From sequence record MG752970.1: a stretch of DNA of 64,000 bases. One strand, written 5' to 3'. Position 1 is the stretch's first letter. Each line of letters opens with the position of its first letter. This document shows, one piece after another, positions 1-64,000 of the stretch. The notes below the pieces were generated by a model that worked only from the letters and a program-made list of their open reading frames with translations, was not told the origin of the DNA and ran no database searches. The position numbers were made by a program, and so were the translations under genes.

Positions 1-104
1 TAAGTTGTATACACTCCTAAGAACATCGCAGGAACCCGGCTATATCTATATAGCGCAGTCCAGAATGTAACGGAAACGAACACTCCGGAAAAAGTGTAAC
101 AACC

Positions 105-133
105 TAGACATTTTCCTGGAGTTAGGTTATAAT
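105..133 (+). promoter_or_regulatory. sigma70-type (early) promoter
   Basis: TAGACA(105-110)-17 nt-TATAAT(128-133). Confidence 0.65.
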
Positions 134-197
134 CTTCTTAACGCAGGAAAACAAAAACCTGCAAGCAGTAAATCAGATTAACGGTTACACTTTCAGA

Positions 198-226
198 TTG
201 TACAAAACCGGGAATCTTGATATAAT
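198..226 (+). promoter_or_regulatory. sigma70-type (early) promoter, extended -10
   Basis: TTGTAC(198-203)-17 nt-TATAAT(221-226) preceded by TG; upstream of ATG 261. Confidence 0.7.
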
Positions 227-260
227 TACCTACATCAACAAACGAAACGGAGAATTCCAA

Positions 261-893
261 ATGACTTTCAAGTTCGCAGTTGGTCAGATCGCTCAAGTTA
301 CTTCGGTTAAGGGTACCCGCACCGGTGAAATCGTAGCTCGTCGGATGGTCGGTCCCGAAGGTGAACAGAAAGCGGAATACAAGCTCAAGGGCGACAAGAA
401 CTACCTCGCTGAAAAGAGCATCTCCGTTTCGACGGCAGAACATGCAGCACCCGAAGCTTCGGCTCCGGCAACCACGAATCAAGTTGTAGAAACCCCGGCT
501 GCAGCACCGGCTCCTGCTGCAAATACCAACCCCGGTGCTAAGCGCCAACGCAAGGAGAAGACCATGAAGACCGATGCAGAAAAGACCGCCAAGGAACTGG
601 TGAACGATTTCCTGGTTGCCAACGGTGTCGCAGTCAACCCGAAGTTCGCCGACGAGTACATCGGCAACCACAAGGTGTCGCTGGACGGTTTCGAACTCAC
701 GATGCCGAAGCTGAACTTCAACGCCGTCGTGAAGCGTGTCGGCAAGGCGATCGGCAAGGAAGGTACCCAAGCTGATCTGCAGGCCGAAGACGAAACGATC
801 GTCGGCACCGAGTACAGCTGGAAGGTGAAGGGCAAGACGCTGACCCTGCACAAGGACTACAACACCGGCGCCTTCACGGTGCAAGTGCAGTAA
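261..893 (+). CDS. hypothetical early phage protein with Ala/Pro-rich linker
   Basis: ORF 198..893; start moved to ATG 261 (MTFKFAVGQ) after GGAG at 249-252 because the upstream part overlaps a promoter; GC3-rich codons. Confidence 0.8.
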   Translation: MTFKFAVGQIAQVTSVKGTRTGEIVARRMVGPEGEQKAEYKLKGDKNYLAEKSISVSTAEHAAPEASAPATTNQVVETPAAAPAPAANTNPGAKRQRKEKTMKTDAEKTAKELVNDFLVANGVAVNPKFADEYIGNHKVSLDGFELTMPKLNFNAVVKRVGKAIGKEGTQADLQAEDETIVGTEYSWKVKGKTLTLHKDYNTGAFTVQVQ

Positions 894-909
894 TTCTGAA
901 AGCGGCCGA

Positions 910-948
910 GGGTTGCTGGTTCTGACTAACGTTGGAACCAGCCCTTTT
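910..948 (+). terminator. probable intrinsic terminator
   Basis: GCTGGTTC...GAACCAGC stem followed by CCTTTT just after stop 893. Confidence 0.5.
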
Positions 949-966
949 GGCATCTAGGAGCAGGAA

Positions 967-1335
967 ATGTATTTTCCTATGGGCAAGACCGATGCTTTGG
1001 ACACAATTCGGAAGTATGAATCCGGGTTTGTCAGTGATAGCATGGTGGAAGCATGTATTGATTTCTTCATCATGCTACATCCCGATCCACAAAGCCCTTT
1101 TCCTGAAGTTCCATACCAAGAGCTGCAGGAACGCTTCAAAACCGAAATTGAAACCGCCAAGCGCATGGTTGCTCAGTATGGATCTCAGATCCAGCCTCAA
1201 ACCCTTCCTCACATGCGCGGCGAGTTTTACAGGTTCTCTAACAGCATGAAGTACCTGTACAACAGCGAGACAATCGCTGTAACCAGGAATCTGCTGAACG
1301 AGTGCTGGAATGGTATTGGCCCCTGGAGAGAATGA
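967..1335 (+). CDS. hypothetical protein
   Basis: 122-aa ORF with AGGAG upstream; stop overlaps next start (ATGA). Confidence 0.75.
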   Translation: MYFPMGKTDALDTIRKYESGFVSDSMVEACIDFFIMLHPDPQSPFPEVPYQELQERFKTEIETAKRMVAQYGSQIQPQTLPHMRGEFYRFSNSMKYLYNSETIAVTRNLLNECWNGIGPWRE

Positions 1336-1778
1336 TGAACATCCGCTGGAACTTCGAAGCACTGATGGGCGATATCGAGAAGAATATCGCAAAGCACGGT
1401 TTCATGACGATCGCGGTAGGTGGAACCCGTCGACAACCTGGTTTTCACTACACCATCGGTCTGACTGATACCTTCGGGTTTGAGATCATCATCTTTGGTT
1501 TGTCGTTCGAAATCGGTCACATCATTCTGAACGACATCTACCGACATGGCAAACCTGAGCTTGACATTCCTCTTGATACGGTCGGAAGTCATCCGGTCAT
1601 GTTCAAGGAATGCAATGATGCTCTCGCCAAGCAATACGCGGTTCAGGCATTCAACTATTATAACGAACCGCTCAAGATCGTACAGATGGTTATCAGTGAT
1701 CGGGCAGGTAAGCTTCCTGGTGATCCTGAATTCAACCATATGTACATGGACGCCGCTCAACCTCTTCTGTACCGGTGA
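1332..1778 (+). CDS. DUF4262-like protein
   Basis: IAKHGFMTIAV...FHYTIGLTDTFGFEIIIFGL resembles the DUF4262 pattern; start taken at ATG 1332 overlapping the previous stop. Confidence 0.65.
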   Translation: MMNIRWNFEALMGDIEKNIAKHGFMTIAVGGTRRQPGFHYTIGLTDTFGFEIIIFGLSFEIGHIILNDIYRHGKPELDIPLDTVGSHPVMFKECNDALAKQYAVQAFNYYNEPLKIVQMVISDRAGKLPGDPEFNHMYMDAAQPLLYR

Positions 1779-1782
1779 CAAC

Positions 1783-1995
1783 ATGACGTATCAAGAAATC
1801 AAAGGTCAGATTCTCAAGCACCTGCGGCAAGCTATGGAACCCGGTCAAACAAAAGACGATCTCATCGGTCATATCGACAGCATCGTCACTCAGCAGGGTA
1901 ACGCCGAGTTGCTAAATCGGGCTGAGTCATATAACGCTAAACGTCTCGGTGAAGAATCCATCAGGGTGATTCTGAGACTTCTGCTGGACGTATAG
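1783..1995 (+). CDS. hypothetical protein
   Basis: C-terminal part of ORF 1546..1995 from ATG 1783 (MTYQEIKG), 4 nt after previous stop. Confidence 0.6.
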   Translation: MTYQEIKGQILKHLRQAMEPGQTKDDLIGHIDSIVTQQGNAELLNRAESYNAKRLGEESIRVILRLLLDV

Positions 1996-2007
1996 GAGAT
2001 TAAAATC

Positions 2008-2220
2008 ATGAACGAGTTCGATGAATCATTTCCTGCAAACCCGCACTTCATCCTTTTCGTGACTACCATCTGCTACAAGACAGGTGGGGTTTCGACCTGT
2101 GAGCTAAAGTTCCATACCTTACAGGCCAGACAGATTGCTAAGGAAGCTATCAGGGCATCCGTCAAAGAAGGTCAAACTGCCGTAGCAGCACAGTTCTTTG
2201 CTGAGTTCGAAGGACTATAA
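2008..2220 (+). CDS. hypothetical protein
   Basis: 70-aa ORF with AGGAG RBS upstream. Confidence 0.7.
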   Translation: MNEFDESFPANPHFILFVTTICYKTGGVSTCELKFHTLQARQIAKEAIRASVKEGQTAVAAQFFAEFEGL

Positions 2221-2240
2221 TATAACATGGGGAAGTTCAA

Positions 2241-2417
2241 ATGATCAACCGACACAGGCTAAATCTCCTGGTTCAGTTACTAGAAGCTAATGAATCTGGT
2301 AACTCGTCTGAAAGTACTCGATTCAGAAATCTATTAGTTCTAGATTTAACGGATCATATTACAGAGGAGACTGCAAATCTGTTCATAGACCTGATGATCA
2401 GTCAGCTATCGATCTAG
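2241..2417 (+). CDS. small hypothetical protein (58 aa, below track cutoff)
   Basis: ATG 2241 to TAG 2415-2417, MINRHRLNLLVQLLEANE...; continues the co-oriented early cluster. Confidence 0.5.
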   Translation: MINRHRLNLLVQLLEANESGNSSESTRFRNLLVLDLTDHITEETANLFIDLMISQLSI

Positions 2418-2441
2418 ATACGAATACTGTAAGGTTCACCC

Positions 2442-2470
2442 AGGAGATGCCCAGAAGGTGTCTCCTTTTT
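2442..2470 (+). terminator. intrinsic terminator
   Basis: GGAGATGCC-CAGAA-GGTGTCTCC stem (G-U pairs) + TTTTT. Confidence 0.65.
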
Positions 2471-2595
2471 CTTTTGTAGTAGCATATGTGAAACCGACAC
2501 ATCATCTCTGGGCCTCATCTACAATGATCATAGAAAGTAACATTCTAGGATTAGGAATCCAGGGTATAATAGCTAATCGCAATTCTCATAAGTTG

Positions 2596-2601
2596 TAAAT
2601 A
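2596..2601 (+). promoter_or_regulatory. TAAATA late-promoter-like box
   Basis: 15 nt upstream of ATG 2617; the same hexamer precedes 17 transcription units in the window. Confidence 0.6.
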
Positions 2602-2616
2602 CACAGGTACAGGATA

Positions 2617-3180
2617 ATGACGTCCCAGGAACAATACGCAGAAGTGGTGCAGTGGATAGGGTTGAACGTTCGTAGATATGGTCAAAGGAACGTTCACGAT
2701 TCTTTGGTTGACCGGTATGGAAGATACCATATCGTAAAAGACGGAGTGGATTTCACAGGTACTGGTCTGCCGTTCAGTAAACCAAGTTTCCTAGAGATCA
2801 ACTCTAAGCATTTAACGTTTGAGAACTATGACTTTGAGAATTCACAGTACGGTGGAGTAGGTCAGATCAGTACTGCCTTCATGACTTTAGAATTCTGCAA
2901 AGGTGATCTGGAGAAGGTGGTTAGACAGACCGCTCCGATGAGAATCGATTTCTTGAACATTAGTGCTAAGTTTGGAGAATTTACTAATTTGGTTGCTGCT
3001 ACACAGGTGTCTGATCACGTGATCTTCAGAGTATCAAGACCTAATAGCAGTAGTTCCATATTAGAGATATCGACTATTACGAACGTGGCGATATTTAAAG
3101 GTAAGCAATCCTGCTACTTCACTGACGTATTTGATTTACAGAACATTTTAATAGATAACGGGTTTGAGGATTTGGTATGA
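2617..3180 (+). CDS. paralog family member P1 (no MKLxEI N-terminus)
   Basis: C-term DVFDLQNILIDNGFEDLV; core GLPFSKP..YDFENSQYG shared with P2-P5. Confidence 0.9.
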   Translation: MTSQEQYAEVVQWIGLNVRRYGQRNVHDSLVDRYGRYHIVKDGVDFTGTGLPFSKPSFLEINSKHLTFENYDFENSQYGGVGQISTAFMTLEFCKGDLEKVVRQTAPMRIDFLNISAKFGEFTNLVAATQVSDHVIFRVSRPNSSSSILEISTITNVAIFKGKQSCYFTDVFDLQNILIDNGFEDLV

Positions 3181-3758
3181 GGTTGAATGAAATTAAAGAT
3201 CAGACAGGATTTAAGACTATATCAGATTGGGTTAAACTGAATGCTAGTGAATCTACTGTACACGATGTTCTGGCTAATATTAAAGAATTGCGTTCCGGTT
3301 CATACTGCATCCAGATGAATCACTTGTTCCTAAATGGTAACGGTCAACCGTTCAGTAAACCAGACAATCTCATTATCAGAGCTCTTGAACATATAACATT
3401 TAGCAATTATGATTTCGAGAATTCTGATTATGGGTTTACTGGAACAATTAACGCATATTCGGTATCTCTCGAGTACGGTCCTAAGTGTGATTTGGTAAAG
3501 GTGTTCCAGCGGACTTCAAGTTTATCGTTTGACAAGATTTATGTCACTCTTAAGATGGGTGAGTTTACGAATTTAGTTCCAGCAACCGAGATGGTAGAGA
3601 ATGCGGTAATTACTGCAGCAGGTGGAGAACCTCTTCGTAAACTCTTCATAAGTACAAGAGGACAATTCGTTAATACTGGTGGTAAGAAACATGATTATAA
3701 AGATGCGTTCGATCTACAAGAGATTTTAATTAATAACGGGTTTGAGGATTTGGTATGA
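3177..3758 (+). CDS. paralog family member P2
   Basis: MRLNEI...DAFDLQEILINNGFEDLV; ATGA overlap. Confidence 0.9.
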   Translation: MRLNEIKDQTGFKTISDWVKLNASESTVHDVLANIKELRSGSYCIQMNHLFLNGNGQPFSKPDNLIIRALEHITFSNYDFENSDYGFTGTINAYSVSLEYGPKCDLVKVFQRTSSLSFDKIYVTLKMGEFTNLVPATEMVENAVITAAGGEPLRKLFISTRGQFVNTGGKKHDYKDAFDLQEILINNGFEDLV

Positions 3759-4348
3759 GGCTATCAGAAATAAAAGATAAGGACGCTGATCAGGCAATAG
3801 TTGATTGGGTCAGATCAAACCTCGATTACTATAATGCAAGTGCCATAGTTGATTCGATACCTAGAACGGGTGAGACGTTTAACCTGGCACTAGTTGATGT
3901 AATGCTTGATGGTAAAGGTCGACCTTTCAGCAAACCCGACAATCTTAAGATTACCGCTGATAGTATTACTCTTCTAGACTTTGATTTTGAGAATTCTGAT
4001 TATGGTAATGTTGGAGATATCAGTATCGATTACTTAATTCTAACATATGGAGTTCTGAAGCAAGGTCCTAAGTTTGATCTAGTAAAGGCGATTGAGAAGA
4101 CTCACAATGTGTCGCTGGATACCATTACGATAAATGTTAAACCTGGTGAGTTTAGTAATCTCATAGCCGCAACTGAGATATCAGATAGACTTAATATTAA
4201 TATCCGGCGCATTAAACCTGCCGGTCAGACGGTGAGTATTGATACAAGTAATTGGGTACTCTCTATAGGAAGTAAGAAATTTGATTACAAGGATCCTTTC
4301 GAACTGCAGGAGCTTTTGATTGACAACGGGTTTGAGGAATACGTATGA
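3755..4348 (+). CDS. paralog family member P3
   Basis: MRLSEI...DPFELQELLIDNGFEEYV; ATGA overlap. Confidence 0.9.
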   Translation: MRLSEIKDKDADQAIVDWVRSNLDYYNASAIVDSIPRTGETFNLALVDVMLDGKGRPFSKPDNLKITADSITLLDFDFENSDYGNVGDISIDYLILTYGVLKQGPKFDLVKAIEKTHNVSLDTITINVKPGEFSNLIAATEISDRLNINIRRIKPAGQTVSIDTSNWVLSIGSKKFDYKDPFELQELLIDNGFEEYV

Positions 4349-4929
4349 AGCTATCAGAAATTAAAGAAACTAATAATCCGATGTTTGCATGGATTACTAA
4401 GAACGTCAAAAGTCTGAAAATGCAGAACTTGATGCTGGACTATATTCAAGATATCAAACCCGAGGATCAACTTAAACAAGTAAGCATTCAGAATCTGACA
4501 CTAACCGGTAATGGTGAACCGTTCGAACCACCCCCATTTGACTTACACGTTGCGAATGAACTCATACTTAATAACTATGATTTCGAGAATTCTGATTATG
4601 GTAAACCGGGTACTATACAGGGCGCTCACATCATTTTAGAATATGGTCCTAAGTGCGATTTGGTAAAGGTGGTGCAGAAGATCGTGAACATGCAGTGCGT
4701 TACATTGGGAGTCATAGTTGAATCCGATGGATTTACGAATTTGATTCCTGCAACAGATATATCCTGGAGATTAAATCTATCAATCGTCGATTGGGCAACA
4801 CAGAAAAAGATAATTGAAATTCGTACTGAATCTAAAAAGATATTCATCAACGGTGAGCAGTTAGAATATTCGGATGTCTTTGATCTTCAGGACATTTTGA
4901 TTCAGAATGGATTTAAGGAGTATGTATGA
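4345..4929 (+). CDS. paralog family member P4
   Basis: MKLSEI...DVFDLQDILIQNGFKEYV. Confidence 0.9.
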   Translation: MKLSEIKETNNPMFAWITKNVKSLKMQNLMLDYIQDIKPEDQLKQVSIQNLTLTGNGEPFEPPPFDLHVANELILNNYDFENSDYGKPGTIQGAHIILEYGPKCDLVKVVQKIVNMQCVTLGVIVESDGFTNLIPATDISWRLNLSIVDWATQKKIIEIRTESKKIFINGEQLEYSDVFDLQDILIQNGFKEYV

Positions 4930-5483
4930 GGCTGAGTGAAATTCAAAGAGACGGTATTAAAGAATGGCTGAATAAGTATTTAGCCGACAATCGTATTGAT
5001 GATGTAACATCCATCGTGAAATCTATTGATGCAAATAATGGATTGTATATCAATCAATTGCTATTAGGAAGTAAAGGCAGTACTTTCGTTTCTCCTCCTT
5101 TTCAGATTCATGCAGACTATACTAAACTGTCTGATTACGATTTCGAGAATTCTACATATGCAAATATATCAACAAAAGATCTTGCTCTGGTAGGACGAAT
5201 GAATGATATAGAGAAGGTGGTAACCGGTGTAAAGAAATCTTTTAAAAGATTGGCTGACCTTCAGATTACTGCATTTTCTAATAATGCACGTAATGTAGTT
5301 TCTGCTATATCAATGGTTGACAAATTTGATATGTATGTGCAGATCATGGCTAATGATTATACTCTTTCCATTAACACATTTGATCAATCAATATATACTG
5401 ACGTAACGAATAGACAAACGTACGAAGATGTATTTGATCTACAGGACATTTTAATTAACATGGGATTTGAGGCACTGGTATGA
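4926..5483 (+). CDS. paralog family member P5
   Basis: MRLSEI...DVFDLQDILINMGFEALV. Confidence 0.9.
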   Translation: MRLSEIQRDGIKEWLNKYLADNRIDDVTSIVKSIDANNGLYINQLLLGSKGSTFVSPPFQIHADYTKLSDYDFENSTYANISTKDLALVGRMNDIEKVVTGVKKSFKRLADLQITAFSNNARNVVSAISMVDKFDMYVQIMANDYTLSINTFDQSIYTDVTNRQTYEDVFDLQDILINMGFEALV

Positions 5484-6064
5484 AGCTAACTGAAGTTTTA
5501 AGATTAACGAAGAGAGATGTTATTGATACCATGCAGGAGTATGGTATTAGTTTGGTAGGTAACAGGGCGGTTAGTGAAAGTGTTTTTGAGATCGATGCGT
5601 ATGATCAGGTCATCATGAATCCATCAGAGGCTGCGCTAGAGTTTAGGAAGAGCATTGCTAAACCTATTCCACTCGTATTTGCATATGCATCAAACATGAT
5701 ATTTAGAACCATTAAAGTAGCAGATTGGAGTTATCTAGGATCTCCTAATCAATCTTTAGACTGGTTCTTCGCAAATTGCTTGCTACCAGACTTCAATGAT
5801 ATGCCTAACTTTCCTAGTGTCGCGCTAGAAATTGTTGATGCACGATACCTCCAGCAACCTATTTCGGGTCTGTTTGATAATTCTCCAGTAGCGTCTTTAA
5901 GCTACATCCCTGACGATCGAAACAAGCACGTTAGTATCAGCAAGGGCGTTCATCAGAATAGTAACGACATTCTTATTATATGGAAGGGTGGAAGTAAGAC
6001 CGTATCGAGCACGTTTGAGCTACAGGACTGGTGCATCGATAATGGGTTTGAATTCTGGGCGTAA
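5480..6064 (+). CDS. paralog family member P6
   Basis: MKLTEV...STFELQDWCIDNGFEFWA. Confidence 0.9.
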   Translation: MKLTEVLRLTKRDVIDTMQEYGISLVGNRAVSESVFEIDAYDQVIMNPSEAALEFRKSIAKPIPLVFAYASNMIFRTIKVADWSYLGSPNQSLDWFFANCLLPDFNDMPNFPSVALEIVDARYLQQPISGLFDNSPVASLSYIPDDRNKHVSISKGVHQNSNDILIIWKGGSKTVSSTFELQDWCIDNGFEFWA

Positions 6065-6067
6065 TGC

Positions 6068-6640
6068 TTATACCAGGTTATCAAACCCATTTGTAATCAG
6101 CCAATCCTGAAGTTCGAATGTATCATCTAGAAAAGTTGTCTTTTGTTGGTATCTAACTTTAATCTTTCCAGGTGTGGATGAGGCTGTCTTATCCTTCCAG
6201 ACGGAAAGGAATGAAGTAGGACCATCCTCTAGCAAAAACTCTGTACTCTCAGAATCATTATCAAACATAGGGATAATGCTGTCCTTGAATCCTACATCTG
6301 GACTCATTGAGATCTGTATGTGTTTAAAAACCGGTATCTGAGCTATAGGCGGAATTTCGCAATTAATAAAGTACCATTCTTTTGCTTGAGTTGGTGATCC
6401 TACATCTGACCAGTTGCTAATGATTCTTCCGTTGATCTCTATAGAAAACAATCCATCAAATTCAAAAGGAAGTTTAATTGGCCCGGCTCCATACACTGAA
6501 GCGCTAACATGCAATGATTTAAAGACCACCTTATTGTTGACCACATCAAACGCGACTGGCATTCCAAACTCGATTGAGTTTTTGTCAATAAAGTCTTCAA
6601 CCTGTTTCTTTGTGAGTCCCTGTATCTCTTTAAGCTTCAT
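6068..6640 (-). CDS. paralog family member P7 (inverted)
   Basis: MKLKEI...DTFELQDWLITNGFDNLV; AGAAAGGAG RBS and TAAATA upstream on minus strand. Confidence 0.9.
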   Translation of the reverse strand: MKLKEIQGLTKKQVEDFIDKNSIEFGMPVAFDVVNNKVVFKSLHVSASVYGAGPIKLPFEFDGLFSIEINGRIISNWSDVGSPTQAKEWYFINCEIPPIAQIPVFKHIQISMSPDVGFKDSIIPMFDNDSESTEFLLEDGPTSFLSVWKDKTASSTPGKIKVRYQQKTTFLDDTFELQDWLITNGFDNLV

Positions 6641-6658
6641 TAGAATTCTCCTTTCTTA

Positions 6659-6696
6659 TATTTACGGGTTTCTACGGATAGCTTATAATGTAAATA
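6659..6696. promoter_or_regulatory. divergent pair of TAAATA boxes
   Basis: TATTTA 6659-6664 (serves P7) and TAAATA 6691-6696 (serves P8-P19). Confidence 0.6.
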
Positions 6697-6712
6697 GAAG
6701 AAAGGAATGAAC

Positions 6713-7309
6713 ATGAAGCTAAACGAAATATCTCCACTAGATGATGCTATATCCTGGGTTAATAAGCACATAGGTGCAAAAGCTCGGGTCGCCCGATCAA
6801 TGATTCAACAGCTGCGATCACTTTATATGAATTCAGAACCAGATAAAGTGATCGCAACGGACCACTTAAACCTGCAAGCTAAACAATTTCCCGATGGTTG
6901 GGTAAGTCCACCATTTAAGATTTCTGCCGAACAAGTCCATTTATATGGGTTTGACACCAAGGACTCGAGGTTTGACTGGATTCAGAGCTGCGATAGTCTA
7001 GTTATTCATGACTATGAAGAAGGTGAGGTTTCAGATATTCGTGTCGATGAAATAGCTAACATTCAGGGATTGAGTGGTTTCTCTGTTCTGGCTGATATTA
7101 ATCATTGTAAGAGAATCGTAAACATTTTCGATCTTATAGGTTCAGTGACGGTGCAGCTAAGAGTTAGTAAGAATAGAACCGATGATACCGATTTTGCCAT
7201 CTGGATCTACAACAACGATGCTAACATTCAGGGCAAGCGCGTTAACTTCAATTCCATCTTTGATCTACAAGAGATTCTGATTGATAATGGATTCGAGGAT
7301 CTAGTATGA
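6713..7309 (+). CDS. paralog family member P8
   Basis: MKLNEI (ATG 6713, AAAGGA RBS)...SIFDLQEILIDNGFEDLV. Confidence 0.9.
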   Translation: MKLNEISPLDDAISWVNKHIGAKARVARSMIQQLRSLYMNSEPDKVIATDHLNLQAKQFPDGWVSPPFKISAEQVHLYGFDTKDSRFDWIQSCDSLVIHDYEEGEVSDIRVDEIANIQGLSGFSVLADINHCKRIVNIFDLIGSVTVQLRVSKNRTDDTDFAIWIYNNDANIQGKRVNFNSIFDLQEILIDNGFEDLV

Positions 7310-7908
7310 AGCTAAACGAAATTGCAATGAGCGATGGTGAGATGATTGACTATCTCATTAAGAATCTCAAGTTTAAGGACGATTGGTACGACACGGAATG
7401 GAATGATGCGTCAGAGGTTTCAACCACACTAACTGTTAATAAGTATGGTGTCGATGTGGATGCAGCATACTGGCTAGAACCTAAGAGAGTAGTTGATATT
7501 GCATTTCCGATTGTAAACATGATTGGATGGACTGGTAAATGGAACATCATGAAGCAGTGCAAGGTTAATATGCCAGATGTATCGTCAGTGTATGTAACTG
7601 AGTTTAATGGTACTCCGGCTGATATCACCGCTTACTTTTCTCAGTTTCAGAAACTAGATGATGCCCGAGTCGTGATAAAGAAAGGAGTAAAAGGTGCGAT
7701 TAATCTGTTCAATGCTTTAACAGAATTGAATTCAAAAGATCCGATGTTTTACGTTACTCTTGAAAATGAAAAGGTGTCTATCAGTAAGAATAGAAACTCC
7801 GCCATCATAACTATATTTGATCTCGCAGAATATAAGACGTATCATGTAGATAGCATCTTTGATCTGCAAGACTGGCTGATAGATCATAATATGAAGGATC
7901 TAGTATGA
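7306..7908 (+). CDS. paralog family member P9
   Basis: MKLNEI...SIFDLQDWLIDHNMKDLV; core resembles P23. Confidence 0.9.
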   Translation: MKLNEIAMSDGEMIDYLIKNLKFKDDWYDTEWNDASEVSTTLTVNKYGVDVDAAYWLEPKRVVDIAFPIVNMIGWTGKWNIMKQCKVNMPDVSSVYVTEFNGTPADITAYFSQFQKLDDARVVIKKGVKGAINLFNALTELNSKDPMFYVTLENEKVSISKNRNSAIITIFDLAEYKTYHVDSIFDLQDWLIDHNMKDLV

Positions 7909-8483
7909 AGCTAAACGAAATAACAGACATCTACAATTGGGCAAGAACGTATAGTAAAAACGGAAGCACGAATTTGCACCTTGAGAATGGCAAAGTGTTG
8001 TTTATGGCCATGTACTTGAATGCTCCTACCTACGATAATACATTCGTACCTCCACCTATTGAGTGTCAGGTTGAAACTAACTGCAGAATTTTATTCTTTG
8101 ATGTTAGCACCATCACGTTAGACTGGCTTGATAGCTATCAAAATCTTACCATAGATGGCGATGGTGATTTCACCAACTTACTACCAGAAATTCGTAAGAG
8201 CGTTCAAAAGGTAAATCCAAATACGATAGTGATTAACACCCTTTTAACCAGCACCTTAAACATTCCAGAATTATGTAGCTTGCCGTGCAATGTTAGCGTG
8301 GCCATTTTCAGGAAAGTTGTCAATTCATCGTATGAAAATTCAGAATTCATCCTGTATACGAATAAAGGAAGCATTGAAATTATAGAAGATGTTGGTACAA
8401 GCAATGCCCGGGTTATAAAAAACTTAGATCAGTTTACTCTACAGGATTGGCTGATTGATAACGGTTACGAGAACTTCATATGA
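7905..8483 (+). CDS. paralog family member P10
   Basis: MKLNEI...DQFTLQDWLIDNGYENFI. Confidence 0.9.
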   Translation: MKLNEITDIYNWARTYSKNGSTNLHLENGKVLFMAMYLNAPTYDNTFVPPPIECQVETNCRILFFDVSTITLDWLDSYQNLTIDGDGDFTNLLPEIRKSVQKVNPNTIVINTLLTSTLNIPELCSLPCNVSVAIFRKVVNSSYENSEFILYTNKGSIEIIEDVGTSNARVIKNLDQFTLQDWLIDNGYENFI

Positions 8484-9049
8484 AACTTCGAGAGATAAAA
8501 GGATCAGTGGATCCAAGTTGGTTGAAATGGGCTAAAGCTAATACACAAAAAGCTAGATCAAATCTATTAGACATTATTGAGTACGAGGATGGAAGACCAT
8601 TCCTACATGTTGAGAACATGACGTTGAGAGGCAACAATCAGGCGTTCACTCCACCTCCCTTTCAAATCATAGTAGAAGAAACATTAGAGCTTAACAACTA
8701 TGATTTTGAGAATTCAGTGTATGGAAACATTAAAGCTAAGACTGTAGAAATGAATGGTGTAGAAGGCGATATGCTTAAGGCTGTAAAAGCCATTGAGACG
8801 ATTAAGCCTGAATACGTACTTATCTACAGTAAGCGCGGAACATTTAGCAACTTATTAGCCGCCGTCGATGGACAGAATATTGCTCAGTTAGAAATTGTTA
8901 TTACGCATGCAACACCACCATTAACACCAATTGCTTCTATATCAACGTGGGACAAAATGGTTTTGATAGGCAACAGCTACAAGGCATATTCTGACATCTT
9001 TGAGCTGCAACAGTTACTAGTGGATAATGGTCTTGAGGATATTGCATGA
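8480..9049 (+). CDS. paralog family member P11
   Basis: MKLREI...NYDFENSVYG...DIFELQQLLVDNGLEDIA. Confidence 0.9.
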   Translation: MKLREIKGSVDPSWLKWAKANTQKARSNLLDIIEYEDGRPFLHVENMTLRGNNQAFTPPPFQIIVEETLELNNYDFENSVYGNIKAKTVEMNGVEGDMLKAVKAIETIKPEYVLIYSKRGTFSNLLAAVDGQNIAQLEIVITHATPPLTPIASISTWDKMVLIGNSYKAYSDIFELQQLLVDNGLEDIA

Positions 9050-9684
9050 AGCTAAACGAGATTAAAGACAATAGTGAAATCGCAAACTGGATTAATAGGT
9101 TTGCGGGTGAAGAATCTCATACACTTGGCGCCAGCTTCTTAGATCGTGATGAGCTACTGAAGAAGATATCTCTTGACAGTGATGGTAAATATGTGCTACC
9201 GACCACGGTTAAAAACATTAAAGTAAGATGGTCCGGGAAATTTGAGGCGCCCCCGTTCATTCTGAACGGGGTGAATTGGTTGATCTTTTCTTCAAATGAT
9301 TGTGATACGGTAGATCTAGGGTTTGTAAAGAACGCTTGGGTTCTATCATTCATCGGAAATCTAGGAAACTTAAATCATTACGTAGGTGAGCTGGGTAAAC
9401 TTGAGACACCATTAGGATCGTCTCATAGGGTAAACTTCAAAGCAAATAAACCGTGCTCAGGATTAATTGAGACTCTGCACAATCTTCAGCGCACAAGAGT
9501 TCATTTTGACTACATTCCAATTCATCCGGATCTAGACTTAAAGCAACTGGGCGGTAGGGGATTCAAGCTTCTATGCGAACATAACGTATACACCTTCGGT
9601 TTTGCCGGTGAAGCTGTTAAATATGATAACCTATTCGATGTTCAGGATCGATTAGTGAATGACGGATTTGCGGAGTTTATATGA
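9046..9684 (+). CDS. paralog family member P12
   Basis: MKLNEI...NLFDVQDRLVNDGFAEFI. Confidence 0.9.
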   Translation: MKLNEIKDNSEIANWINRFAGEESHTLGASFLDRDELLKKISLDSDGKYVLPTTVKNIKVRWSGKFEAPPFILNGVNWLIFSSNDCDTVDLGFVKNAWVLSFIGNLGNLNHYVGELGKLETPLGSSHRVNFKANKPCSGLIETLHNLQRTRVHFDYIPIHPDLDLKQLGGRGFKLLCEHNVYTFGFAGEAVKYDNLFDVQDRLVNDGFAEFI

Positions 9685-10286
9685 AGCTGAATGAAATTAA
9701 AAAGGATATTATTAGAGAGTGTTATGACTGGTTTGAGTCATACGTTATATTAGGAGGTCTTTCTAGAGTTTACGAAAACTTTAAGGAAGATTTCTATGAC
9801 AATTTCTTCATGGCACCGGATGGAGTCCCAGTACTAAGGTTTGATACTAAGCAGATCAACATTGAATATTCTGGAAAGGAGTGGACTCAGCCACCGTTTA
9901 GAATCAGAGCAGCCTCCATACGTATTGCTAATTTAGATTGTCGTAATATGGATTTAAGCTTCATCGATCCTATCATAGATGACATGCAATTTAGAATGCA
10001 TAATTGTGTTGTTGGTAATTGTCAAAAGTTTATTGATGCAGAAGCCAGCGTAGAACAATTTGATATCTCAACATCGGATATCAGCAACGTTGTAGAGATG
10101 CTGCGAGTTTGCGAGAATGTTAGAATCTATTTGAATCTTGGCAAATCGAAAGTACTTGTTATTGAGAGCGTTGAAAGAAGCAAATTTTCTCTTGTAGATA
10201 GTATCGATAAGAAGCAGTATGATTTCACTGATATTTTTGACGTTCAAACATGGCTCATAGAAAATGGGTATGAGGACATCGTATGA
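9681..10286 (+). CDS. paralog family member P13
   Basis: MKLNEI...DIFDVQTWLIENGYEDIV. Confidence 0.9.
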   Translation: MKLNEIKKDIIRECYDWFESYVILGGLSRVYENFKEDFYDNFFMAPDGVPVLRFDTKQINIEYSGKEWTQPPFRIRAASIRIANLDCRNMDLSFIDPIIDDMQFRMHNCVVGNCQKFIDAEASVEQFDISTSDISNVVEMLRVCENVRIYLNLGKSKVLVIESVERSKFSLVDSIDKKQYDFTDIFDVQTWLIENGYEDIV

Positions 10287-10900
10287 AGTTAAATGAGGTG
10301 GTCGACACACGAACAAAGGTATACCAGTGGTTGGTAAAGTATGATAATTCGCACCACAAGCCAAGCAAAGAGGATCTCAAGATAGAAAGTTGGATCCTCT
10401 CAACAAATGAACTTTGGCTGCGTCCAGTAAAGAATTCAATAGACAAACGGTTCTACGCGCCGCCAGACGTTCTGTTTGACGTCAACCAAATTCACATAGT
10501 CGGTTTTGATGTATCAACCATTAAGTTGAATTGGATCCTACATACCAGAAGTTTAATTTTGGCTGGCGTTGGTGATTGGACAAAATCAATGCCGGGGATT
10601 ATCGAAAGTGTTGGAGGATCCGGTAACAAAATATTGCAGATTCAAACTAGCACTGACAGCAAAATGAATCTGCTTGATTTGTTCAATATTAATCCGACAG
10701 CATATGCGTCCGTCTCATTCTATCATAATGGATATGGTCAAGTTGGTAGCAAGCTAGCATTTTACGTAAATAGCAATAAGCATGGTGGATTTGTGGTGAC
10801 CTTTATGGATGATAATCAGGACGGGTTTGATGAAGAAGTGAACGACCAATTCGAACTACAAGACGTGCTGATACAAAATGGATACGAGAGGTTCACGTGA
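10283..10900 (+). CDS. paralog family member P14
   Basis: MKLNEV...DQFELQDVLIQNGYERFT. Confidence 0.9.
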   Translation: MKLNEVVDTRTKVYQWLVKYDNSHHKPSKEDLKIESWILSTNELWLRPVKNSIDKRFYAPPDVLFDVNQIHIVGFDVSTIKLNWILHTRSLILAGVGDWTKSMPGIIESVGGSGNKILQIQTSTDSKMNLLDLFNINPTAYASVSFYHNGYGQVGSKLAFYVNSNKHGGFVVTFMDDNQDGFDEEVNDQFELQDVLIQNGYERFT

Positions 10901-11505
10901 AACTTAAAGAAGTAGCAATTAATTTTGATGAAATGTCCAAGTGGGAAGAATGGGTTAAGCATAACCTACAAAACGTGACGGGCCAGGGAAACATTTGGAC
11001 AACCATCAAGAATTTCATTTCACATAATACTCTTGATTTGCGTTCCGCTCCTGACATTGCTAGAGCTCTAGTTGGAACCGGTCAGCCATTTATTTCTCCA
11101 CCCGGACAATTTATTAAAGGATCGATGGAGTTCATCAATTATGATTTCGCCAACACCGCATCAATAGATAATCTAGTGAGCAGCAGAATTTTTCTGTATT
11201 CACAAAATGGGTATGGTGATCTTCCGACCTTATTACGAAAATTTAAATCCGTTGAAGCTTTGCGTAAGCTTACAGCAAATATAGAATACGGCAAAATCGT
11301 GAATTTGACAGAGGCTGCTGAGGAATTTGCTGATGGAAAAATCGAAATTGTAATTGATGTAGTGCATCGATCCGGTGCTGTCATTTTTGGTATCAATCTA
11401 CAAAAGAAATTTGTAAATACAACCAATGGAAATAACTTTCAATATGCTGATTCATTTGAGCTACAAGATTGGTTGATTAGCAACGACTTTAAGGATCTTG
11501 TATGA
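10897..11505 (+). CDS. paralog family member P15
   Basis: GTG start, (M)KLKEV...DSFELQDWLISNDFKDLV; GTGA overlap. Confidence 0.9.
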   Translation: MKLKEVAINFDEMSKWEEWVKHNLQNVTGQGNIWTTIKNFISHNTLDLRSAPDIARALVGTGQPFISPPGQFIKGSMEFINYDFANTASIDNLVSSRIFLYSQNGYGDLPTLLRKFKSVEALRKLTANIEYGKIVNLTEAAEEFADGKIEIVIDVVHRSGAVIFGINLQKKFVNTTNGNNFQYADSFELQDWLISNDFKDLV

Positions 11506-12083
11506 AGCTACACGAAATACGTGGTGAAGATGAACGTGCGATTGAATGCTGGCATTGGTTGAAGGATAGGCTGATAAGTCCTGTTTTATCTTACGAAGAG
11601 TTTTTGGATCGATTCTATGTAAGTCATGATACCTATGTTTTTGATTACATCTACAAACCAATTCAGATGCGGTTCGATGGTGAATGGGAGGGATCTCCAC
11701 TCAAAATGAAAGTGGGTTCCATAAACTTTAAAGATTCGGATTGCCATAAACTTGAAATTGAATCTTTAATAGATGTAGAAACAAACTTATATCTGACTCG
11801 TTGTCCTATTGGAAATCTGAATGGATTGGCGTCAAGCATTGAGAAAATAAACTTTCTAAGTATTGCCGGAACAGAGGACGTCTCCGGAATATGTGCGTAC
11901 ATTGGAGCTCTAGACTATCATAATGAATTTGTTCTTCGAATGGAGGCTATAGATATAAATGCCGATCATCGAAAAATAGAAGTATTTGACAAGAGCTCAA
12001 CGTGGAGAGATGAATTTAACTTTGACAATGTTTTTGATCTCCAAGCTTGGATGATTGAGAAAGGATTTGATTATTTAGTATGA
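11502..12083 (+). CDS. paralog family member P16
   Basis: MKLHEI...NVFDLQAWMIEKGFDYLV. Confidence 0.9.
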   Translation: MKLHEIRGEDERAIECWHWLKDRLISPVLSYEEFLDRFYVSHDTYVFDYIYKPIQMRFDGEWEGSPLKMKVGSINFKDSDCHKLEIESLIDVETNLYLTRCPIGNLNGLASSIEKINFLSIAGTEDVSGICAYIGALDYHNEFVLRMEAIDINADHRKIEVFDKSSTWRDEFNFDNVFDLQAWMIEKGFDYLV

Positions 12084-12673
12084 AGCTGAATGAGATAAGC
12101 GGTAGAGATCAGCTCTCCTATGAATGGATGAAGTGGATCGAAAACAATTTCACGGTATCGGAAGGGCAGAAAATGCTAAATCGCATTTCCGTGACTGGTG
12201 ACTTAATGATTCCGGCAGCTTCAGAATTATACGGAAGAGGAAAACCATTTGCTCCTCCCGGCAAAGTGATCGATGGAAGATGGGTAGGATTAAATGATTA
12301 CGATTTTGTTAATTCAGATTTTTCAAAGCTGCAAGTACTAGATCAGTTAGAGCTTTTCGTGACAGACGAAGCGGACGGAATCTTGGGTGATCTCGCGCGA
12401 GTTTGTGAGAAGGTTCAATCTAATCCAGAAATAGTTAAAAGACTGCATGTAATAGCCGCACGTGATAGAATTACTAACGTATGCGAGGCAGCCGAAATTT
12501 TCCCACACTTTATTTTAAGAATTAGAGATTTCAATTCGAATAAAGATATCCTAGATCTAGATGCAGCAAGAAAGCATGTAACTGATATCAATGATGGAAC
12601 CACGCATTTTTATTCTAGCGTGTTTGAGCTACAAGAATTTTTGATTAATAACGGATTTGAGGACATAGCATGA
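12080..12673 (+). CDS. paralog family member P17
   Basis: MKLNEI...SVFELQEFLINNGFEDIA. Confidence 0.9.
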   Translation: MKLNEISGRDQLSYEWMKWIENNFTVSEGQKMLNRISVTGDLMIPAASELYGRGKPFAPPGKVIDGRWVGLNDYDFVNSDFSKLQVLDQLELFVTDEADGILGDLARVCEKVQSNPEIVKRLHVIAARDRITNVCEAAEIFPHFILRIRDFNSNKDILDLDAARKHVTDINDGTTHFYSSVFELQEFLINNGFEDIA

Positions 12674-13305
12674 AGCTAGTTGAAATAGGAAATGAAAAAT
12701 CCGACTTAGTAAACTCTCAAATAGATTGGTTGAATTCTTATAGGATTAAACCAACTATGCAATCCGTGACTAACATGAAAAACGCGGAAAAGAGAGGTGA
12801 GCCATTTGTGATTAATTCTGCATCTTTAAAACTTAATGGCCAAGATACTCCCAATTTTATTCAACCTCCTAATATACTTCTCAATGCTAGCTCTCATATA
12901 GAATTTTGGAATTTTAATTTTGAGACTATAACAAATTTTAATTTCATATATCATGCTCCGGAATTATATTTCCACGGCAAGCACGGAAGATGGGGGAATT
13001 TCTTTGATAACTTATCATCAAAAATATCCTCGATACCCGGGTTATATTACGCTTTATTCGATATAGACGTTATCAAAGAAATTCCTAAAAACCTTATCAA
13101 TGTCTTCGAGATTCCATGCACTACGAGAATTTTTGCGTTCAATGGAGGTCCAGAACCAATTGATATTTGGCATGAGCATGGTGTACAACATAATCTAGTT
13201 ACCTGGTGGAGTAATGATGGCACCCAGCATTATGAAAAACATTACTCTGATATTTTTGAACTACAAGAAATTTTAATTGACGCAGGGATTCCAAATTTAA
13301 TATGA
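12670..13305 (+). CDS. paralog family member P18
   Basis: MKLVEI...DIFELQEILIDAGIPNLI. Confidence 0.9.
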   Translation: MKLVEIGNEKSDLVNSQIDWLNSYRIKPTMQSVTNMKNAEKRGEPFVINSASLKLNGQDTPNFIQPPNILLNASSHIEFWNFNFETITNFNFIYHAPELYFHGKHGRWGNFFDNLSSKISSIPGLYYALFDIDVIKEIPKNLINVFEIPCTTRIFAFNGGPEPIDIWHEHGVQHNLVTWWSNDGTQHYEKHYSDIFELQEILIDAGIPNLI

Positions 13306-13895
13306 AGCTAGCCGAAATAGCGCATGATGAAATGCAAGATGCAGTAGAGTGGGCCAAAACCTATGCCAGTGACCTGTTGATGAGCAGATCAGACTTCTTA
13401 CAGAATGTCGATGGTCGTATAGTGTTTGAAGATGAATACTATACAATGGACATTTCTCCAAGTGATAATTGGGTCAATCCGCCATTTGATATCAAAATTA
13501 GATCTCTGTCAATTAACATGGATCATAAATTTGATATTCAGAAAATGAATTTCGATTTCATTAAACAGTGCGACAATATTCAACTGCAAAATAAAAAGGG
13601 AATTGACAATATAGGAGATCTAAAAGCATTCATCGATAAATTCAATCATGTGCATTTATTCAGTTGCAATGCTTATACACCAAGTACGATGATCACAAAT
13701 GTTGTAGCGGCTATGGACGCATCAATGGGTGTTGACGTAATGTTCACCGACCTCCAAAATATTTCCATACATAAACCAGGCAGGTTGGACGTCTTCACCA
13801 TCAGAAGCACCGGCGCGCACATCATGGAAACATTTACCGATTTATTCGATCTACAAGATTACCTTGTTAATCACGGTCTGGAAAGCGTCGTGTAA
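13302..13895 (+). CDS. paralog family member P19
   Basis: MKLAEI...DLFDLQDYLVNHGLESVV. Confidence 0.9.
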   Translation: MKLAEIAHDEMQDAVEWAKTYASDLLMSRSDFLQNVDGRIVFEDEYYTMDISPSDNWVNPPFDIKIRSLSINMDHKFDIQKMNFDFIKQCDNIQLQNKKGIDNIGDLKAFIDKFNHVHLFSCNAYTPSTMITNVVAAMDASMGVDVMFTDLQNISIHKPGRLDVFTIRSTGAHIMETFTDLFDLQDYLVNHGLESVV

Positions 13896-13897
13896 GA

Positions 13898-14485
13898 TCA
13901 CGTGAGCCTTTCGTATCCATTAGTGACCAACCAATCTTGTAGATCGAATGCGTCATTCACCAACAAAGGCTCATCATCACCAAATTCAATTTTGATTTTG
14001 GAACCAATTCGTTTTGAAATTATTAGAGTAGGTCCGTTTCCAGTTGAAAGAGAAAACCCAAATCTACCCATATTCGCAAACATGCTAGTAATGTTGTCGC
14101 TATAATCACTATCAAAACTGATCCAAAGCCGCTTATAGTTTAGTGGAGTGTCCTTTAGAGGTGGCAAATTACAATTACGGAAGAACACCACATTGTTAGG
14201 AAGGTCAACGTCGCACCAACTTCTAATTGTACGCCTTCTAATACATAGGTCGGTGAACCCTTCTATTTTACATTTAAGAGCAAAATCCTCATACTCATCC
14301 GACGGTCTGACGTAAACATAACCCTTATTATCAAATTCAACTTTAGGCCCATTGGGTGTTTGTATTATGCAATAGTTGGGTTTTATTCTATACGATTTTC
14401 CGGTTTCATAATCATATGCCGTACGATAAAATTCTTGCTCGACCCATTGAGGAAGAGATTCGAGAAATTCGTAATCCATAATCAT
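13898..14485 (-). CDS. paralog family member P20 (inverted, no MKLxEI)
   Basis: C-term DAFDLQDWLVTNGYERLT. Confidence 0.88.
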   Translation of the reverse strand: MIMDYEFLESLPQWVEQEFYRTAYDYETGKSYRIKPNYCIIQTPNGPKVEFDNKGYVYVRPSDEYEDFALKCKIEGFTDLCIRRRTIRSWCDVDLPNNVVFFRNCNLPPLKDTPLNYKRLWISFDSDYSDNITSMFANMGRFGFSLSTGNGPTLIISKRIGSKIKIEFGDDEPLLVNDAFDLQDWLVTNGYERLT

Positions 14486-15069
14486 ACTAATGCCTCAAAC
14501 CCGTTTTCTATTAACCAGTCCTGTAGTTCGAACACATCTTTCAGGGTGGCACCTCTGACGTCCCCGGATGCCCAAATATCTCCATCGCGATCTTTTGTGA
14601 TTGTTGTAGATCTGTTAGAATTAATAATTCTAATAGTAATATGCAAATCTTTTCTGTCAAATATCGGAACAATATTTTCTCTGTGATCCGGATTTATTTT
14701 AATCCACCACTTACATGATGATGATGGCAAATCCTTTAATGGTGGGGTTTTGCATTTGTCAATGTATGCGGTTTTGTATGGAATGGGGACATCATTCCAT
14801 CGCTCTATAGTTCTATTAGAAACCTGTAACTCGGAAATGCCCCGGGTTATAAAAGGAACATGCAAACGCGGATATTCATCTGGGTTGTCATTTATCAGAC
14901 GAATGTAATTATCAGAAAATTGTATGACAAGTGGTTGGGCCGGTTCATCAATGATTCCATAGTGTGGCGTGTAATAATCCAAGCTGAGAGTCATTGGATT
15001 CATTTTTCTGGTTTCAAACGTATTCTTAACCCAGTTGTCAATCTCTAATCTTTTTGCTGAACTTATCAT
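14482..15069 (-). CDS. paralog family member P21 (inverted, no MKLxEI)
   Basis: C-term DVFELQDWLIENGFEALV; ATGA overlap. Confidence 0.88.
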   Translation of the reverse strand: MISSAKRLEIDNWVKNTFETRKMNPMTLSLDYYTPHYGIIDEPAQPLVIQFSDNYIRLINDNPDEYPRLHVPFITRGISELQVSNRTIERWNDVPIPYKTAYIDKCKTPPLKDLPSSSCKWWIKINPDHRENIVPIFDRKDLHITIRIINSNRSTTITKDRDGDIWASGDVRGATLKDVFELQDWLIENGFEALV

Positions 15070-15695
15070 GCTAACCTACTGAAATCGTTATCCATCAACC
15101 ATGACTGTAACTCAAACACATCGTTAAGTCTGATTTCTGTTGTCAAATATCCGGTTTGAACTCTTATGGGTTCGTTATACCATCTATAAACCAACAGAAA
15201 ATCTGAAGTTGTATGGTTGGTGAGCGTAAACGATGCCTGCCGTCCATCAGATTTGCATGTGTTTTCAAACATGTTGATGATGCTGCCATTAAATCCCAAA
15301 CTTGTCTCTACCCGAATGTCAGGAAATTCTGGCATATTATCCAAGTTTGGGATGATGCAATCTATTAAGCTTATTCTTTCTATTCCAGTGGGGAGATGAT
15401 CCCACTCTGTAATAGTTCTTTTGTTTACCTGAAATTTTGATACGCCACTTGATATAAATGGAAATTTTAATTCTTCAAATTCATCTCGTTTATCTGATTT
15501 TTCGATCACACGCAGACACTTTCTATCAATTCCAAACCATACATGCGTGTCACATATCATGTGATTTGGAATTTCTAGACCTAAAATTCGATTTGTCTTC
15601 TGCTCAATTCTAGCAACTCGAAGATTGTTTTCAATGAATCCACTCCACAATCCTCTTCGGTATTGATCAACATCTAATATCATGCTAAATTCCAA
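15066..15695 (-). CDS. paralog family member P22 (inverted, no MKLxEI)
   Basis: C-term DVFELQSWLMDNDFSRLA; start either TTG 15695 or ATG 15683. Confidence 0.85.
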   Translation of the reverse strand: MEFSMILDVDQYRRGLWSGFIENNLRVARIEQKTNRILGLEIPNHMICDTHVWFGIDRKCLRVIEKSDKRDEFEELKFPFISSGVSKFQVNKRTITEWDHLPTGIERISLIDCIIPNLDNMPEFPDIRVETSLGFNGSIINMFENTCKSDGRQASFTLTNHTTSDFLLVYRWYNEPIRVQTGYLTTEIRLNDVFELQSWLMDNDFSRLA

Positions 15696-15771
15696 ATTTA
15701 GTATTGGCCGTTATCATATCGTAAAATTTTTAGGTCTCGTAACAATAATTGTACACCCAAGGCCTTCTAAG

Positions 15772-15780
15772 TGTTATAAT
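15772..15780 (+). promoter_or_regulatory. extended -10 sigma70-type promoter
   Basis: TGtTATAAT upstream of ORF 15864; TTGTAC present ~20 nt upstream. Confidence 0.5.
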
Positions 15781-15863
15781 GCACATAGTCGCGGACAATA
15801 ATACAAATAAGTTTTTGTTTCCAGCGGGGATATACCGTTCCGTTATATTGGAGGATATGGAAT

Positions 15864-16133
15864 ATGCTTAAGGAAATGAGCGATCATTCGTTCAGAAAAG
15901 CTGTAGATAGGGATTTGAAAAACATGGGATTTAAGCCTGGGTGCGAATACATGGTAGCTTTAGTCATGGGCTGCCCTGGACAGAGGGTCATTCTTCCATG
16001 GAATAATTGTGATTGTCCTGAACATGCAAAGACAATGTGCAGGATGTTGGAACTAACAACAGACAATCCACAGTGGTTCTTTGTGGTTCTTAGAAATGAC
16101 GGTCGCATCATTTATCGGACCGAACAGAAGTAA
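15864..16133 (+). CDS. small Cys-containing hypothetical protein
   Basis: 89-aa ORF, GGAGG RBS, CDCPEH motif. Confidence 0.7.
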   Translation: MLKEMSDHSFRKAVDRDLKNMGFKPGCEYMVALVMGCPGQRVILPWNNCDCPEHAKTMCRMLELTTDNPQWFFVVLRNDGRIIYRTEQK

Positions 16134-16193
16134 AAGTTTCCATTAGGATTGGGTTTGATTTAGAATTTATCAAGTCAAACCCAAGTGAATATC

Positions 16194-16427
16194 ATGAACA
16201 CGCGAGAACTTTTCAAGAAGTTGGTTGCTGAAGCTAAAGGTACACGCGAGGAAGCAACTACCGTTCTAGGAACGCATGGGAGTCATCGCAGGGAATGGTT
16301 CGAGAAAAATAAGAATCGTGAAGGTAAGTATGCGTATCTGACAGATCAGGAAATTGACATGATGTCAGAAAGAGAGCTTCATGACACAATGATCAAGTTC
16401 ATCGCGGACTGCTTCCAGCAACGATAA
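16194..16427 (+). CDS. small hypothetical protein
   Basis: ORF 16185..16427, likely ATG 16194 (MNTRELFK). Confidence 0.65.
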   Translation: MNTRELFKKLVAEAKGTREEATTVLGTHGSHRREWFEKNKNREGKYAYLTDQEIDMMSERELHDTMIKFIADCFQQR

Positions 16428-16447
16428 CCAATCGCAGTTCCAAAAAT

Positions 16448-16475
16448 AAAAGGATGCCACACGGCATCCTTTTTG
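16448..16475. terminator. intrinsic terminator (likely bidirectional)
   Basis: AAAAGGATGCC-ACAC-GGCATCCTTTTT. Confidence 0.75.
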
Positions 16476-16513
16476 CTATTTGTGGATCGATAAAGTTGAA
16501 AGAAGCCTTTCTG

Positions 16514-16519
16514 TAAATA
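16514..16519 (+). promoter_or_regulatory. TAAATA late-promoter-like box
   Basis: 16 nt upstream of ATG 16536, followed by AGAAAGGAG RBS. Confidence 0.6.
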
Positions 16520-16535
16520 AAGAAAGGAGATCGTT

Positions 16536-17132
16536 ATGAAGCTTTTTGAGATAAACGAGCAGAGTCCTCTTGACTGGACCATGGACAATTTAAAACTGAT
16601 GGGTGATTTCGGGGATAAGAAAGGTTATGGTCGAAAAGAAGTAGATACGAATGCGACATTTTATTCTGCTGGCAAATTCAAAGGTGGAGCTGATTTATCA
16701 GATTTTTGGGTAGAACCCAAGAAGGTTATCACATCCCCGCCATACTACATAACTAAGTGCGTAGGGTGGGTTGGAAAATGGAAAATCGTCAAAAATTCAG
16801 ACATGAAAATTTTAAATCCTACAGAAGTTTATGTGTGGGATTTTGATGGAACGGTTGATGAAATAAAATTGTACCTATCCAAGTTCAAGGCCGAAAATGT
16901 ATACTTGCAATTTAAAGCTGGTTTCACAAAAGAATTGTTTAATGTCTTGATGGCCGCCAAGGGCGCCGCCACAAATGGCTATGAAATTGAATCTGGTCCT
17001 TTATCAATCTACTATTACCCACACAATGACAAAATCAGTGTCATGATAGATGGTGTAGTTAAAGCTACTGTAGATGATGAATTTGAACTTCAAGATTGGT
17101 TGGTTAATAATGGATATGACAATTTGCTATGA
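16536..17132 (+). CDS. paralog family member P23
   Basis: MKLFEI...DEFELQDWLVNNGYDNLL. Confidence 0.9.
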   Translation: MKLFEINEQSPLDWTMDNLKLMGDFGDKKGYGRKEVDTNATFYSAGKFKGGADLSDFWVEPKKVITSPPYYITKCVGWVGKWKIVKNSDMKILNPTEVYVWDFDGTVDEIKLYLSKFKAENVYLQFKAGFTKELFNVLMAAKGAATNGYEIESGPLSIYYYPHNDKISVMIDGVVKATVDDEFELQDWLVNNGYDNLL

Positions 17133-17743
17133 AGCTACACGAAATTAATTTTGATGAGCAGGCCGTTCAACTTAAGAAAAATGTTTTAGAATGGCTCATC
17201 AAGTACGACAGAAGACATACATGGTTACCAGATGACCATATTTCTATTCGAAATGGTATAGCACAAATAGAAGAACTTGAATTATATCCAACCGTCAATA
17301 ATGGTGAATTTGTTCCTCCACCTGTAAACTTCTGGTGTGATAGAATAGACATCAATAATTTTGATATGAGCACCGTGAGTTTGGATTGGATTAAATCGTT
17401 ACTACACATCAGATTTTACGATCATTATAGTGGGAAGTTGCACGAAAAGATAGATGATATTCTCGCGCTCAATCGCAAATTTGGTCCTCAAGTAACTATC
17501 ACAGTATCTGACGGTGATAGATTTGAGCTTTTTAAAATTTTCGAAATACAAGAATGTGAATTCAGAATCGATGGCGAACAAAAGGTTTTCGATCTATCGT
17601 ATACATGCTATAGAGGAACAAAGCGTGTTATTGAAATCTATCTACCAAAAGAAAACGATTGGGCTGAATATTTCTGCACGAATATGGATGCCTTCGATTT
17701 ACAAAATCTTTTGATAGAACATGGATTTGAAAATCTTGCTTGA
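17129..17743 (+). CDS. paralog family member P24
   Basis: MKLHEI...DAFDLQNLLIEHGFENLA. Confidence 0.9.
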   Translation: MKLHEINFDEQAVQLKKNVLEWLIKYDRRHTWLPDDHISIRNGIAQIEELELYPTVNNGEFVPPPVNFWCDRIDINNFDMSTVSLDWIKSLLHIRFYDHYSGKLHEKIDDILALNRKFGPQVTITVSDGDRFELFKIFEIQECEFRIDGEQKVFDLSYTCYRGTKRVIEIYLPKENDWAEYFCTNMDAFDLQNLLIEHGFENLA

Positions 17744-17761
17744 GTGTGCTTTAGAAAGATT

Positions 17762-18415
17762 ATGAAATTAAGTGAAATACAAGTTAAGATAACGCCGGAC
17801 ATATCAAATTGGGTGCAAAATAATATGCCACTCAATGATGAGTCATATGAGGCCATTCATAGCATTGGTGAAAATTTGGCATCCAGTGGTAGAGCAATTG
17901 CAACCTTTGCCAATGCTGGTACCATCTATTTGACACCCCAAAATAGCCAATCAGTAGAGTGGACCAATCCTCCATTTAAAATGCGGTTTGATTCTCCATG
18001 TAGGGGTGTAGATATTGATGGCTACAATTTAAATGGAATATCATTTGATTGGTTTGAAGGTGGACATTGTTTAAGCTTGCATTGCCGCAGCGATCCAATT
18101 GGCGATGCTCTCACAAAACTTCATACAATTAAAAATGTGGACAGCTTTTATGCGTCATTTAACATCCACACGCTGAAAGGTGGATTGCTGGAAGCCGCAG
18201 ATTCTGGGATTCCTGAAATTGAGCTGTGGGCTGGAAATGAAAATGCAACAGCGCTGTTTACGATAAAGGTTATTCAAGGGAATTTCATGCTTAAGAATGT
18301 TCGAAAACGCGATGAACATGGGAAATTGGTGGGTGCACCTCTTCAGTTTCGTTGCAATGATGTTTTCAGCATGCAAGAAGCTCTCATAGAATGTGGATAC
18401 GGAGATTTTATATGA
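17762..18415 (+). CDS. paralog family member P25
   Basis: MKLSEI (start refined to 17762)...DVFSMQEALIECGYGDFI. Confidence 0.88.
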   Translation: MKLSEIQVKITPDISNWVQNNMPLNDESYEAIHSIGENLASSGRAIATFANAGTIYLTPQNSQSVEWTNPPFKMRFDSPCRGVDIDGYNLNGISFDWFEGGHCLSLHCRSDPIGDALTKLHTIKNVDSFYASFNIHTLKGGLLEAADSGIPEIELWAGNENATALFTIKVIQGNFMLKNVRKRDEHGKLVGAPLQFRCNDVFSMQEALIECGYGDFI

Positions 18416-19056
18416 AGCTTGCAGAAATTTTAGATGATTTTCCCGACTGGGCGAAGACGCCCGAATATAGATCCGCTGTTAAATGGCTGGATACATATGC
18501 TGAGGGAGTGAATGAAGATGCTGGAGAAGTCATAACTCTGGAAGATGGGGTATTTAAAACCGATGTTCTTAGGATAGATAATACCGGATATTCTAATAGA
18601 CTAGAATATCCACCATTCAAAGTGAATGCACAGAAAATAGTAATAGAGTCTTTTGATCTATCTGACATTGAAAATTTTGATTGGATACAGCGTTGCGATG
18701 ACCTTGTAATGGATGGCGACGAAACTCTAACATTGGGTAAACTTGTTCCATCTATAATCCAGTTATGCAAGAGAATGCCAGAGTTGTCTTTAATTTTGTC
18801 TTTTAATGCCAATGACAAAATACAAGGTGGAATTTCACAAATTATTGATCTACCCAATCCACTTTCAATTTATGTCGTTCACCCATCTATGGGATTTTCT
18901 ATTGACTTCGAATATTTTAAAACCAAGTATGACAAGTCTGGAACATTGCAAATTCTTAAACCTACTAATTCAGATGTGGTTGCTGAATACAAAATATCCA
19001 GTGTATTTGAATTTCAGGATGCAATGATTAATCACGGTCTGGAAAAATATCTATGA
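18412..19056 (+). CDS. paralog family member P26
   Basis: MKLAEI (start refined to 18412, ATGA overlap)...SVFEFQDAMINHGLEKYL. Confidence 0.9.
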   Translation: MKLAEILDDFPDWAKTPEYRSAVKWLDTYAEGVNEDAGEVITLEDGVFKTDVLRIDNTGYSNRLEYPPFKVNAQKIVIESFDLSDIENFDWIQRCDDLVMDGDETLTLGKLVPSIIQLCKRMPELSLILSFNANDKIQGGISQIIDLPNPLSIYVVHPSMGFSIDFEYFKTKYDKSGTLQILKPTNSDVVAEYKISSVFEFQDAMINHGLEKYL

Positions 19057-19106
19057 AGCTAGAAGCAATTTACCAGGCATTCCCATTCTCGGAGTTCCCA
19101 ATATGA
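19053..19106 (+). pseudogene. 17-codon mini-ORF / collapsed paralog cassette
   Basis: MKLEAIYQAFPFSEFPI*, ATGA overlap with P26 stop and with P27 start. Confidence 0.5.
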
Positions 19107-19720
19107 AAATGAATGAAATTTTAGATGGCTACGAAGATTCAGATACCATGTTTGATTATTTGGTGAAGTTTGATGCCGAATGGATTACACACGATAAACA
19201 TGTCAAGTTTAAATCCTTGCACAAAAAGCCTCCAGGTAAAATGATACCATCAATAGAAAATGGAGTTGCTGATTTTGAAAATGGGAAACTCAACATACTC
19301 GCAAGAAATGCTGGTGCATTTAGGCTTCCATTTAGAGCGAAAAATGTCAAAGAGTTTGAATGTCGCGCGGGCATAGAAAGTTGGGCGGATGCGCTAGGTG
19401 CGACTAATAGAATTAAACTTTCTGAATCAAATATCATTCCTCCAGATCTTGGAGCTATTCCCGATGTGAGTGTCATTCAGGTAAACGTCCCAACTCATAC
19501 CACATGCAATGGATCAATTTCGCACTGGTTTGATGGACATTTAAAAAGTGCGTCGTTTGGAATTGAATCCAAAATTGCAATTTTGCGACTTGAGGACTGG
19601 GATCAAATTAGAATTGATTATGTGGATCCTGAAATTGGATCCTGGAGAGTAGCGATAGCAAATGATGCGTTTGAGCTACAAGATTGGTTAATAGAACACG
19701 GTTACGAGAGTATAGCATGA
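19103..19720 (+). CDS. paralog family member P27
   Basis: MKMNEI...DAFELQDWLIEHGYESIA. Confidence 0.9.
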   Translation: MKMNEILDGYEDSDTMFDYLVKFDAEWITHDKHVKFKSLHKKPPGKMIPSIENGVADFENGKLNILARNAGAFRLPFRAKNVKEFECRAGIESWADALGATNRIKLSESNIIPPDLGAIPDVSVIQVNVPTHTTCNGSISHWFDGHLKSASFGIESKIAILRLEDWDQIRIDYVDPEIGSWRVAIANDAFELQDWLIEHGYESIA

Positions 19721-20328
19721 AATTAAATGATATCGCCAGAATGCAGCTGCAAAACAACGTAGCAGGATGGATTAATGCGCAAAACCGTTCGCAATTGAAA
19801 TCGCTAGATTCATACGTAAACTCTCTTAATGGTAAAACGCTTGATTTAATTAACACCAGTAAGAAACTACATCTTGAGGGTAAAGATAAAAATTCGAATT
19901 TTATATACCCAATTGGCTTCGATGTTCATGTTAATTTTCTGTTCATCCACCATTACGATTTAAGCAATGTAAATTTTTCATGGCTAACACTGTGCGAAGA
20001 TTTGGATTTTAATTACTGTCAGATAGGAAATTTGTTAAATCATCCCGAAAAATTTAACATTTCCGGTCTTGAATGTGTATCGTTAAATACGCATATCAAT
20101 GACGTAGATTCTATTATTGGAATTTTTCAAACAGATCTGCAGCTCTCATTTAATTTTCAAGATGCATTTGAGGATGGAGATTCTCTGTATATTACAAGAG
20201 ATGGTGCAGGGAATATGCACATACGTAAATTTAAACCATATGCAAGAAACACCGTTTTAGCAGAACCTAAAAATGAGTTCGACTTACAAGACTGGCTTGT
20301 CAGTAATAATTTTGAGAATTTAGCATGA
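19717..20328 (+). CDS. paralog family member P28
   Basis: MKLNDI (start refined to 19717)...NEFDLQDWLVSNNFENLA. Confidence 0.9.
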   Translation: MKLNDIARMQLQNNVAGWINAQNRSQLKSLDSYVNSLNGKTLDLINTSKKLHLEGKDKNSNFIYPIGFDVHVNFLFIHHYDLSNVNFSWLTLCEDLDFNYCQIGNLLNHPEKFNISGLECVSLNTHINDVDSIIGIFQTDLQLSFNFQDAFEDGDSLYITRDGAGNMHIRKFKPYARNTVLAEPKNEFDLQDWLVSNNFENLA

Positions 20329-20900
20329 AGCTTTCAGAAATTTCTATTAATCATCTATCAAATGAAGCTGTCAATGAATTTTTATACGCAAATGACATAG
20401 TAGTACATGGACCTCCTGGCATGCCGGATTATGAGATTGTAAGTGGTGAAGTTGAATTTTATTCTCAAGACGTTGTCGTCCGAAAGATTGATGAAAAATT
20501 TGGTGTGTTTAAATTTCCATTCAAATATTCGAAAATAAGTTTTCTGCAAATATCGGGGCGTACTATTGAGAGCTGGAATGATTTTCCAGATTCTGCCATC
20601 TCATACGTGTTCTTCGATGATTGTAAAATTCCATCTCTAGGCACTATACCACATTATGCGTCAATAAGACTGGGCGTAAGATACGACTTTTCGGATAACA
20701 TTATTCCGCTTTTTGAATACGGTAGTGACATTTATTTTTCGTTATACGATCCAACGAATGAATACGAGATTTGTATAATTACCAAAAAAGGAACAGGACC
20801 TATCGAAATAGACAGACACACCGATCATTCTAAGAAATTCACCGATGTATTTGATTTTCAATCTTGGTTGGTTGACAATGGATATGAGAGACTCACCTGA
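20325..20900 (+). CDS. paralog family member P29
   Basis: MKLSEI...DVFDFQSWLVDNGYERLT. Confidence 0.9.
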   Translation: MKLSEISINHLSNEAVNEFLYANDIVVHGPPGMPDYEIVSGEVEFYSQDVVVRKIDEKFGVFKFPFKYSKISFLQISGRTIESWNDFPDSAISYVFFDDCKIPSLGTIPHYASIRLGVRYDFSDNIIPLFEYGSDIYFSLYDPTNEYEICIITKKGTGPIEIDRHTDHSKKFTDVFDFQSWLVDNGYERLT

Positions 20901-20943
20901 GGTCCCCAGAGATGATAGACCCGTGTGATGAAGTACCCAGCAT

Positions 20944-20949
20944 TAAATA
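20944..20949 (+). promoter_or_regulatory. TAAATA late-promoter-like box
   Basis: in the intergenic gap 40 nt upstream of P30. Confidence 0.5.
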
Positions 20950-20989
20950 ATCAAAAATACATCTGAGCACTTCTAGGTGCTTTCTAGCT

Positions 20990-21595
20990 ATGAAATTACG
21001 TGAAATTGCTTCTTACGACATCATGCCGATGTTTAACTATCTAAAACAGCATGATGCCATCTTATCAGATAGGACCGGAGGTGGATCAAAACGTGTCAGT
21101 CAAATGTCTGACATTTCATTTGATAAAGATGGTACTCCTAATTTTGCGGGATATCAACTATCATTGCAAGGAAACGATGGTCAACTAGATCTTCCCAAAG
21201 GGCCACCCGAATTTAGAAATCTAATTTATTTGGAACTTACTAGCTTCACCATATTATCATGGGATGAATTGCCAACAGGACTGGAAAGTTTGTACATGGG
21301 CATGGGACATCTCCCAAATCCTGCAAATATTCCATCCTCAATTAAGTATCTTTCAACCACTGACACTGGATTCGCTGGGTCGTTGCTTCCACTATTTGAT
21401 GGAAGAATTGATGAGGTGTACATTTCATTTGTTGGAGATGATGGATTTGTAGAGCTTACGTATAAGCATGGAAGCATTACTGCTGGATTTACTCCTGACT
21501 CTGATGCACTTGCAAGACCTATAATAGAGAAACTAGACAGCGTATTTGAATTTCAAGATTGGATGATATCACATAATCTAGAACACATGATCTGA
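20990..21595 (+). CDS. paralog family member P30 (clearest LRR-like core)
   Basis: MKLREI...LPTGLESLYM..LPNPANIPSSIKYL...SVFEFQDWMISHNLEHMI. Confidence 0.9.
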   Translation: MKLREIASYDIMPMFNYLKQHDAILSDRTGGGSKRVSQMSDISFDKDGTPNFAGYQLSLQGNDGQLDLPKGPPEFRNLIYLELTSFTILSWDELPTGLESLYMGMGHLPNPANIPSSIKYLSTTDTGFAGSLLPLFDGRIDEVYISFVGDDGFVELTYKHGSITAGFTPDSDALARPIIEKLDSVFEFQDWMISHNLEHMI

Positions 21596-21609
21596 TTCCG
21601 GACAAAATT

Positions 21610-21634
21610 AAAGGGAGCAAAAAGCTCCCTTTTT
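21610..21634. terminator. bidirectional intrinsic terminator
   Basis: AAAGGGAGC-AAAAA-GCTCCCTTTTT between convergent genes. Confidence 0.75.
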
Positions 21635-21649
21635 ATTTCGCAAAATTGA

Positions 21650-21817
21650 TCAGGCAAATTCGAGATACGTCTGATATGCCCATTCCGTCTCCATGCTCTC
21701 GTATCTTTCATCACTCACCACTCGATCCAGGGGAAGGCCGCGAAGATATGCCCAAACTTCAAATTCGATTTTGCTTGGTTTTTCCTTACGAGGAATTTCA
21801 AAGATAATGGTTGCCAT
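21650..21817 (-). CDS. small hypothetical early protein
   Basis: MATIIFEIPRK..., GGAGG RBS, own sigma70 promoter. Confidence 0.7.
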   Translation of the reverse strand: MATIIFEIPRKEKPSKIEFEVWAYLRGLPLDRVVSDERYESMETEWAYQTYLEFA

Positions 21818-21842
21818 GTCAACCTCCAATTTCGATATTGTT

Positions 21843-21871
21843 ATTCTAACATGAAATCGGGAAAAGTACAA
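21843..21871 (-). promoter_or_regulatory. sigma70-type promoter
   Basis: minus strand TTGTAC-17 nt-TAGAAT. Confidence 0.7.
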
Positions 21872-22144
21872 TTACCTTTCTATTTTCTTAGCTTTTTGAT
21901 ATTCTTTTAGGCGGCGTTTGAGCTCAAATTTAACTGTTCTAGCCATTTCTCCATGCCAACCACCAGCATTGATCAGAAATCTGGAAACGATATCGTCAAC
22001 ATCATCGAGAAAATACTTGTCACCAATATTTCTGACATGAAGCAATGCCATGAGATATTCTCCAGCATGTGGATCAACCCGCTTCCAATCCAGTACCACC
22101 AAAGCTGCCAGTTCCTGGATAGAATACTTAGTAAGATCGATCAT
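21872..22144 (-). CDS. small hypothetical early protein
   Basis: MIDLTKYSIQEL..., GGAG RBS; start refined from 22201, which lies in a promoter. Confidence 0.7.
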   Translation of the reverse strand: MIDLTKYSIQELAALVVLDWKRVDPHAGEYLMALLHVRNIGDKYFLDDVDDIVSRFLINAGGWHGEMARTVKFELKRRLKEYQKAKKIER

Positions 22145-22171
22145 TTCGCGTCTCCAGATGGTCTTAGGTTT

Positions 22172-22201
22172 ATTATAAACTAATAACCTGGAAAAGTACA
22201 A
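22172..22201 (-). promoter_or_regulatory. sigma70-type promoter
   Basis: minus strand TTGTAC-18 nt-TATAAT; spacer starts TTTTCC as in the 21843 and 105 promoters. Confidence 0.7.
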
Positions 22202-22217
22202 TATTTACGCATACATG

Positions 22218-22223
22218 TAAATA
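22218..22223 (+). promoter_or_regulatory. TAAATA late-promoter-like box
   Basis: 23 nt upstream of P31 ATG 22247. Confidence 0.55.
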
Positions 22224-22246
22224 TGACATCGATAGGGAATATTCAC

Positions 22247-22879
22247 ATGAAGTTACGAGAAATTACTGAAAGGTCCATGCCCAATGAATGGAGGGATTGG
22301 TTATTACAAACTAATCAAAAATGGATGATGGGTTATGAAGGATCCCAGCAAGAGTGGATCCGAGACTATATGACTGGGGATACGTTCAACCTTGAATCGT
22401 TTGGAGGATTGACAATCTACGGACCAGCGAAATCTGATGAAAATTGGAATGACATGACGCGGCTTGAATTTGTACCACCCCCATTTAAACTTGGTAATCT
22501 CAGCAGCTTAACGGTTTTCAACCGCGATTTCTCAAATACGGGCATGTCATGGCTACCTGGAAAGTGTGAGAAACTGGAATTCGATAGATGCAAATTTCCT
22601 AAAGGATTTTTATCCACAGATTTAAATAAGGTGGGAGATCTGGAGCGTTTAGTTATTTCCGATTGCATTTTTCAAGATGGAGCGGCAGACATATTTGATC
22701 AAAACTATTCAGTGCAGCTCCATAATTATAGAGGATCATCTTCAAATCATCTCATCATCAATGGTCAGAATGGTGTAGGACGCGTCCTAATTAAGTTAGA
22801 GAGCCAACCATTCAACTTCAAGGACATTTTCGAACTTCAAGAATACTTGATGGATCACAGATTTCCGGATTTAGCATGA
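22247..22879 (+). CDS. paralog family member P31
   Basis: MKLREI...KLGNLSSLTVFNRDF..LPGKCEKLEFDRCKF..LERLVISDC (LRR-like)...DIFELQEYLMDHRFPDLA. Confidence 0.9.
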   Translation: MKLREITERSMPNEWRDWLLQTNQKWMMGYEGSQQEWIRDYMTGDTFNLESFGGLTIYGPAKSDENWNDMTRLEFVPPPFKLGNLSSLTVFNRDFSNTGMSWLPGKCEKLEFDRCKFPKGFLSTDLNKVGDLERLVISDCIFQDGAADIFDQNYSVQLHNYRGSSSNHLIINGQNGVGRVLIKLESQPFNFKDIFELQEYLMDHRFPDLA

Positions 22880-23457
22880 AACTACAAGAAATTACAAACA
22901 ACAATTCACCCGTTGGTGCCTGGATGGCCGCATGTGCTGATCGGGGATACACCACAACCATTGATAATAGACATCGCTTAGAAAATGGTGTCTTGCATAT
23001 TGACGGCAATTTACAAATTCGAAGTCATGGAAATCTTCCATTTCCACAAATGCCATTCAAACTTGGTGATGTAAAAATTCTGTTACTAAGAAATTTAGAT
23101 TTGACAGATAGTGATTTCAGTTGGCAACCCCAAAGCTGTGATCTTATAACTTTTGATTACTGTAAACTTCCAGAAATTAAGAACGAGTTATTTGGAAATG
23201 TTGGTGAGCTTGGAATTGATTCTCTCGAATCAGATATTCCTAGAATTTCCCATGATATGTACACAGAAGAATTTCCATTTATATATCGGCTGTACAAGCG
23301 CGTTGATGCCGGGATCCCAGAATTTTCTCTTACGGTTGAAGGAAGTTGGATACAGGTAACAGATGGAAATAATGAAATTAAATTTGATGATCTGTTTACT
23401 TTTCAAGATTATCTAACAAATCACCCAAACGAAAAATTGCAATCTTTAATGATATGA
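22876..23457 (+). CDS. paralog family member P32
   Basis: MKLQEI...DLFTFQDYLTNHPNEKL; core similar to P31. Confidence 0.9.
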   Translation: MKLQEITNNNSPVGAWMAACADRGYTTTIDNRHRLENGVLHIDGNLQIRSHGNLPFPQMPFKLGDVKILLLRNLDLTDSDFSWQPQSCDLITFDYCKLPEIKNELFGNVGELGIDSLESDIPRISHDMYTEEFPFIYRLYKRVDAGIPEFSLTVEGSWIQVTDGNNEIKFDDLFTFQDYLTNHPNEKLQSLMI

Positions 23458-24056
23458 AACTACAAGAAATAGCTGAAAAATCCACAGGTGAAATAATTGC
23501 TGACTGGATAGCATCCATGGAAGAACATGGCATCCATGTCGCACTTGGCAACGGCCCAAAATTTAATAGTGATGGAAACTTAGATGTTAATTATGTTTCA
23601 TTATCTGCTAGAAACAATCCGGTTTTATTAGATTCTTATTTTCCATTCAAACTCAATGTTGGGGTTATAGTAATTGACGGGTTGGATCTTACACAAACAA
23701 AATTTGAATTCATGAGTGAATATACGGATTCTGAAACCGTAAAACTGATACATTGCAAATGGCCACAAGAAATCACCGGTGACTGGCTATCCGTTCTGCT
23801 GCCCGCTGATGTAGAAATACATACATCAATGAACAACATTCCCAATCTTAAACATGACGTATGGGATGGAACCTTAATTTTCAGCATTAATCTGTATCAA
23901 GGTCATCATAAAATTTACACATTGGAATATACAGATGACGATGAGTTTATTTTTAGAGATTATGCAACTACCCGAAAAGTCTTCAACGACATATTCGATT
24001 TACAAGAATTCCTAGTATCATACAATGATGAGCGTTTACTACCATTAGTATCATGA
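23454..24056 (+). CDS. paralog family member P33
   Basis: MKLQEI...DIFDLQEFLVSYNDERL. Confidence 0.9.
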   Translation: MKLQEIAEKSTGEIIADWIASMEEHGIHVALGNGPKFNSDGNLDVNYVSLSARNNPVLLDSYFPFKLNVGVIVIDGLDLTQTKFEFMSEYTDSETVKLIHCKWPQEITGDWLSVLLPADVEIHTSMNNIPNLKHDVWDGTLIFSINLYQGHHKIYTLEYTDDDEFIFRDYATTRKVFNDIFDLQEFLVSYNDERLLPLVS

Positions 24057-25225
24057 ACTTTAAATCTTTCTTAAACATCAACAAGCTTTTTGAGGCCTAT
24101 GATTATCATGCAGACGACGATGCAGATAATGCCGATAAGTGGCTTGCGAAATGGACATATGAAGGCATTGACAAATACCCTAGCAATGAAATTCTAGACG
24201 AACTTAAAGAAAAATATCCATTTGATGGAGGCGTTGTTTATCGGGGATTAAATTTCCATGACAAGGAACAATACGACAAGTTCATGGACAGCACAAATGG
24301 TGGAACGATCCTACATACTGGATCAATTACAAGTTGGACCGAAAATGAGAAAACAACTTATCCATTTGCGGTTACGCGACCCACTTACTTTTTAAATCGA
24401 GAATTAATGCAGGCAGAAGATAAGAAAAATCGTGAACGTGATTTCATGATTGGACACGCAGGCTTAGTACTAGAAACTATTGTCAAACCTGGAAAAGGAA
24501 TTGACGTCAATAAATCCAAGTATGGAAAAGAAAGTGAAATTATTCTGGTGCCAGGTACTTACGAAATTAAAATTCACAAGCAGTATATTCCTTTCGTAAG
24601 ATCAATCAATGATGAGAACTTTAAGAAAAAGTTCATGTCAATTAATACGATAAGTGACAGAGAAGATGATCATCAGGCAAAAATGTTTGAACACATCATG
24701 TTCCATTACAAGGAATTTGATGATGAAATGAAACATCATTTGTTTGGATTGCTAATCAAGAACGTCACGAAGATCCACTATGGAGTTGAAGTTACTGAAG
24801 CAGCTGATTGGAATGGTAGCAAGTGGCCACAGATTGAAGTGTATTGGAATGTTCCACCAACATTCTTCATTTACTACAGCATGCTTCTTCCTGAGGATGC
24901 CAAAATAATCGACGATCAGCTTGATAAGATAATTGAATCTATCGAGCGCGATTTTGATGAGAAAACCAAGGGTATTGATTTCACTCACAAGTTTGAACTC
25001 GATATCAACAACTCAATTGCACTGGCAGTTAAGATGGAGCATCTAGAAAACAAACTTACTTTTATGAAGAAGATGCGACAGAACGTTGGCAAGAGATATA
25101 ACGAACTCAACTCGTATGAGGCTGTCAAGAAGATTAATGCCATCAAGGATCCCCAAAAACAACTTGATGCAATCAGAAAATTAGCAAAGGATCTTGAACA
25201 AGCTCTTAATCAAGGTAAATTCTAG
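24053..25225 (+). CDS. putative ADP-ribosyltransferase (R-S-E clade) with helical C-terminus
   Basis: VYRG...SITSWT...ESEIIL motifs in order; ATGA overlap with P33; N-term MNFKSFL..LFE. Confidence 0.6.
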   Translation: MNFKSFLNINKLFEAYDYHADDDADNADKWLAKWTYEGIDKYPSNEILDELKEKYPFDGGVVYRGLNFHDKEQYDKFMDSTNGGTILHTGSITSWTENEKTTYPFAVTRPTYFLNRELMQAEDKKNRERDFMIGHAGLVLETIVKPGKGIDVNKSKYGKESEIILVPGTYEIKIHKQYIPFVRSINDENFKKKFMSINTISDREDDHQAKMFEHIMFHYKEFDDEMKHHLFGLLIKNVTKIHYGVEVTEAADWNGSKWPQIEVYWNVPPTFFIYYSMLLPEDAKIIDDQLDKIIESIERDFDEKTKGIDFTHKFELDINNSIALAVKMEHLENKLTFMKKMRQNVGKRYNELNSYEAVKKINAIKDPQKQLDAIRKLAKDLEQALNQGKF

Positions 25226-25227
25226 AC

Positions 25228-25265
25228 GTGAAATAAAAGGCAGCCTAGGCTGCCTTTTATTTCAC
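25228..25265. terminator. perfect 38-bp palindrome, bidirectional terminator
   Basis: GTGAAATAAAAGGCAGCCTAGGCTGCCTTTTATTTCAC between convergent genes. Confidence 0.8.
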
Positions 25266-25276
25266 CTGAGTTTCTT

Positions 25277-25651
25277 TTACACTCGATACGCCGTGATGAA
25301 CTCAAGTAGAGGATCGAGTTCTGTCTTATCGATTCCCTTTTCGAGGAGCGTCTTCTTGGCATCGTTCTGATCGCCAACGCACAGCTCGTAAAGCTCTTCG
25401 TCAGTCAGAGAGTTCAACATTGCTTCCGATTTCGTAAGACGCTCAGACCCAAATTTTTCAAGAATCGAATCACCCAACTTCCAGTAATAATCCACATACG
25501 CCTTTTCAGCGGATGCTCCCAGTCCCGGGCTTTCACCGATTCTGCTGAAAGCCCCAACAGATTGTGCAATCCGAATAGAGCAATCAAGGATTTTTGGAAA
25601 TGCAGCTTGCGCGCGCAATTCCGTAATGGTGGTGATTTGATTATGAGACAT
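25277..25651 (-). CDS. hypothetical early protein
   Basis: MSHNQITT..., AAGGAG RBS; start refined from 25693. Confidence 0.7.
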   Translation of the reverse strand: MSHNQITTITELRAQAAFPKILDCSIRIAQSVGAFSRIGESPGLGASAEKAYVDYYWKLGDSILEKFGSERLTKSEAMLNSLTDEELYELCVGDQNDAKKTLLEKGIDKTELDPLLEFITAYRV

Positions 25652-25681
25652 GATTATCTCCTTCGGGTCATATGTGATTTC

Positions 25682-25710
25682 ATTATAGCACATGACCCAA
25701 AGTTTGTAAA
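25682..25710 (-). promoter_or_regulatory. sigma70-type promoter, extended -10
   Basis: minus strand TTTACA-17 nt-TATAAT with TG at -14. Confidence 0.7.
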
Positions 25711-25721
25711 CTGCCTTTTAT

Positions 25722-25997
25722 TCACATACTTTCTTGATATTTCTTCAAAAACTCCAGGGTTTTTTCAAGAGACGCAATTTCTTCTGTGACTGCACGCAGT
25801 CTATCATCCACTACTTCTTTGGGTGGTGTCGTCCATTCCCAGTCGTATCCTCTATAGTGATCCGACCAGTTATTCCTGTCCATGTCTTCCGCTACAATAT
25901 CACCAATGTCAGAGTCGGATGCATCCCAACAAACATAGGCATATTCCCAGCTACTGACGTGACTTGACCAATGAGACCTATATCGATACCACTTCAT
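25722..25997 (-). CDS. hypothetical protein (Trp/Tyr-rich N-term, coiled C-term)
   Basis: 91-aa ORF, ATGA overlap with upstream ORF. Confidence 0.7.
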   Translation of the reverse strand: MKWYRYRSHWSSHVSSWEYAYVCWDASDSDIGDIVAEDMDRNNWSDHYRGYDWEWTTPPKEVVDDRLRAVTEEIASLEKTLEFLKKYQESM

Positions 25998-26314
25998 AAT
26001 TCCTCCAAAAGATCAAGTTCGTAGTCATAGAAAAATACTGGAGAAGAGGATCCATCCCGAAGAACCCAAATTCTTTCAACGGGTTCCACGAATTCTACAG
26101 TACCTCTAGATCCTTTACTAAATCCTGATTTGTTATTCACCAGGACTCGGTCTCCTCGCTTGAGATTAGTTTTTAGAGCCTTCTTTGGTCGCAGCACTTC
26201 GTAATCTGCAACATATTCGGTATAATACTCGGCGTACGAAGAAATCTTTTTAGGTTTGGGTTTAGCAAACAGTTTACTAAACATATCCAATAGAACGTTC
26301 ATGACAATCTCCAT
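25994..26314 (-). CDS. hypothetical protein with KOW/SH3-like motif
   Basis: LKRGDRVLVNNKSGFSKGSRGTVEFV. Confidence 0.6.
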   Translation of the reverse strand: MEIVMNVLLDMFSKLFAKPKPKKISSYAEYYTEYVADYEVLRPKKALKTNLKRGDRVLVNNKSGFSKGSRGTVEFVEPVERIWVLRDGSSSPVFFYDYELDLLEEL

Positions 26315-26365
26315 GAGAATTCCTTTTTATTTTATCATCTAATATTCCAAAGATAGAACAAATAA

Positions 26366-26385
26366 AAGGGCTCCTAGGAGCCCTT
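26366..26385. terminator. palindromic terminator
   Basis: AAGGGCTCCTAGGAGCCCTT, identical core to 28709-28730. Confidence 0.7.
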
Positions 26386-26404
26386 AGATTGAATCAGGTG
26401 GGAT

Positions 26405-26707
26405 TCAGTCGAGATTAATTTTCTCAAATCCCATTGGCTTCACCAGATAGAACTTGGTGTCCACCTTGATAATGTCTCCTACTGCCATCGACCGGAGTTT
26501 CGGGTTATCTTGATATCGCTGGAATGCCGCATCACACGCAACCAAGGGGTCAGAAGCACCATGATCAAACGAAGCAGCACGAGTGTAGAAATCGGTGTCC
26601 CAAGCAGATCGAACAGCTTCGGCATCCGCATTCATGATGATCTTGAAATGACTTTCGTAAACTTGGGCTCCTGCGTTCCAGTCATACTGATAGTAAGTAA
26701 CCTTCAT
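26405..26707 (-). CDS. YodL-like domain protein (tentative)
   Basis: RSMAVGDIIKVDTKFYLVKPMGFEKI resembles the YodL-like pattern; GGAG RBS before MKVTYY. Confidence 0.5.
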   Translation of the reverse strand: MKVTYYQYDWNAGAQVYESHFKIIMNADAEAVRSAWDTDFYTRAASFDHGASDPLVACDAAFQRYQDNPKLRSMAVGDIIKVDTKFYLVKPMGFEKINLD

Positions 26708-26738
26708 GATTTCTCCGGGGTGGTGAAGATTCAATATC

Positions 26739-26767
26739 ATTATAACACAGTTCGGACGAACATCCAA
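26739..26767 (-). promoter_or_regulatory. sigma70-type promoter, extended -10
   Basis: minus strand TTGGAT-17 nt-TATAAT with TG. Confidence 0.6.
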
Positions 26768-26802
26768 ACATGGTTACAATTTTAATAGATGCGCGTTGGA
26801 AA

Positions 26803-26808
26803 TAAATA
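26803..26808 (+). promoter_or_regulatory. TAAATA late-promoter-like box
   Basis: ATAAATA 20 nt upstream of P34. Confidence 0.6.
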
Positions 26809-26828
26809 CTGCATCGATAAGGAATCTT

Positions 26829-27419
26829 ATGAAACTTTCAGAAATTTACGATTACGGCGACTTCGAGGAATGGATGTATCAAGGAAATATTTTAGATCCA
26901 TGGACCGGAAAGAAAATTACAGCCGAAAATGCGGAAGAAGATATAGCCGATCAGCTTGCGCATAACAATGACGGATCAGTAAGTATAATGTGTTATACCG
27001 GAGACTGCAACTTTGTGTTTAATGTTGGTCATGTGTTAACTCCTCCAGTACCGATAGATTATGTAGATGTAATAGGATATGGTTATGGAACATATAAAAA
27101 CATTGGAACGTGTTGGCCAAAAGAAACTCCAACTCAGATAGAATTCCATAACATACCTGATATACAGGTAGACGATTTAGTCAATCGTTTAAAGGATGTT
27201 GCAGACTTAAGAATAAAATTTAGTGGATGCAAATTTATTGGATCATTGGCAAATTTCATGGAACTTCATATAACCGATCCAGACAATTTCTTCCTTGTAG
27301 GAGACACACCAAATATTGACAAGCTAATAGAGTTGTTTCATAGAGGATTTGATGAGCGTATGAATGCTTTCGAATTCCAAGATCTTCTAATCGAAAACGG
27401 ATTTGATGATCTTGTGTAA
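26829..27419 (+). CDS. paralog family member P34 (solo)
   Basis: MKLSEI (start refined)...NAFEFQDLLIENGFDDLV. Confidence 0.9.
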   Translation: MKLSEIYDYGDFEEWMYQGNILDPWTGKKITAENAEEDIADQLAHNNDGSVSIMCYTGDCNFVFNVGHVLTPPVPIDYVDVIGYGYGTYKNIGTCWPKETPTQIEFHNIPDIQVDDLVNRLKDVADLRIKFSGCKFIGSLANFMELHITDPDNFFLVGDTPNIDKLIELFHRGFDERMNAFEFQDLLIENGFDDLV

Positions 27420-27482
27420 CTAAACTAACTCCTAAAATGGCATTGACTTATAATGATGAAAGATAACACATGGAGAACCCAT

Positions 27483-27731
27483 ATGAATAATTCATCTGAG
27501 TACAGTGCCATAGAAATAAATCACATTCCTTTTGACGACCATCCGTGGCCCAATCAGAAGGTGTTAAACAAACCGTTTTGCATGTATTGTTTCAACGATG
27601 ATCCAGCAAAGTATAGTACTGAATACGTGAAAGTTTTGGATCATCCTCCTACATGGGAGCTATGGATGTGTTGCCATCCATGCCGAGATAAAGGACAGCC
27701 ATGCGAAACGTTCTTCCCGGAGGAAACATGA
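27483..27731 (+). CDS. small zinc-finger-like protein
   Basis: CMYC...CHPC pairs; GGAG RBS before MNNSSEY; TATAAT at 27449. Confidence 0.6.
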   Translation: MNNSSEYSAIEINHIPFDDHPWPNQKVLNKPFCMYCFNDDPAKYSTEYVKVLDHPPTWELWMCCHPCRDKGQPCETFFPEET

Positions 27732-27889
27732 CAGTGCTTGCGTATGTGTCAAATTTGGAACACGAAAACAGGCAAATGCGAGACCTATTGATTGAGGTTG
27801 CTCTTGATATTCGGTCTGGTCAATTTGCACCAAACGACATCTCAAAGAAAATACTTGACGAGCTTCTAAAAATTAGAGGCGAAAAATAA
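27728..27889 (+). CDS. small hypothetical protein
   Basis: MTVLAYVSNLEHEN..., ATGA overlap. Confidence 0.55.
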   Translation: MTVLAYVSNLEHENRQMRDLLIEVALDIRSGQFAPNDISKKILDELLKIRGEK

Positions 27890-27903
27890 GTGCTAGCAAA
27901 TCA

Positions 27904-27909
27904 TAAATA
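27904..27909 (+). promoter_or_regulatory. TAAATA late-promoter-like box
   Basis: ATAAATA 22 nt upstream of P35. Confidence 0.6.
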
Positions 27910-27931
27910 ATCCATAACGTGGGATTACATT

Positions 27932-28702
27932 ATGAAGCTATATGAGATAAGCAAAGCACCCAATAAAGCAGCAGTTGTAGAATGGCTACAATCCTGTAGA
28001 CCCGATGATATTGTACGATCTAAAGCCGATCCACATAATCCCAGATGGAAAATAGATCCTGACAAAATCAAATACAACCCTATCACTGGTATAGTAGATG
28101 TTAAGGAAAATCTAGCACTCAGTTTTTCTCATGGTGGCCAAACTGCACCAGAACAATTGCCAATTTACGGCAAGCGTGACTATTCAAAATTAAAGACCCA
28201 TAGCTGGGAAGAGCTTGAATATGAACCGGGGTGGAATGAAGTTACTCACCAGGTTGAAATTCAAACATCGGCTCCTTGGACCGCAGATTGGAAACACGGA
28301 GAGTTTGATCCTCCTTTTATTTTTGGGCATATGGATGGTCAGCTTCATATCTCTGGAGCGGACAAATTTAACTATCCAAAATTACCCAAAACCATAAAGG
28401 ATGGAACAAGTGGATTGGTGTTCTATGAATGTAAAAATGTAGACCCAGTTGCCGCGATAGAGAGATGCAACACTGATTTTTTCATTATAGTGGAATCGAC
28501 TATTGTTCCAGGAAAATTGACAGATTTTCTATCGTATGTTAAAAGACCAGCGGGAAGATGCGGCATCGAGAGAGTTTTAAATTTCTCTAGCGAACAGAAC
28601 AATGTTCTTGAGAAATCACTGGAAGCTTTTAGGAATGGTGAAATCGATGAGTTCGATTTCCAAGATCGGCTAACAAATGTAGGTCTTGCTGAATATCTTT
28701 AA
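27932..28702 (+). CDS. paralog family member P35 (longer, solo)
   Basis: MKLYEI...PPFIFGHMDG...DEFDFQDRLTNVGLAEYL. Confidence 0.85.
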   Translation: MKLYEISKAPNKAAVVEWLQSCRPDDIVRSKADPHNPRWKIDPDKIKYNPITGIVDVKENLALSFSHGGQTAPEQLPIYGKRDYSKLKTHSWEELEYEPGWNEVTHQVEIQTSAPWTADWKHGEFDPPFIFGHMDGQLHISGADKFNYPKLPKTIKDGTSGLVFYECKNVDPVAAIERCNTDFFIIVESTIVPGKLTDFLSYVKRPAGRCGIERVLNFSSEQNNVLEKSLEAFRNGEIDEFDFQDRLTNVGLAEYL

Positions 28703-28708
28703 ACAACG

Positions 28709-28730
28709 AAAGGGCTCCTAGGAGCCCTTT
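28709..28730. terminator. palindromic bidirectional terminator
   Basis: AAAGGGCTCCTAGGAGCCCTTT between convergent genes. Confidence 0.75.
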
Positions 28731-28748
28731 ATTGTGTCTTGAAAAAGG

Positions 28749-29081
28749 TTAGTGAATGTATGTTCCAGCAGGAACTTCAGCGTTCTCGCCTGGAAGATAT
28801 GAAGCGGCTTCTTCGATTTGTTTGATCAATGCCATCTTTTGTTGGCGCTCACGATTCAATTCTTGATACGCGATAGCTGCATCCGTTTTGGACTGATGCA
28901 GCTCACCTTCGAGCTGTCGAACCATACCCTGCAGAACCTTCTGATTTGCCAGCAGCTCATCCACCTTTTGAATCAATTCCTTAGAATCAGTCAGAGACAG
29001 CTCCAGCTTTTTGGAATTGTCGTTGGAAGCTGCATGTTCTTGAATAGCTTCATACGCAAAATCGATCATCGCGATCTCCAT
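28749..29081 (-). CDS. coiled-coil hypothetical protein
   Basis: heptad-rich 110 aa; candidate TTGTTC-18-TAGAAT promoter at 29097-29126 (minus). Confidence 0.7.
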   Translation of the reverse strand: MEIAMIDFAYEAIQEHAASNDNSKKLELSLTDSKELIQKVDELLANQKVLQGMVRQLEGELHQSKTDAAIAYQELNRERQQKMALIKQIEEAASYLPGENAEVPAGTYIH

Positions 29082-29127
29082 GGTTAGCGTAGAAGCATTC
29101 TACTACACGAAACTTCCTAAGAACAAC

Positions 29128-29907
29128 TTACATGTGAACTGGTTTATTAGCAGTTGCCACCATGATTACATCTGCAGCATGTCCTGATTTGAAGATAAGT
29201 CTGTACTTTCCAGGATATGCAACTCCATCTCTACCAACTACAACAGAGTCAGCATGAGAAACATTTTCTCTGAATGCTTTCTTGCATTGCTCAATGATGA
29301 TCTTCATGATGCGTTCCTTGTCACCATTCTGACCAAACGCAGTTCCGATGATCATAGCAATCGGACCTTTAATATCTGAATCACCAATGATGCTCTTGTG
29401 TAGTGTGTAGTTCGTTTTAACCTCAATTCTGCCAGGTGCAACTTCTGATAAAGCCGAATTAGCACTTTGAATTCCGCCCTTGTACAGAACCTTTTTATCT
29501 GGGGCAGCTCCAAGCTTGTTATGTTGCTTTGCAATCGCCGCAAACGTTAGAGCTAGATTACGAAGATCAGTTTCTGGTGCTTGACCTACTGGCATTTTTC
29601 CAAATAAATGACTGTAGTCAATCGAAGTTTCCAGCTCAGATTCCGGATTTGCTGGTTGCTCAGGTTGTGCTTGTTGTTGAAACTGCGGATCAACCTGAGG
29701 AAGTTGCTGTGGCTGTTGAGCTTGTTGCTGAGCTGGCTGTTGTGCAGGAGCAGTCTGTTGAACTTGCTGTGTTTGCTGTACAGGGGCCTGCTGGACAGGT
29801 TGCTGGGGCGCTTGGACCTGGGTTTGTTGTGGGGCTGCAGCCGGCTTAGTGTATGCCTGCTTTAGTACAGATTTCCCATCTTCTTGTAGAATGTCATCGA
29901 CTTTCAT
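29128..29907 (-). CDS. Gln/Pro/Ala-rich late protein, possible internal virion protein
   Basis: MKVDDILQE N-term, QAP-rich linker, TAAATA box at 29936-29941. Confidence 0.75.
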   Translation of the reverse strand: MKVDDILQEDGKSVLKQAYTKPAAAPQQTQVQAPQQPVQQAPVQQTQQVQQTAPAQQPAQQQAQQPQQLPQVDPQFQQQAQPEQPANPESELETSIDYSHLFGKMPVGQAPETDLRNLALTFAAIAKQHNKLGAAPDKKVLYKGGIQSANSALSEVAPGRIEVKTNYTLHKSIIGDSDIKGPIAMIIGTAFGQNGDKERIMKIIIEQCKKAFRENVSHADSVVVGRDGVAYPGKYRLIFKSGHAADVIMVATANKPVHM

Positions 29908-29948
29908 GGTTTATTCCTTAAGTTTTTCCATGAATTATTTATCGAGTT

Positions 29949-30632
29949 TTACTTAATACCGATGACCATATAACGATCATACACGTTAGGAAACTCCATA
30001 GTTCCTTGAAATTCAACAGATGATAGATTTAGCTTGTCTGCCAAATTTTCCACCGATGAGCAAACATTTATGTGATCTTCAGGACCCGTGTAATTATTGC
30101 TCTGCGCAATGACAATCGAACCAGGTGCTACGGCATCCAGCCAGGAATAGTCTTTAAAATGTTCACATGATGTATTGATCACAATGTCCGATTTAGCCGT
30201 TGTTTCCATTGCATAAGGATGGAAAACATCTAGATCCAAGAACTCAAATTTATGCACATTGCATAGCGCACGATTTATGTGCTCAGCAAATCTCTTACAT
30301 CTAGCGTCTTTATCTATCACAGTGTAGTGGCTTATGTAGTTGTCTACGGCCAATTCAGCACAGATAGATGGCAATGTACCTAACCATCCACCTAAAATCG
30401 TGATGCGGTATTTCTTATCCCATCCGAAATTATCATTACCAAATATAAAATTTTCCAGTTTGTTTGCAAGCCATATCTTGCTGGCAAGTTGACCCCTACT
30501 TAAGGCGTCACGTATTTCATCAAATGCGATTTCTGGATTTGGCTGATAGAAATAGTCCATGATGTCAGTAATTCTATTGACACTTAATGAACTCCAGCAC
30601 AGCACCTCATTTACATTCGTATTTTCTATCAT
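29949..30632 (-). CDS. class I SAM-dependent methyltransferase-like protein
   Basis: ITILGGWLG glycine loop, VIDKD, DIVINTSCEH. Confidence 0.6.
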   Translation of the reverse strand: MIENTNVNEVLCWSSLSVNRITDIMDYFYQPNPEIAFDEIRDALSRGQLASKIWLANKLENFIFGNDNFGWDKKYRITILGGWLGTLPSICAELAVDNYISHYTVIDKDARCKRFAEHINRALCNVHKFEFLDLDVFHPYAMETTAKSDIVINTSCEHFKDYSWLDAVAPGSIVIAQSNNYTGPEDHINVCSSVENLADKLNLSSVEFQGTMEFPNVYDRYMVIGIK

Positions 30633-31330
30633 ACTAATACATCCGGATATTGTTTAATAAATTGCTTTTTAAGCCAATTGAAATCGTTAATCTTGACCAT
30701 TTTCTTGAGATCATTTCGGTATAGGCCCCCATATTCAGCTCCAAATTCGGCTCCTTCTAAAACATATTTGCCAAATTCTTCAGTACCTCCGATATTTCTC
30801 CAAATTGTTAATCGCTCTTCTGTTTCAGAATCAACAGACCCAGAGATAACTCGTGAGGAGAGCTTTGCACATTCTCTGAATGCAGCTCTCCATGCTCTAA
30901 ATGGATCAGAATTAAATCGGTTGATTGACGCAACTTGATCATGGAAATGATTTAATCCTTGAACCGATGTCGTATAATCCGGAAGCGTTTTATCAAGCTT
31001 TAACACCAAGCTTTTTGTCATAAGCTTTACACCACCATTTCCATACTCAAGTCCATTAACGGAGTTGCGACTTTTCCACACGTGAATCCATTTGTTATAA
31101 TGAGGAGGAATTGGGTCGTCAAAATTAAAGGTGTCAAGCACTTCGTTATCGCCATCAACCACGTAAAAGAATTCGGTATGAGCGGTATCTGCTACCGCTT
31201 CATGCGCATTTTGAATTCCCTTTACCCCTTTAACTCGCATTGCCCATGGACAAATTTCGGTTAATTTTCTGAAATTTGCATCCGCGTTTGGTTCATCATA
31301 GGAAAGTTGAATTACATCTACCAGGCTCAT
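30629..31330 (-). CDS. GT-A-like glycosyltransferase (paralog of 32735..33688)
   Basis: DVIQLSYDEP...RVKGVKGI.NAH...VVDGD (DxD), GNGGVKL, AWRAAFRE. Confidence 0.65.
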   Translation of the reverse strand: MSLVDVIQLSYDEPNADANFRKLTEICPWAMRVKGVKGIQNAHEAVADTAHTEFFYVVDGDNEVLDTFNFDDPIPPHYNKWIHVWKSRNSVNGLEYGNGGVKLMTKSLVLKLDKTLPDYTTSVQGLNHFHDQVASINRFNSDPFRAWRAAFRECAKLSSRVISGSVDSETEERLTIWRNIGGTEEFGKYVLEGAEFGAEYGGLYRNDLKKMVKINDFNWLKKQFIKQYPDVLV

Positions 31331-32760
31331 CTGAATTCTAACTCACACTGTCTAATAAAATCTGAAAGTTCTGGAAACACTTCAGCCACATTCAAACCTC
31401 TGTTCTTCTCGTATTGTTGATAATAGAGAACAAAGTTTTGACGGTTCAAAATCACATTTGAATTTTCTGTCATCATGAATTCGCAGAGCCGCTGGACCTG
31501 ATCTATCTCTTCCAAATAAAAGCGCCCGGCTTTATGATGAGAATTTGTTCTATTACGGTCAGTAACATACTTGGTCCACTCTGCCGCATATTTATGCTTG
31601 AGATCATCTGTAAGATTGTTTATGTTAAGGAACTCTGGCCATCTAACATATGCAATCATCATAGGCGTTCTATTATGTGAATCCTCTTCATTGTATGTGC
31701 ACCGTAGATTGTAGATAAAATCTAAGAAATCCATAAATGATGGGGCCGACAACAGATTCGTGGTGACCATGAAACTTAATCTAACCGCACTTGGTGTATT
31801 CTCAAGAACATATTTGCAATTTTCTTGGAATTGTCCGTAGTCCATCCCAAATCTAATAAACTCTGCTTGCTCGCCGGATGCTTCGCAACTGGTATAAATT
31901 TGGAATTCTTTTATTTTACCTTGCAGCTTATTAGCGTAATCTACAAGCTTCTGAATTAACTTCTGAGGCACGCATAAGTTGGTATTAATCGCTATCGTTA
32001 GATCATCTCTGGGGTGCTCTAGAACATACTCAAGCACCTTCCATGTATGCTTGGACAGTAGCGGCTCGCCACCCGTAATTCTGAAAGTGTCAAGAGTTGG
32101 ATACAGTTCTGGCCACCAATTCCAAAATGCCTCCACATATGGATTGTAATCATCCTTATGAATTGGAATTCGTTTCGTTTGACGTGAATAATTTAGGTCA
32201 TACATTGTATAATTGTTCATTAGTTTGTATGGACCATGATGTTCAATTTCTTCCATCCAACGAGACGAAACTTCTGGAGAACAATACGTACATTTCAGGT
32301 TGCACGTTGAATCAAATGCCACCTCCATATAAGTTGGATTGATGTTTTCACCCAACTTAGATTTTAATACCACATCCAGATTTGGCCATGCCCAATTGTC
32401 TGCCGACTTGTAAGTACGATCACTTATGAAGTCCTTTCCTAAATCCTCAATGTTCCAACAATATCCACACTCACGTGGTCTTTCACCATTTAGCATCTGC
32501 TCACGCGCTTCTATTTTAGTAGCGGTGTTATGTATTCCAGTTGGATTTAATAAATCTTCGTCTGTTATTTTATGAGGAGATGGGTGGTGACATGAATGAG
32601 TATATCCATTGTATAGTGTAATAGTAGACTGCAGCCACTTGGCTAAACACATTGAGGGAGAAACCTCATTAAGAGATTTCCCTATTTCTTTTAGACGTAT
32701 AACCCGTTTCTGATTGTAATTAACGGGATCTAGCTTACCTTCGTCCATTGATGACCTCAA
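31327..32760 (-). CDS. radical SAM protein with Cys-rich N-terminal (SPASM/twitch-like) region
   Basis: CNLKCTYC (CxxxCxxC), ITGGEPLL, INTNL; extra CHH and CGYC motifs. Confidence 0.85.
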   Translation of the reverse strand: MRSSMDEGKLDPVNYNQKRVIRLKEIGKSLNEVSPSMCLAKWLQSTITLYNGYTHSCHHPSPHKITDEDLLNPTGIHNTATKIEAREQMLNGERPRECGYCWNIEDLGKDFISDRTYKSADNWAWPNLDVVLKSKLGENINPTYMEVAFDSTCNLKCTYCSPEVSSRWMEEIEHHGPYKLMNNYTMYDLNYSRQTKRIPIHKDDYNPYVEAFWNWWPELYPTLDTFRITGGEPLLSKHTWKVLEYVLEHPRDDLTIAINTNLCVPQKLIQKLVDYANKLQGKIKEFQIYTSCEASGEQAEFIRFGMDYGQFQENCKYVLENTPSAVRLSFMVTTNLLSAPSFMDFLDFIYNLRCTYNEEDSHNRTPMMIAYVRWPEFLNINNLTDDLKHKYAAEWTKYVTDRNRTNSHHKAGRFYLEEIDQVQRLCEFMMTENSNVILNRQNFVLYYQQYEKNRGLNVAEVFPELSDFIRQCELEFR

Positions 32761-33688
32761 TTTCTGTCACTAGAGGATTCAGTGATCTAACTGGGGTATC
32801 AATAATCCTCTTAAACATTTCGCTCTGATGAGCATCAAAATATGGCACCCAAATTCCGGTTTTTAATTGGATTTCATCACCATATTCTACAATAAGGTCA
32901 TACAGATCTTCACTGTATCCATCTTTAGTCAGTTCATTAAATTTCTTTGTTTTCCAAAATTTAGTAAACCAATCATACGAACTAATATTTGCAAGGTCGA
33001 ATTCACCAGAGAGCGTCATCACCATACCCATACGCGCACCAAGAATTGACCATAATCCATTCTCAACATCGGCTCCTATCATAAGCCATGTTAGAAGGCG
33101 TTTGAAATTTTTGGCATGCAGTCGTTCTTCCAATTGTTGTGGATCTACAAGATTTCCATCATGTAGAGTCATCTTAACCCCTTCACGAAATGCCGCTCTA
33201 AATGCCTGATATGGAGAACCGTTGGTTTTGGTAGTTGAGTAAACATTATTCATTTGAACATATTTGCTATCCCAACAAAAATCTAGCTTATACTTTGACT
33301 CTTCATTCTCAACGTCCTTATGCTCGTGTGTGCGCATATTGTTGACGAAATCTTTAGTCCATAATTTTAGACCACCATTACCATAGATAAGACCATTCAC
33401 GTAATTTACTGATGCCCAACTAAATGTGCAATCAGATAAATGATCTGGGATGTCCATTTCAATATCGGTGAACTCATCATGCACGATAGTATCTCCATCG
33501 ACAGTGATGAATCTATCCGTCTGAGAAAGTTCTGCACACTTCTTATGTGCAGCGTCAAATCCCTTTACGCCATGAACGCGCTGCGCCCATGGAAATTTAG
33601 TAAGAAGATTTGCCCAATTTTTTTCGCGTTCAGGTTCATCGAAGCTGATGTAGAACACGTCGTATTCGGTAATATGTGTTTTAGCCAT
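32735..33688 (-). CDS. GT-A-like glycosyltransferase
   Basis: DVFYISFDEP...RVHGVKGFDAAH...TVDGD, GNGGLKLW, AFRAAFRE. Confidence 0.65.
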   Translation of the reverse strand: MAKTHITEYDVFYISFDEPEREKNWANLLTKFPWAQRVHGVKGFDAAHKKCAELSQTDRFITVDGDTIVHDEFTDIEMDIPDHLSDCTFSWASVNYVNGLIYGNGGLKLWTKDFVNNMRTHEHKDVENEESKYKLDFCWDSKYVQMNNVYSTTKTNGSPYQAFRAAFREGVKMTLHDGNLVDPQQLEERLHAKNFKRLLTWLMIGADVENGLWSILGARMGMVMTLSGEFDLANISSYDWFTKFWKTKKFNELTKDGYSEDLYDLIVEYGDEIQLKTGIWVPYFDAHQSEMFKRIIDTPVRSLNPLVTEIEVINGRR

Positions 33689-34235
33689 TGTCTATTTCTA
33701 AGCTGTAGCTGTCGAAAAATTTTCGAGTAAGGATTGAGAAATTGGATTTGTCAAAGTTGAAATCATCTTCAAGTGATTCATCTTGAACAAGTTTTTGTGC
33801 GTCGAGCACGTATGTATGAATTAACTTATTCGGTTCCTCATATTCTGTAACAAACACCATAAGTTGCGATGAATGCTTGTCGAGAAACGTATCCATGATA
33901 GACATGGCATAGTCCTTAACATCGGGATCCAATTTAAATGTGATCTTATTTCCAGTTATTTTAATTTCCAACTGAGCATCATCAACTTTCTTATCAACCT
34001 TTAGAAAAGTTACATTATGATTCCACTTGGTTTTTGCCTTCTTAACAATTCTATATTCACCTGGATTTGCCTGGAAAATTACGTACTCATGATCAAACAC
34101 GTGGGGTGTGTGAATGAATGTATTTCCTAATTCTTCGGTAAGTTCTATGTATGCTAGAGTGGGATCAGAAGGTTTAACAGGAGTAATACGAGAGAATGAA
34201 TTTCTTTCGGTATTTATAATGCCATAGTATCTCAT
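33681..34235 (-). CDS. hypothetical protein in glycosylation block
   Basis: 184-aa ORF overlapping both neighbours. Confidence 0.8.
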   Translation of the reverse strand: MRYYGIINTERNSFSRITPVKPSDPTLAYIELTEELGNTFIHTPHVFDHEYVIFQANPGEYRIVKKAKTKWNHNVTFLKVDKKVDDAQLEIKITGNKITFKLDPDVKDYAMSIMDTFLDKHSSQLMVFVTEYEEPNKLIHTYVLDAQKLVQDESLEDDFNFDKSNFSILTRKFFDSYSLEIDNG

Positions 34236-35080
34236 CTCTTCACCTTTCTTTCAAGCGTTTTGATGATGTCATCGGTTAGAAATGATTTGTCGTGATAGTG
34301 AACCGGATAATTTTGCTTAAAGTTACCAATGTAGAGTTCACAATCATTGTTGAAGAAAACTGGAACATGCTCAACCCATTCTTCAGGAATAACAGTCTCT
34401 TCAGAATTCCAATTCTGAAGTTCGGTTTTCATGTGCACAAATTTCGGATGAAAGATTGATTTCTTTATTGATTCTATTTCCATTACTTTTGATGCAACAC
34501 CGAAAATAACATCAGTGCTTAATTCAGCTGGACGAGTTTTGGCATTAAGAAACATCTCAGACATAAGCTTCCAGTTCTTAAACCACATCTCAATATATTT
34601 GAAGAAATTGAAAGTCCATTCCGTCTTCTTAAAATAGAAGAAAGCGGAATATGAATTGTGAAGAAGATTGTCAGTGAAAACTTTTCGATAATAATCGTTG
34701 GTTACCAATTCGTGTCTGAAGTTTACAACATCCTTACACATCACCGCATCTTGACGACTTAGCTCATCCCACCATTTAGTGATATCAACCGTGAATAACA
34801 TGTCAGCATCCAATTTTATTGTCTCATCGTATGGCGACATGTAGATGCTCTTCCATTCATTGTGCAGCTTCCAGGTTCTCCCGTCTGCATCGTCTCCCCA
34901 TGGAATTTCGATTATCTTATCAAATGCCCATGCATATTCTTCAGGAACCTTATATCCTTCCGTGATCCCAATTGAAAGTTTGTCGTATTTTGATTGAGAT
35001 GCTTTTAGACTCAGAGCCAACGCATATGCCATTCGGACATATTGATCTCCCTGCGCAAACGTAAAGAATCCTCTACTCAT
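34232..35080 (-). CDS. glycosyltransferase-like (GT8/mannosyltransferase-type DxD)
   Basis: SPYDETIKLDADMLF; C-terminal HYH; paralog of 35077..35946. Confidence 0.65.
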   Translation of the reverse strand: MSRGFFTFAQGDQYVRMAYALALSLKASQSKYDKLSIGITEGYKVPEEYAWAFDKIIEIPWGDDADGRTWKLHNEWKSIYMSPYDETIKLDADMLFTVDITKWWDELSRQDAVMCKDVVNFRHELVTNDYYRKVFTDNLLHNSYSAFFYFKKTEWTFNFFKYIEMWFKNWKLMSEMFLNAKTRPAELSTDVIFGVASKVMEIESIKKSIFHPKFVHMKTELQNWNSEETVIPEEWVEHVPVFFNNDCELYIGNFKQNYPVHYHDKSFLTDDIIKTLERKVKR

Positions 35081-35946
35081 GCGTATAGCTCCATGATTTT
35101 TTCATATTGCTGAGAAATTGAAAATTTATTCATGACATGTACATTTGTGTTTCTCAACCTTACCAAATTTGGTCCTTGATTTTGCTGAGAATAAAACATC
35201 ATCTTCACTGAATCCTTTTCAACTTCAAGCAGTGAATCCCTGTCGATTGCTGTTACTATCGTCGGAGTAGGAAGAGATTTTACTGAATTTGATTCCATAA
35301 AATTAGACAGAATATGAATAGCAATTGAAAATGCAAAATCATTTCTGTACATTGATTTCGAAAATCCGTAAATGAGCTTGTAGTACCACCAATTTTGACG
35401 GATATAATTCACTAAATCAAATAGAATTCTTGTCTGATCTGTCTTCTTAAAATAGATCAGCGTTGCCCAGTACATTCTAATACCCGTTTGATTCAATCGA
35501 AGATCACTACCGGTTAACCGGCAGAAGTCCAATGAGCACGCAGATTTATTAATCAGCAAATCCTCATTTGTACCCCAAGCACTGTTTAGAGAATCATTTT
35601 GAATCAAATAGTCTGAATCCACCACAATCGTTTCGTCAAATGGTGACAAATTGTATGCATCAAATCGGTTTAGATTGTTAAAGTTGGCGACATGCGTTAT
35701 GTCTGTTCCATCTCTATAGACACGTGAATTCTCTAATGGTTTATTTTCGGTCAGAATGATATGATCAAAAGATTTTTCAATCTGATTTCTAATATCAGGT
35801 TGCTCATTTAAACTCGCTTCATCTGTCACCAAAGCAGCAGAAATGCCACCCATGAAATGCTTTGCCATAACTGCAGAGCACGTAGCAATTTTGGTATATG
35901 CTAACTTGCCATTGTTGTGGGCGAAATACAGCAGACCTTTACTCAT
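35077..35946 (-). CDS. glycosyltransferase-like (GT8/mannosyltransferase-type DxD)
   Basis: SPFDETIVVDSDYLI, RNDFAFSIA, HVMNK. Confidence 0.65.
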   Translation of the reverse strand: MSKGLLYFAHNNGKLAYTKIATCSAVMAKHFMGGISAALVTDEASLNEQPDIRNQIEKSFDHIILTENKPLENSRVYRDGTDITHVANFNNLNRFDAYNLSPFDETIVVDSDYLIQNDSLNSAWGTNEDLLINKSACSLDFCRLTGSDLRLNQTGIRMYWATLIYFKKTDQTRILFDLVNYIRQNWWYYKLIYGFSKSMYRNDFAFSIAIHILSNFMESNSVKSLPTPTIVTAIDRDSLLEVEKDSVKMMFYSQQNQGPNLVRLRNTNVHVMNKFSISQQYEKIMELYA

Positions 35947-36310
35947 TGTCTATTAGCTTCAGTGTTTGTCTTGCTCGACGAATTTTTGAATACTCTACGA
36001 AATACGCATTCATAGAGTCATGGTATTTGGTGGTAATTGTCTTAAGAAATTCTTTTGGATCATCTATAAGAATAGGATTTTCATTTAGATCTATTAGATA
36101 GAAAGATGCCTTCTTACTTCTAACATGAAAATCCGTAAACATAATCAGTTCAGGTGTGATGTCGAAAGATCCCCCATTTATAGCAATGGTTAAATTTTCT
36201 TTCAGCTTATGATGAGCCGCATCTTTCTGATTTTTGGAATGAAATTTGAACTTGGAAAAGTCGAGGGCCGCCTGCAACTTCTCATCAACGAGAACGGTTT
36301 TGTCGGTCAT
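35939..36310 (-). CDS. hypothetical protein, first gene of glycosylation operon
   Basis: 123-aa ORF; GGAG RBS; TAAATA box 36372-36377. Confidence 0.8.
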   Translation of the reverse strand: MTDKTVLVDEKLQAALDFSKFKFHSKNQKDAAHHKLKENLTIAINGGSFDITPELIMFTDFHVRSKKASFYLIDLNENPILIDDPKEFLKTITTKYHDSMNAYFVEYSKIRRARQTLKLIDNE

Positions 36311-36383
36311 TAGATTGTAAACTCCGAAGGGAATTGGTTGCTAGACGAATGCTAGCAACCATGAACTTACTTATTTACGATAT

Positions 36384-37553
36384 TTACATCGAGCCAGCTT
36401 GCGTGGCCGTTGGATATGGAATCTCTGGATTATTCATGTAAATCGGTGCTACCTTAACCAAAGTTGCTTGAGATTTCAAAGTACCTTCAACTGATCCACC
36501 ATATGCAGATCCTGAGTTATCAGTGAATGTCACCAAGAATCTAATCTGGGTTCCACTTCCTTCAGATCTAACATCAACGGTGAATGCCATTGCCGCACTC
36601 GTCCACGAGTAGATTCTCTGATATGATGTCGTTAGATCATAGTATCCAACTGGAGAACCCGTAACTCCCGCGGAGTTAGATGTTGCGTGGCGTTGGAATA
36701 GCAATGTTCCGATGCTTGACAGTTGATTTGCCCATACTACATCATGCGAGTCAACAGGATTGGACAAAGAGAAATTGAATTTAATTTGTCCCTGTGTGTT
36801 CCAATAGGCACGTGCAGAATTAATATCCGGATACGTGAACAGTATTTCCTGGGTTATAGTACCTGTCCAGGCAGTTGTTCTTACTCGTGTAGTAGTAGAA
36901 TCTGAGAATGACTCACGAGTGCTGGTGTTTATGTTGTTGCAGTTTGTTACCACCAAGTTTGCCATTGCAGCGAGCGCGGTATATTTGTTACTTAGTGCCC
37001 ATAGACCAACGAAACCTGGATTTTCAGATTGATATAAGAAATCTAGATTTAATAGCTGAGTGTCAAACGTTGTTCCCTGATGTCCACAAATATTCTGCAG
37101 CGCGTTTGTCATGATAGCCCAATCAGATGCTACAGCATGGCGTCCAACAACTTGCGGTATAGCAACCTGGTTATAACCACGCGAATCGCTTCCATACGGA
37201 TACGGAGTCGTGTAGATGGAATTAATTATGGTAGCAAACTGATTATATTCGCTAGCATCAGCCCAATATACCTGACCTCCCAATGGAACCCATTTAGTAC
37301 CATCGTACAGATAAAGTTGCTTCGTGTTGTAATTGTAGTAAACCTGACCAGCAGTAGGATTTGCTGGTGGATTATAATCCGCAAAGTGTTCCATTAGGTG
37401 CAACAAGTTCTCTTGTAGCTGTTGACCCCAATTGAATCTACCTCTTCCGGTGATTACCAGAGTGGTAGTGGTTATGTCTTGCGAATTTGGTTGAACTTGA
37501 AATGGTGATTTTACAGCACTGTTAGTCCAGTGCATTAAATAGGTGCCTGCCAT
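36384..37553 (-). CDS. virion structural protein (tail/baseplate associated)
   Basis: GQQLQENLLHLMEHFA and GQVYYNYNTKQLYLYDGTKW motifs typical of phage tail proteins; AAGGAG RBS before MAGTYL. Confidence 0.65.
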   Translation of the reverse strand: MAGTYLMHWTNSAVKSPFQVQPNSQDITTTTLVITGRGRFNWGQQLQENLLHLMEHFADYNPPANPTAGQVYYNYNTKQLYLYDGTKWVPLGGQVYWADASEYNQFATIINSIYTTPYPYGSDSRGYNQVAIPQVVGRHAVASDWAIMTNALQNICGHQGTTFDTQLLNLDFLYQSENPGFVGLWALSNKYTALAAMANLVVTNCNNINTSTRESFSDSTTTRVRTTAWTGTITQEILFTYPDINSARAYWNTQGQIKFNFSLSNPVDSHDVVWANQLSSIGTLLFQRHATSNSAGVTGSPVGYYDLTTSYQRIYSWTSAAMAFTVDVRSEGSGTQIRFLVTFTDNSGSAYGGSVEGTLKSQATLVKVAPIYMNNPEIPYPTATQAGSM

Positions 37554-37584
37554 ATTTTCTCCTTCGCGCCGGCTCACAATAGGC

Positions 37585-37617
37585 AAAGGCTCCCTGCCGG
37601 TGAAAGTGGGAGCCTTT
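37585..37617 (-). terminator. intrinsic terminator
   Basis: AAAGGCTCCC...GGGAGCCTTT after tail tube gene. Confidence 0.6.
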
Positions 37618-37630
37618 TAGGTCTAAAATA

Positions 37631-38212
37631 TTAGTTTGCTACGTTACCGCCAAGAGCAGTACCAAGAGCATTCTTGTTATTAACTTCGCGTGCGTGGTCG
37701 AAACGGATAGTCAGTTGAATTGTAACTGCACCGGAATCTTGATAGTCCAGATCTCCGCGGTCAACGGCTTGCAGCCAGCAACCTTCGAGGATCCATTCTT
37801 CTAGAACGGTTTCATTACCATCAAGCATTTCCAATCTTGCACCAAACTTATAAGCTGACGCAGTTGGAGCGGTGTTCATCCATGGACCATCAGCTCCGAT
37901 CAGTTTTTGTTGGCGTTCTTGCTGTTCACCAATAACGGCGGCAGCCAAACCAGTAACATCATCTTCAACTGAAACGTTTAGAGGATCCCACGTATACTTA
38001 CCAGCAACATAAGCGGTAGTTGTATAACGGTGGATAGGAACTTCTTCAAATGACAGATTTGGTCTTGAAGTTGTAACGACCTGCATCGACAAGTCTGCAG
38101 TATTAGCTCCCGAAGCCATGTTCAGGAACGTGAGTCTCCACTTATTGCGATGCTTTGGGTGTAGATAACCTGTACCTACACCAGGAATTCCCATTTGACT
38201 GAGCGTGGACAT
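37631..38212 (-). CDS. gp19: tail tube protein (T4 gp19-like)
   Basis: PKHRNKWRL..RPNLSFEEV..YVAGKYTWDPL..EDD..W.LEGCW..LDY..IRFDHA; next to sheath. Confidence 0.85.
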   Translation of the reverse strand: MSTLSQMGIPGVGTGYLHPKHRNKWRLTFLNMASGANTADLSMQVVTTSRPNLSFEEVPIHRYTTTAYVAGKYTWDPLNVSVEDDVTGLAAAVIGEQQERQQKLIGADGPWMNTAPTASAYKFGARLEMLDGNETVLEEWILEGCWLQAVDRGDLDYQDSGAVTIQLTIRFDHAREVNNKNALGTALGGNVAN

Positions 38213-38281
38213 GTTTAAGAGTCTCCATAAAAGCTTTTACGATAATCTATTTATCGTTTATATGGAGCAAAACTATTGGGA

Positions 38282-39076
38282 TTACATTACCTCTTTCTTC
38301 AATATTTCTTCCACAGCTTCATAGAGTTTAGGAAGATTAAAGCTACCAATTTCATCCGCGCTGTAATACAAGCTCAGGAATGAAGACAAATCTACACGTA
38401 GATATGGTCTTTCGGCCGATATCATGAGCTCACAGTTACCCGGAATATGCTGAAGCGATCCAAAATTCTCAAAATCGTATTTCTCAAATTCCAAAGTCTT
38501 CATAAATTTGTATGCTTCGTATAGGAACTGATCAACGTCCGACTCATCTATTCCAGCATTCTTACAATCCCGCAGAAATTCATTTTTATCAAACTTTAGA
38601 GGTTCGATATCGTTCATTAACTTGATGCATCTATCCCAAGCAACAATACGCTTATCATTTCTGTCGAATACCATCTTATTAAATCTACCCACAGGGTTGA
38701 TCTCATACATATCCCTGTTCTTGGGTGAAGCTATAAGCCATGAATCTTCAGGAAGAAAAATCATGTTTAATCTTCCATACATTCCTATTTTTCCTGCTCC
38801 CTTTTGCGCAAATAAGCAGTTATTTCTGAAATGTTTAACACCAAATTCGTGCTCAGCAAATAGATTAAAGAAATTAGTTTCAGCGAATGTTGACGTTCTG
38901 GGTTTTCGATCTTTACGAATTACTTCGAAACTGGATACGGTGCTGTAATCATTTACACCGCGAAACCACGGCATGCCATTTGTTTTCTGAAGAAATGGTT
39001 TGAATTGACGAATTCGATCGAACAATTTCTTCTTTGCATCTTCTGGTACATCTTCGTAAAGATCTTTAAATTTCAT
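38282..39076 (-). CDS. hypothetical late protein, possible ART-like fold
   Basis: MKFKDLYE N-term; WFRG..RKDRKP..LFA..YG..IF; TAAATA box 39105-39110. Confidence 0.7.
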   Translation of the reverse strand: MKFKDLYEDVPEDAKKKLFDRIRQFKPFLQKTNGMPWFRGVNDYSTVSSFEVIRKDRKPRTSTFAETNFFNLFAEHEFGVKHFRNNCLFAQKGAGKIGMYGRLNMIFLPEDSWLIASPKNRDMYEINPVGRFNKMVFDRNDKRIVAWDRCIKLMNDIEPLKFDKNEFLRDCKNAGIDESDVDQFLYEAYKFMKTLEFEKYDFENFGSLQHIPGNCELMISAERPYLRVDLSSFLSLYYSADEIGSFNLPKLYEAVEEILKKEVM

Positions 39077-39111
39077 TATCACGTTTCCATTATTATGATG
39101 TGATTATTTAT

Positions 39112-40089
39112 TCACTTTACAATTGCATTGCAAAACCACTTACAAAATTGTTTTAATCCATCATCAAGATTTGTATATTGAATCTCACCAATTCGTTCTT
39201 CTGTTTTTGATACATCACAATGCGTCTTCCACACATCACCAGTCTGCGGAGGAAGATCCACTATTGTCGCCTGCTTCTGTACGTGATTTTCTATTATTCC
39301 AACAAAGTCCCGCAAATTCTCAGATACTGGGTTACCAATGTTATAAACGTTGCAGGCTTCTGGATCTGTGAGCTGCTTATCAATCAACCTACACACCATC
39401 TCAATAGCATCATCAATGAATGTAAATGATCTGTATTGATTTCCTCTATTAAAAAGTTTTATAATTTTGTCATTTAAGCATGCATTGGTGAACAACCATG
39501 GTGCCATGTCGGGTCGACCATATGGGCCATACACGGTAAAGAATCTAAAACCTATGCAATTCATGTCATACATCTTAGAGTATGAATGCGCCATCAACTC
39601 ATTGGCTTTCTTGGTGGCAGCATAGTAGCTAACGGGCTGATCTGTTGCTGCATCTTCTCTGTCATATCCTTCGAATGTATGTCCGTACACACTCGAGCTA
39701 CTAGCATAGAAAAAATTCTTAACTCCGTAGATGTGACAACATTCTAGAACGTTAGCAAATCCCACCAAATTAGATTCTGTTGTTTTTTCTGGTGAAATAA
39801 TTGATTTACGAATACCAGATTCTGCTGCCAAATGAATCACCATATCTGGTTTGATTTCTTTGAATGCATCCATCAATGCATTCATATCGGCAATGTTCAA
39901 CGTAAATAGAGCAAATGGATTCTTCCAGGCAGCACTTGTCAAATTTACCATTTGCTTTCTTAAATCGGTGACCTCAGAAGTATTTTCTCCTCTGTCTATT
40001 CCATAAACCTGGAATTTTTGGCTCATCAGCAGACGTCTTACTAATTGTGATCCTATAAATCCATAACAACCGGTGACTAGAACTCTCAT
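39112..40089 (-). CDS. NAD-dependent NDP-sugar epimerase (UDP-glucuronate 4-epimerase/WcaG-like extended SDR)
   Basis: VTGCYGFIG, HLAA, SSSSVYG, YAATKKANE (YxxxK), RFFTVYGPYGRPDMA. Confidence 0.9.
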   Translation of the reverse strand: MRVLVTGCYGFIGSQLVRRLLMSQKFQVYGIDRGENTSEVTDLRKQMVNLTSAAWKNPFALFTLNIADMNALMDAFKEIKPDMVIHLAAESGIRKSIISPEKTTESNLVGFANVLECCHIYGVKNFFYASSSSVYGHTFEGYDREDAATDQPVSYYAATKKANELMAHSYSKMYDMNCIGFRFFTVYGPYGRPDMAPWLFTNACLNDKIIKLFNRGNQYRSFTFIDDAIEMVCRLIDKQLTDPEACNVYNIGNPVSENLRDFVGIIENHVQKQATIVDLPPQTGDVWKTHCDVSKTEERIGEIQYTNLDDGLKQFCKWFCNAIVK

Positions 40090-40130
40090 ATGTTCTCCAT
40101 TTTGTCGATTACATATTTACCAGGCATGAA

Positions 40131-40154
40131 AAAGGGCAGCCTAGGCTGCCCTTT
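40131..40154. terminator. palindromic terminator
   Basis: AAAGGGCAGCCTAGGCTGCCCTTT after sheath gene. Confidence 0.75.
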
Positions 40155-40173
40155 GTTACCATAAAGATTACTC

Positions 40174-41745
40174 TTAGTGGATTTGATCTGCTGTATTTAC
40201 AACAGTGATTGGGATGTAGATGAATTCTGCCGCCTTAGTTGGCTTCAGTGCAACATCAATCCACAATTGGTTGTTGTCAATACGGACTGGAGTGTTGTTT
40301 GACTCATTACAGATTGTAGCGAAGTCATATAGTCCACGCTTAACCATAATATCAGCGAGGAAGCTATCAACCGTAGTTTTCAGATCAGCACGCGTAATTG
40401 GGTCATTTGGACGGAATACGAATGGCATTGCAGCCTTACGTAAAGCACGCTTGATGTACATCAAGAGACGCGAAACGTTAATGCGATCCATTGCTGAATC
40501 GGCAACCGCAGAAGTCTTCTGACCCCATACCAATAGACCACGAGTTGGGAATGCAACGATCGGGTTAATATTGGTAAAGTCTTGATACAGATCGTCTCGT
40601 TGACCTTGATTCAATGCAACCGATTGGAATGCGGTGGCAGTTCCAAGAGTTCCAGTAACATATCCAACGTCATCCACGTGGGTAACAACACCATTTCTGA
40701 CACCAGCTGGAGCGAACCATACTTCGGAAATATTGTCAGAATACGCAATTGTCTTCAACGCAACAGACGATGATGGAAGAACTATTGACTTACCATCAAG
40801 ATTTGATGTTAAAGCGTTACCATACCAATAACCAATTGATGTTGATTTTTGGCGAGCGGTTGTATTTGACCATGCCTTAACATCAGCTGAAGACATATTC
40901 ATTGGTGTATCACCAATAACGAATGCCTCATCAAGAACTTCTTGTGATAGTGAAACCATATCTACAGCGAGTTCTGGATATCCAGGGCATACGATCAAAT
41001 TGTATTCATAAACCTCTGAACGAACATCCTGTTGGCTATTGACAACTGCCTTCAAAGCTGTAACTACTGATGCACGTTTCGCTGCTTGGTCTACACCAAG
41101 TGGTTCTGGACCTGTGGTTACCGTCATCACAATAGTGAATGCGGAACCAGATGCAAATGGTGTTGAACCTGCAGTAATAGTGAAGTTGATTTTATTGCTA
41201 GTGAAAGCCGTACCAACAACCCCAGCTCCAATTGAACCGGATACTGAGCCAGTTACTGAGAAAGCCGTTGCGCTTGAGAATGATACCGTGATTGTTTCTG
41301 AAACCGTTGAAGATCCACCGGTGATTGAACCAATCGTTCCATTGCCAGTACCGGTAAAATTAGGTGTTGCTGGGGTGACGGTAACGGTTGGGACGTCTGC
41401 TAGATCCACATCAGCACGAACAACATATGCGCGATTACCTACACGCAGAAACTCATTAAGAGTTGCAACGCCATATTCATTACGGCAGTCGCCATGTAGT
41501 TGGTTACCAGAACTATCAGTACGGAATGCTGGGAGGCCGTACAATTCTAGTGATTGACGGATTGATGTGACTGTGCGAATTACAGCGCTTTCAGCGGTGC
41601 CTAAAGCGGTGGTGATTCCATCGGTCTGCTTTTTGTTTGCCTGCGTTGCCACGAAGATCAACGGAAGCGTTGGAGCAGCCGCCGGAACGTAAAAACTTTG
41701 ATCGTCGATCGTTACGCTAGTTCCTGGTGATACTAGTGATGCCAT
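40174..41745 (-). CDS. gp18: tail sheath protein (T4 gp18-like)
   Basis: LVSPGTSVT..D.S, WFAPAG..RG, QRDDLY..INPI..WGQKT..DRINVSRL, KPTKAAEFIYI. Confidence 0.95.
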   Translation of the reverse strand: MASLVSPGTSVTIDDQSFYVPAAAPTLPLIFVATQANKKQTDGITTALGTAESAVIRTVTSIRQSLELYGLPAFRTDSSGNQLHGDCRNEYGVATLNEFLRVGNRAYVVRADVDLADVPTVTVTPATPNFTGTGNGTIGSITGGSSTVSETITVSFSSATAFSVTGSVSGSIGAGVVGTAFTSNKINFTITAGSTPFASGSAFTIVMTVTTGPEPLGVDQAAKRASVVTALKAVVNSQQDVRSEVYEYNLIVCPGYPELAVDMVSLSQEVLDEAFVIGDTPMNMSSADVKAWSNTTARQKSTSIGYWYGNALTSNLDGKSIVLPSSSVALKTIAYSDNISEVWFAPAGVRNGVVTHVDDVGYVTGTLGTATAFQSVALNQGQRDDLYQDFTNINPIVAFPTRGLLVWGQKTSAVADSAMDRINVSRLLMYIKRALRKAAMPFVFRPNDPITRADLKTTVDSFLADIMVKRGLYDFATICNESNNTPVRIDNNQLWIDVALKPTKAAEFIYIPITVVNTADQIH

Positions 41746-41848
41746 CGTTTGACTCCTTTAATAACTTCTATGGGTTTTGACCCCTGTTCGATGAAGTATT
41801 TATTAGAAGTTAGGACCCAGAGTTTAAAACTAAGGATCCTAAGAAGCA

Positions 41849-43036
41849 TCAACCTATTAGAGATATTGTTAAAGATTCCGTAATTGACGCTCCAGCCGCA
41901 TCAACAGGGTTTTGTGAAACCCGAATAGTTTCGGGCATAATAGGGTCAAATCCGAATACATCTAAATCAGAATCATAAGCTCTATGATCGAATCCGCCAG
42001 GAAGAATAGAAATAGCAACACTAACCGAATCAGTAAAACTGATATAATCGGTGATGCTTACATGTTCTTTGATCCAAGTCTTTGAGAATGCTGCGTATGT
42101 TTCGCGCTGATCGACACGAATATCTATTGTAGTGTTGAGTGCAGGAGCATTATAGAATTCAAATACCCAATAATCTCTTCCTGCTTCATCAAAAACTCTA
42201 CGAACTACCCCTATAGAAGACAGATATAGATCGAATGGATCCCCATTCACCGCTGTAAGAGAATCAGCCGATCCATCATATCCAGTTGGAACTACGCTTC
42301 CGTCGCTTCCTATAAAACCCGCATATGTCTGAGATCCATCAGCAAGAATTTCACCATCATACGTGAATGGAACTCCAGCTCCAGTAAATCCACTATAGGT
42401 CTGTGATCCATCTGATGCAATGGATCCATCATATAGAAGATCTTGTGGAGTGGATAACTCAAATTTTGAATCATATGGATCTATGTCATAATAGGATCCA
42501 TCGCCCGTTCTAATAGGTATTAGTTTATAATCCTGCCACACCCCATTCAGAGCGATAAACACTCTGTCAAGCATGAATGTGTCAAAACAAATCTTAGAAC
42601 CGGATAGAGGAAAGTGTCCTGGATAAAACTGAACAATCGTTTTATCAGCACTCAATGAATAATCGATTCCCTGCGTTTGTTCAGCACCATCAACCAGAAT
42701 AAGCATTCCGATATTATGTGGAACTTTATACGCACCAGGCATTCCTGGAATTTCATCAGAAACACCCGTTTTTGTACACTGGTAGATCGATGAAGATCTT
42801 CTAGGCAAAACAGCAGGAGGAATTCTGTATGTAGTTCTGACGCCATCGGACACGGCGTTAACATCCCACATGGATGACAACTGGGTGTCTATTTCATGCT
42901 TTTCTGTAATACCTACACCAACATTCTCGTTTGAAGTATATTCTACTTCAACTTCTAAAACTTTGGTGTGGTACGGCTTAATGTCATTGACGTACGAAAT
43001 GAGACTTCGTACGTCTATTGAGTCTTGATTGAACAT
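41849..43036 (-). CDS. virion structural protein with Asp/Gly-rich YDG repeats
   Basis: YVNDIKPYHTK motif; repeated YDGxxxxDGSQTYxGFxG; in tail operon. Confidence 0.7.
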   Translation of the reverse strand: MFNQDSIDVRSLISYVNDIKPYHTKVLEVEVEYTSNENVGVGITEKHEIDTQLSSMWDVNAVSDGVRTTYRIPPAVLPRRSSSIYQCTKTGVSDEIPGMPGAYKVPHNIGMLILVDGAEQTQGIDYSLSADKTIVQFYPGHFPLSGSKICFDTFMLDRVFIALNGVWQDYKLIPIRTGDGSYYDIDPYDSKFELSTPQDLLYDGSIASDGSQTYSGFTGAGVPFTYDGEILADGSQTYAGFIGSDGSVVPTGYDGSADSLTAVNGDPFDLYLSSIGVVRRVFDEAGRDYWVFEFYNAPALNTTIDIRVDQRETYAAFSKTWIKEHVSITDYISFTDSVSVAISILPGGFDHRAYDSDLDVFGFDPIMPETIRVSQNPVDAAGASITESLTISLIG

Positions 43037-43047
43037 GCAAACAGTCC

Positions 43048-46000
43048 TTACGCGATTGAACTATTTAACGTTCTGATGGAGTACGCTGCAATGAAAGAAG
43101 TCTTAAAAATATCTGTCATCTCATAATTGCTTGTTAGCATATCTTCTAGAACGTTAAACATAATCTCGTTTATCTGTCTTCCTTTGGCCTCATTGTAGAT
43201 TCTCGTCATTGTTTCTCTAGTCGTTGCAGCATCAACAAAATAGCTGTCGATATTTGTCAAGTCTAGAAACTCAATATAATCAGTATGACCAGTGTTTTCT
43301 ACTACCAACTGTGTATTCATGATAGTGTACTTAATGGTTTCTATTGCCTGATCCTTATCTAGAAGAGCCTGATCATCCTCAAATCCAAATCTAGAATTAG
43401 TTGAATGCTTCAAGTCATAGGTTCTTCTTTCGAGAGAAGGAACCGAATTTCCAAATGCATCTGAACCAACTATAGTGTCAGTCAACTTATCCCACAGTTT
43501 CTTTGGAATTTTCGTAAGTTGCGCGCGGCGCATCAGTGACCATTCAGCATGCTTATTCTTTAGATCCATTTCATTCGGATTATCGCGTAGAATGAAATTG
43601 TTAGTAAAGCGTAGCTTGTAGAAATTGTCACGTGTCACAAATCTATTTAGACCGATAGTCACGAATGCTTTATAGCGATGTGGTAATGGTCCTTGTGCCG
43701 TAAAGCTTGCAAATATTGCGAACGGATTCGTATTATTCCGAAGCTGTTGAGCAACATTTTTAATAGAGAGTGTCTTGTTACCTTCAGCAACTGTCTTATC
43801 GGAAACCCAGAAATAATAAAGCGTCTTGGTCACACGACCATTTTCATCTCTAATTTCTCTAACAGTATACTGATAATCTTCTTTGTACTGGATAGTCTTT
43901 GAAGGATCATCAAAATCTGGTAGTAAATCAGGGTTGAAAGCTAAGTCATCTGACGTTGGAACATACTTACGAACTATCACGCGAACCTTGTCCCCAAGGT
44001 TAACATTCTTGGTGATAGTAACCGCATTGTTAATTATCTTCCAATCTGATACGTTCACGATTGATCCATTCACATACACGTTAATGCGCTGCTTCAGTTG
44101 ATCAGCGGTGTACGTAAAATGTGTAGCGTAGAATCCAGATGATTTATCGAATTTGACTTCGCGAACATCATCTTTCAATACACTCCAATCTCCCCACTTG
44201 TATGAATACTTCTTAATCTGAGTTCCATCTGAAGTAATGAGAGGATTACTAATTTCTGACTTTATCAGATTTACTATGAACGGACCGGCATTTACTACAG
44301 TTCCAACCCCGTAAACAGGTTCCCACTTGTTTTTAGGAGCAAGTAAATCCGCCGCAATATCAGCCGCGGTTGGTTGTTTCCACGCTGCCCAATATGTTGA
44401 TAGGCCATCACCTATAGCATTAAGCTCATCAACTGCTGCACCGTTCAGAACAAATGGATCAATGATAGTAACAGGAACCTGAGTTCTAATTATCACGTCA
44501 TGGTTTGCATTACCAAAATCCGCAGCAACAGCAGCTATACGTTGTGCTGACGTGGTATAGCCTGTTTGAGTCCAGTCGTACATCGTGTTGCCAACAATCA
44601 TTACTCCCAACTCATAGAAATTCATAGCCACTTGAGCACCCTGTAGATTAGGAGTATCCACAACCTTAACCGATTGAGACAAACTCGTCAGCATACTAGT
44701 AGCCCTAATGTATAAATCTGATCCAACGGTCTCACTTGTGAAGACGATAGGACCAATAGTGTTTCCTAGAGAATTTGCTGTGGTAGATCCAACCACATGA
44801 AGGTTAGACAGGAACGTTCCTGACATCATATCTGGTGAGAAATAATCAGATGATGATCCAATAATGTATCCTTCACTTCCGGTAATCTGAGCAGTACCAA
44901 ATGGCTGGTCATAAGAGTTCATTCCAGCAAATTGGCTACCAGTTGTTAAACCAAACGTTGACCAGCGATTTTCTGACAAGATAGCAACCGCTTCACCAAG
45001 ATCGTGATTTGTCAGCTTGATGCGTGCCTCACCAGATGCAGTGAAACTTCTTGGAGCTGACTCAGGAAAATCGGCATATTTCCAAGCAATAGGAGTGGAA
45101 GTCCAGGAACGTTCACGGAAGTAAACATCTTTGAGAGACGCTCTTCCTGTCACTCCAGTTTGCGCTTCATAGTCAGCGGGAGATACAGTACTTTCTGTCC
45201 ATTGGTACACATCAATGGAAGCCCAGTCTGCGATCGATCCCCATGTTGCTATACGTGCATCAATATTTGGGTAAATCTTTCTATCAAAATACGGAATGTA
45301 TCCCAAGTTATCCGTTTTCCACCACACTTTACCAACTTGATCTGAATCCCATGATCTCAATGGATCATAAGATTTGTTGGATACAATCTTCGTAGAATAA
45401 TTGTAGCGAGCAGGATCAGTGGCGCCTGTCACATCTATGTTTCCGGCGGCCGAGAATGTATGTGCTCCTCTTGCTGGATCCCACAACTGAATATCCGAAA
45501 CTATAACTTTATCTTGATAATCAATAAGCTTAGCTGGATTGAATTCAGGGCGAGCTGGACCCCAGCAGCGGGCAATAACATTTTGACCGGCCATTGAATC
45601 TCTGAATCGCACTGTTGAAGCGTTAACGTAATCGTAATCGGTTCCGGTAATTAACAGATTCTTGTTTAAATCCGATTTTAGATATATTTCTAAATGATCA
45701 GTGAAAATTTCGTTTCCATCTTCATCACGCAGATCGTAAAGAATACCAGGAACGATATTGTCAAACTCAACGTATCCTAGAACTTCTGCTTCGAAATAGT
45801 AACGAGAATCCTTGATATCATCAAGTGAGAACCATCTGTCATCATCCGTCTTGGTGATTCCAATAAATCCTGGATTTAGCGTATCGCCATCATCCAAGAA
45901 TTGCAACTTCATTGCCTTCTCATTGGCGTCATCCACACTGATTTTAATTTCTGGGAATTCCAAAATTCTGGCATCACCGTAATCCGCAACCTTGTAAGCC

Positions 46001-49000
46001 CAGAATTCATCTAGTTTAGCGTCAATGAATCTAGCAGAGTTCAAAAACGCTGTAAGTGAGAAGTTAGATCCCTTATTTGAAACCAAACCCTTCCAGTATC
46101 CAAATTGTGATTTTAATGGAATATCTAAATCATCCATGTAGGATTTTCTAGAAAATCCTAGCAATCCCGTGGCAGCATTTTGTGATTCTGATCCATAGTA
46201 CATGTTATCAAAATCATAAAAGTTTTGTAGACCCTTAACAGATTGCTCGATGTTCTTCTTAACCTCATTGCCCTGGATATAGTAACCACCAAATGACAAT
46301 CTTCCCGTAAATTCAGACTGACGAGTGATGTCCATGTAAAGGCGTGGAATACGCAGTCCCAAGAATCCATCATACAGTAGATGCGATGCGGTTATATCGC
46401 CAGAGTAATCATCAAAGATGACAACGTGCTCATACTTGTCAAGCAACAAGTGCATGCCTGCCATAGGAACATCAGAGATAAACTTCGTTTGTTTATCTTC
46501 ACGAAGAATACGCATACGCTCTGGACGAATAGAACGTCCTAGAATATCATACACATACTGCGACGCGCTTCCATCAATAAATGATTTGTGTGTGAATCCA
46601 CTAACGACACCAGATGGAGTATTAAACCAAACCTTCTGTGCAAATGGATTCATTAGCAAGGCGTCACCTGGCTTTGCTCCAGTGTATAGAGCATTCAGGA
46701 ATTTTTCAATGTAGAATTGCCAGTCAACATAACGTCCCGTTGCTGGGTCAATACGTGAATCTTCAAATGAAGAGAATTGCCATCCATCTTCTTCAAGTTT
46801 TGCAACATAACCAAAGATGAAGTTCACCAAATTCTGGATTCCACGAACAACGAATGGCGTAGGAATTTCCTTAACGTCCAGAGTATTGGTGAATTTTTTG
46901 TACTCATCTGTTACGTTGACTCCATCGAAGGCCTTGAATGTGGTGTATGGACCTGATGTGTCAAGCTCGTAGTACTTAATAGATGGATGTTTAGGATTAA
47001 ATGTCTGAATCTTAAAAATCCAATCTTGACCTTGATGATCTGGTGCCGATAAACCATTTTGCATTTTCATTGCGCCAGTGCGACCAACCTGTACGCGAAT
47101 AGCATCCAACCATGAATCAGCAACGTACTTGTTATTCTTGATTACAAATGTATGATCTGCGCGGATCAAATCAAACGTGTCACTACGCATGGTGAGTGCT
47201 TCAGTATCCAGCAATCCACCAACTCTATATCCCAATTTTGCAGTCCAATTTCTCAATAAAGAATTGTTCTTACTAATTGTAGTATCTACTGAGTTATAGC
47301 GATTAAGGTTGACATACCACTGACATAGACCAAGCATTGGTTTTGTAGTTGGAACAGTCATGTTGGTTGCAGTACCAACTACGCTGATTTTAGTTCCAAC
47401 CAACATATCGTACGCGCCATCATAAAATCTAAATGATATTGCGTTTGAACCTTCAACGTAAATTCCAGAGTTGCCCATCATGTAAGCGACAATGGTGTTA
47501 TTCTTTCTCAACGCAAATACACCAGAGAATGATGTTGCAGTTGGGTAAACGTACAATAGTTGCAGTTCAAAGAATGCTGATGAATCAAACATGTTCTCTA
47601 TCACTTGAACATGTTGATCTCCCGAGAAGAATGGATCACGCTTGATCAATTCACCATGGAGAACCATGTTTACATGCGAATCCTTTCTGTGATATGTTCT
47701 ATCAACGTCATATCCGTTAGTAGACATTACGGTTGGGTTATGACCCCATGTCTTTTCAACAAAGTTTATTGGATCTAGAAGGAATGATACAATTACGTTA
47801 TCGTAATTGAATTCTATTGATTTTCTCCAAATTAACTCAATAGGACCATTTTCACCGAATGTGTATCTGTCAGACGCACCAGATGGAATGCTATTAAGCA
47901 ATGCCTCACTCGATAGCGATGAAGTAGGTGATACATATGGTGGCAACAATTCATCAGTTTGAGTATTCACTGAGAATGGTTTTGTCCAGGCACCAGTTGG
48001 AGCTGGATGGCCAGGTGTAGTGTTGTGACGAATGTCATACCACATCTGATCAGTCCACATGCGACCGGTCCCTTGCTTTTGAGATGCTTCCAAAGTGAGC
48101 AAGAGTTTAGCAACACCAGTTCGAGCAGATGTAAACGTGATCTTGACTCTATCTTCAGATACGTGATCAACTCCATCTGGCCATATTTGATATCCATCTT
48201 CATCAAATACCCGAACTATAGGCTCATATCCGTAGTTGTGAGTTATATCCCATACAACCGATGGAACTTCCTGAATGTATAATCCAGTTGAGTAATTCAA
48301 GCCTGGCGATGGCTTCGATACGCCCGAATATAGATCATTCCACCATGAAGGCTGAGTTGTGTAACCTTGAAGTTTCCATGGCTCAAGGTTAGGTCTAGGA
48401 GTTCCGTAATATTGCTCATAAATGTCATACCAGCGGGCAGTTCCCTGGGCTACACCCGGAATGGTAGCGTTGTGATAATTCCACGTAAATGCATCAGATG
48501 GCAGAAAATCCGTACCATACGCGTCTTGATTATACTTGCTCGCAAATTGTGCGAACTGATTTTCCAACAATGTGTTAAACTGCGTTGGCATCAATGCCTG
48601 ATATTGTGCAGCATTCCACTTAAGAAGGCTCGTACCAAATGTCGTGAAAAATCCAACTTGACGATACAGTCTTTGTTCTAGACTTAGAAGTAAAGAAGCG
48701 AAAATATTACTAATACTAATTTTCTTCCATGCCATTTCTTCTGGGCGTGAGTTCCATGCAGCGCCATCATATTGATAGAGCGTATCAGTAGATCTAGAAT
48801 ACCAGAAATCTCCAGGTTTAGCACCAGATGGAGCAACAGATTGGTCGCTTATGACATCAAAGCTCTTTAATATTCTAGCTACAGGATCATACCAGAATTG
48901 ATTTTTGTATGGACGAATTGGAAGATCTTGACCAATAGTTCCTTGTGTTTTTGTTCCATCGCTTCTTAAACGCTTCTCAGCCGCGATGTTTGCCATCAAA

Positions 49001-50670
49001 TCCGGTCTATCATTTGGAACTTTAGTAACGTGTCCGTCATGATGCTTGATTACGTTATAACCAAGCTTCATATCAAATTCAATTGACGGCACCGTAGGCA
49101 TCATCATACCAAATCTAGGAAGCGATGATGGCCATCCAATTATTCCAGATGTTGTGTCAATGAAAACATTGTAATCATTTCTCTGTGCAACCGCTTCTCT
49201 GAATTTCAGTTGCAGTGTATCGTATGCAGGATCAAGCGTATTTGACAGCACACCAGAGAATTCTATTCCTGTATCTACTATATAGTCGGCAATATTTTGG
49301 GTTACGAATTCATTGACGGCATTAATTAACTGCTCATACTGATATTCTGCAAACTTCATGAGAGTAACAGGAGTAATGTCTTCTTGGCTCATAAGACCAA
49401 TAAAGATACCCAAGTTGCCTTTGAAATCTTTGATTGTTCCACCCATTCCGTAATATGGAGTGAGTGTTCTAAAATTGTTAGATCCGTATGGATTGCCTGT
49501 TAAATGTGGCTGAGCCTTAATAATCGTTATGAAGTGAGCGTATAAATCTCCATACGAAATTTGCTTACGCACCTCATGTTCAGTGTTATAAAAGATTGGA
49601 TCTGGGGTCTTCCACGTTCCTGTTGAATCTGCATCAGTACCAGTTGGAGCCGCATTAACAAGATTTCCCTGCGAATCTGAGTTAAAGAACTCCGGAACGA
49701 AATACGTTATTGGACCGGTGTCTGATCCTGTTTTCCAAATGGTGTGTAGTGAATTATCACCGAGCGTCTTGTACATGTACAGACGATTCTCATCGTCTGA
49801 GATACCGATTTTGAACATGTAATCGCTGAACGTGTTAATTACCGCTCTGAATTGCAAATCAGCATCAACCGGAGCAGATGAGTCTTCGCTGTAATAAATG
49901 ATAGGTGACACTTTTCCAGAATATGTTCCATCCATGCGATAGATGTTGAACATTGGTTTCTGGTTAAACTCGGTTTTTGTTTGAGAGTATGTAGTAACCC
50001 CGGTTCCATTCAAAATAACAGGAATTCCATTGGCGTCAAAACGCGCATTCAATTCCAAATCGGCAGCATACTCAATAATAGGACGAGTAGCCTGAATGGT
50101 AGAGTTAATGCTGTATCCCAATGTAGAGACATCATCTTCGTGGACCCAATAATTGGTAGCCGTCCAATCATTTACTTGGAATCCAGGTTTCATTACGTAA
50201 TATTCTGGTTTCTTATTTGGATTCCATGGCATAACGCCTGATTGGGTTACAAGATGTCCGTACCAACGGTATTTTGTGAAGTTGCAAAACTTATCCAGGT
50301 CGATAGGTGGAACAAAATTATACGATGCCGTCTTTCCCCATCTTGCGTAATCGTAGATATCTACACCGATCATTTGCAGCTTTCTGAGTATCTCAGCAAA
50401 CGTGGTCACAACCTGAGTATTACCATATTCCAAATAGAAGACAGGTTGAAGAGCATTCAGCGTGCGATCATTGTCAGCATGCTCAATATAGTAGCTGCTT
50501 CCGATCTTATCGCCTACCCATCCAATTACGTGACTCGACTCATCCTTGGTGAGGAATCTATTGAATAGGTTGTTCATCAGAGATGTCATAGTCTTAGTGC
50601 GGAATCTCTCTGGTAGCTTCTCACTAAGGTCTAGGAACGAATTGTTGTAATCACTCAGATTGTTTGTCAT
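43048..50670 (-). CDS. giant (2540 aa) virion structural / baseplate-associated protein
   Basis: uninterrupted ORF between baseplate wedge and sheath genes; TAAATA box 50710-50715. Confidence 0.75.
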   Translation of the reverse strand: MTNNLSDYNNSFLDLSEKLPERFRTKTMTSLMNNLFNRFLTKDESSHVIGWVGDKIGSSYYIEHADNDRTLNALQPVFYLEYGNTQVVTTFAEILRKLQMIGVDIYDYARWGKTASYNFVPPIDLDKFCNFTKYRWYGHLVTQSGVMPWNPNKKPEYYVMKPGFQVNDWTATNYWVHEDDVSTLGYSINSTIQATRPIIEYAADLELNARFDANGIPVILNGTGVTTYSQTKTEFNQKPMFNIYRMDGTYSGKVSPIIYYSEDSSAPVDADLQFRAVINTFSDYMFKIGISDDENRLYMYKTLGDNSLHTIWKTGSDTGPITYFVPEFFNSDSQGNLVNAAPTGTDADSTGTWKTPDPIFYNTEHEVRKQISYGDLYAHFITIIKAQPHLTGNPYGSNNFRTLTPYYGMGGTIKDFKGNLGIFIGLMSQEDITPVTLMKFAEYQYEQLINAVNEFVTQNIADYIVDTGIEFSGVLSNTLDPAYDTLQLKFREAVAQRNDYNVFIDTTSGIIGWPSSLPRFGMMMPTVPSIEFDMKLGYNVIKHHDGHVTKVPNDRPDLMANIAAEKRLRSDGTKTQGTIGQDLPIRPYKNQFWYDPVARILKSFDVISDQSVAPSGAKPGDFWYSRSTDTLYQYDGAAWNSRPEEMAWKKISISNIFASLLLSLEQRLYRQVGFFTTFGTSLLKWNAAQYQALMPTQFNTLLENQFAQFASKYNQDAYGTDFLPSDAFTWNYHNATIPGVAQGTARWYDIYEQYYGTPRPNLEPWKLQGYTTQPSWWNDLYSGVSKPSPGLNYSTGLYIQEVPSVVWDITHNYGYEPIVRVFDEDGYQIWPDGVDHVSEDRVKITFTSARTGVAKLLLTLEASQKQGTGRMWTDQMWYDIRHNTTPGHPAPTGAWTKPFSVNTQTDELLPPYVSPTSSLSSEALLNSIPSGASDRYTFGENGPIELIWRKSIEFNYDNVIVSFLLDPINFVEKTWGHNPTVMSTNGYDVDRTYHRKDSHVNMVLHGELIKRDPFFSGDQHVQVIENMFDSSAFFELQLLYVYPTATSFSGVFALRKNNTIVAYMMGNSGIYVEGSNAISFRFYDGAYDMLVGTKISVVGTATNMTVPTTKPMLGLCQWYVNLNRYNSVDTTISKNNSLLRNWTAKLGYRVGGLLDTEALTMRSDTFDLIRADHTFVIKNNKYVADSWLDAIRVQVGRTGAMKMQNGLSAPDHQGQDWIFKIQTFNPKHPSIKYYELDTSGPYTTFKAFDGVNVTDEYKKFTNTLDVKEIPTPFVVRGIQNLVNFIFGYVAKLEEDGWQFSSFEDSRIDPATGRYVDWQFYIEKFLNALYTGAKPGDALLMNPFAQKVWFNTPSGVVSGFTHKSFIDGSASQYVYDILGRSIRPERMRILREDKQTKFISDVPMAGMHLLLDKYEHVVIFDDYSGDITASHLLYDGFLGLRIPRLYMDITRQSEFTGRLSFGGYYIQGNEVKKNIEQSVKGLQNFYDFDNMYYGSESQNAATGLLGFSRKSYMDDLDIPLKSQFGYWKGLVSNKGSNFSLTAFLNSARFIDAKLDEFWAYKVADYGDARILEFPEIKISVDDANEKAMKLQFLDDGDTLNPGFIGITKTDDDRWFSLDDIKDSRYYFEAEVLGYVEFDNIVPGILYDLRDEDGNEIFTDHLEIYLKSDLNKNLLITGTDYDYVNASTVRFRDSMAGQNVIARCWGPARPEFNPAKLIDYQDKVIVSDIQLWDPARGAHTFSAAGNIDVTGATDPARYNYSTKIVSNKSYDPLRSWDSDQVGKVWWKTDNLGYIPYFDRKIYPNIDARIATWGSIADWASIDVYQWTESTVSPADYEAQTGVTGRASLKDVYFRERSWTSTPIAWKYADFPESAPRSFTASGEARIKLTNHDLGEAVAILSENRWSTFGLTTGSQFAGMNSYDQPFGTAQITGSEGYIIGSSSDYFSPDMMSGTFLSNLHVVGSTTANSLGNTIGPIVFTSETVGSDLYIRATSMLTSLSQSVKVVDTPNLQGAQVAMNFYELGVMIVGNTMYDWTQTGYTTSAQRIAAVAADFGNANHDVIIRTQVPVTIIDPFVLNGAAVDELNAIGDGLSTYWAAWKQPTAADIAADLLAPKNKWEPVYGVGTVVNAGPFIVNLIKSEISNPLITSDGTQIKKYSYKWGDWSVLKDDVREVKFDKSSGFYATHFTYTADQLKQRINVYVNGSIVNVSDWKIINNAVTITKNVNLGDKVRVIVRKYVPTSDDLAFNPDLLPDFDDPSKTIQYKEDYQYTVREIRDENGRVTKTLYYFWVSDKTVAEGNKTLSIKNVAQQLRNNTNPFAIFASFTAQGPLPHRYKAFVTIGLNRFVTRDNFYKLRFTNNFILRDNPNEMDLKNKHAEWSLMRRAQLTKIPKKLWDKLTDTIVGSDAFGNSVPSLERRTYDLKHSTNSRFGFEDDQALLDKDQAIETIKYTIMNTQLVVENTGHTDYIEFLDLTNIDSYFVDAATTRETMTRIYNEAKGRQINEIMFNVLEDMLTSNYEMTDIFKTSFIAAYSIRTLNSSIA

Positions 50671-50723
50671 GAAGAATCTCTTGAAACCAAATATTGGATT
50701 TGATGAGATTATTTATGGCGAAA

Positions 50724-50750
50724 CGGGAAGGTGAAAAATCACACTTCCCG
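50724..50750 (-). terminator. hairpin, probable terminator
   Basis: CGGGAAG...CTTCCCG after wedge gene. Confidence 0.5.
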
Positions 50751-50775
50751 GTTAGTTTTGATGAAAAACGAAAGC

Positions 50776-53700
50776 TTAGATGCTTTGTCTAATAATTGAT
50801 GGACTTAGAGAGTCTACAATCTCAATGTCAGTCAGTTGCGCACAAGACTTGAGAATCTCATCATCTCCTGAATCAACGGTAAACAGTGATCCAAATGTGG
50901 TTGATGAGAATTGTGGAACAATAACAACCGACAAAATTTCAGTTGGTAGTTTCTGGTGAATCAACGATAGAAGTTCTGTCGCGTAGAAAGTTGCACCAAA
51001 TTCCCAGTTTTCAACTTTGAAGTACTCGTTGATTACATCAAGCACTTCGATTTTGATCTGATCATCTGCCAATGTTGCCGTTGTTGATTTAACGATCTTA
51101 AACTTGCCACGCAGTTGCGGATCTGATTTATCACCAAATAGCAATTTAAATTTACCAGAATGCATGACAACAGTGTCAGAGATCATTTTAGTCGTCAACA
51201 AATCTCTGTAAGTGTTTCTCAATTCCAGTGGAGTTTCTGGCTGAGGAATATCCGTCGTTATGTTTGCTACGTAATCGCTTACGCTCTTGTTATAACCTTG
51301 CGTAATAACAAAGATGTCAATAATGTTGGATGTAGATGGATCAATTAGATTCGTATATGGTGCATAGTGCGTCCATAGGAAATCTAATCCATATCTTCCC
51401 AATCTACGAGAATACAGGCCATCGTTAGACTCCAAATTTTTACCAGAGAAGCGAGATACAACAGAAGGAATAGGATCAACAATCGTATGAGTGTAATCTC
51501 CATTCACCTTAAAATACACGTAGTCAAAATTTGGTCCAATTACATTTGCAAAATTAGAAAACTGAATATTGCTGTCTGGCAGCTTGTTTCCATCAAGCGT
51601 TGCACTGTATTGGTCAGTAGGAAGAACTTGTAAAGCGTTCGTGTTGACAACACCGTTGTCATATTGAATTGCTCCAACTACGTCGTATACTTGATCCTTC
51701 GCAATAGCGAATGTTCTATCTCTGTTTAAATTCGATTTCAAAATGAATAGACTATCAGCAACCACTTTCTTGGTATCAGAGTCAATGAGAGTCTGAGAAT
51801 CATTGTACCAGAATTTTGTTGTTTGCGATTCAGCCACCAATTGAAGATCTCTGTACGTAACCGTCCAGCTTAGAATATCGCCCAATGTATTCGTGTTTCT
51901 TTCAACATAGAACATCCAAGAACTGTCTGCTGTAGAAGATGCCGTCGTCAGATCAAATCTGCTAGAAGTGTCCAGGTTAGTCCCAGAGATGACTTCAAAT
52001 TTTCCATTGAGGTTATACATAGATGTAACCAGAGAGGAACTGGAGGCTATTCTGATGACGAATGAATCACCTGGGTAAAACAGAGTGCTTCCTTGATAGA
52101 TCGTAAATGAGAACGAATTATCCGAAGCAGTAAATACCGAGTTATTGGTAGCCTGACCGTGATCACCGGTAACATTTCCTATCACATTGAAAGTTGATAC
52201 TCCCTCTGTAGACGTGCTCACGCAGGAAATCGTCAAAGTTTCAGCAACGATGTTAGAATACGAATTAAACACAATGTTGCCGGTTCCAATCATAGAGGCA
52301 AGACGATTAAATCTAATTCCAAATTTTGGTTCATCTGCTACAGTTTGGAGTCCTGATGGCAAACCACCATCAATCTCCACGCCATTTACGCATCTTGGGA
52401 GATCAGATTGATAAATCTTGGTGTCAGTATCACTTGCCACTTCACCATGAATAACGCCGTTAATGCTTACAAACTCTGTTGGTTCACCGTACCAATGACG
52501 ATCTAATTTTCCCTGAATTAATGTCTTCTCTTGATTGCCAACATTAAAATCTTCAATGAAGGATGTTCTGCTTCCGTAAACCACATCCTTAGTTGGATGT
52601 ATCATGCTAAATGTTATCGTATCACCAGCAACGAAGGCAATTGATCCTGATCCAATCAGAAAATTAACTTGTGGCGATACGAAAGAAATTCCGGCCGTGG
52701 CAGTACCAAGCATTCCTGAGGTGGAACCATTTACCGTAAACTGAGTAGAACTAATAGCTGTCAGCGTAATTGTTTGTTCGATGGTGTTAACGCTTGGTGT
52801 AATGTTGGTAATTGCACCATTACCAACAGAAGCAAAAACTGGGGCAGTATTAGTGAAATTAGTTACACCGATATACGAGAACATATTGACAACGCCAGGA
52901 ACTGCTAGCAATGGTTCTATAACGGAATCAATAAGAACACGCGAAGACAATGTGGTAGTGACTGAATTTACCTTCATGTCGTAGTACAATGCTAAATCAT
53001 TTCCAAAGTGTTTGATGTTCTGGTAAGCACCAGACGCATCGTTCCATTCAATGTATTTTGGCTGTCCAGCAAATGTTCGGTTGACTGCCTTCAATTTTAA
53101 AATGCTTGGATCACGAAGCATGTACGTGTTATAGTCCTCTCCGTTTACCATTCTATTTTGTGAATAGTATGTGGATGGTGCTACACGTCTAATGTGCTCG
53201 ATGTCTTCAGATTGAGATGAGTTTTGAATTGCTGACACCGCCGAGAACGTCATCGTTGCGGACTCATCGATACCAAAGCGAGTGTTATACGTCACGTTCA
53301 TTGGAACGCTGTTAATTCTATTCTTCTGAATTACAATGTTCTTGTTAATGGACTGACGAACCCACAGATTAAATTGTCCAACAGGAATATCAGAGAAATT
53401 ACCATCACCAAAACGTACCAAGATTTTATCGTTTTCTTGGGTCTTGATTTCAAACTTCTTACGATTCATATTCGTTGAGAAGTACAGGTTCTGTCCGTTA
53501 ATGGTATCAGCCTTAGACCATTTCTCCAGAATTTCCCCACTAGAATCCACTTTATTCAACCACACGTCGGTGTTGTTGATATTTTGCAGCGTTACTTGAT
53601 ACGAATTGTTTGGTAGTGATTGTGAAAAATTGATCTCGATTTTCGACAGAGTTCCTTGTTTGGTATACATCAAGAACCCTGTCATGTCTGATCCATCCCC

Positions 53701-54420
53701 TTGACCATCATCGGCATACAAAATTGTCATCTGCTGATTAATGTCTGGAGCACGCTCAAATGGTCCACTTCCATCTAGATCCGATGGAACAATTTCCATC
53801 TGCAAATTATCCGTATTGGTCTGAATTGAGTAGCTGAAAACACCGTTTGGTAGTGAACCAATTTTGTTGTTCAGTGTGTACAGTTGGAACGCAACATCGT
53901 CAACGTTGAATGCTTTTGTTGGCTGACCAACCGGACGAACAAGCAAACGATTCATCACTAGGAAGAATTGTTCCTTCCACAGAGAATTATTAGGATCGTT
54001 CCATGTAATCAATCTTCCTGCAAGATTATTGCCGATAGAGTCGATAACCGTTTCAGTTGTACTGATAGTCTTGATCTTTACCAATCCTCTGGCTGGCAGG
54101 TTTCTAGTTGCATTGTATGAAATAAGATCGACCATTTTAAGAATGGACTGCTTTCGCTCAGCAACCGAAATGGCCATTTCATGCGTAGCCATATCGATTC
54201 TATACGACAGTTCTTCAGCAACGTACGCAAACAATTCAATGATTGCAACCAATTCTGAGGTTTCAATATAGTCATTGAATGTTTCAGGATACGCGATGCG
54301 CATATAATCCAGCAATGATTGCTTTACAGATTCGTAATCAAAACTAGAAAAATTGATGTTCTTAAATGCGCTGTAGATGGTGTCCCATGATTCAGCGTAG
54401 TAGATGGTTTTTACTGACAT
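50776..54420 (-). CDS. gp6: baseplate wedge protein (T4 gp6-like, extended)
   Basis: DYESVKQSL..FND..SE..IELFAY..YRID..A.R..I..ISY; EDIEHIR..AP..QNRMV..EDY; TAAATA box 54455-54460. Confidence 0.8.
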   Translation of the reverse strand: MSVKTIYYAESWDTIYSAFKNINFSSFDYESVKQSLLDYMRIAYPETFNDYIETSELVAIIELFAYVAEELSYRIDMATHEMAISVAERKQSILKMVDLISYNATRNLPARGLVKIKTISTTETVIDSIGNNLAGRLITWNDPNNSLWKEQFFLVMNRLLVRPVGQPTKAFNVDDVAFQLYTLNNKIGSLPNGVFSYSIQTNTDNLQMEIVPSDLDGSGPFERAPDINQQMTILYADDGQGDGSDMTGFLMYTKQGTLSKIEINFSQSLPNNSYQVTLQNINNTDVWLNKVDSSGEILEKWSKADTINGQNLYFSTNMNRKKFEIKTQENDKILVRFGDGNFSDIPVGQFNLWVRQSINKNIVIQKNRINSVPMNVTYNTRFGIDESATMTFSAVSAIQNSSQSEDIEHIRRVAPSTYYSQNRMVNGEDYNTYMLRDPSILKLKAVNRTFAGQPKYIEWNDASGAYQNIKHFGNDLALYYDMKVNSVTTTLSSRVLIDSVIEPLLAVPGVVNMFSYIGVTNFTNTAPVFASVGNGAITNITPSVNTIEQTITLTAISSTQFTVNGSTSGMLGTATAGISFVSPQVNFLIGSGSIAFVAGDTITFSMIHPTKDVVYGSRTSFIEDFNVGNQEKTLIQGKLDRHWYGEPTEFVSINGVIHGEVASDTDTKIYQSDLPRCVNGVEIDGGLPSGLQTVADEPKFGIRFNRLASMIGTGNIVFNSYSNIVAETLTISCVSTSTEGVSTFNVIGNVTGDHGQATNNSVFTASDNSFSFTIYQGSTLFYPGDSFVIRIASSSSLVTSMYNLNGKFEVISGTNLDTSSRFDLTTASSTADSSWMFYVERNTNTLGDILSWTVTYRDLQLVAESQTTKFWYNDSQTLIDSDTKKVVADSLFILKSNLNRDRTFAIAKDQVYDVVGAIQYDNGVVNTNALQVLPTDQYSATLDGNKLPDSNIQFSNFANVIGPNFDYVYFKVNGDYTHTIVDPIPSVVSRFSGKNLESNDGLYSRRLGRYGLDFLWTHYAPYTNLIDPSTSNIIDIFVITQGYNKSVSDYVANITTDIPQPETPLELRNTYRDLLTTKMISDTVVMHSGKFKLLFGDKSDPQLRGKFKIVKSTTATLADDQIKIEVLDVINEYFKVENWEFGATFYATELLSLIHQKLPTEILSVVIVPQFSSTTFGSLFTVDSGDDEILKSCAQLTDIEIVDSLSPSIIRQSI

Positions 54421-54491
54421 GAAGTCCTCAGTGGATATTCTTTTTCAATACGAGTATTTATTGACTAAAAGATTCGTCCCCGGGACATGAA

Positions 54492-54518
54492 AAAGCCGAG
54501 ACCTGATATCTCGGCTTT
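54492..54518. terminator. intrinsic terminator
   Basis: AAAGCCGAGA-CCTGATA-TCTCGGCTTT. Confidence 0.65.
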
Positions 54519-54585
54519 ACTATTACTGAGCGATAATAGATATCTGCGTTGCGCAGCTACATCAATATTTATACACTGTTCCGAT

Positions 54586-54963
54586 TCATTTATTTGCAAA
54601 TTCGAGATGTAAGGTGTCAACAATGTCAAATTCTATATATCGCAGTGTTGCCACGGCTACTATTGCATTATTGTCTATAAGTGGCACAACTGACAGATCC
54701 AAGAGCTGCACACGAGGATCATAGTCGAATACCATTCTCAGATCCTTTTCGATAATAGCGTGAACTTGAGCATCGTTCTGATCGAATACCATGATAGGTA
54801 TTCTTGTACCAAAAGCCGGCATCATGCAACGCTCACCAACTATTGTGTAGATATGATTAAGTAAATCCTCTTTAACACATTCCATATCACGAATTATAAA
54901 CGTTCCTTTATCTTCGTAATTGCGAGATGAGAATCCACGGTAAATGTTCTGCTTTTTGGCCAT
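54586..54963 (-). CDS. gp25: baseplate wedge subunit gp25/GPW-like
   Basis: YRGFS..DLLNHIYTIVGERCMMPAFGT..YDPRV; start refined to MAKKQ. Confidence 0.9.
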   Translation of the reverse strand: MAKKQNIYRGFSSRNYEDKGTFIIRDMECVKEDLLNHIYTIVGERCMMPAFGTRIPIMVFDQNDAQVHAIIEKDLRMVFDYDPRVQLLDLSVVPLIDNNAIVAVATLRYIEFDIVDTLHLEFANK

Positions 54964-56090
54964 TATGCTTTCCAATTAGAATTTCTTTTTGTGGCTGAAG
55001 CCGGTCTCTGCCAAGGCTCTTTATTTGGGATGACGGATGGACCCGCAGCACCACTTGCCATATCCGCCTGAGAATCATCAGAGTTAAGATGAATCTGACT
55101 TCCAGTATTTAAGATACAACCACCTGCATTATTCGCTATAGATCCAGTGGCTGTTTGATAGATAGATCCACCCGCTAGATTCATGATGTTGTTTCCAGCA
55201 TCCAGAGTTATACAACACTCCGATTTAATGTTGATACCTTCCTTCCCTTGAATGTTCACGTATCTATCTGCGGCTATGTTGACATCCACGCCAGATCGCA
55301 TTGAGATGGATTGGGCTCCGAAGAAATGAATATGGCCGTCTTGATCCATTTCAAACCATGCGTTACCAGCTGCGGTTGAAATGTAAATTCTCTCATTGGT
55401 ATCATCCAAGATTGCCTGCATACCACCAGCGGTTCTCAGTCTTATTCTACAATTGTCGGGCGAATCAGACAGTACAATCATGTTATGACCTGGTGTGGTG
55501 AGAGCAACCGTCTGACTCTCAAGCTCACCACTTACTGGGTTTTTTGCATACCCATCGGTACCGTCTTTATCCGTTTTTGCCTGGGCTATCGCTCGTTCCT
55601 TTCCTCTAGTTTCATATTGAGTACCGGAACCAAGTCCTGCCTTCTGCAGATTTCTCTTAAGTGGCTGATATTCCTCAAAAGAATCCGTCCACGGTCCTGG
55701 CTGTCCAGAATCATCCGTATTTCTTCCAGCTGGTAGTGATCTGTTGGTTTGAGTTGGGAACAAACAACCAGTCCACACTCTCAAATTTGGATCACCATTG
55801 ATGAATATGACAATAACCTCCGCACCAATTTTCGGAATTGCCCACAACCCATAACCATTTGGCCCATAGCTTATCTCACTTTCAGGTCCAGATGGATAGT
55901 TCGAAATAACACCACCGAAGGGCGTGCAATATCTAGCCCATGGCAGGTCCTCAATAGCGGTATCCTCAAAATCAATTGTAGGACAAAATATTTTCAATCT
56001 TCCATTTTGTAATGGATCACTTACAGATTTAACAAAACCAATAGTTGGCTTTGAAAAATCGCGATCTCCTAATAGATTACTATGCACCAT
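54963..56090 (-). CDS. baseplate spike, gp5/VgrG-like (OB-fold + beta-helix)
   Basis: DPLQNGRLKI..LPWA..P.IGAEVIV.F.NGDP..W.G; T.GH..LSD..RIRL..G..MDQDG; C-term PNKEPW. Confidence 0.8.
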   Translation of the reverse strand: MVHSNLLGDRDFSKPTIGFVKSVSDPLQNGRLKIFCPTIDFEDTAIEDLPWARYCTPFGGVISNYPSGPESEISYGPNGYGLWAIPKIGAEVIVIFINGDPNLRVWTGCLFPTQTNRSLPAGRNTDDSGQPGPWTDSFEEYQPLKRNLQKAGLGSGTQYETRGKERAIAQAKTDKDGTDGYAKNPVSGELESQTVALTTPGHNMIVLSDSPDNCRIRLRTAGGMQAILDDTNERIYISTAAGNAWFEMDQDGHIHFFGAQSISMRSGVDVNIAADRYVNIQGKEGINIKSECCITLDAGNNIMNLAGGSIYQTATGSIANNAGGCILNTGSQIHLNSDDSQADMASGAAGPSVIPNKEPWQRPASATKRNSNWKA

Positions 56091-58293
56091 TTTTTGCCAC
56101 CTGTGATCCTGAACTTACGTCCATTGCGGTAAGGTATAGCTTCTGAATGAAGCTTCCACCGCTGAATATGTTTTCAATTTTGGTTCCCATATACCAACCA
56201 GTGTACCAGAATGGTACATCATATTTAGGGTTTTCTGGTGTTGAATCTTTCGATTTTGAATAGATGTTAATTTTCACCAGCAATGGGAAATTCAATTTGT
56301 AATCTTTAATTGTCTTAGACCCCGCGGCCCCTTCGAAAACTTTACGAGCCTCATCATTTATTTGCTTCATTTTTTGCTCGTATGCAGCGTTGTCGTGAGG
56401 ATAGATCGTTGGAATAATGCTGTCCATTAGATCTGGGTTACCTCTAATTGTCACACTAGTGTCAATGGAACTGAGAGCGGCAAACTGTGAAAGTGCTTGC
56501 ATGAATATTTGGGTTTCAGACATTTTTGTGTCACTCTGTACAGCCGTATTCCCTTTCTGGTTATCAGTTGACAACGTACTTGTATAAACTGGTGAATACG
56601 TGTTTATGTCATTTACTGCAGGATTCTTTTGATCAGAATCTGCTGGTGCTTTTCCATTTACAGGATCCGTTGCTGCAGCCGGTTTTTGTCCATCACTCGT
56701 CGATCTATTGATGTTTCTATTAAGCATCAATGCACCATGGATTAACTTCATATCGAAATGTATGATGTCACTATTCTTTCCAGAGAAAATATAATCATAC
56801 ACGTATCCGATTTCATCATACTTATCTTTTGTAATTTCCTTAGTACCAATGATTGTCTTTCCATTGTTGTCAGATGAAATTTTTGGAACAAAAAGATCGT
56901 TGATGTCTACGTGATATGTAACGGTCTCACTGTCACTCGTGACATTAGAAACTATTCTAAAAAATTCCATGTCATTGAAAGTGATCTTGCTTCCATCAAT
57001 CTTTGCTTTATCCGCAACTCTTTTAGCAATGTTTGGACAACGCTTTAGCATTTCCTTAATTGTCTGGTAAATGGTCATGTGAACAGACATATTGAAATAT
57101 GTCTTACCATTTTTTGTCGGTGCTGGCGGATCCGCATGTTCTGCGGCTTTTGCGTCCTGATTGGTAGATGGAGTAGCAGATTGCTGTCCAACATTTGCTT
57201 GTTGTGTATCTCTTTGCGCCTTAAGCTTTTCAACCTGATCCGTAATTGCAGTTATGTTTTTAGCCAGTTCAGCATTATTAGTCTGCAGTGTTTGAATTTG
57301 CGAGTCCACGTCTGGTGATTTATTCAATGCCTGAAGCTTTGTGATCTTCGCATTGTTACTCTCCATTTGAGACTGATATTGCGCTTTCTGCGTGTTTAAT
57401 CTGGTAATTTGATGATCTGTCTGCTGCGCGGAAATACTTTGAATACCCGACTGCTTCACAACCTCAACATTTGGATTCTTTCCTTTAGGAAATTTTTGTT
57501 CATCGTAATTATCATTTGTAGCAGAATCAATAACGTAATTGTCCCAGGATGTGGGAGTGTTAAAGTGATACCGAACTTTTCTTCCGCCAGAAGCTTTAAC
57601 CTTGCTGTACTCTTCTTCAAGTTCGTCGTTAAGCTTCTTTTCAAATGCCTTTACCATATCGGTAAGTTTATTTCCAGTGATAGCAAGAGCCCGATTACGC
57701 TTCACGTATCTTGTCTCAAATGTATCGTTTACAGGACCACCTCCTATACACACAAATGAAATGCTGTAGATACCACCGCTTTCATCCAATGTGGCGGTAA
57801 GATCAATCATCTGCATGTAAACATCACGGGTGTGAACACTTTGATCAGTGTTTCCATCTGGAGTTTGACCAACAAAGAAAATTTTCAGTCCAAAGACGGC
57901 ACCATTAGCTGATGTTTTTAACGTATCATTGAAGATCGATTGAAGATCATTCATGAAATTCACGCCACCAGGTTCTCTAACAACCATTCTAATAGGAGCA
58001 GCGATAATGAGTGCACCATCGGACGGATTACCACCGTAATTTGTGGTGTAGTTAACAGAATCTATGGTGTAAACTGAATCAATCATGGTGTTTAGCACCA
58101 CTGTAACCACATCAGTTGGTTTCGGACCTGTACGTATCAATGACCCAGAACCGCGGTTGTAAAAGCTGTCAAATCCACTATTTGCGGACGAATCGGTGAG
58201 AGTGCTAAGTGTCTCAGTATTGTTAGCAGCGTAAAGCAGAAAATGATATGAACAAGATTCAAACTTGTCCAATGGGTTGATTGGAAATGACAT
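56080..58293 (-). CDS. probable baseplate hub/tail protein with coiled-coil insert
   Basis: position between LysM and gp5-like genes; YDYIFSGKN, TIRGNPDL, IENIFSGG.F.Q.L. Confidence 0.55.
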   Translation of the reverse strand: MSFPINPLDKFESCSYHFLLYAANNTETLSTLTDSSANSGFDSFYNRGSGSLIRTGPKPTDVVTVVLNTMIDSVYTIDSVNYTTNYGGNPSDGALIIAAPIRMVVREPGGVNFMNDLQSIFNDTLKTSANGAVFGLKIFFVGQTPDGNTDQSVHTRDVYMQMIDLTATLDESGGIYSISFVCIGGGPVNDTFETRYVKRNRALAITGNKLTDMVKAFEKKLNDELEEEYSKVKASGGRKVRYHFNTPTSWDNYVIDSATNDNYDEQKFPKGKNPNVEVVKQSGIQSISAQQTDHQITRLNTQKAQYQSQMESNNAKITKLQALNKSPDVDSQIQTLQTNNAELAKNITAITDQVEKLKAQRDTQQANVGQQSATPSTNQDAKAAEHADPPAPTKNGKTYFNMSVHMTIYQTIKEMLKRCPNIAKRVADKAKIDGSKITFNDMEFFRIVSNVTSDSETVTYHVDINDLFVPKISSDNNGKTIIGTKEITKDKYDEIGYVYDYIFSGKNSDIIHFDMKLIHGALMLNRNINRSTSDGQKPAAATDPVNGKAPADSDQKNPAVNDINTYSPVYTSTLSTDNQKGNTAVQSDTKMSETQIFMQALSQFAALSSIDTSVTIRGNPDLMDSIIPTIYPHDNAAYEQKMKQINDEARKVFEGAAGSKTIKDYKLNFPLLVKINIYSKSKDSTPENPKYDVPFWYTGWYMGTKIENIFSGGSFIQKLYLTAMDVSSGSQVAKNGA

Positions 58294-58664
58294 TAAACTT
58301 TAACAGGCGATATAAGTTGCTTTTGTGTTCTTTTGGATGTTACTCCACCATTTGGATTCTTCAGGAATTCCTTGAACACTCTATCTCTTGTTGGAATTAA
58401 GAGCTGTATTCCTTCAACAAATTCTTCTTGCACATCCAAAATATTGTTGTACTGTAAAATTACCCACATTAAATTTGGATTACCGTAAAATGCTTGAGCT
58501 AAAATCCAAGGTTGCTTTTCATCTGCCTTGGTTAGCGTATAAACTAAATCGGTTGAATCATCTTTCCAAACATTTTTTTCCCAGTATTCAATTCCATAAG
58601 TACCAACTTCAGTAACCCCACCACTAACGTAACGAGTGTACTTGCTATCTAGACTAGTGGTCAT
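58293..58664 (-). CDS. LysM-domain baseplate protein (gp53-like)
   Basis: LAQAFYGNPNLMWVILQYNNI..GIQLLIP. Confidence 0.75.
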   Translation of the reverse strand: MTTSLDSKYTRYVSGGVTEVGTYGIEYWEKNVWKDDSTDLVYTLTKADEKQPWILAQAFYGNPNLMWVILQYNNILDVQEEFVEGIQLLIPTRDRVFKEFLKNPNGGVTSKRTQKQLISPVKV

Positions 58665-58671
58665 AATTTTC

Positions 58672-59745
58672 TCACATCACTGAATTTAAGAATTTGTTAT
58701 TAGCATCTGCAAGATCAGATTCAAATGTAGATTCCGGCTTTTTAATCTCATCTCTGTTGTAACCTTCATTGCTATAAGGAGCTGGTTTTGCCGTATCTGC
58801 TGCAGCTGTGGCAGGCGTTGAAGCTGCCGTATCTGTTACTGCAGGATACGCTTGCGGATTATATGCACCGCCTAGATCACCTTTTTTGAATGATGCCAAA
58901 TCAAATGCTGATAGTTCTTCTGGAGAATATGCTTCAATCAAATTGATAGATACACCAAATATCATCGGCACCGGTTCGCCATTCGATGTTTGAATATAAT
59001 CGACATCATCTGGATAGGACCAGTTATAGTTCTGAAGAACAACTGGGATGTTGTTCAAATGTTTATTTCCATATGCGAATAGAGTTAGAACATCTGGCGG
59101 AGCTCCGAGAGCTCCTTTATCATTCGCAGCAGTTCCTCGTCCATAGTAAGGCATCACCCATGATCTAATGATGTTGATGAAGCGCAAAGTTTCATCAGCT
59201 TCTTTAATCGTACGAGAAATGAACTTACCATTCAAATCAAATGTTCTAACACCAGTCGTTTTATACACAGGGATACCACCTGGATGGTGAACGGGTGTGA
59301 TTGGATCATATGATGCGCCTCTCGATTCGTTGATGGTTGGCATAACTTTGAACACAACGAAATCATTAGAGTTTCTGCGAGACACTAATTTAACCTTGAA
59401 CTGGGCTCCATTGTTCTGTTTGATGGACATATCAGCAATGCCAGCTGTACCATCGCTTGTCTTTGAGGCTAATAGTTCCGCTATAGCATCTCCTTGATTC
59501 TCAAATCCAGGTATGCTCGCCAAACTTGGTATTGTGTTTACATCCAAATTGATTCCATAAGTGTCAGCGGCGGCTCTTACATTTGCCTCTGCATCACTCA
59601 TTCCGAGCCCTTCATACTGAGCCTTCAACAGGTCTTGCTGTGATGGCGATGAAAAATCTGACACACTAGATATGCCAGGATCGGAGAATGCGGTAGAACT
59701 AAGTCCACCAGAATCTAGTTCAGCAAATTCCGAAATATCACTCAT
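58672..59745 (-). CDS. tail tube initiator-like baseplate protein (gp48/gp54-like)
   Basis: P.INESRGASY..H..Y..PPDVL.L.AYG..NIPVV..NYNWSYPDDVDY; start refined to MSDISEF. Confidence 0.6.
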   Translation of the reverse strand: MSDISEFAELDSGGLSSTAFSDPGISSVSDFSSPSQQDLLKAQYEGLGMSDAEANVRAAADTYGINLDVNTIPSLASIPGFENQGDAIAELLASKTSDGTAGIADMSIKQNNGAQFKVKLVSRRNSNDFVVFKVMPTINESRGASYDPITPVHHPGGIPVYKTTGVRTFDLNGKFISRTIKEADETLRFINIIRSWVMPYYGRGTAANDKGALGAPPDVLTLFAYGNKHLNNIPVVLQNYNWSYPDDVDYIQTSNGEPVPMIFGVSINLIEAYSPEELSAFDLASFKKGDLGGAYNPQAYPAVTDTAASTPATAAADTAKPAPYSNEGYNRDEIKKPESTFESDLADANNKFLNSVM

Positions 59746-60349
59746 CTTCCTGCTCCTTTGTACCCATAGCTTTCTTAATTTCGTCAAACATTTTCTTAGC
59801 AAGTGGTTCGTCAAGATCAACTAATTTTTGAAACTCTGGGAACATCCCGTGTTCCACTGCAGATCTGGCAAGAGTTGCACTCACTCCGCTGTTTTCATCA
59901 TCACCTTCTCTATCTACAACCAGTGTCTTATGCTTTAATGCCTTTCCATCATTGTCTTTGAAGTACTTGTCCAGCAACTTTTCATAGTCATCGCCTCGAT
60001 CATCGCCAGTGATGATCCACATTGGTTCAAATCCTGCTTTTCTTACTTCAAAGAAAGCATCGAGGGCATTCTTACCAACCACAAATCTAACACCATTACA
60101 ATGACCACTGGACTTCATAAAATAAATACGTCTATCTGCAGTCAAGGGATTCGTCTCTTTATCTTTCGAAGTATTCGTACCTTCCACTATAGCTACCACT
60201 ATCCCGTCAAGCTTCTCGTCTTTAAAAAGACGCTTCGCTTTATCGATCAGATAGTAATGACCGAGCGTTGGCGGATTCATGCGGCCAATGACTACCACTG
60301 CTTTTTTAGATTGCATTGGTACATCAGGTTTTTCAGTATCATTCTGCAT
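59738..60349 (-). CDS. HIGH-motif nucleotidyltransferase (cytidylyltransferase-like)
   Basis: GRMNPPTLGH, NPL..R, GDDR, VSATLAR; TAAATA box 60409-60414. Confidence 0.8.
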   Translation of the reverse strand: MQNDTEKPDVPMQSKKAVVVIGRMNPPTLGHYYLIDKAKRLFKDEKLDGIVVAIVEGTNTSKDKETNPLTADRRIYFMKSSGHCNGVRFVVGKNALDAFFEVRKAGFEPMWIITGDDRGDDYEKLLDKYFKDNDGKALKHKTLVVDREGDDENSGVSATLARSAVEHGMFPEFQKLVDLDEPLAKKMFDEIKKAMGTKEQEDE

Positions 60350-60520
60350 GGTGGGATTTCAAAGCTTCACGTTTGTTGTTTCGGGTGATACAATAACATC
60401 AATAAACTTATTTATGTGGTTTATGTTTCGTGAAATTCTACGAAATTGAAGTATCAAGAAATACAAGCAGTTGATGTACATCCTTGACTACTACTATTAC
60501 ACACAAGGAGCGATTAATAG

Positions 60521-61264
60521 ATGGCTGAACAAGACAACGGTATCGATAATTCATTAGACTATGCTCAACTAGAACGTGAGCTAAATATCGAAAATGATGA
60601 TGCCGAAAAACGCGCAAAACGTAAGTACTATCTAACAAATGCAGACCTTCTTCCTGAAGTCATTAAAAGTAAAAATCTAGGGAAGATGACCGAAAGACTA
60701 GCAGCAATGCTAATGATGCTAGTTAACAAATATTCACTACGCCCCAACTTCGTAGGATACAGCTACAGAAATGACATGTGTTCGACGGCAATCGTCAACC
60801 TGGTTCAAAATGCCTTAAAGTTTGATCCAGAAAAGTCATCAAATCCATTTGCTTTCTATACTACGGCAATTCATCGTTCATTCCTACAATACATGGAATA
60901 CGAAAAGAAGCATCGCTACATACGCGATTCACTTCTAGTCGATCAGGGTTTCGATCCGTCATTCAACTTTGATGAATCATTTGGTGCTAATAAATCATCA
61001 GAACCAAAAGAATCAGAAGAAGATGCTGAACGTCGTCGTGAATTCGTAGAGAAAGAACGCGCGAAGATTTCTGAGAAATCAGCAAAGGGTCGCAAAAAGA
61101 AGGCTGAGACTTCTGATCTACTCGTTGAAGCTCAAGAAGAAGCTAAGAAGATGAGCGCCAATGACGCAGAATCATTCCTAAGCGAAATGGAACAGCTACT
61201 AGACATGCCTGAATCAAATTCAGATATCATCGAAGCTGATAGCATGGATTCTGATAAGGGCTAA
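60521..61264 (+). CDS. gp55: late transcription sigma factor (T4 gp55-like)
   Basis: YLTNADLL, NFVGYSYRNDM, FDPEKSSNPFAFYT..RSFLQY..EKK; gp55-gp47-gp46 order. Confidence 0.88.
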   Translation: MAEQDNGIDNSLDYAQLERELNIENDDAEKRAKRKYYLTNADLLPEVIKSKNLGKMTERLAAMLMMLVNKYSLRPNFVGYSYRNDMCSTAIVNLVQNALKFDPEKSSNPFAFYTTAIHRSFLQYMEYEKKHRYIRDSLLVDQGFDPSFNFDESFGANKSSEPKESEEDAERRREFVEKERAKISEKSAKGRKKKAETSDLLVEAQEEAKKMSANDAESFLSEMEQLLDMPESNSDIIEADSMDSDKG

Positions 61265-61265
61265 A

Positions 61266-62333
61266 ATGAAGTTAAAGCCATTAGATATTGATCTTCATAA
61301 GATCAAGAAGTGTGCGTACTTCACTGATATCCATTTCGGAAAGAAACAAAATGATGTTGGGCATAATCAAGACTGTCTGGATTTTATAGACTGGTTTATT
61401 GACAATGTTAAGAAAGATCCAGAGATCAACACCATAGCATTTCTTGGTGATTGGTTTGAGAACCGCAATGCCATCAATGTTCAAACATTTGACATGGCGT
61501 ATCAAGGTGCTCGCAAGCTTAACAGTCTAGGAATTCCGGTTATCTTCGTGGAAGGCAACCATGATCTCTATTTCCGATCCAATAGAGCGGTATCATCTGT
61601 CAGAAGCTACCAGGAATTCGATAACTTCGTTCTCGTAAATGAACCTAAAATCATAGATCGTACGTTGTTCTCACCGTATTTGTTTGGCGATGAATACGAA
61701 GAAATGAAGAAGACGTTGAAGACGATTGACATTGTTGCAGGTCATTTTGAATTCAAAAACTTCATCATTACTGGGTACAACACACGAATGAAGCATGGTG
61801 CTGATCATACGGAGTTCACCGGACCCAAGCATATATTCTCAGGCCACTTTCACAAGCGTCAGGCCCATGACCATGTGTGCTACATAGGATCAGCGTTCCC
61901 ATATGATTTTAGCGATGCAAATGATTTCGAACGTGGGATGATGATATGCGATCACCAAACGTTCGACGTTGATTTTAAGGACTGGGTTGAATGTCCAAAG
62001 TACGTCAAGATCAAGTACAGCAAAATTGGAAAACAATGGAACCCTGGTTCCAAAGCAACCGTCAGATGCGTTCTAGATAAGGCTTTATCATTCAGTGATA
62101 AGCAGCTCATTCGAGAGCAGATGATTGAAAAGTTTTCTCTTAGAGGTTTTTCTTTTGAAGAACAAACTACCGACAAGGAAGACGATGATAAGGATCTAGA
62201 AGGAATCAAGATTCAATCAATCGATACTATCGTTGCCGAACTTCTAAATCAAATTGAAGACACGCCATCAATAGATAAATCAACATTGATTGAAATTTTC
62301 CAAGGATTAAAAACCGATGAATCTAAAGCTTGA
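61266..62333 (+). CDS. gp47: recombination endonuclease (gp47/Mre11/SbcD)
   Basis: FTDIHFG, LGDWF, GNHD, GHF, SGHFH metallophosphoesterase motifs. Confidence 0.93.
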   Translation: MKLKPLDIDLHKIKKCAYFTDIHFGKKQNDVGHNQDCLDFIDWFIDNVKKDPEINTIAFLGDWFENRNAINVQTFDMAYQGARKLNSLGIPVIFVEGNHDLYFRSNRAVSSVRSYQEFDNFVLVNEPKIIDRTLFSPYLFGDEYEEMKKTLKTIDIVAGHFEFKNFIITGYNTRMKHGADHTEFTGPKHIFSGHFHKRQAHDHVCYIGSAFPYDFSDANDFERGMMICDHQTFDVDFKDWVECPKYVKIKYSKIGKQWNPGSKATVRCVLDKALSFSDKQLIREQMIEKFSLRGFSFEEQTTDKEDDDKDLEGIKIQSIDTIVAELLNQIEDTPSIDKSTLIEIFQGLKTDESKA

Positions 62334-64000
62334 TAAAATACGGCTTCGAAACTTTATGAGTTTCGGAAACAACACCATGGAGATAGATCTTGATCAACCA
62401 GGATCTATCCATGTTGTTGGCGTAAATCTCGACAATGCAAATCAGGCAAATGGCATTGGTAAAACAACCATGCTGAATGCTATTTCGTATGCATTCTATG
62501 ACAAGCCAATCAGCAAAATCTCTAAGGACAAACTAATCAACATTCGGAATGGTAAGTCGTCAGAAATGATGGTGCAACTTACTTTCGAAAAGGGTGGTAA
62601 GTCATATGAGATTACTAGATACCGTGGATCAAAGGTTGACGTTAAGTTCATGTGCGATGGTCAAGACCTTGCACCAAACTCTACCGATAATGTGAATCAA
62701 AAAATTCTAGATGTGATTGGGATAAGCTACGAATTATTTTCAAAGATTGTCGTCTTCTCAAAAGAGTCAGTTGACTTTTTGGATATGCCAGTAGGATCAC
62801 AGCGCGATCTCATCGAAGAACTTTTCAACATCACCATTCTGTCATCTAAAGCCGAAATACTGAAGAAACAGATCGTATCTACTCAGAAGCAAATTGACAT
62901 CCTGAACGTTGAAGTAAAAGCAATCAATGATGCCAACGCATTGCGCGAGAAACAAATAGCCGATGCGGAGAAACGAGTGCTTCAATGGGAAGACAACAAA
63001 GTATCTAAAATTTCTCAGCTAGAGAAAGATAAAAGTGCTTTCAATGGAATTGATTTTGAAGGTCAGATAGAAGCAGTAACATTGCTGACCACACTTCAAC
63101 AATTACTGAGAGATCAAACATCTGCATTGGCATCAGGACAAAGAGATTTCGAAAGACTGCAAAAGAAAGCGAACGATCTAGAATCGGAAAATCGTCATCT
63201 TATTTCCAATACATGCCCGTACTGTAATCAAACTTTCAGTTCTGCAGACAAGGATAAAAAGATCGTTGACAATCAAGCACTCATTGATCAAATTTGTCTT
63301 GAAGCTACCGATATTGCAATGAAAAATGCATCCATCAGTGGTGACATCGCAGGGATTGAAGAGCAGCTAAATGAGGTCAAAACTTTCTGTCAGTATTCAA
63401 GCGTCAAGGAAATCACGACTCTTAAGTCGCATTTTGATTCGATCGATAGTCAAATAACACAACTGAATTCTACCGACAATCCACATCTTGAGGCTTATGC
63501 GGCACTTCTCGATAGTCCAATTCAAGAAAATAAGACGGAAGATCTTGATAAGGCAGTTAAACAGTTAGAGCACATGAAGTTTCTTCTGAAGCTGCTCACA
63601 GACAAGAAGTCATTCATACGTAAAGCTATTATCAGTCGCACTCTTCCGTTCATGAACAAGCGACTTCAAGATCACGTTAAGGCACTTGAGCTACCGCATG
63701 ACGTGGCTTTCGATTCTGACATGACGTGTATCGTACATAAGAATGGTATTTCTTTGGATTATGGAAACATGTCTGCTGGAGAAAAGCAAAGAGCAAACCT
63801 AGCTCTAGCATTTACTTTCAGAGATGTACTTCAGAACCTGCATACTCCTATTAATGCCATGTTTATGGATGAGGTTGATGGTGGTTCACTCGACACCAAT
63901 GGTATGGACTGTGTTCTTAGATTGATCAAGCAGAAATCAAGAGATGATGGACTTACCATTTGGGTTATCTCTCATCGACAGGAAGTGGTTAATAGATTGG
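62317..64000 (+). CDS. gp46: recombination ATPase (gp46/Rad50/SbcC), runs off the window end
   Basis: manual translation from ATG 62317: RNFMSFG, NGIGKT Walker A, CPYC zinc hook, MSAGE signature, FMDE Walker B, VISH; no stop before 64000. Confidence 0.93.
   Translation, partial: MNLKLDKIRLRNFMSFGNNTMEIDLDQPGSIHVVGVNLDNANQANGIGKTTMLNAISYAFYDKPISKISKDKLINIRNGKSSEMMVQLTFEKGGKSYEITRYRGSKVDVKFMCDGQDLAPNSTDNVNQKILDVIGISYELFSKIVVFSKESVDFLDMPVGSQRDLIEELFNITILSSKAEILKKQIVSTQKQIDILNVEVKAINDANALREKQIADAEKRVLQWEDNKVSKISQLEKDKSAFNGIDFEGQIEAVTLLTTLQQLLRDQTSALASGQRDFERLQKKANDLESENRHLISNTCPYCNQTFSSADKDKKIVDNQALIDQICLEATDIAMKNASISGDIAGIEEQLNEVKTFCQYSSVKEITTLKSHFDSIDSQITQLNSTDNPHLEAYAALLDSPIQENKTEDLDKAVKQLEHMKFLLKLLTDKKSFIRKAIISRTLPFMNKRLQDHVKALELPHDVAFDSDMTCIVHKNGISLDYGNMSAGEKQRANLALAFTFRDVLQNLHTPINAMFMDEVDGGSLDTNGMDCVLRLIKQKSRDDGLTIWVISHRQEVVNRL

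Follow-up and report, generated by a model that had tools for sequence, protein, structure and literature searches.

Alt of bacteriophage T4 is a head-packaged ADP-ribosyltransferase (ART) of RNA polymerase that acts as infection starts. In characterised ARTs, an ExE motif accompanies arginine acceptors, and QxE accompanies Asn or DNA. The T4 prohead protease gp21 cuts after L/I-x-E; six residues are removed from Alt, at ITE-6, and ten residues of the internal protein IPIII are enough for head targeting (PMC9026906, PMC5694885). Aromatic residues three apart, a Leu or Ile and a Glu were mapped by Mullaney and Black as determinants of targeting and processing (PMC9026906). Iyer et al. (2017, 2022; PMC9503650) predict that virion-carried, injected ARTs are widespread in myoviruses, and ART-PolyVal is a domain found in polyvalent proteins, for which injection is predicted (PMC9503650).

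The gene compared here with these systems lies in a 64,000-nucleotide stretch (the window) of the genome of the Ralstonia jumbo phage RsoM2USA (MG752970.1). Its product, encoded by 24053-25225 of the window (210053-211225 in MG752970.1), is an exact match to AVH85265.1 (RsoM2USA_337), labelled ‘hypothetical protein’ in the record. The plus-strand frame of 390 amino-acid codons that the initial annotation had placed here is present and equal to RsoM2USA_337. Compared with a metagenomic orthologue of 93% amino-acid identity, the gene differs at 16.5% of nucleotides, with 144 synonymous and only 28 non-synonymous codon differences, which shows that ORF337 is a genuine gene and that purifying selection acts on it. 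The features of the gene and its product are as follows.

24053..25225, + strand: RsoM2USA_337 (ORF337), 390 aa, comprising a leader, a predicted ART domain and, at the C-terminus, a domain that matches no known fold (ORF list, AF2 model)
24053..24094, + strand: N-terminal leader, aa 1-14 (MNFKSFLNINKLFE), resembling T4 capsid-targeting sequences and ending in a gp21-type L-x-E (LFE-14)
24122..24604, + strand: predicted ADP-ribosyltransferase domain of the R-S-E clade, aa 24-184 (AF2 model and structure searches)
24242..24244, + strand: codon of R64 (VYRG), the predicted NAD-binding arginine, present in 165/170 family members
24329..24337, + strand: T93-S94-W95, putative counterpart of the S-T-S motif; S94 present in 163/172 members
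24530..24538, + strand: E160-S-E162, predicted ExE catalytic motif after an ARTT-like loop, just before strand 163-165
24620..25222, + strand: C-terminal domain, aa 190-390, modelled as helices with a beta-hairpin sheet, ending in a helical hairpin

The AF2 model of ORF337 (pLDDT 88, pTM 0.74) places an ART fold in the first half of the protein. When the model was compared with 48,161 PDB chains by VIA-align, ARTs made up 22 of the 23 best rows, all over model residues 24-184, headed by 6drh_B (Z 7.6), 3u0j_A (7.6), 4xzj_A (7.5) and 1r45_A (7.2). The best ART matches (Tre1, HopU1, Vis and C3) align over 122-139 residues with an rmsd of 3.3-3.6 Å and Z of 7.2-7.6. A Z score of 7-8 is moderate, and VIA-align cautions that scores in this range may occur often; the case for an ART rests on a match list given over to ARTs together with the motifs. 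VIP2, iota-like toxins and SpvB are also among the neighbours, as are Scabin (5ewk, Z 5.8), diphtheria-like toxins and Tpt1/KptA-like enzymes (9ld3, 7kw9). Structures of Tre1-Tri1 and TreX-TriX are among the PDB matches. Foldseek against the PDB returned HopU1 first, with a probability of 1.00. A structure search of the ESM Atlas, made with the Atlas’s own lower-confidence model, gave matches that carry PF03496, PF01129 and DRAT. The BFVD matches of the AF2 model include ARTs of phages, among them the arginine ART of S-PM2, as well as fusions of an ART to MuF or portal proteins. The split beta-sheet of ARTs is thus not lacking, with both the AF2 and the Atlas models matching ARTs.

Sequence and profile searches of the same protein returned no such match. 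Neither Pfam nor NCBIfam gave an ART family for ORF337 at E 1 or better, nor did PHROGs at 0.1 or better; it matches none of PF03496, PF01129, PF18760, PF26816 or the PHROG and NCBIfam ART models, and neither PADLOC nor the PDB yielded an ART match in sequence or profile searches. Among 32 family members, the sole match to an ART model was a weak one to DRAT (E 0.022). Of the profile and structure comparison with ART families that had been suggested for this protein, the structural half therefore came out in favour, with matches almost exclusively to ARTs, and the profile half yielded no library match. ORF337 is predicted, from its model, to be an ADP-ribosyltransferase of the R-S-E clade, and we read it as a novel sequence family inside the known ART superfamily.

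The motifs VYRG (aa 62-65), ITSW (aa 92-95, extended to ITSWT in the initial annotation) and ESEIIL (aa 160-165) occur in R-S-E order, as had been noticed, with R-S and S-E spacings of 30 and 66-68 residues that are near those of T4 Alt, and their key residues are conserved family-wide. R64, G65, S94, W95, E160 and E162 are invariant in an alignment of 32 family sequences, and R64, S94, E160 and E162 are 95-98% conserved among 176 members (95-100% when G65 and W95 are included), a conservation that goes beyond a chance occurrence of the motifs. In the model, Y63-R64-G65 sits on strand 60-68 as the aromatic-Arg of the first core strand. [ST]93-S94-W95 falls on strand 93-96, followed by helix 99-107, and would be a variant of S-T-S, with Ser or Thr at position 93 in 161/172 members. 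E160 is found in 172/175 members (98%) and E162 in 170/175 (97%), and Gln is absent from the five commonest residues at position 160 among these 175. The ExE leads into [VI]-I-L-x-P-G, as it does in Alt and in the iota/VIP2 family. By motif and predicted strand, R64, S94 and E160/E162 are the likely catalytic counterparts.

The C-terminal domain is conserved across the family, including Y349, I361 and N362, and a separate model of aa 190-390 reaches a pLDDT of 94.1. Against the PDB, VIA-align found for this region only generic 45-residue helical hairpins (Z 5.7 or less), and feature and structure searches of the ESM Atlas gave no usable match. A KwaB-like match in the C-terminal helices (E 0.0013) fell below the cut-off and was dismissed. 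The domain most likely selects the target.

The family to which ORF337 belongs comprises at least 483 clusters at 50% identity, and its members are named ‘hypothetical’ in all source records examined. All homologue contexts examined look like large phages, and RsoM2USA is the only carrier among 50,697 GenBank phage genomes. In one homologue (P0052), the family domain follows a match to ART-PolyVal (PF18760) of 28.3 bits, for which the Pfam cut-off is 31.2. One homologue has an N-terminal sigma-70 region-4-like domain, and several have GNAT domains; these are no more than hints that the alpha subunit of the host RNA polymerase might be modified. In three distant contexts, homologues have NUDIX genes nearby, and in one an NAD kinase gene. 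Five IMG/VR contigs with homologues (119-310 kb, 34-76% complete) contain no match to gp21 (PF03420); on the same five fragments the Gp23 matches are weak, with none clear.

RsoM2USA itself has a T4-type head module, with a portal (Portal_T4, 3.8e-93), a major capsid protein (Gp23, 2.2e-97) and a gp21-like protease (Peptidase_S77, 2.5e-30 in a six-frame search and 4.8e-24 with the annotated protein). Its scaffold-like protein is rich in [LI]xE, with 22 such sites, and four more lie in the N-terminus of the capsid protein. The N-terminus of ORF337, abbreviated MNFKSF..LFE in the initial annotation, reads MNFKSFLNINKLFE in full, and its residues 1-14 are the only ones with an AF2 pLDDT below 50. 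Two aromatics three apart are followed by a Leu and then by LFE-14; at the equivalent of T4 position 10, the Glu is replaced by Ile, with L-F-E four residues later. The first 22 residues are identical in ORF337 and its 93%-identical orthologue despite the 16.5% nucleotide divergence. The core FK.[FY][LI] occurs 21 times in the RsoM2USA proteome, and 11 of these 21 lie inside the first 12 residues; its bearers include ORF337 and at least two others without similarity to any bearer outside the leader, and the other leader-bearing ORFs of the phage have no Pfam domain. Among 128 family N-termini, a strict IP-like pattern is found in 17 (0.09 expected from shuffles) and an Alt/gp24-like pattern in 17 (0.16 expected), and [LI]xE falls within the first 12 residues in 58%, vs 12% of shuffles and 13% of other phage ORFs; because family N-termini are related sequences, these counts are not independent events. 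SDS-PAGE and mass spectrometry of the RsoM2USA virion named ten proteins, from the most abundant bands only, and ORF337 is not among them (PMC8504454). The earlier proposal of an Alt-like injected enzyme accordingly stands in part: the T4-type head module, its protease and the leader likeness lend it circumstantial support, packaging being a matter of inference, and no sequence homology to Alt was detected.

ORF337 closes the last co-directional gene run, which it forms with three paralogs. The surrounding block consists of many small non-structural genes, all co-directional, and the tail module (29-60 kb of the window) runs the opposite way. The features of this unit are as follows.

21610..21632, either strand: bidirectional terminator-like hairpin with a 9-bp stem and 5 GC pairs on both strands (consensus scan)
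22223..24056, + strand: three paralogs of about 200 aa, at 22223-22879, 22876-23457 and 23454-24056 (ORF list)
24053..24056, + strand: ATGA start/stop overlap of ORF337 with the last paralog (23454-24056, 200 aa), read from the sequence

The three ORFs upstream of ORF337 score E 1e-36 to 1e-39 with the paralog HMM. In the whole of RsoM2USA this HMM detects about 58 copies, and the close relative has further ones. Overlaps of 4 nt link the three to one another and to ORF337. At the last junction, the ATG of ORF337 occupies 24053-24055 and the TGA of the preceding paralog 24054-24056; the overlap with this stop (that of P33), claimed in the initial annotation, is there at 24053-24056 and also in the 93%-identical metagenomic relative, being retained in relatives L004 and L005. 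Judged from the sequence, it is a probable site of translational coupling. Because nearly all genes of the block share 4-nt overlaps, it is not specific to the paralog-ART pair. The hairpin stands between the preceding paralog run and the four-gene unit that ends in ORF337; the number of terminator-like sites in the consensus scan is no higher than shuffles predict. A scan for sigma-70-like promoters likewise gave no excess over shuffles, and the T4 late promoter TATAAATA shows no enrichment and has no copy near the ORF337 operon. A local GGAAAAGTACAAT repeat does not recur across the genome as a promoter motif.

With a probability that we place somewhat above even, ORF337 is an active mono-ART of the R-S-E type that is packaged in the head, trimmed and injected. 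It would be translated last in a short operon whose other genes are fast-evolving paralogs. Within residues 24-184, R64 and the T93-S94 strand would bind NAD+, and E160-x-E162 would carry out the transfer of ADP-ribose; the acceptor, by analogy with characterised ExE enzymes, would likely be an arginine of a host protein, chosen by the C-terminal domain (190-390). The 14-residue leader would load the protein into the prohead core, where a gp21-type prohead protease would trim it at L-x-E, and it would be ejected into Ralstonia with the DNA, host machinery being modified at the onset of infection as by T4 Alt. Loading, trimming and ejection with the DNA are probable because the first 14 residues resemble a T4 head-loading tag and end in L-x-E. 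The fold and motif evidence fits equally an active ART that is never packaged, is made after infection like T4 ModA/ModB and acts inside the cell, either reprogramming transcription or translation or in counter-defence, with a leader likeness that is coincidental or serves another use. We regard this as possible, in a tentative way: the gene sits in a non-structural co-directional block opposed to the tail module, its product is missing from the ten reported virion proteins, its leader deviates at the Glu-10 equivalent, and gp21 was not found on the five long homologue contigs (34-76% complete). However, the leader is sharply enriched both in the family and among the phage’s own N-termini, is fully conserved in the orthologue, coincides with the one stretch that is modelled at low confidence and stops exactly at L-x-E, and a matching protease is encoded by RsoM2USA.

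The chemistry and the partners of the enzyme raise two further alternatives. An ART fold used otherwise, as an NADase that drains or remodels the NAD+ pool, as an ART of nucleic acids (DarT, pierisin or Scabin type) or for RNAylation like ModB, appears unlikely: the top structural matches (Tre1, HopU1, Vis, VIP2, iota-like, SpvB) have ExE and act on protein arginines, and the first Glu of the ExE is 98% conserved, with no Gln among the commonest residues, although Scabin, Tpt1/KptA-like enzymes and diphtheria-like toxins are also neighbours, NUDIX and NAD kinase genes lie close to some homologues, and RsoM2USA has NAD+ salvage (NadM-like ORF22) and a sirtuin-like ORF112 (PMC8504454). The suggestion in the initial annotation that some paralogs are partners or inhibitors of the ART fared worse. 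A functional pair or complex, in which the paralogs of about 200 aa serve as adaptor, inhibitor or immunity protein and coupling sets the stoichiometry, would account for the ATGA overlap kept in the close relative and would recall ART toxins, which often adjoin immunity proteins (Tre1-Tri1, TreX-TriX). An hhalign comparison of the two families also gave a 24-column N-terminal similarity (P = 0.012, probability 3.5%), a likeness that is suggestive and not evidence. Yet the paralog HMM, with its roughly 58 copies in RsoM2USA, finds none around distant ART homologues (8-10 kb per side at L002 and L006-L008, and 3 kb at L030-L043); the family does not keep the paralogs as neighbours, and a partner or inhibitor role is therefore not supported. 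The ART family has a single copy and evolves slowly (93% amino-acid identity for ORF337), the neighbouring paralogs are fast-evolving, the one next to ORF337 being 63.5% identical to its counterpart in the relative, and the 4-nt overlaps are common to the block. We consider such a pair very improbable.

A broader form of the packaged and injected ART would have the T4-like leader act, in RsoM2USA and related giant phages, as a general label that loads an arsenal for co-injection, including the ART, the other leader-bearing proteins and possibly the roughly 58 paralogs, with ORF337 as its conserved enzymatic member. These paralogs begin MKLxE-I, with L-x-E at residue 5, to be compared with ITE at residue 6 of Alt. 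This extension is conceivable and rather doubtful; if true, injected effectors would form a large set that is diversifying, ORF337 would be one of them, and the C-terminal domain of ORF337 would be a novel module for recognising host targets. If the ART is injected, it would be an enzyme of host take-over or counter-defence in the first minute, and its C-terminal domain a novel target-recognition fold. The analysis proposes a testable function for a family of at least 483 clusters that curated models leave undetected. RsoM2USA is the one tractable system for it, being the only carrier among the 50,697 GenBank phage genomes; it is a cultured phage, and its host bacterium is a crop pathogen. The findings also suggest that the T4 logic of capsid targeting and prohead proteolysis operates in very distant giant phages, in which case injected proteins would be predictable from sequence.

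Among known systems, the best structural matches to ORF337 are Tre1 (Serratia), HopU1 (Pseudomonas syringae), Vis (Vibrio), clostridial C3 and VIP2/iota. These bacterial R-S-E effectors have the R / S-T-S / ExE arrangement that is predicted for it, and they align with its predicted catalytic domain over 122-139 residues (Z 6.7-7.6, rmsd 3.3-3.8 Å), but identity is 11-18%, ORF337 has [ST]-S-W in place of S-T-S, and an insertion of about 28 residues with a helix (aa 108-135) follows its motif helix. Their C-terminal domains are unrelated, and they are delivered by T3SS, T6SS or as binary toxins, whereas a phage head is proposed for ORF337. MuF/portal-ART fusions and ART-PolyVal, the fusions being among the BFVD/Atlas neighbours, embody the same concept of an ART carried in the virion; ORF337 differs in being stand-alone, with a short, putatively cleavable leader, and in matching neither PF18760 nor PF03496.

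T4 Alt differs from ORF337 in sequence and layout. An hhalign comparison of the 32-sequence alignment with Alt gave a probability of 0.9%, which is not significant, and Alt matches PF03496 at 5.8e-36, a model that ORF337 does not match. Alt has 682 aa, with a long N-terminal region and the ART near the C-terminus, whereas ORF337 has 390 aa and carries its predicted ART ahead of a novel C-terminal domain. Both are nevertheless R-S-ExE ARTs, ORF337 by prediction, of myoviruses with a T4-type head (gp20, gp21 and gp23 homologues). The motifs are similar (LYRS / VSTSL / EMEVILPRG in Alt, VYRG / ITSWT / ESEIILVPG in ORF337), and the spacings are close (R-S 25-27 and S-E about 71 in Alt, 30 and 66-68 in ORF337). 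The leaders, MELITE/LFDE in Alt, MKYSELFED and MKFTELFED in the family and ...KLFE/A in ORF337, are all short with L/I-x-E. The T4 internal proteins are small and basic, whereas the cargo here is a predicted enzyme of 43 kDa with Ile for the Glu-10 of the capsid-targeting sequence. The leaders of IPI, IPII and IPIII in the T4 genome (MKTFKEF.., MKTYQEFIAE) are nonetheless echoed by the IP-like leaders of RsoM2USA (MKTFKQFLSE, MQTFKQFLSE, MAMNFKEFLNE), by ORF337 itself (MNFKSFLN..) and by family members that begin MKTFKQFISE, MITFKSFLFE and MSTFYQFLVE.

ORF337 is encoded by the jumbo myovirus Ralstonia phage RsoM2USA, whose genome is record MG752970.1 (343,806 bp); window positions are record positions minus 186,000. 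The gene lies as follows in the window:

21610-21632: terminator-like hairpin, preceding the four-gene run
22223-25225: four-gene run joined by 4-nt overlaps, three ~200-aa paralogs with the ORF337 gene last
24053-25225, + strand: RsoM2USA_337 (AVH85265.1), ORF337, 390 aa, annotated 'hypothetical protein'
25277-25693, - strand: RsoM2USA_338, 138-aa ORF, convergent, directly 3' of the ORF337 gene

The initial annotation read this gene as a probable ADP-ribosyltransferase (ART), and the sequence features it described are borne out: the ATG of ORF337 shares ATGA with the TGA of the upstream 200-aa gene, the N-terminus reads MNFKSFLNINKLFE, and VYRG (aa 62-65), ITSW (aa 92-95) and ESEIIL (aa 160-165) occur in R-S-E order. 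A metagenomic orthologue with 93% amino acid identity retains residues 1-22 and the ATGA overlap, at just 83.5% DNA identity; 144 codon differences are synonymous and 28 non-synonymous, and third positions account for 159 of 193 base differences. These substitutions indicate strong purifying selection. RsoM2USA_338 has no PADLOC match, and the stretch between it and the ART gene contains no predicted terminator-like site.

The enzymatic assignment is carried by the predicted fold together with the motifs. An AlphaFold2 model built from the family alignment has a pLDDT of 88 and a pTM of 0.74, with values below 50 at residues 1-14 alone. Compared with 48,161 PDB representatives (without Foldseek), it matched ARTs in 22 of the 23 best rows, covering model residues 24-184.

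ART structures among the best PDB rows for the ORF337 model
6drh_B, Tre1: Z 7.6, 122 aligned residues, rmsd 3.3 Å
3u0j_A, HopU1: Z 7.6, 139 aligned residues, rmsd 3.6 Å
4xzj_A, Vis: Z 7.5, 130 aligned residues, rmsd 3.6 Å
1r45_A, C3bot2: Z 7.2, 125 aligned residues, rmsd 3.4 Å

Lower rows hold XopAI, SpvB, iota-like toxin, VIP2, ExoS, an ART-ARH toxin and TreX, and further ART2.2, C3stau2, Certhrax, C2-I, Scabin, pertussis toxin, C3larvin and diphtheria toxin. A Z of 7-8 is moderate and, by the tool's own warning, often reached by unmatched models; for this predicted structure, the weight lies in the single superfamily in the list and in the coverage of the whole domain, not in the size of Z. 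Foldseek placed HopU1 top in the PDB (probability 1.00). An ESM Atlas search, run on a lower-confidence model from the Atlas itself (mean pLDDT 0.63), returned clusters with PF03496, PF01129 and DRAT, and the BFVD neighbours are phage ARTs, ARTs fused to MuF or portal proteins, and the arginine ART that cyanophage S-PM2 encodes.

In the model, Y-R-G lies on strand 60-68, [ST]-S-W on strand 93-96 ahead of helix 99-107, and E-x-E directly before strand 163-165, followed by I-L-x-P-G. The conserved residues are thereby predicted at the R-S-E clade positions, the overlay of individual catalytic residues on ARTs being judged from strand position. Together, the structure matches and motif placement indicate that the split-sheet ART fold, whose absence would have refuted the initial annotation, is present in the model. 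The local motif strings resemble those of T4 Alt, and the spacing is similar: 30 residues against 25-27 from R to S, and 66-68 against about 71 from S to E.

No ART match was found for ORF337 in Pfam, PHROGs, NCBIfam or PADLOC, nor any match to the PDB by sequence or profile; T4 Alt, taken from the T4 genome, matches Pfam PF03496 at 5.8e-36, and its alignment with the ORF337-family profile was not significant. ORF337 is therefore not recognisable by sequence in any curated ART family. Its own family is large: a word-index search found 33 homologues, and when 1.84 billion representatives were searched exhaustively with a profile, 483 clusters scored E 1e-3 or better and 184 of them 1e-30 or better; almost all are 355-410 aa long and matched end to end. 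Every member inspected is named 'hypothetical protein' at source, and RsoM2USA is the sole match among 50,697 GenBank phage genomes. All homologue contexts examined resemble large phages, with contigs of up to 419 and 718 kb, many small ORFs and scattered nucleotide-metabolism genes. A 32-sequence alignment is invariant at R64, G65, S94, W95, F105, T108, Y112, G134, G137, S155, E160, E162, G168 and N362; among 176 members, R64 is conserved in 97%, S94 in 95%, E160 in 98% and E162 in 97%, and the five residues seen most often at position 160 do not include glutamine. An ExE motif with no Q variant is a weak hint, by analogy to enzymes already characterised, that arginine is the acceptor. That ORF337 is an ART-fold enzyme with intact predicted catalytic residues is, in our judgement, very probable.

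Residues 190-390, conserved across the family at Y349, I361 and N362, were modelled separately with a pLDDT of 94.1 and form a confidently predicted domain without a known fold match: the best PDB hits were 45-residue helical hairpins (Z 5.7), and the ESM Atlas search returned nothing meaningful. This half is presumably a target-recognition or regulatory part.

Further hints about the target, all weak, come from fusions and neighbouring genes. N-terminal additions to family members comprise a GNAT acetyltransferase domain (P0002, P0005, P0008 and P0154), a sigma-70 region-4-like helix-turn-helix about at Pfam's cut-off (P0042) and DUF5661 (P0045); in the 822-aa P0052, the family region follows a second ART-like domain, an ART-PolyVal match of 28.3 bits, under Pfam's 31.2-bit cut-off. 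The RNA polymerase alpha subunit is modified by T4 ARTs and by the phiKMV GNAT Rac (PMC7824862), and the fusions are possible signs that the transcription machinery is the target and of a link to injected polyvalent proteins. In three unrelated contigs of large phages, NUDIX hydrolase genes lie 2-9 kb from the ART homologue (the 718-kb contig of P0010; L007, 7735-8271; L008, 19037-19513); the 718-kb contig also has an NAD kinase 5 kb away, and the L007 context an ARPP-1 family gene. Such neighbours may be a sign of NAD/ADP-ribose housekeeping around the ART; RsoM2USA itself has NadM-like NAD+ salvage.

The initial annotation also envisaged an enzyme packaged and injected like T4 Alt. In T4, gp21 cuts on the C-terminal side of L/I-x-E, the ten N-terminal residues of IPIII are enough for head targeting (residues 4 and 7 govern targeting, 8 and 10 processing), and Alt is shortened by six residues at ITE-6 (PMC9026906, PMC5694885). 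The head genes of RsoM2USA are T4-type (Portal_T4 3.8e-93, Gp23 2.2e-97), with a gp21-type Peptidase_S77 (2.5e-30 in a six-frame search, 4.8e-24 for the annotated protein):

record 257102-262521: RsoM2USA_378-383, all 'hypothetical' in GenBank, in T4 gene order (portal, gp21-like protease, two small ORFs, scaffold-like protein, gp23-like capsid)

The 289-aa scaffold-like protein has 22 [LI]xE motifs, and the capsid protein four in the 51 residues preceding its Gp23 domain (LFE-5, LLE-16, LLE-31, IAE-40). The six-frame protease match starts at 259145 in a 210-aa open frame, so the annotated start, 259178, may be set too far downstream.

T4 leaders, read from its genome, are MKTFKEF.. (IPI), MKTYQEFIAE (IPII and IPIII) and MELITELFDE (Alt). 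Family N-termini include MKTFKQFISE, MITFKSFLFE and MSTFYQFLVE, and others read MKIHELLEA, MKYSELFED and MKFTELFED. A strict IP-like pattern (aromatic-x-x-aromatic-[LI]-x-E) occurs in 17 of 128 complete N-termini, where shuffles of residues 2-25 predict 0.09, and an Alt/gp24-like pattern in another 17, where 0.16 are expected. An [LI]xE falls within the first 12 residues in 58% of the 128, compared with 12% of shuffles and 13% of the phage's other ORFs. The N-termini are relatives, so that these counts are not independent events; even so, no part of the alignment varies more than the N-terminal region. Across 106,819 RsoM2USA residues, the core FK.[FY][LI] occurs 21 times, 11 of them within an ORF's first 12 residues, in starts such as MKTFKQFLSE, MQTFKQFLSE, MNQTFKQFLTE, MKTFKLFLSE, MTTFKEYLTE and MAMNFKEFLNE. 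Beyond the leader, ORF337 and at least two other bearers match no other bearer; some pairs are distantly related. The MNFKSFLN of ORF337 is close to this set but has Ile at the position of Glu; its L-F-E (residues 12-14) coincides with the exact end of the low-confidence segment of the model. At least six other RsoM2USA ORFs carry an internal-protein-like leader (MKTFKQFLSE or close variants), one adjoining the head module (record coordinates):

47317-48027, + strand: leader-bearing ORF
57328-57867, - strand: leader-bearing ORF
66030-66791, - strand: leader-bearing ORF
165072-165797, - strand: leader-bearing ORF
263233-263730, - strand: leader-bearing ORF
272220-273137, + strand: leader-bearing ORF

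No Pfam domains were found in them, and they are candidate packaged proteins. The ten virion proteins published for RsoM2USA, from only the most abundant gel bands, do not include ORF337, and no S77 protease occurs on five long IMG/VR contigs with ORF337 homologues (estimated 34-76% complete). Provided that ORF337 is an ART, we give its proposed packaging, cleavage and injection about an even chance.

The neighbouring paralogs had been suggested as partners or inhibitors of the enzyme. In a close relative the ART gene is again coupled to the last paralog copy, yet genes across the whole block are generally joined by 4-nt overlaps, and the paralog profile found no match in the regions flanking distant ART homologues (8-10 kb each side in L002 and L006-L008; 3 kb in L030-L043). 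Between the two close phages the neighbouring paralog is 63.5% identical in amino acids, against 93% for the ART, and the paralog family evolves fast. The association of ART and paralogs is therefore lineage-specific; a dedicated role as partner or inhibitor finds no support, and specific partnership is very improbable. A common delivery route is possible: the paralog N-terminus, MKLxE-I, contains L-x-E at residue 5, and in hhalign that N-terminal stretch was the sole match between the ART and the paralog family (P = 0.012, probability 3.5%). The paralog profile matches about 58 ORFs in RsoM2USA, mostly at record 171-215 kb, and more in the close relative. They occupy >10% of the genome (window 2617-28702, record 171.5-214.7 kb; outliers at 47, 66, 116 and 154 kb), start MKLxEI, end F-[DE]-L-Q-[DE]-W-L-I-x-N-G-F-E-x-L and have no match in Pfam, PHROG or PDB. 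Nearby, two copies of the 13-mer GGAAAAGTACAAT stand 330 bp apart (window 21858-21872 and 22188-22203), each just upstream, read on the minus strand, of a small ORF on that strand, with three other genomic copies only, of one mismatch each; it is a local duplication or local regulatory site.

Packaging and injection of ARTs by myoviruses are established for T4 Alt, and the text of Iyer et al. 2022 (PMC9503650) proposes them as general. Judged against that text, what appears new is a sizeable family of unannotated ARTs, marked by a sequence signature of its own and by a C-terminal domain without known fold match, with RsoM2USA as its single cultured representative. Also apparently new is that a T4-like capsid-targeting leader recurs both in this family and, in a very distant jumbo phage, on unrelated proteins.

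What the first reader, a model, noticed from the sequence alone, without database searches (positions are those of the whole stretch)
29949..40089. Late-expressed glycosylation operon embedded among tail genes: candidate virion glycosylation system
Seen: a tightly overlapping operon (36310 to 29949) with two DxD GT8-like paralogs, two GT-A-like paralogs, a radical SAM enzyme, a methyltransferase-like protein and two unknowns, led by a TAAATA box. An NDP-sugar epimerase with its own TAAATA sits between tube and sheath. Established: some actinobacteriophages glycosylate capsid and tail proteins with GTs encoded next to structural genes. Inference: late timing favours decoration of virion proteins (Ser/Thr-rich tail domains are nearby) or of the host surface over replication-coupled DNA modification.
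Basis: partly seen in the sequence, partly recalled or inferred. Interest (0 to 1): 0.7.

Follow-up and report, generated by a model that had tools for sequence, protein, structure and literature searches.

The report
Tail-fibre-linked sugar-transferase gene module
A giant phage of the wilt bacterium Ralstonia carries, right behind a tail-fibre-like gene, a tightly packed set of sugar-adding and sugar-tailoring enzymes. The same gene set recurs in hundreds of uncultivated large phages, so it is probably a widespread, undescribed way for phages to put sugars on their fibres, or possibly on the host surface.

Summary
The window is Ralstonia jumbo phage RsoM2USA, where every gene concerned is annotated "hypothetical".

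**Observation: confirmed.**
- Eight overlapping minus-strand genes run from 36310 to 29949.
- They encode two GT8-fold paralogs, two GT-A-fold paralogs with a DxD motif, an N-terminal-twitch radical SAM enzyme, a weakly methyltransferase-like protein and two unknowns.
- TAAATA is a real upstream element here. Twenty of its 43 copies lie 10-80 nt before start codons (P about 1e-17), including the sheath, tube and baseplate genes.
- An NDP-sugar epimerase/dehydratase sits after the sheath gene.

**New result.**
- The operon plus the upstream fibre-like gene form one conserved module.
- Order: a fibre domain I call C355, then ORF354, GT8, GT8, ORF351, GT-A, then variable tailoring genes (second GT-A, ORF347, one to six radical SAM genes, sometimes an SDR).
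- At least 597 IMG/VR contigs carry it. Of 50,697 phage records, only RsoM2USA does.
- Linkage holds both ways: 68 of 68 loci starting from the enzymes, 52 of 53 starting from a C355 protein.

**Reading.**
- Best (about 0.4): soluble enzymes build a tailored glycan on the fibre protein.
- Main rival (about 0.25): they remodel the host glycan that the fibre binds.
- DNA modification is unlikely.
- No glycan, acceptor or expression timing is shown.

Novelty: new variant of a known kind. Interest about 0.6.

The parts
36384..37553 (-). ORF355, a fibre-like virion protein. It has an N-terminal fibre-adaptor domain (about residues 5-95) and a C-terminal domain of about 215 aa, here called C355, which always accompanies the enzyme genes.
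   Evidence: The N domain matches phrog_15511 and phrog_14394 (virion structural protein). The same domain occurs in proteins with tail-collar or fibre C-termini and in the 'tail fiber protein' of PA5oct. A C355 domain lies within three genes upstream of the ORF353 homolog in 68 of 68 loci. The reciprocal test gave 52 of 53. Among isolated phages only RsoM2USA has C355.
36372..36386 (-). Two TAAATA boxes, 62-76 nt upstream of the operon start. The first overlaps the ORF355 stop codon.
36336..36360 (-). A 9-bp hairpin between the TAAATA boxes and the ribosome-binding site of ORF354. Its role is unknown: a 5' leader structure, or an ORF355 terminator without a T tract.
   Evidence: Read directly from the sequence.
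35939..36310 (-). ORF354, a conserved small protein of 123 aa with unknown function. It always lies between the C355 gene and the first GT8 gene.
   Evidence: Present in 68 of 68 loci with room. Its three sub-families are homologous by hhalign, probability 99.9%. No PDB or Pfam match.
35077..35946 (-). ORF353, GT8-fold glycosyltransferase paralog 1 (289 aa).
   Evidence: Paralog of ORF352. The DxD aspartates are invariant in the joint alignment. A homolog is present in 77 of 83 loci.
34232..35080 (-). ORF352, GT8-fold glycosyltransferase paralog 2 (282 aa).
   Evidence: The family profile matches glycogenin at E 2e-5. The AF2 model has pLDDT 92, and Foldseek matches GT8/GT24 enzymes at probability 1.0. 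D91 and D93 are invariant and H216 is at least 90% conserved.
33681..34235 (-). ORF351, a conserved protein of 184 aa with unknown function. It holds a fixed position between the GT8 pair and the GT-A gene.
   Evidence: Five sequence families at this position are mutually homologous, hhalign probability 95-99.9%. No PDB match.
32735..33688 (-). ORF350, a GT-A-fold DxD transferase with a C-terminal helical domain (317 aa).
   Evidence: The AF2 model has pLDDT 90. Foldseek matches GT-A glycosyltransferases including SunS, RmlT, TarP and PBCV-1 A64R. It has 2486 relatives at about 50% identity with no Pfam match. D64-G65-D66 is invariant.
31327..32748 (-). ORF349, a radical SAM enzyme with an N-terminal twitch-type auxiliary cluster (473 aa).
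   Evidence: NF033640 scores 316 bits against a cut-off of 170. C149/C153/C156, C34/C53/C94/C97 and G226-G227-E228 are invariant.
30629..31330 (-). ORF348, a GT-A-fold paralog of ORF350 without the C-terminal extension (233 aa).
   Evidence: 33% identity to ORF350, E 1e-32. It is fused to an ORF350-like domain in 538-aa proteins and to an ORF347-like domain in a 719-aa protein of L011.
29949..30632 (-). ORF347, a Rossmann-type, possibly SAM-dependent methyltransferase-like protein (227 aa). The assignment is weak.
   Evidence: The family profile's best PDB hit is MJ0882, a class I methyltransferase, at E 0.29. Pfam MTS matches 1 of 18 members. G81, W83 and D107 are invariant. It lies directly after ORF350 homologs in Bdellovibrionota chromosomes.
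39112..40089 (-). ORF358, an extended-SDR NDP-sugar epimerase/dehydratase. It is a lineage-specific addition with its own TAAATA box at 40114-40119.
   Evidence: PF01370 scores 179 bits. The best PDB hit is 5u4q, deposited as a dTDP-glucose 4,6-dehydratase, at E 1.4e-64. No NCBIfam equivalog cut-off is reached. It is absent from the first 83 loci. A distant SDR is coupled inside the module in 7 other loci.
40131..40154 (-). A 10-bp GC-rich hairpin directly after the sheath stop codon. It probably terminates or attenuates transcription before the epimerase promoter.
   Evidence: Read from the sequence. It resembles the bidirectional terminator at 28709-28730.
37631..38212 (-). ORF356, the tail tube protein. 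It is context, not part of the module.
   Evidence: phrog_4542 'tail tube protein', E 7e-41. It was found in the virion by mass spectrometry (PMC8504454).
40174..41745 (-). ORF359, the tail sheath protein. It is context, not part of the module.
   Evidence: Pfam Phage_sheath_1C, E 2e-13. It was found in the virion by mass spectrometry.
28709..28730 (.). A bidirectional terminator hairpin that ends the minus-strand transcription unit downstream of the operon.

Best explanation
The operon and the fibre-like gene ORF355 just upstream form one conserved phage module. Its most likely role is to build a tailored oligosaccharide on a virion fibre protein.

Shown:
- Four soluble, metal-dependent GT-A-class transferases are encoded: two of GT8 fold and two GT2-like with a DxD motif.
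- A twitch-type radical SAM enzyme is encoded.
- ORF354 and ORF351 are conserved in position but unassigned in function.
- A fibre-protein domain, C355, is invariably linked to these genes.

Inferred:
- The transferases use NDP-sugars in the infected cell's cytoplasm to glycosylate the C355 domain of ORF355, or the fibre that carries it, before or during tail assembly.
- The radical SAM enzyme(s) and the ORF347 methyltransferase-like protein tailor the sugars. In RsoM2USA the separately transcribed SDR ORF358 also acts here, or supplies an unusual NDP-sugar.
- ORF354 and ORF351 act as adaptors or chaperones.
- The constant core plus a variable tailoring set would give different phages chemically different fibre surfaces.
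- Expression alongside the structural genes is inferred from the shared TAAATA upstream element.
For: - Enzyme identities.
- Soluble proteins: no hydrophobic segment in any module protein.
- Conserved order C355-354-353-352-351-350 in IMG/VR contigs. At least 597 contigs carry the ORF350 family.
- C355 lies within three genes upstream in 68 of 68 loci. The reciprocal test gave 52 of 53.
- The ORF351 position is homologous across lineages.
- The ORF355 N domain is a fibre-adaptor domain shared with annotated tail fibres. C355 also sits in fibre-like proteins of 1000-2854 aa.
- Gene fusions link the enzymes functionally: ORF350+ORF348 and ORF348+ORF347. This mirrors the GT-GT-methyltransferase architecture of chlorovirus A064R, which builds the capsid glycan (PMC9614988). 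A64R domain 1 is among the fold hits.
- Sugar-nucleotide chemistry: an SDR gene is translationally coupled inside the module in 7 relatives, and ORF358 lies nearby in the window.
- Cellular relatives sit in glycosyltransferase clusters.
- TAAATA precedes the operon and also the sheath, tube and baseplate genes.
Against: - No glycan, acceptor or enzyme activity has been observed.
- The published virion mass spectrometry did not report ORF355.
- None of the four transferases reaches a Pfam or NCBIfam threshold. The ORF350 fold matches have low TM, about 0.3, and the hit list also contains sugar-1-phosphate nucleotidyltransferases.
- C355 shows no conserved Ser/Thr-rich stretch. Its conserved positions are mostly Trp, Gly and Pro.
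- Bacterial chromosomes carry ORF350, ORF347 and radical SAM homologs without any fibre gene, so the chemistry is not specific to fibres.
- In relatives TAAATA is not clearly enriched at the module head.
- Linkage to a receptor-binding-type domain fits host-receptor modification equally well.
Confidence: 0.4

Rival explanations
1. Host-receptor remodelling. The enzymes modify a host envelope glycan, such as LPS core, O-antigen or exopolysaccharide precursors, at the cytoplasmic face of the membrane. The modified glycan is the one the C355 fibre domain recognises. This would block superinfection, or stop progeny virions from sticking to lysed-cell debris. The enzymes would then have to co-evolve with the receptor-binding domain, which would explain the strict linkage.
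For: - Structural neighbours of ORF352 include the LOS galactosyltransferase LgtC.
- It is established knowledge that bacterial GT8 enzymes include LPS-core transferases.
- The pelagimyophage study proposed host O-chain modification for GT8 genes found with tail fibres and radical SAM cassettes (PMC7029224).
- ORF355 gives a weak CBM_11 hit within the C355 domain.
- Cellular homologs sit in polysaccharide-type glycosyltransferase clusters with an ABC/HlyD exporter.
- The linkage data fit this reading as well as the fibre-glycosylation reading.
Against: - No membrane-spanning or Gtr-type component and no flippase lies in the module, and all proteins are soluble.
- The promoter-like element is shared with structural genes, whereas exclusion functions are usually early. 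That last point is established knowledge, not tested here.
- The module keeps the same core in phages from very different environments, whose hosts should have different envelope glycans.
- The CBM hit is below threshold.
Confidence: 0.25
2. Protein tailoring rather than glycosylation as the main output. The radical SAM enzymes, and perhaps ORF347, modify the fibre protein directly, for example by epimerisation, C-methylation or cross-linking as in RiPP maturation. The GT-fold proteins would add only a minor decoration or act as recognition scaffolds.
For: - Up to six radical SAM genes, some with B12-binding or SPASM domains, follow the core in relatives.
- The top fold hits of ORF350 include the peptide S-glycosyltransferases SunS and ThuS.
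- An Asp/Asn-hydroxylase-like gene lies in the bacterial cluster.
Against: - Radical SAM genes are dispensable. Fourteen of 45 well-covered loci have none detectable, while the four-transferase core stays.
- C355 has no conserved Cys or other obvious radical-chemistry motif.
- SDR sugar-nucleotide enzymes are coupled to the module.
Confidence: 0.12
3. DNA hypermodification. The transferases glycosylate modified bases in phage DNA, and the radical SAM and methyltransferase-like enzymes tailor the adduct.
For: - Phage glycosyltransferases that modify DNA are well known (cited in PMC12619734).
- RsoM2USA is reported to encode two thymidylate-synthase-type genes elsewhere in the genome.
- In one marine clade thyX lies near the module, on the opposite strand.
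Against: - The module is embedded in fibre and tail genes and shares their promoter-like element.
- No hydroxymethylase, kinase or DNA-binding component lies in or next to the module in about 140 loci.
- The invariant partner is a fibre domain.
- The nearest structural neighbours act on proteins, protein-bound glycans or cell-wall polymers.
Confidence: 0.06
4. Synthesis of a free or lipid-linked glycoconjugate that is neither a virion nor a host-receptor modification, for example a metabolite or a polymer made during infection.
For: - Cellular homolog clusters contain exporters, a QueC-like ATPase and an amine oxidase.
- Six of the nine module families have no known function.
Against: - The module has no exporter or carrier.
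- This reading does not explain the strict two-way linkage to a fibre domain.
Confidence: 0.07

Closest known systems
Chlorovirus PBCV-1 capsid glycosylation machinery (A064R: two glycosyltransferase domains plus a methyltransferase domain; A061L methyltransferase)
   Same: - Virus-encoded, soluble, cytoplasmic GT-A-type transferases build and methylate a glycan on a virion protein.
- Multi-domain GT-GT-methyltransferase fusions occur in both. L011 has a 719-aa protein that joins ORF348-like and ORF347-like domains.
- A64R domain 1 is among the fold neighbours of ORF350.
- The A064R domain functions are taken from PMC9614988.
   Different: - The similarity is at fold level only, about 10% identity.
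- The host is eukaryotic and the target is the capsid, not a fibre.
- PBCV-1 has no GT8 pair, no radical SAM enzyme, and no ORF354 or ORF351 counterparts.
- Its glycans are proven, whereas nothing is shown here.
Mycobacteriophage virion glycosylation (Freeman et al. 2023, as cited in PMC12619734)
   Same: Phage-encoded glycosyltransferases decorate structural proteins of the virion.
   Different: - The targets there are the C-termini of the capsid and tail tube subunits, in actinobacteriophages.
- No sequence relative of any module protein was found in 50,697 phage records apart from RsoM2USA itself.
- I did not read the primary paper.
GT8 retaining glycosyltransferases (glycogenin, LgtC, UGGT catalytic domain, LARGE1, XXYLT1)
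   Same: - Shared fold.
- Profile match with the DxD aligned.
- A conserved His lies downstream in the sequence.
- Several of these enzymes act on proteins or protein-bound glycans.
   Different: - Identity is 12-16%, and there is no Pfam PF01501 hit.
- Donor, acceptor and stereochemistry are unknown.
Tail-fibre hypervariable region of pelagimyophages, with GT8 genes and radical SAM cassettes (PMC7029224), and T4-like marine viral genomes with up to 12 radical SAM genes (PMC5332604)
   Same: The gene neighbourhood is of the same kind: fibres, GT8-type transferases and radical SAM cassettes. Many module-bearing contigs come from aquatic metagenomes, and some have thyX and MoxR/VWA-type neighbours.
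   Different: - Those papers note the genes in passing and attribute them to host O-chain modification or Fe-S metabolism.
- They do not define the conserved C355-354-353-352-351-350 core or its strict linkage.
- I did not verify that their genomes carry this exact module.

Membership tests
GT8 glycosyltransferases (ORF352, ORF353) | GT-A fold closest to glycogenin and LgtC | tested here: met
   The AF2 model has pLDDT 92. Foldseek matches glycogenin, UGGT, LgtC, LARGE1 and XXYLT1 at probability 1.0, E about 1e-7, TM 0.4-0.55.
GT8 glycosyltransferases (ORF352, ORF353) | DxD metal and nucleotide-sugar motif aligned with that of the family | tested here: met
   The family profile aligns D91 and D93 of ORF352 with the D-x-D of glycogenin, E 2e-5. 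Both aspartates are invariant in 37 sequences, including ORF353.
GT8 glycosyltransferases (ORF352, ORF353) | Sequence match to the curated family model (Pfam Glyco_transf_8) above threshold | tested here: not met
   No Pfam hit for either protein or for any of the 37 family members. They are filed as GT8-fold relatives, not as curated members.
GT8 glycosyltransferases (ORF352, ORF353) | Retaining transfer from an NDP-sugar | not testable with these tools
   This needs biochemical or structural data with a bound ligand.
GT-A / GT2-like glycosyltransferases (ORF350, ORF348) | GT-A Rossmann-like fold | tested here: met
   The AF2 model has pLDDT 90. The top 30 Foldseek hits are mostly GT-A glycosyltransferases at probability 0.94-1.0. 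TM is only about 0.3, and a few sugar-1-phosphate nucleotidyltransferases are also listed.
GT-A / GT2-like glycosyltransferases (ORF350, ORF348) | DxD motif at the end of a core beta strand | tested here: met
   D64-G65-D66 of ORF350 is invariant in 36 sequences, including ORF348. It lies at the end of strand 59-64 of the model.
GT-A / GT2-like glycosyltransferases (ORF350, ORF348) | Match to a curated GT2 model | tested here: not met
   No Pfam, NCBIfam or PDB sequence hit. None of the listed relatives carries a precomputed Pfam domain.
Radical SAM, N-terminal twitch subfamily (NF033640) (ORF349) | Score above the curated cut-off | tested here: met
   316.1 bits against a cut-off of 170, covering the full model.
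Radical SAM, N-terminal twitch subfamily (NF033640) (ORF349) | CX3CX2C cluster motif, SAM-binding GGE, and extra Cys ligands for an auxiliary cluster | tested here: met
   C149/C153/C156, G226-G227-E228 and C34/C53/C94/C97 are invariant in 24 diverse sequences.
Class I SAM-dependent methyltransferases (ORF347) | Significant match to a methyltransferase model or structure | tested here: inconclusive
   The best profile hit is MJ0882 at E 0.29. Pfam MTS matches 1 of 18 members at E 0.0018. The invariant G81 and D107 are placed as expected for the nucleotide-binding motifs.
Extended SDR NDP-sugar epimerase/dehydratase (ORF358) | Family-level match | tested here: met
   PF01370 scores 179.5 bits against 20.9, and PF16363 scores 159.6 bits. 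The best PDB hit is 5u4q at E 1.4e-64.
Extended SDR NDP-sugar epimerase/dehydratase (ORF358) | Assignment to one specific reaction (equivalog) | tested here: not met
   All NCBIfam equivalogs fall below their cut-offs. The best is RmlB-type at 138 against 365, and GalE scores 110 against 262. Substrate and reaction are unknown.
Virus-encoded virion glycosylation systems | Glycosyltransferase genes encoded among structural genes | tested here: met
   The gene order is sheath, SDR, ORF357, tube, fibre-like ORF355, then the operon. The same order, without the SDR and ORF357, is seen in L006, L007 and L010.
Virus-encoded virion glycosylation systems | Covalent glycans on virion proteins | not testable with these tools
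   The published virion mass spectrometry covered only the ten most abundant bands and did not search for glycans.
T4-type late transcription unit | Late-promoter-like element upstream, shared with structural genes | tested here: met
   TAAATA enrichment has P 8e-18. The element precedes the sheath, tube, ORF360, ORF361 and baseplate wedge genes, the operon and the SDR.
T4-type late transcription unit | Late timing of transcripts, or a dedicated late sigma factor | not tested
   No expression data exist. The paper reports no phage RNA polymerase and does not mention a sigma factor. The same motif also precedes genes of the paralog array, whose timing is unknown.
Phage DNA glycosylation systems | Linkage to base-hydroxymethylation or DNA metabolism genes | tested here: not met
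   None was found in or next to the module in about 140 viral loci. The thymidylate-synthase-type genes of RsoM2USA lie far outside the window.

The most novel reading that the evidence does not exclude
Many uncultivated large myoviruses, with RsoM2USA as the only cultured example, would carry a dedicated pathway that puts a glycan on the tip or shaft domain (C355) of a tail fibre. A constant six-gene core would make the base glycan. A rapidly swapping set of radical SAM, methyltransferase-like, second GT-A and SDR enzymes would diversify it. Fibre surface chemistry would then itself be an evolvable determinant of adsorption or of evasion of host surface defences. Six of the nine protein families involved have no described relatives.
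Probability: 0.35. Interest if true: 0.8.

Novelty: new variant of a known kind. Interest (0 to 1): 0.62.

Why it matters
Virus-encoded glycosylation of virions is established for chloroviruses, and as cited in a paper read here, for mycobacteriophages. I found no description of it for fibres of Gram-negative-infecting myoviruses or for this enzyme set.

- **Scale.** The module occurs in at least 597 viral contigs. Its member families are large: 2486 ORF350 relatives, 640 ORF352 relatives and more than 6258 radical SAM relatives. Most have no Pfam assignment.
- **A testable system.** RsoM2USA is the only isolate among 50,697 phage records that carries the module. Direct analysis of its virions, its DNA and the infected-cell envelope could settle what this large set of unexplained phage genes does.
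- **An open question.** It also gives a concrete reading for the radical SAM cassettes long noted in marine T4-like phages.

Tried and rejected
- **Family searches with single proteins.** Pfam, PHROGs and NCBIfam gave nothing for seven of the eight operon proteins. Profiles and structure models were needed.
- **Phage collection searches.** tblastn of ORF350, ORF352 and the C355 domain found no isolate other than RsoM2USA.
- **PDB profile searches.** ORF350, C355, ORF354 and ORF351 gave no significant match. The radical SAM enzyme alone gave none either.
- **C355 as a carbohydrate-binding module.** There is only a sub-threshold CBM_11 hit, in 1 of 18 members. It is not accepted.
- **TAAATA or TATAAATA upstream of module genes in relatives.** No clear enrichment at the module head. 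ORF354 and C355 genes show 18%, against a 19% background. It was therefore not used as evidence for timing in relatives.
- **Sigma-70 promoter scan.** No enrichment over shuffles.
- **Names for C355 relatives.** No source gives any name.
- **Literature.** No paper mentions NF033640. No paper found with the search terms used describes this module.
- **Membrane association.** Tested and not found.

Full report
**Identity of the window.** Positions 29900-40100 are 100% identical to Ralstonia phage RsoM2USA (MG752970.1). This is a 343.8-kb jumbo myovirus of Ralstonia solanacearum, and window position 29900 equals record position 215900. All genes in and around the finding are annotated 'hypothetical protein'. 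The published description assigns only ORF356 ('structural protein'), ORF359 (sheath) and some baseplate genes in this region. It places the phage next to Xanthomonas phage XacN1. It lists ORF356, ORF359 and ORF361 among ten abundant virion bands identified by mass spectrometry, and no glycan analysis was done (PMC8504454).

**Checking the observation.**
- Eight minus-strand ORFs run from 36310 to 29949, with junction overlaps of 4 to 14 bp.
- The two claimed paralog pairs are real. ORF353/ORF352 share 22% identity, E 8e-7. ORF350/ORF348 share 33% identity, E 1e-32.
- Single-sequence searches of Pfam, PHROGs and NCBIfam recognise only the radical SAM enzyme. The transferase calls therefore had to be tested with family profiles and structure models.
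- For ORF352/353, a 37-member alignment matches glycogenin at E 2e-5 with the DxD aligned. An AF2 model (pLDDT 92) matches glycogenin, the UGGT catalytic domain, LgtC, LARGE1 and XXYLT1 at probability 1.0.
- For ORF350/348, an AF2 model (pLDDT 90) matches GT-A glycosyltransferases: SunS/ThuS, RmlT, TarP, PBCV-1 A64R and hyaluronan synthases. Probability is 0.94-1.0 for most of the top 30, but TM is only about 0.3, and a few sugar-1-phosphate nucleotidyltransferases are also listed. D64-G65-D66 is invariant.
- ORF349 is a full-length member of NF033640, the N-terminal-twitch radical SAM family, at 316 bits against a cut-off of 170. Both the radical SAM cysteines and four N-terminal cysteines are invariant.
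- ORF347 is only weakly methyltransferase-like.
- ORF358 is a clear extended-SDR NDP-sugar epimerase/dehydratase, but its reaction cannot be assigned.
- No module protein has a hydrophobic segment.

**The TAAATA element.** The hexamer is not over-represented overall: 43 copies against 61 expected. Its placement is what stands out.
- Twenty copies lie on the sense strand 10-80 nt before start codons. That region is 3.7% of all positions, so 1.6 copies are expected (P 8e-18).
- It ranks first among all 15 permutations of its letters.
- It precedes the sheath, tube, ORF360, the giant ORF361 and a baseplate wedge gene. It also precedes the operon (two copies, 36372-36386), the SDR gene (40114-40119) and ORF346.
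- It also precedes several genes of an unrelated paralog array, whose timing is unknown.
- 'Late' is therefore an inference from shared promoter type, not a demonstrated fact. The paper reports no phage RNA polymerase.
- A GC-rich hairpin follows the sheath stop codon (40131-40154). A bidirectional terminator at 28709-28730 closes the minus-strand unit.

**What the surroundings add.**
- ORF350 has 2486 relatives at about 50% identity. The listed relatives carry no Pfam domain and no informative name, and many sit on contigs of 100-360 kb.
- A scan of IMG/VR found at least 597 viral contigs with a relative, and 80 were fetched.
- Mapping the window's proteins onto 83 related loci shows a fixed order. 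One to four fibre-like genes come first. Then come the ORF354, ORF353, ORF352, ORF351-position and ORF350 homologs. A variable tail of ORF348/ORF347 and/or one to six radical SAM genes follows.
- The proteins at the ORF351 position fall into five sequence families that are mutually homologous by hhalign, probability 95-99.9%.
- ORF355 has two parts:
  - The N-terminal 95 residues form a fibre-adaptor domain. It is shared with proteins that end in tail-collar or fibre domains and with the 'tail fiber protein' of PA5oct.
  - The C-terminal domain of about 215 residues (C355) occurs in no isolated phage other than RsoM2USA.
- A C355-bearing protein lies within three genes upstream of the first GT8 gene in 68 of 68 loci with room. 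It is almost always followed directly by the ORF354 homolog.
- Starting instead from a C355-only protein, 52 of 53 IMG/VR loci with room carry the enzymes downstream.
- C355 also occurs near the N-terminus of fibre-like proteins of 1000-2854 aa.
- The functional unit is therefore nine genes (ORF355 to ORF347), not eight.

**Links among the enzymes and to sugar chemistry.**
- ORF350-like and ORF348-like domains are fused in 538-aa proteins.
- ORF348-like and ORF347-like domains are fused in a 719-aa protein of L011.
- In seven relatives an SDR gene, 23% identical to ORF358, is translationally coupled right after the radical SAM gene. In L127 the gene string ends with a hexapeptide/GMPPB-type gene.
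- ORF358 itself has no counterpart in the first 83 loci. Together with ORF357 it looks like an insertion between sheath and tube, because L006, L007 and L010 have sheath and tube adjacent.
- The accessory set varies widely among 45 well-covered, non-identical loci. Fourteen have no detectable ORF349-type radical SAM gene but do have ORF348 and ORF347. The others carry one to six such genes.

**Cellular relatives.**
- ORF350 homologs occur on chromosomal contigs of up to 3 Mb from Bdellovibrionota and Geminicoccaceae MAGs. In several they are followed directly by an ORF347 homolog and have radical SAM genes nearby. In the one locus annotated (L092), a GT2 gene, a QueC-like gene and an Asp/Asn-hydroxylase-like gene also lie nearby.
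- ORF348 homologs in Photorhabdus sit between a GT4 gene and two GT2 genes, next to a nucleotidyltransferase and an ABC/HlyD exporter.
- These contexts support sugar-transfer chemistry. They also show that the GT-A, ORF347 and radical SAM part is older than, and independent of, the fibre association. In chromosomal contexts the GT8 pair, ORF354, ORF351 and C355 were not detected.

**Interpretation.**
- The best-supported reading is that soluble transferases build a glycan on the C355-bearing fibre protein in the cytoplasm, with radical SAM, methyltransferase-like and SDR enzymes as variable tailoring steps.
- The closest documented analogue is the chlorovirus capsid glycosylation machinery. 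Its A064R protein joins two glycosyltransferase domains and a sugar methyltransferase domain (PMC9614988).
- The main rival is that the enzymes remodel the host glycan that C355 recognises. That would also force co-inheritance of fibre domain and enzymes. It is the reading offered in passing for pelagimyophage GT8 genes (PMC7029224).
- Against the rival: there are no membrane components, the promoter type is shared with structural genes, and the core is constant across phages from very different habitats.
- DNA hypermodification is unlikely, because nothing in about 140 loci links the module to base-modifying or DNA-metabolism genes.
- Direct protein tailoring by the radical SAM enzymes is possible as an addition. 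It cannot be the core function, because those genes are dispensable.

**Limits.**
- No activity, glycan, acceptor or expression timing is shown.
- The transferases are fold-level relatives, not curated family members.
- The viral structure library could not be searched.
- I did not read the primary mycobacteriophage glycosylation paper. It is cited through PMC12619734.

Noticed in passing
window 2617-24056: A tandem array of at least 31 paralogous genes of about 185-220 aa each, 19-71% identical pairwise. Most are on the + strand with 4-bp overlaps, and several are preceded by TAAATA. One member finds only RsoM2USA among 50,697 phage records. Function unknown.
   Followed up: partly
window 36336-36360 (minus strand): A 9-bp hairpin lies between the two TAAATA boxes and the ribosome-binding site of ORF354, so it would sit in the 5' leader of the operon transcript. 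It has no T tract.
   Followed up: no
window 29128-29907 (ORF346) and 28749-29081 (ORF345): Two further minus-strand genes follow the operon. ORF346 has its own TAAATA box at 29936-29941 and a Gln/Pro/Ala-rich low-complexity N-terminus of about 90 aa. Neither gene has a counterpart in the related loci.
   Followed up: partly
L092 (Halobacteriovoraceae MAG); L088, L090, L091; L110 (3-Mb contig): Bacterial chromosomal contigs carry ORF350 homologs. In L088 and L090-L092 an ORF347 homolog follows directly and radical SAM genes lie nearby. The annotated L092 cluster also has SPASM/twitch radical SAM genes, a GT2 gene, a QueC-like ATPase, an Asp/Asn-hydroxylase-like protein and a flavin amine oxidase. 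This looks like an undescribed cellular pathway related to the phage module's tailoring half.
   Followed up: partly
L120, L119, L122, L125 (Photorhabdus spp.): ORF348-like genes occur in Photorhabdus isolates. In the one locus annotated, L120, the gene lies between a GT4 gene and two GT2 genes, followed by a nucleotidyltransferase and an ABC/HlyD exporter pair.
   Followed up: partly
L129 14921-16210 and relatives in L057, L046, L047, L054: A recurring protein of about 430 aa with unknown function follows the SDR or radical SAM genes in several modules. It has no CX3CX2C motif and no PDB match.
   Followed up: partly
83 related loci, upstream of ORF350 homologs: TAAATA occurs within 90 nt upstream of 33% of ORF350 homologs and 44% of fibre genes that have only the N domain, against a 19% background. 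This hints at an internal promoter before the GT-A gene in some lineages.
   Followed up: no
L030-type loci (e.g. L030 11756-14147, L035 11239-14141): In one marine clade the module is followed by convergently transcribed thyX, an ORF347 homolog on the opposite strand, and DUF2201/VWA plus MoxR-type AAA genes. This suggests a T4-like marine myovirus backbone.
   Followed up: partly
L185 (XacN1 record 230701-245231): In XacN1, the closest isolate, the tube gene is followed by a 654-aa hypothetical protein and a head completion gene, with no enzyme module. The module is therefore not shared even within the proposed genus.
   Followed up: yes
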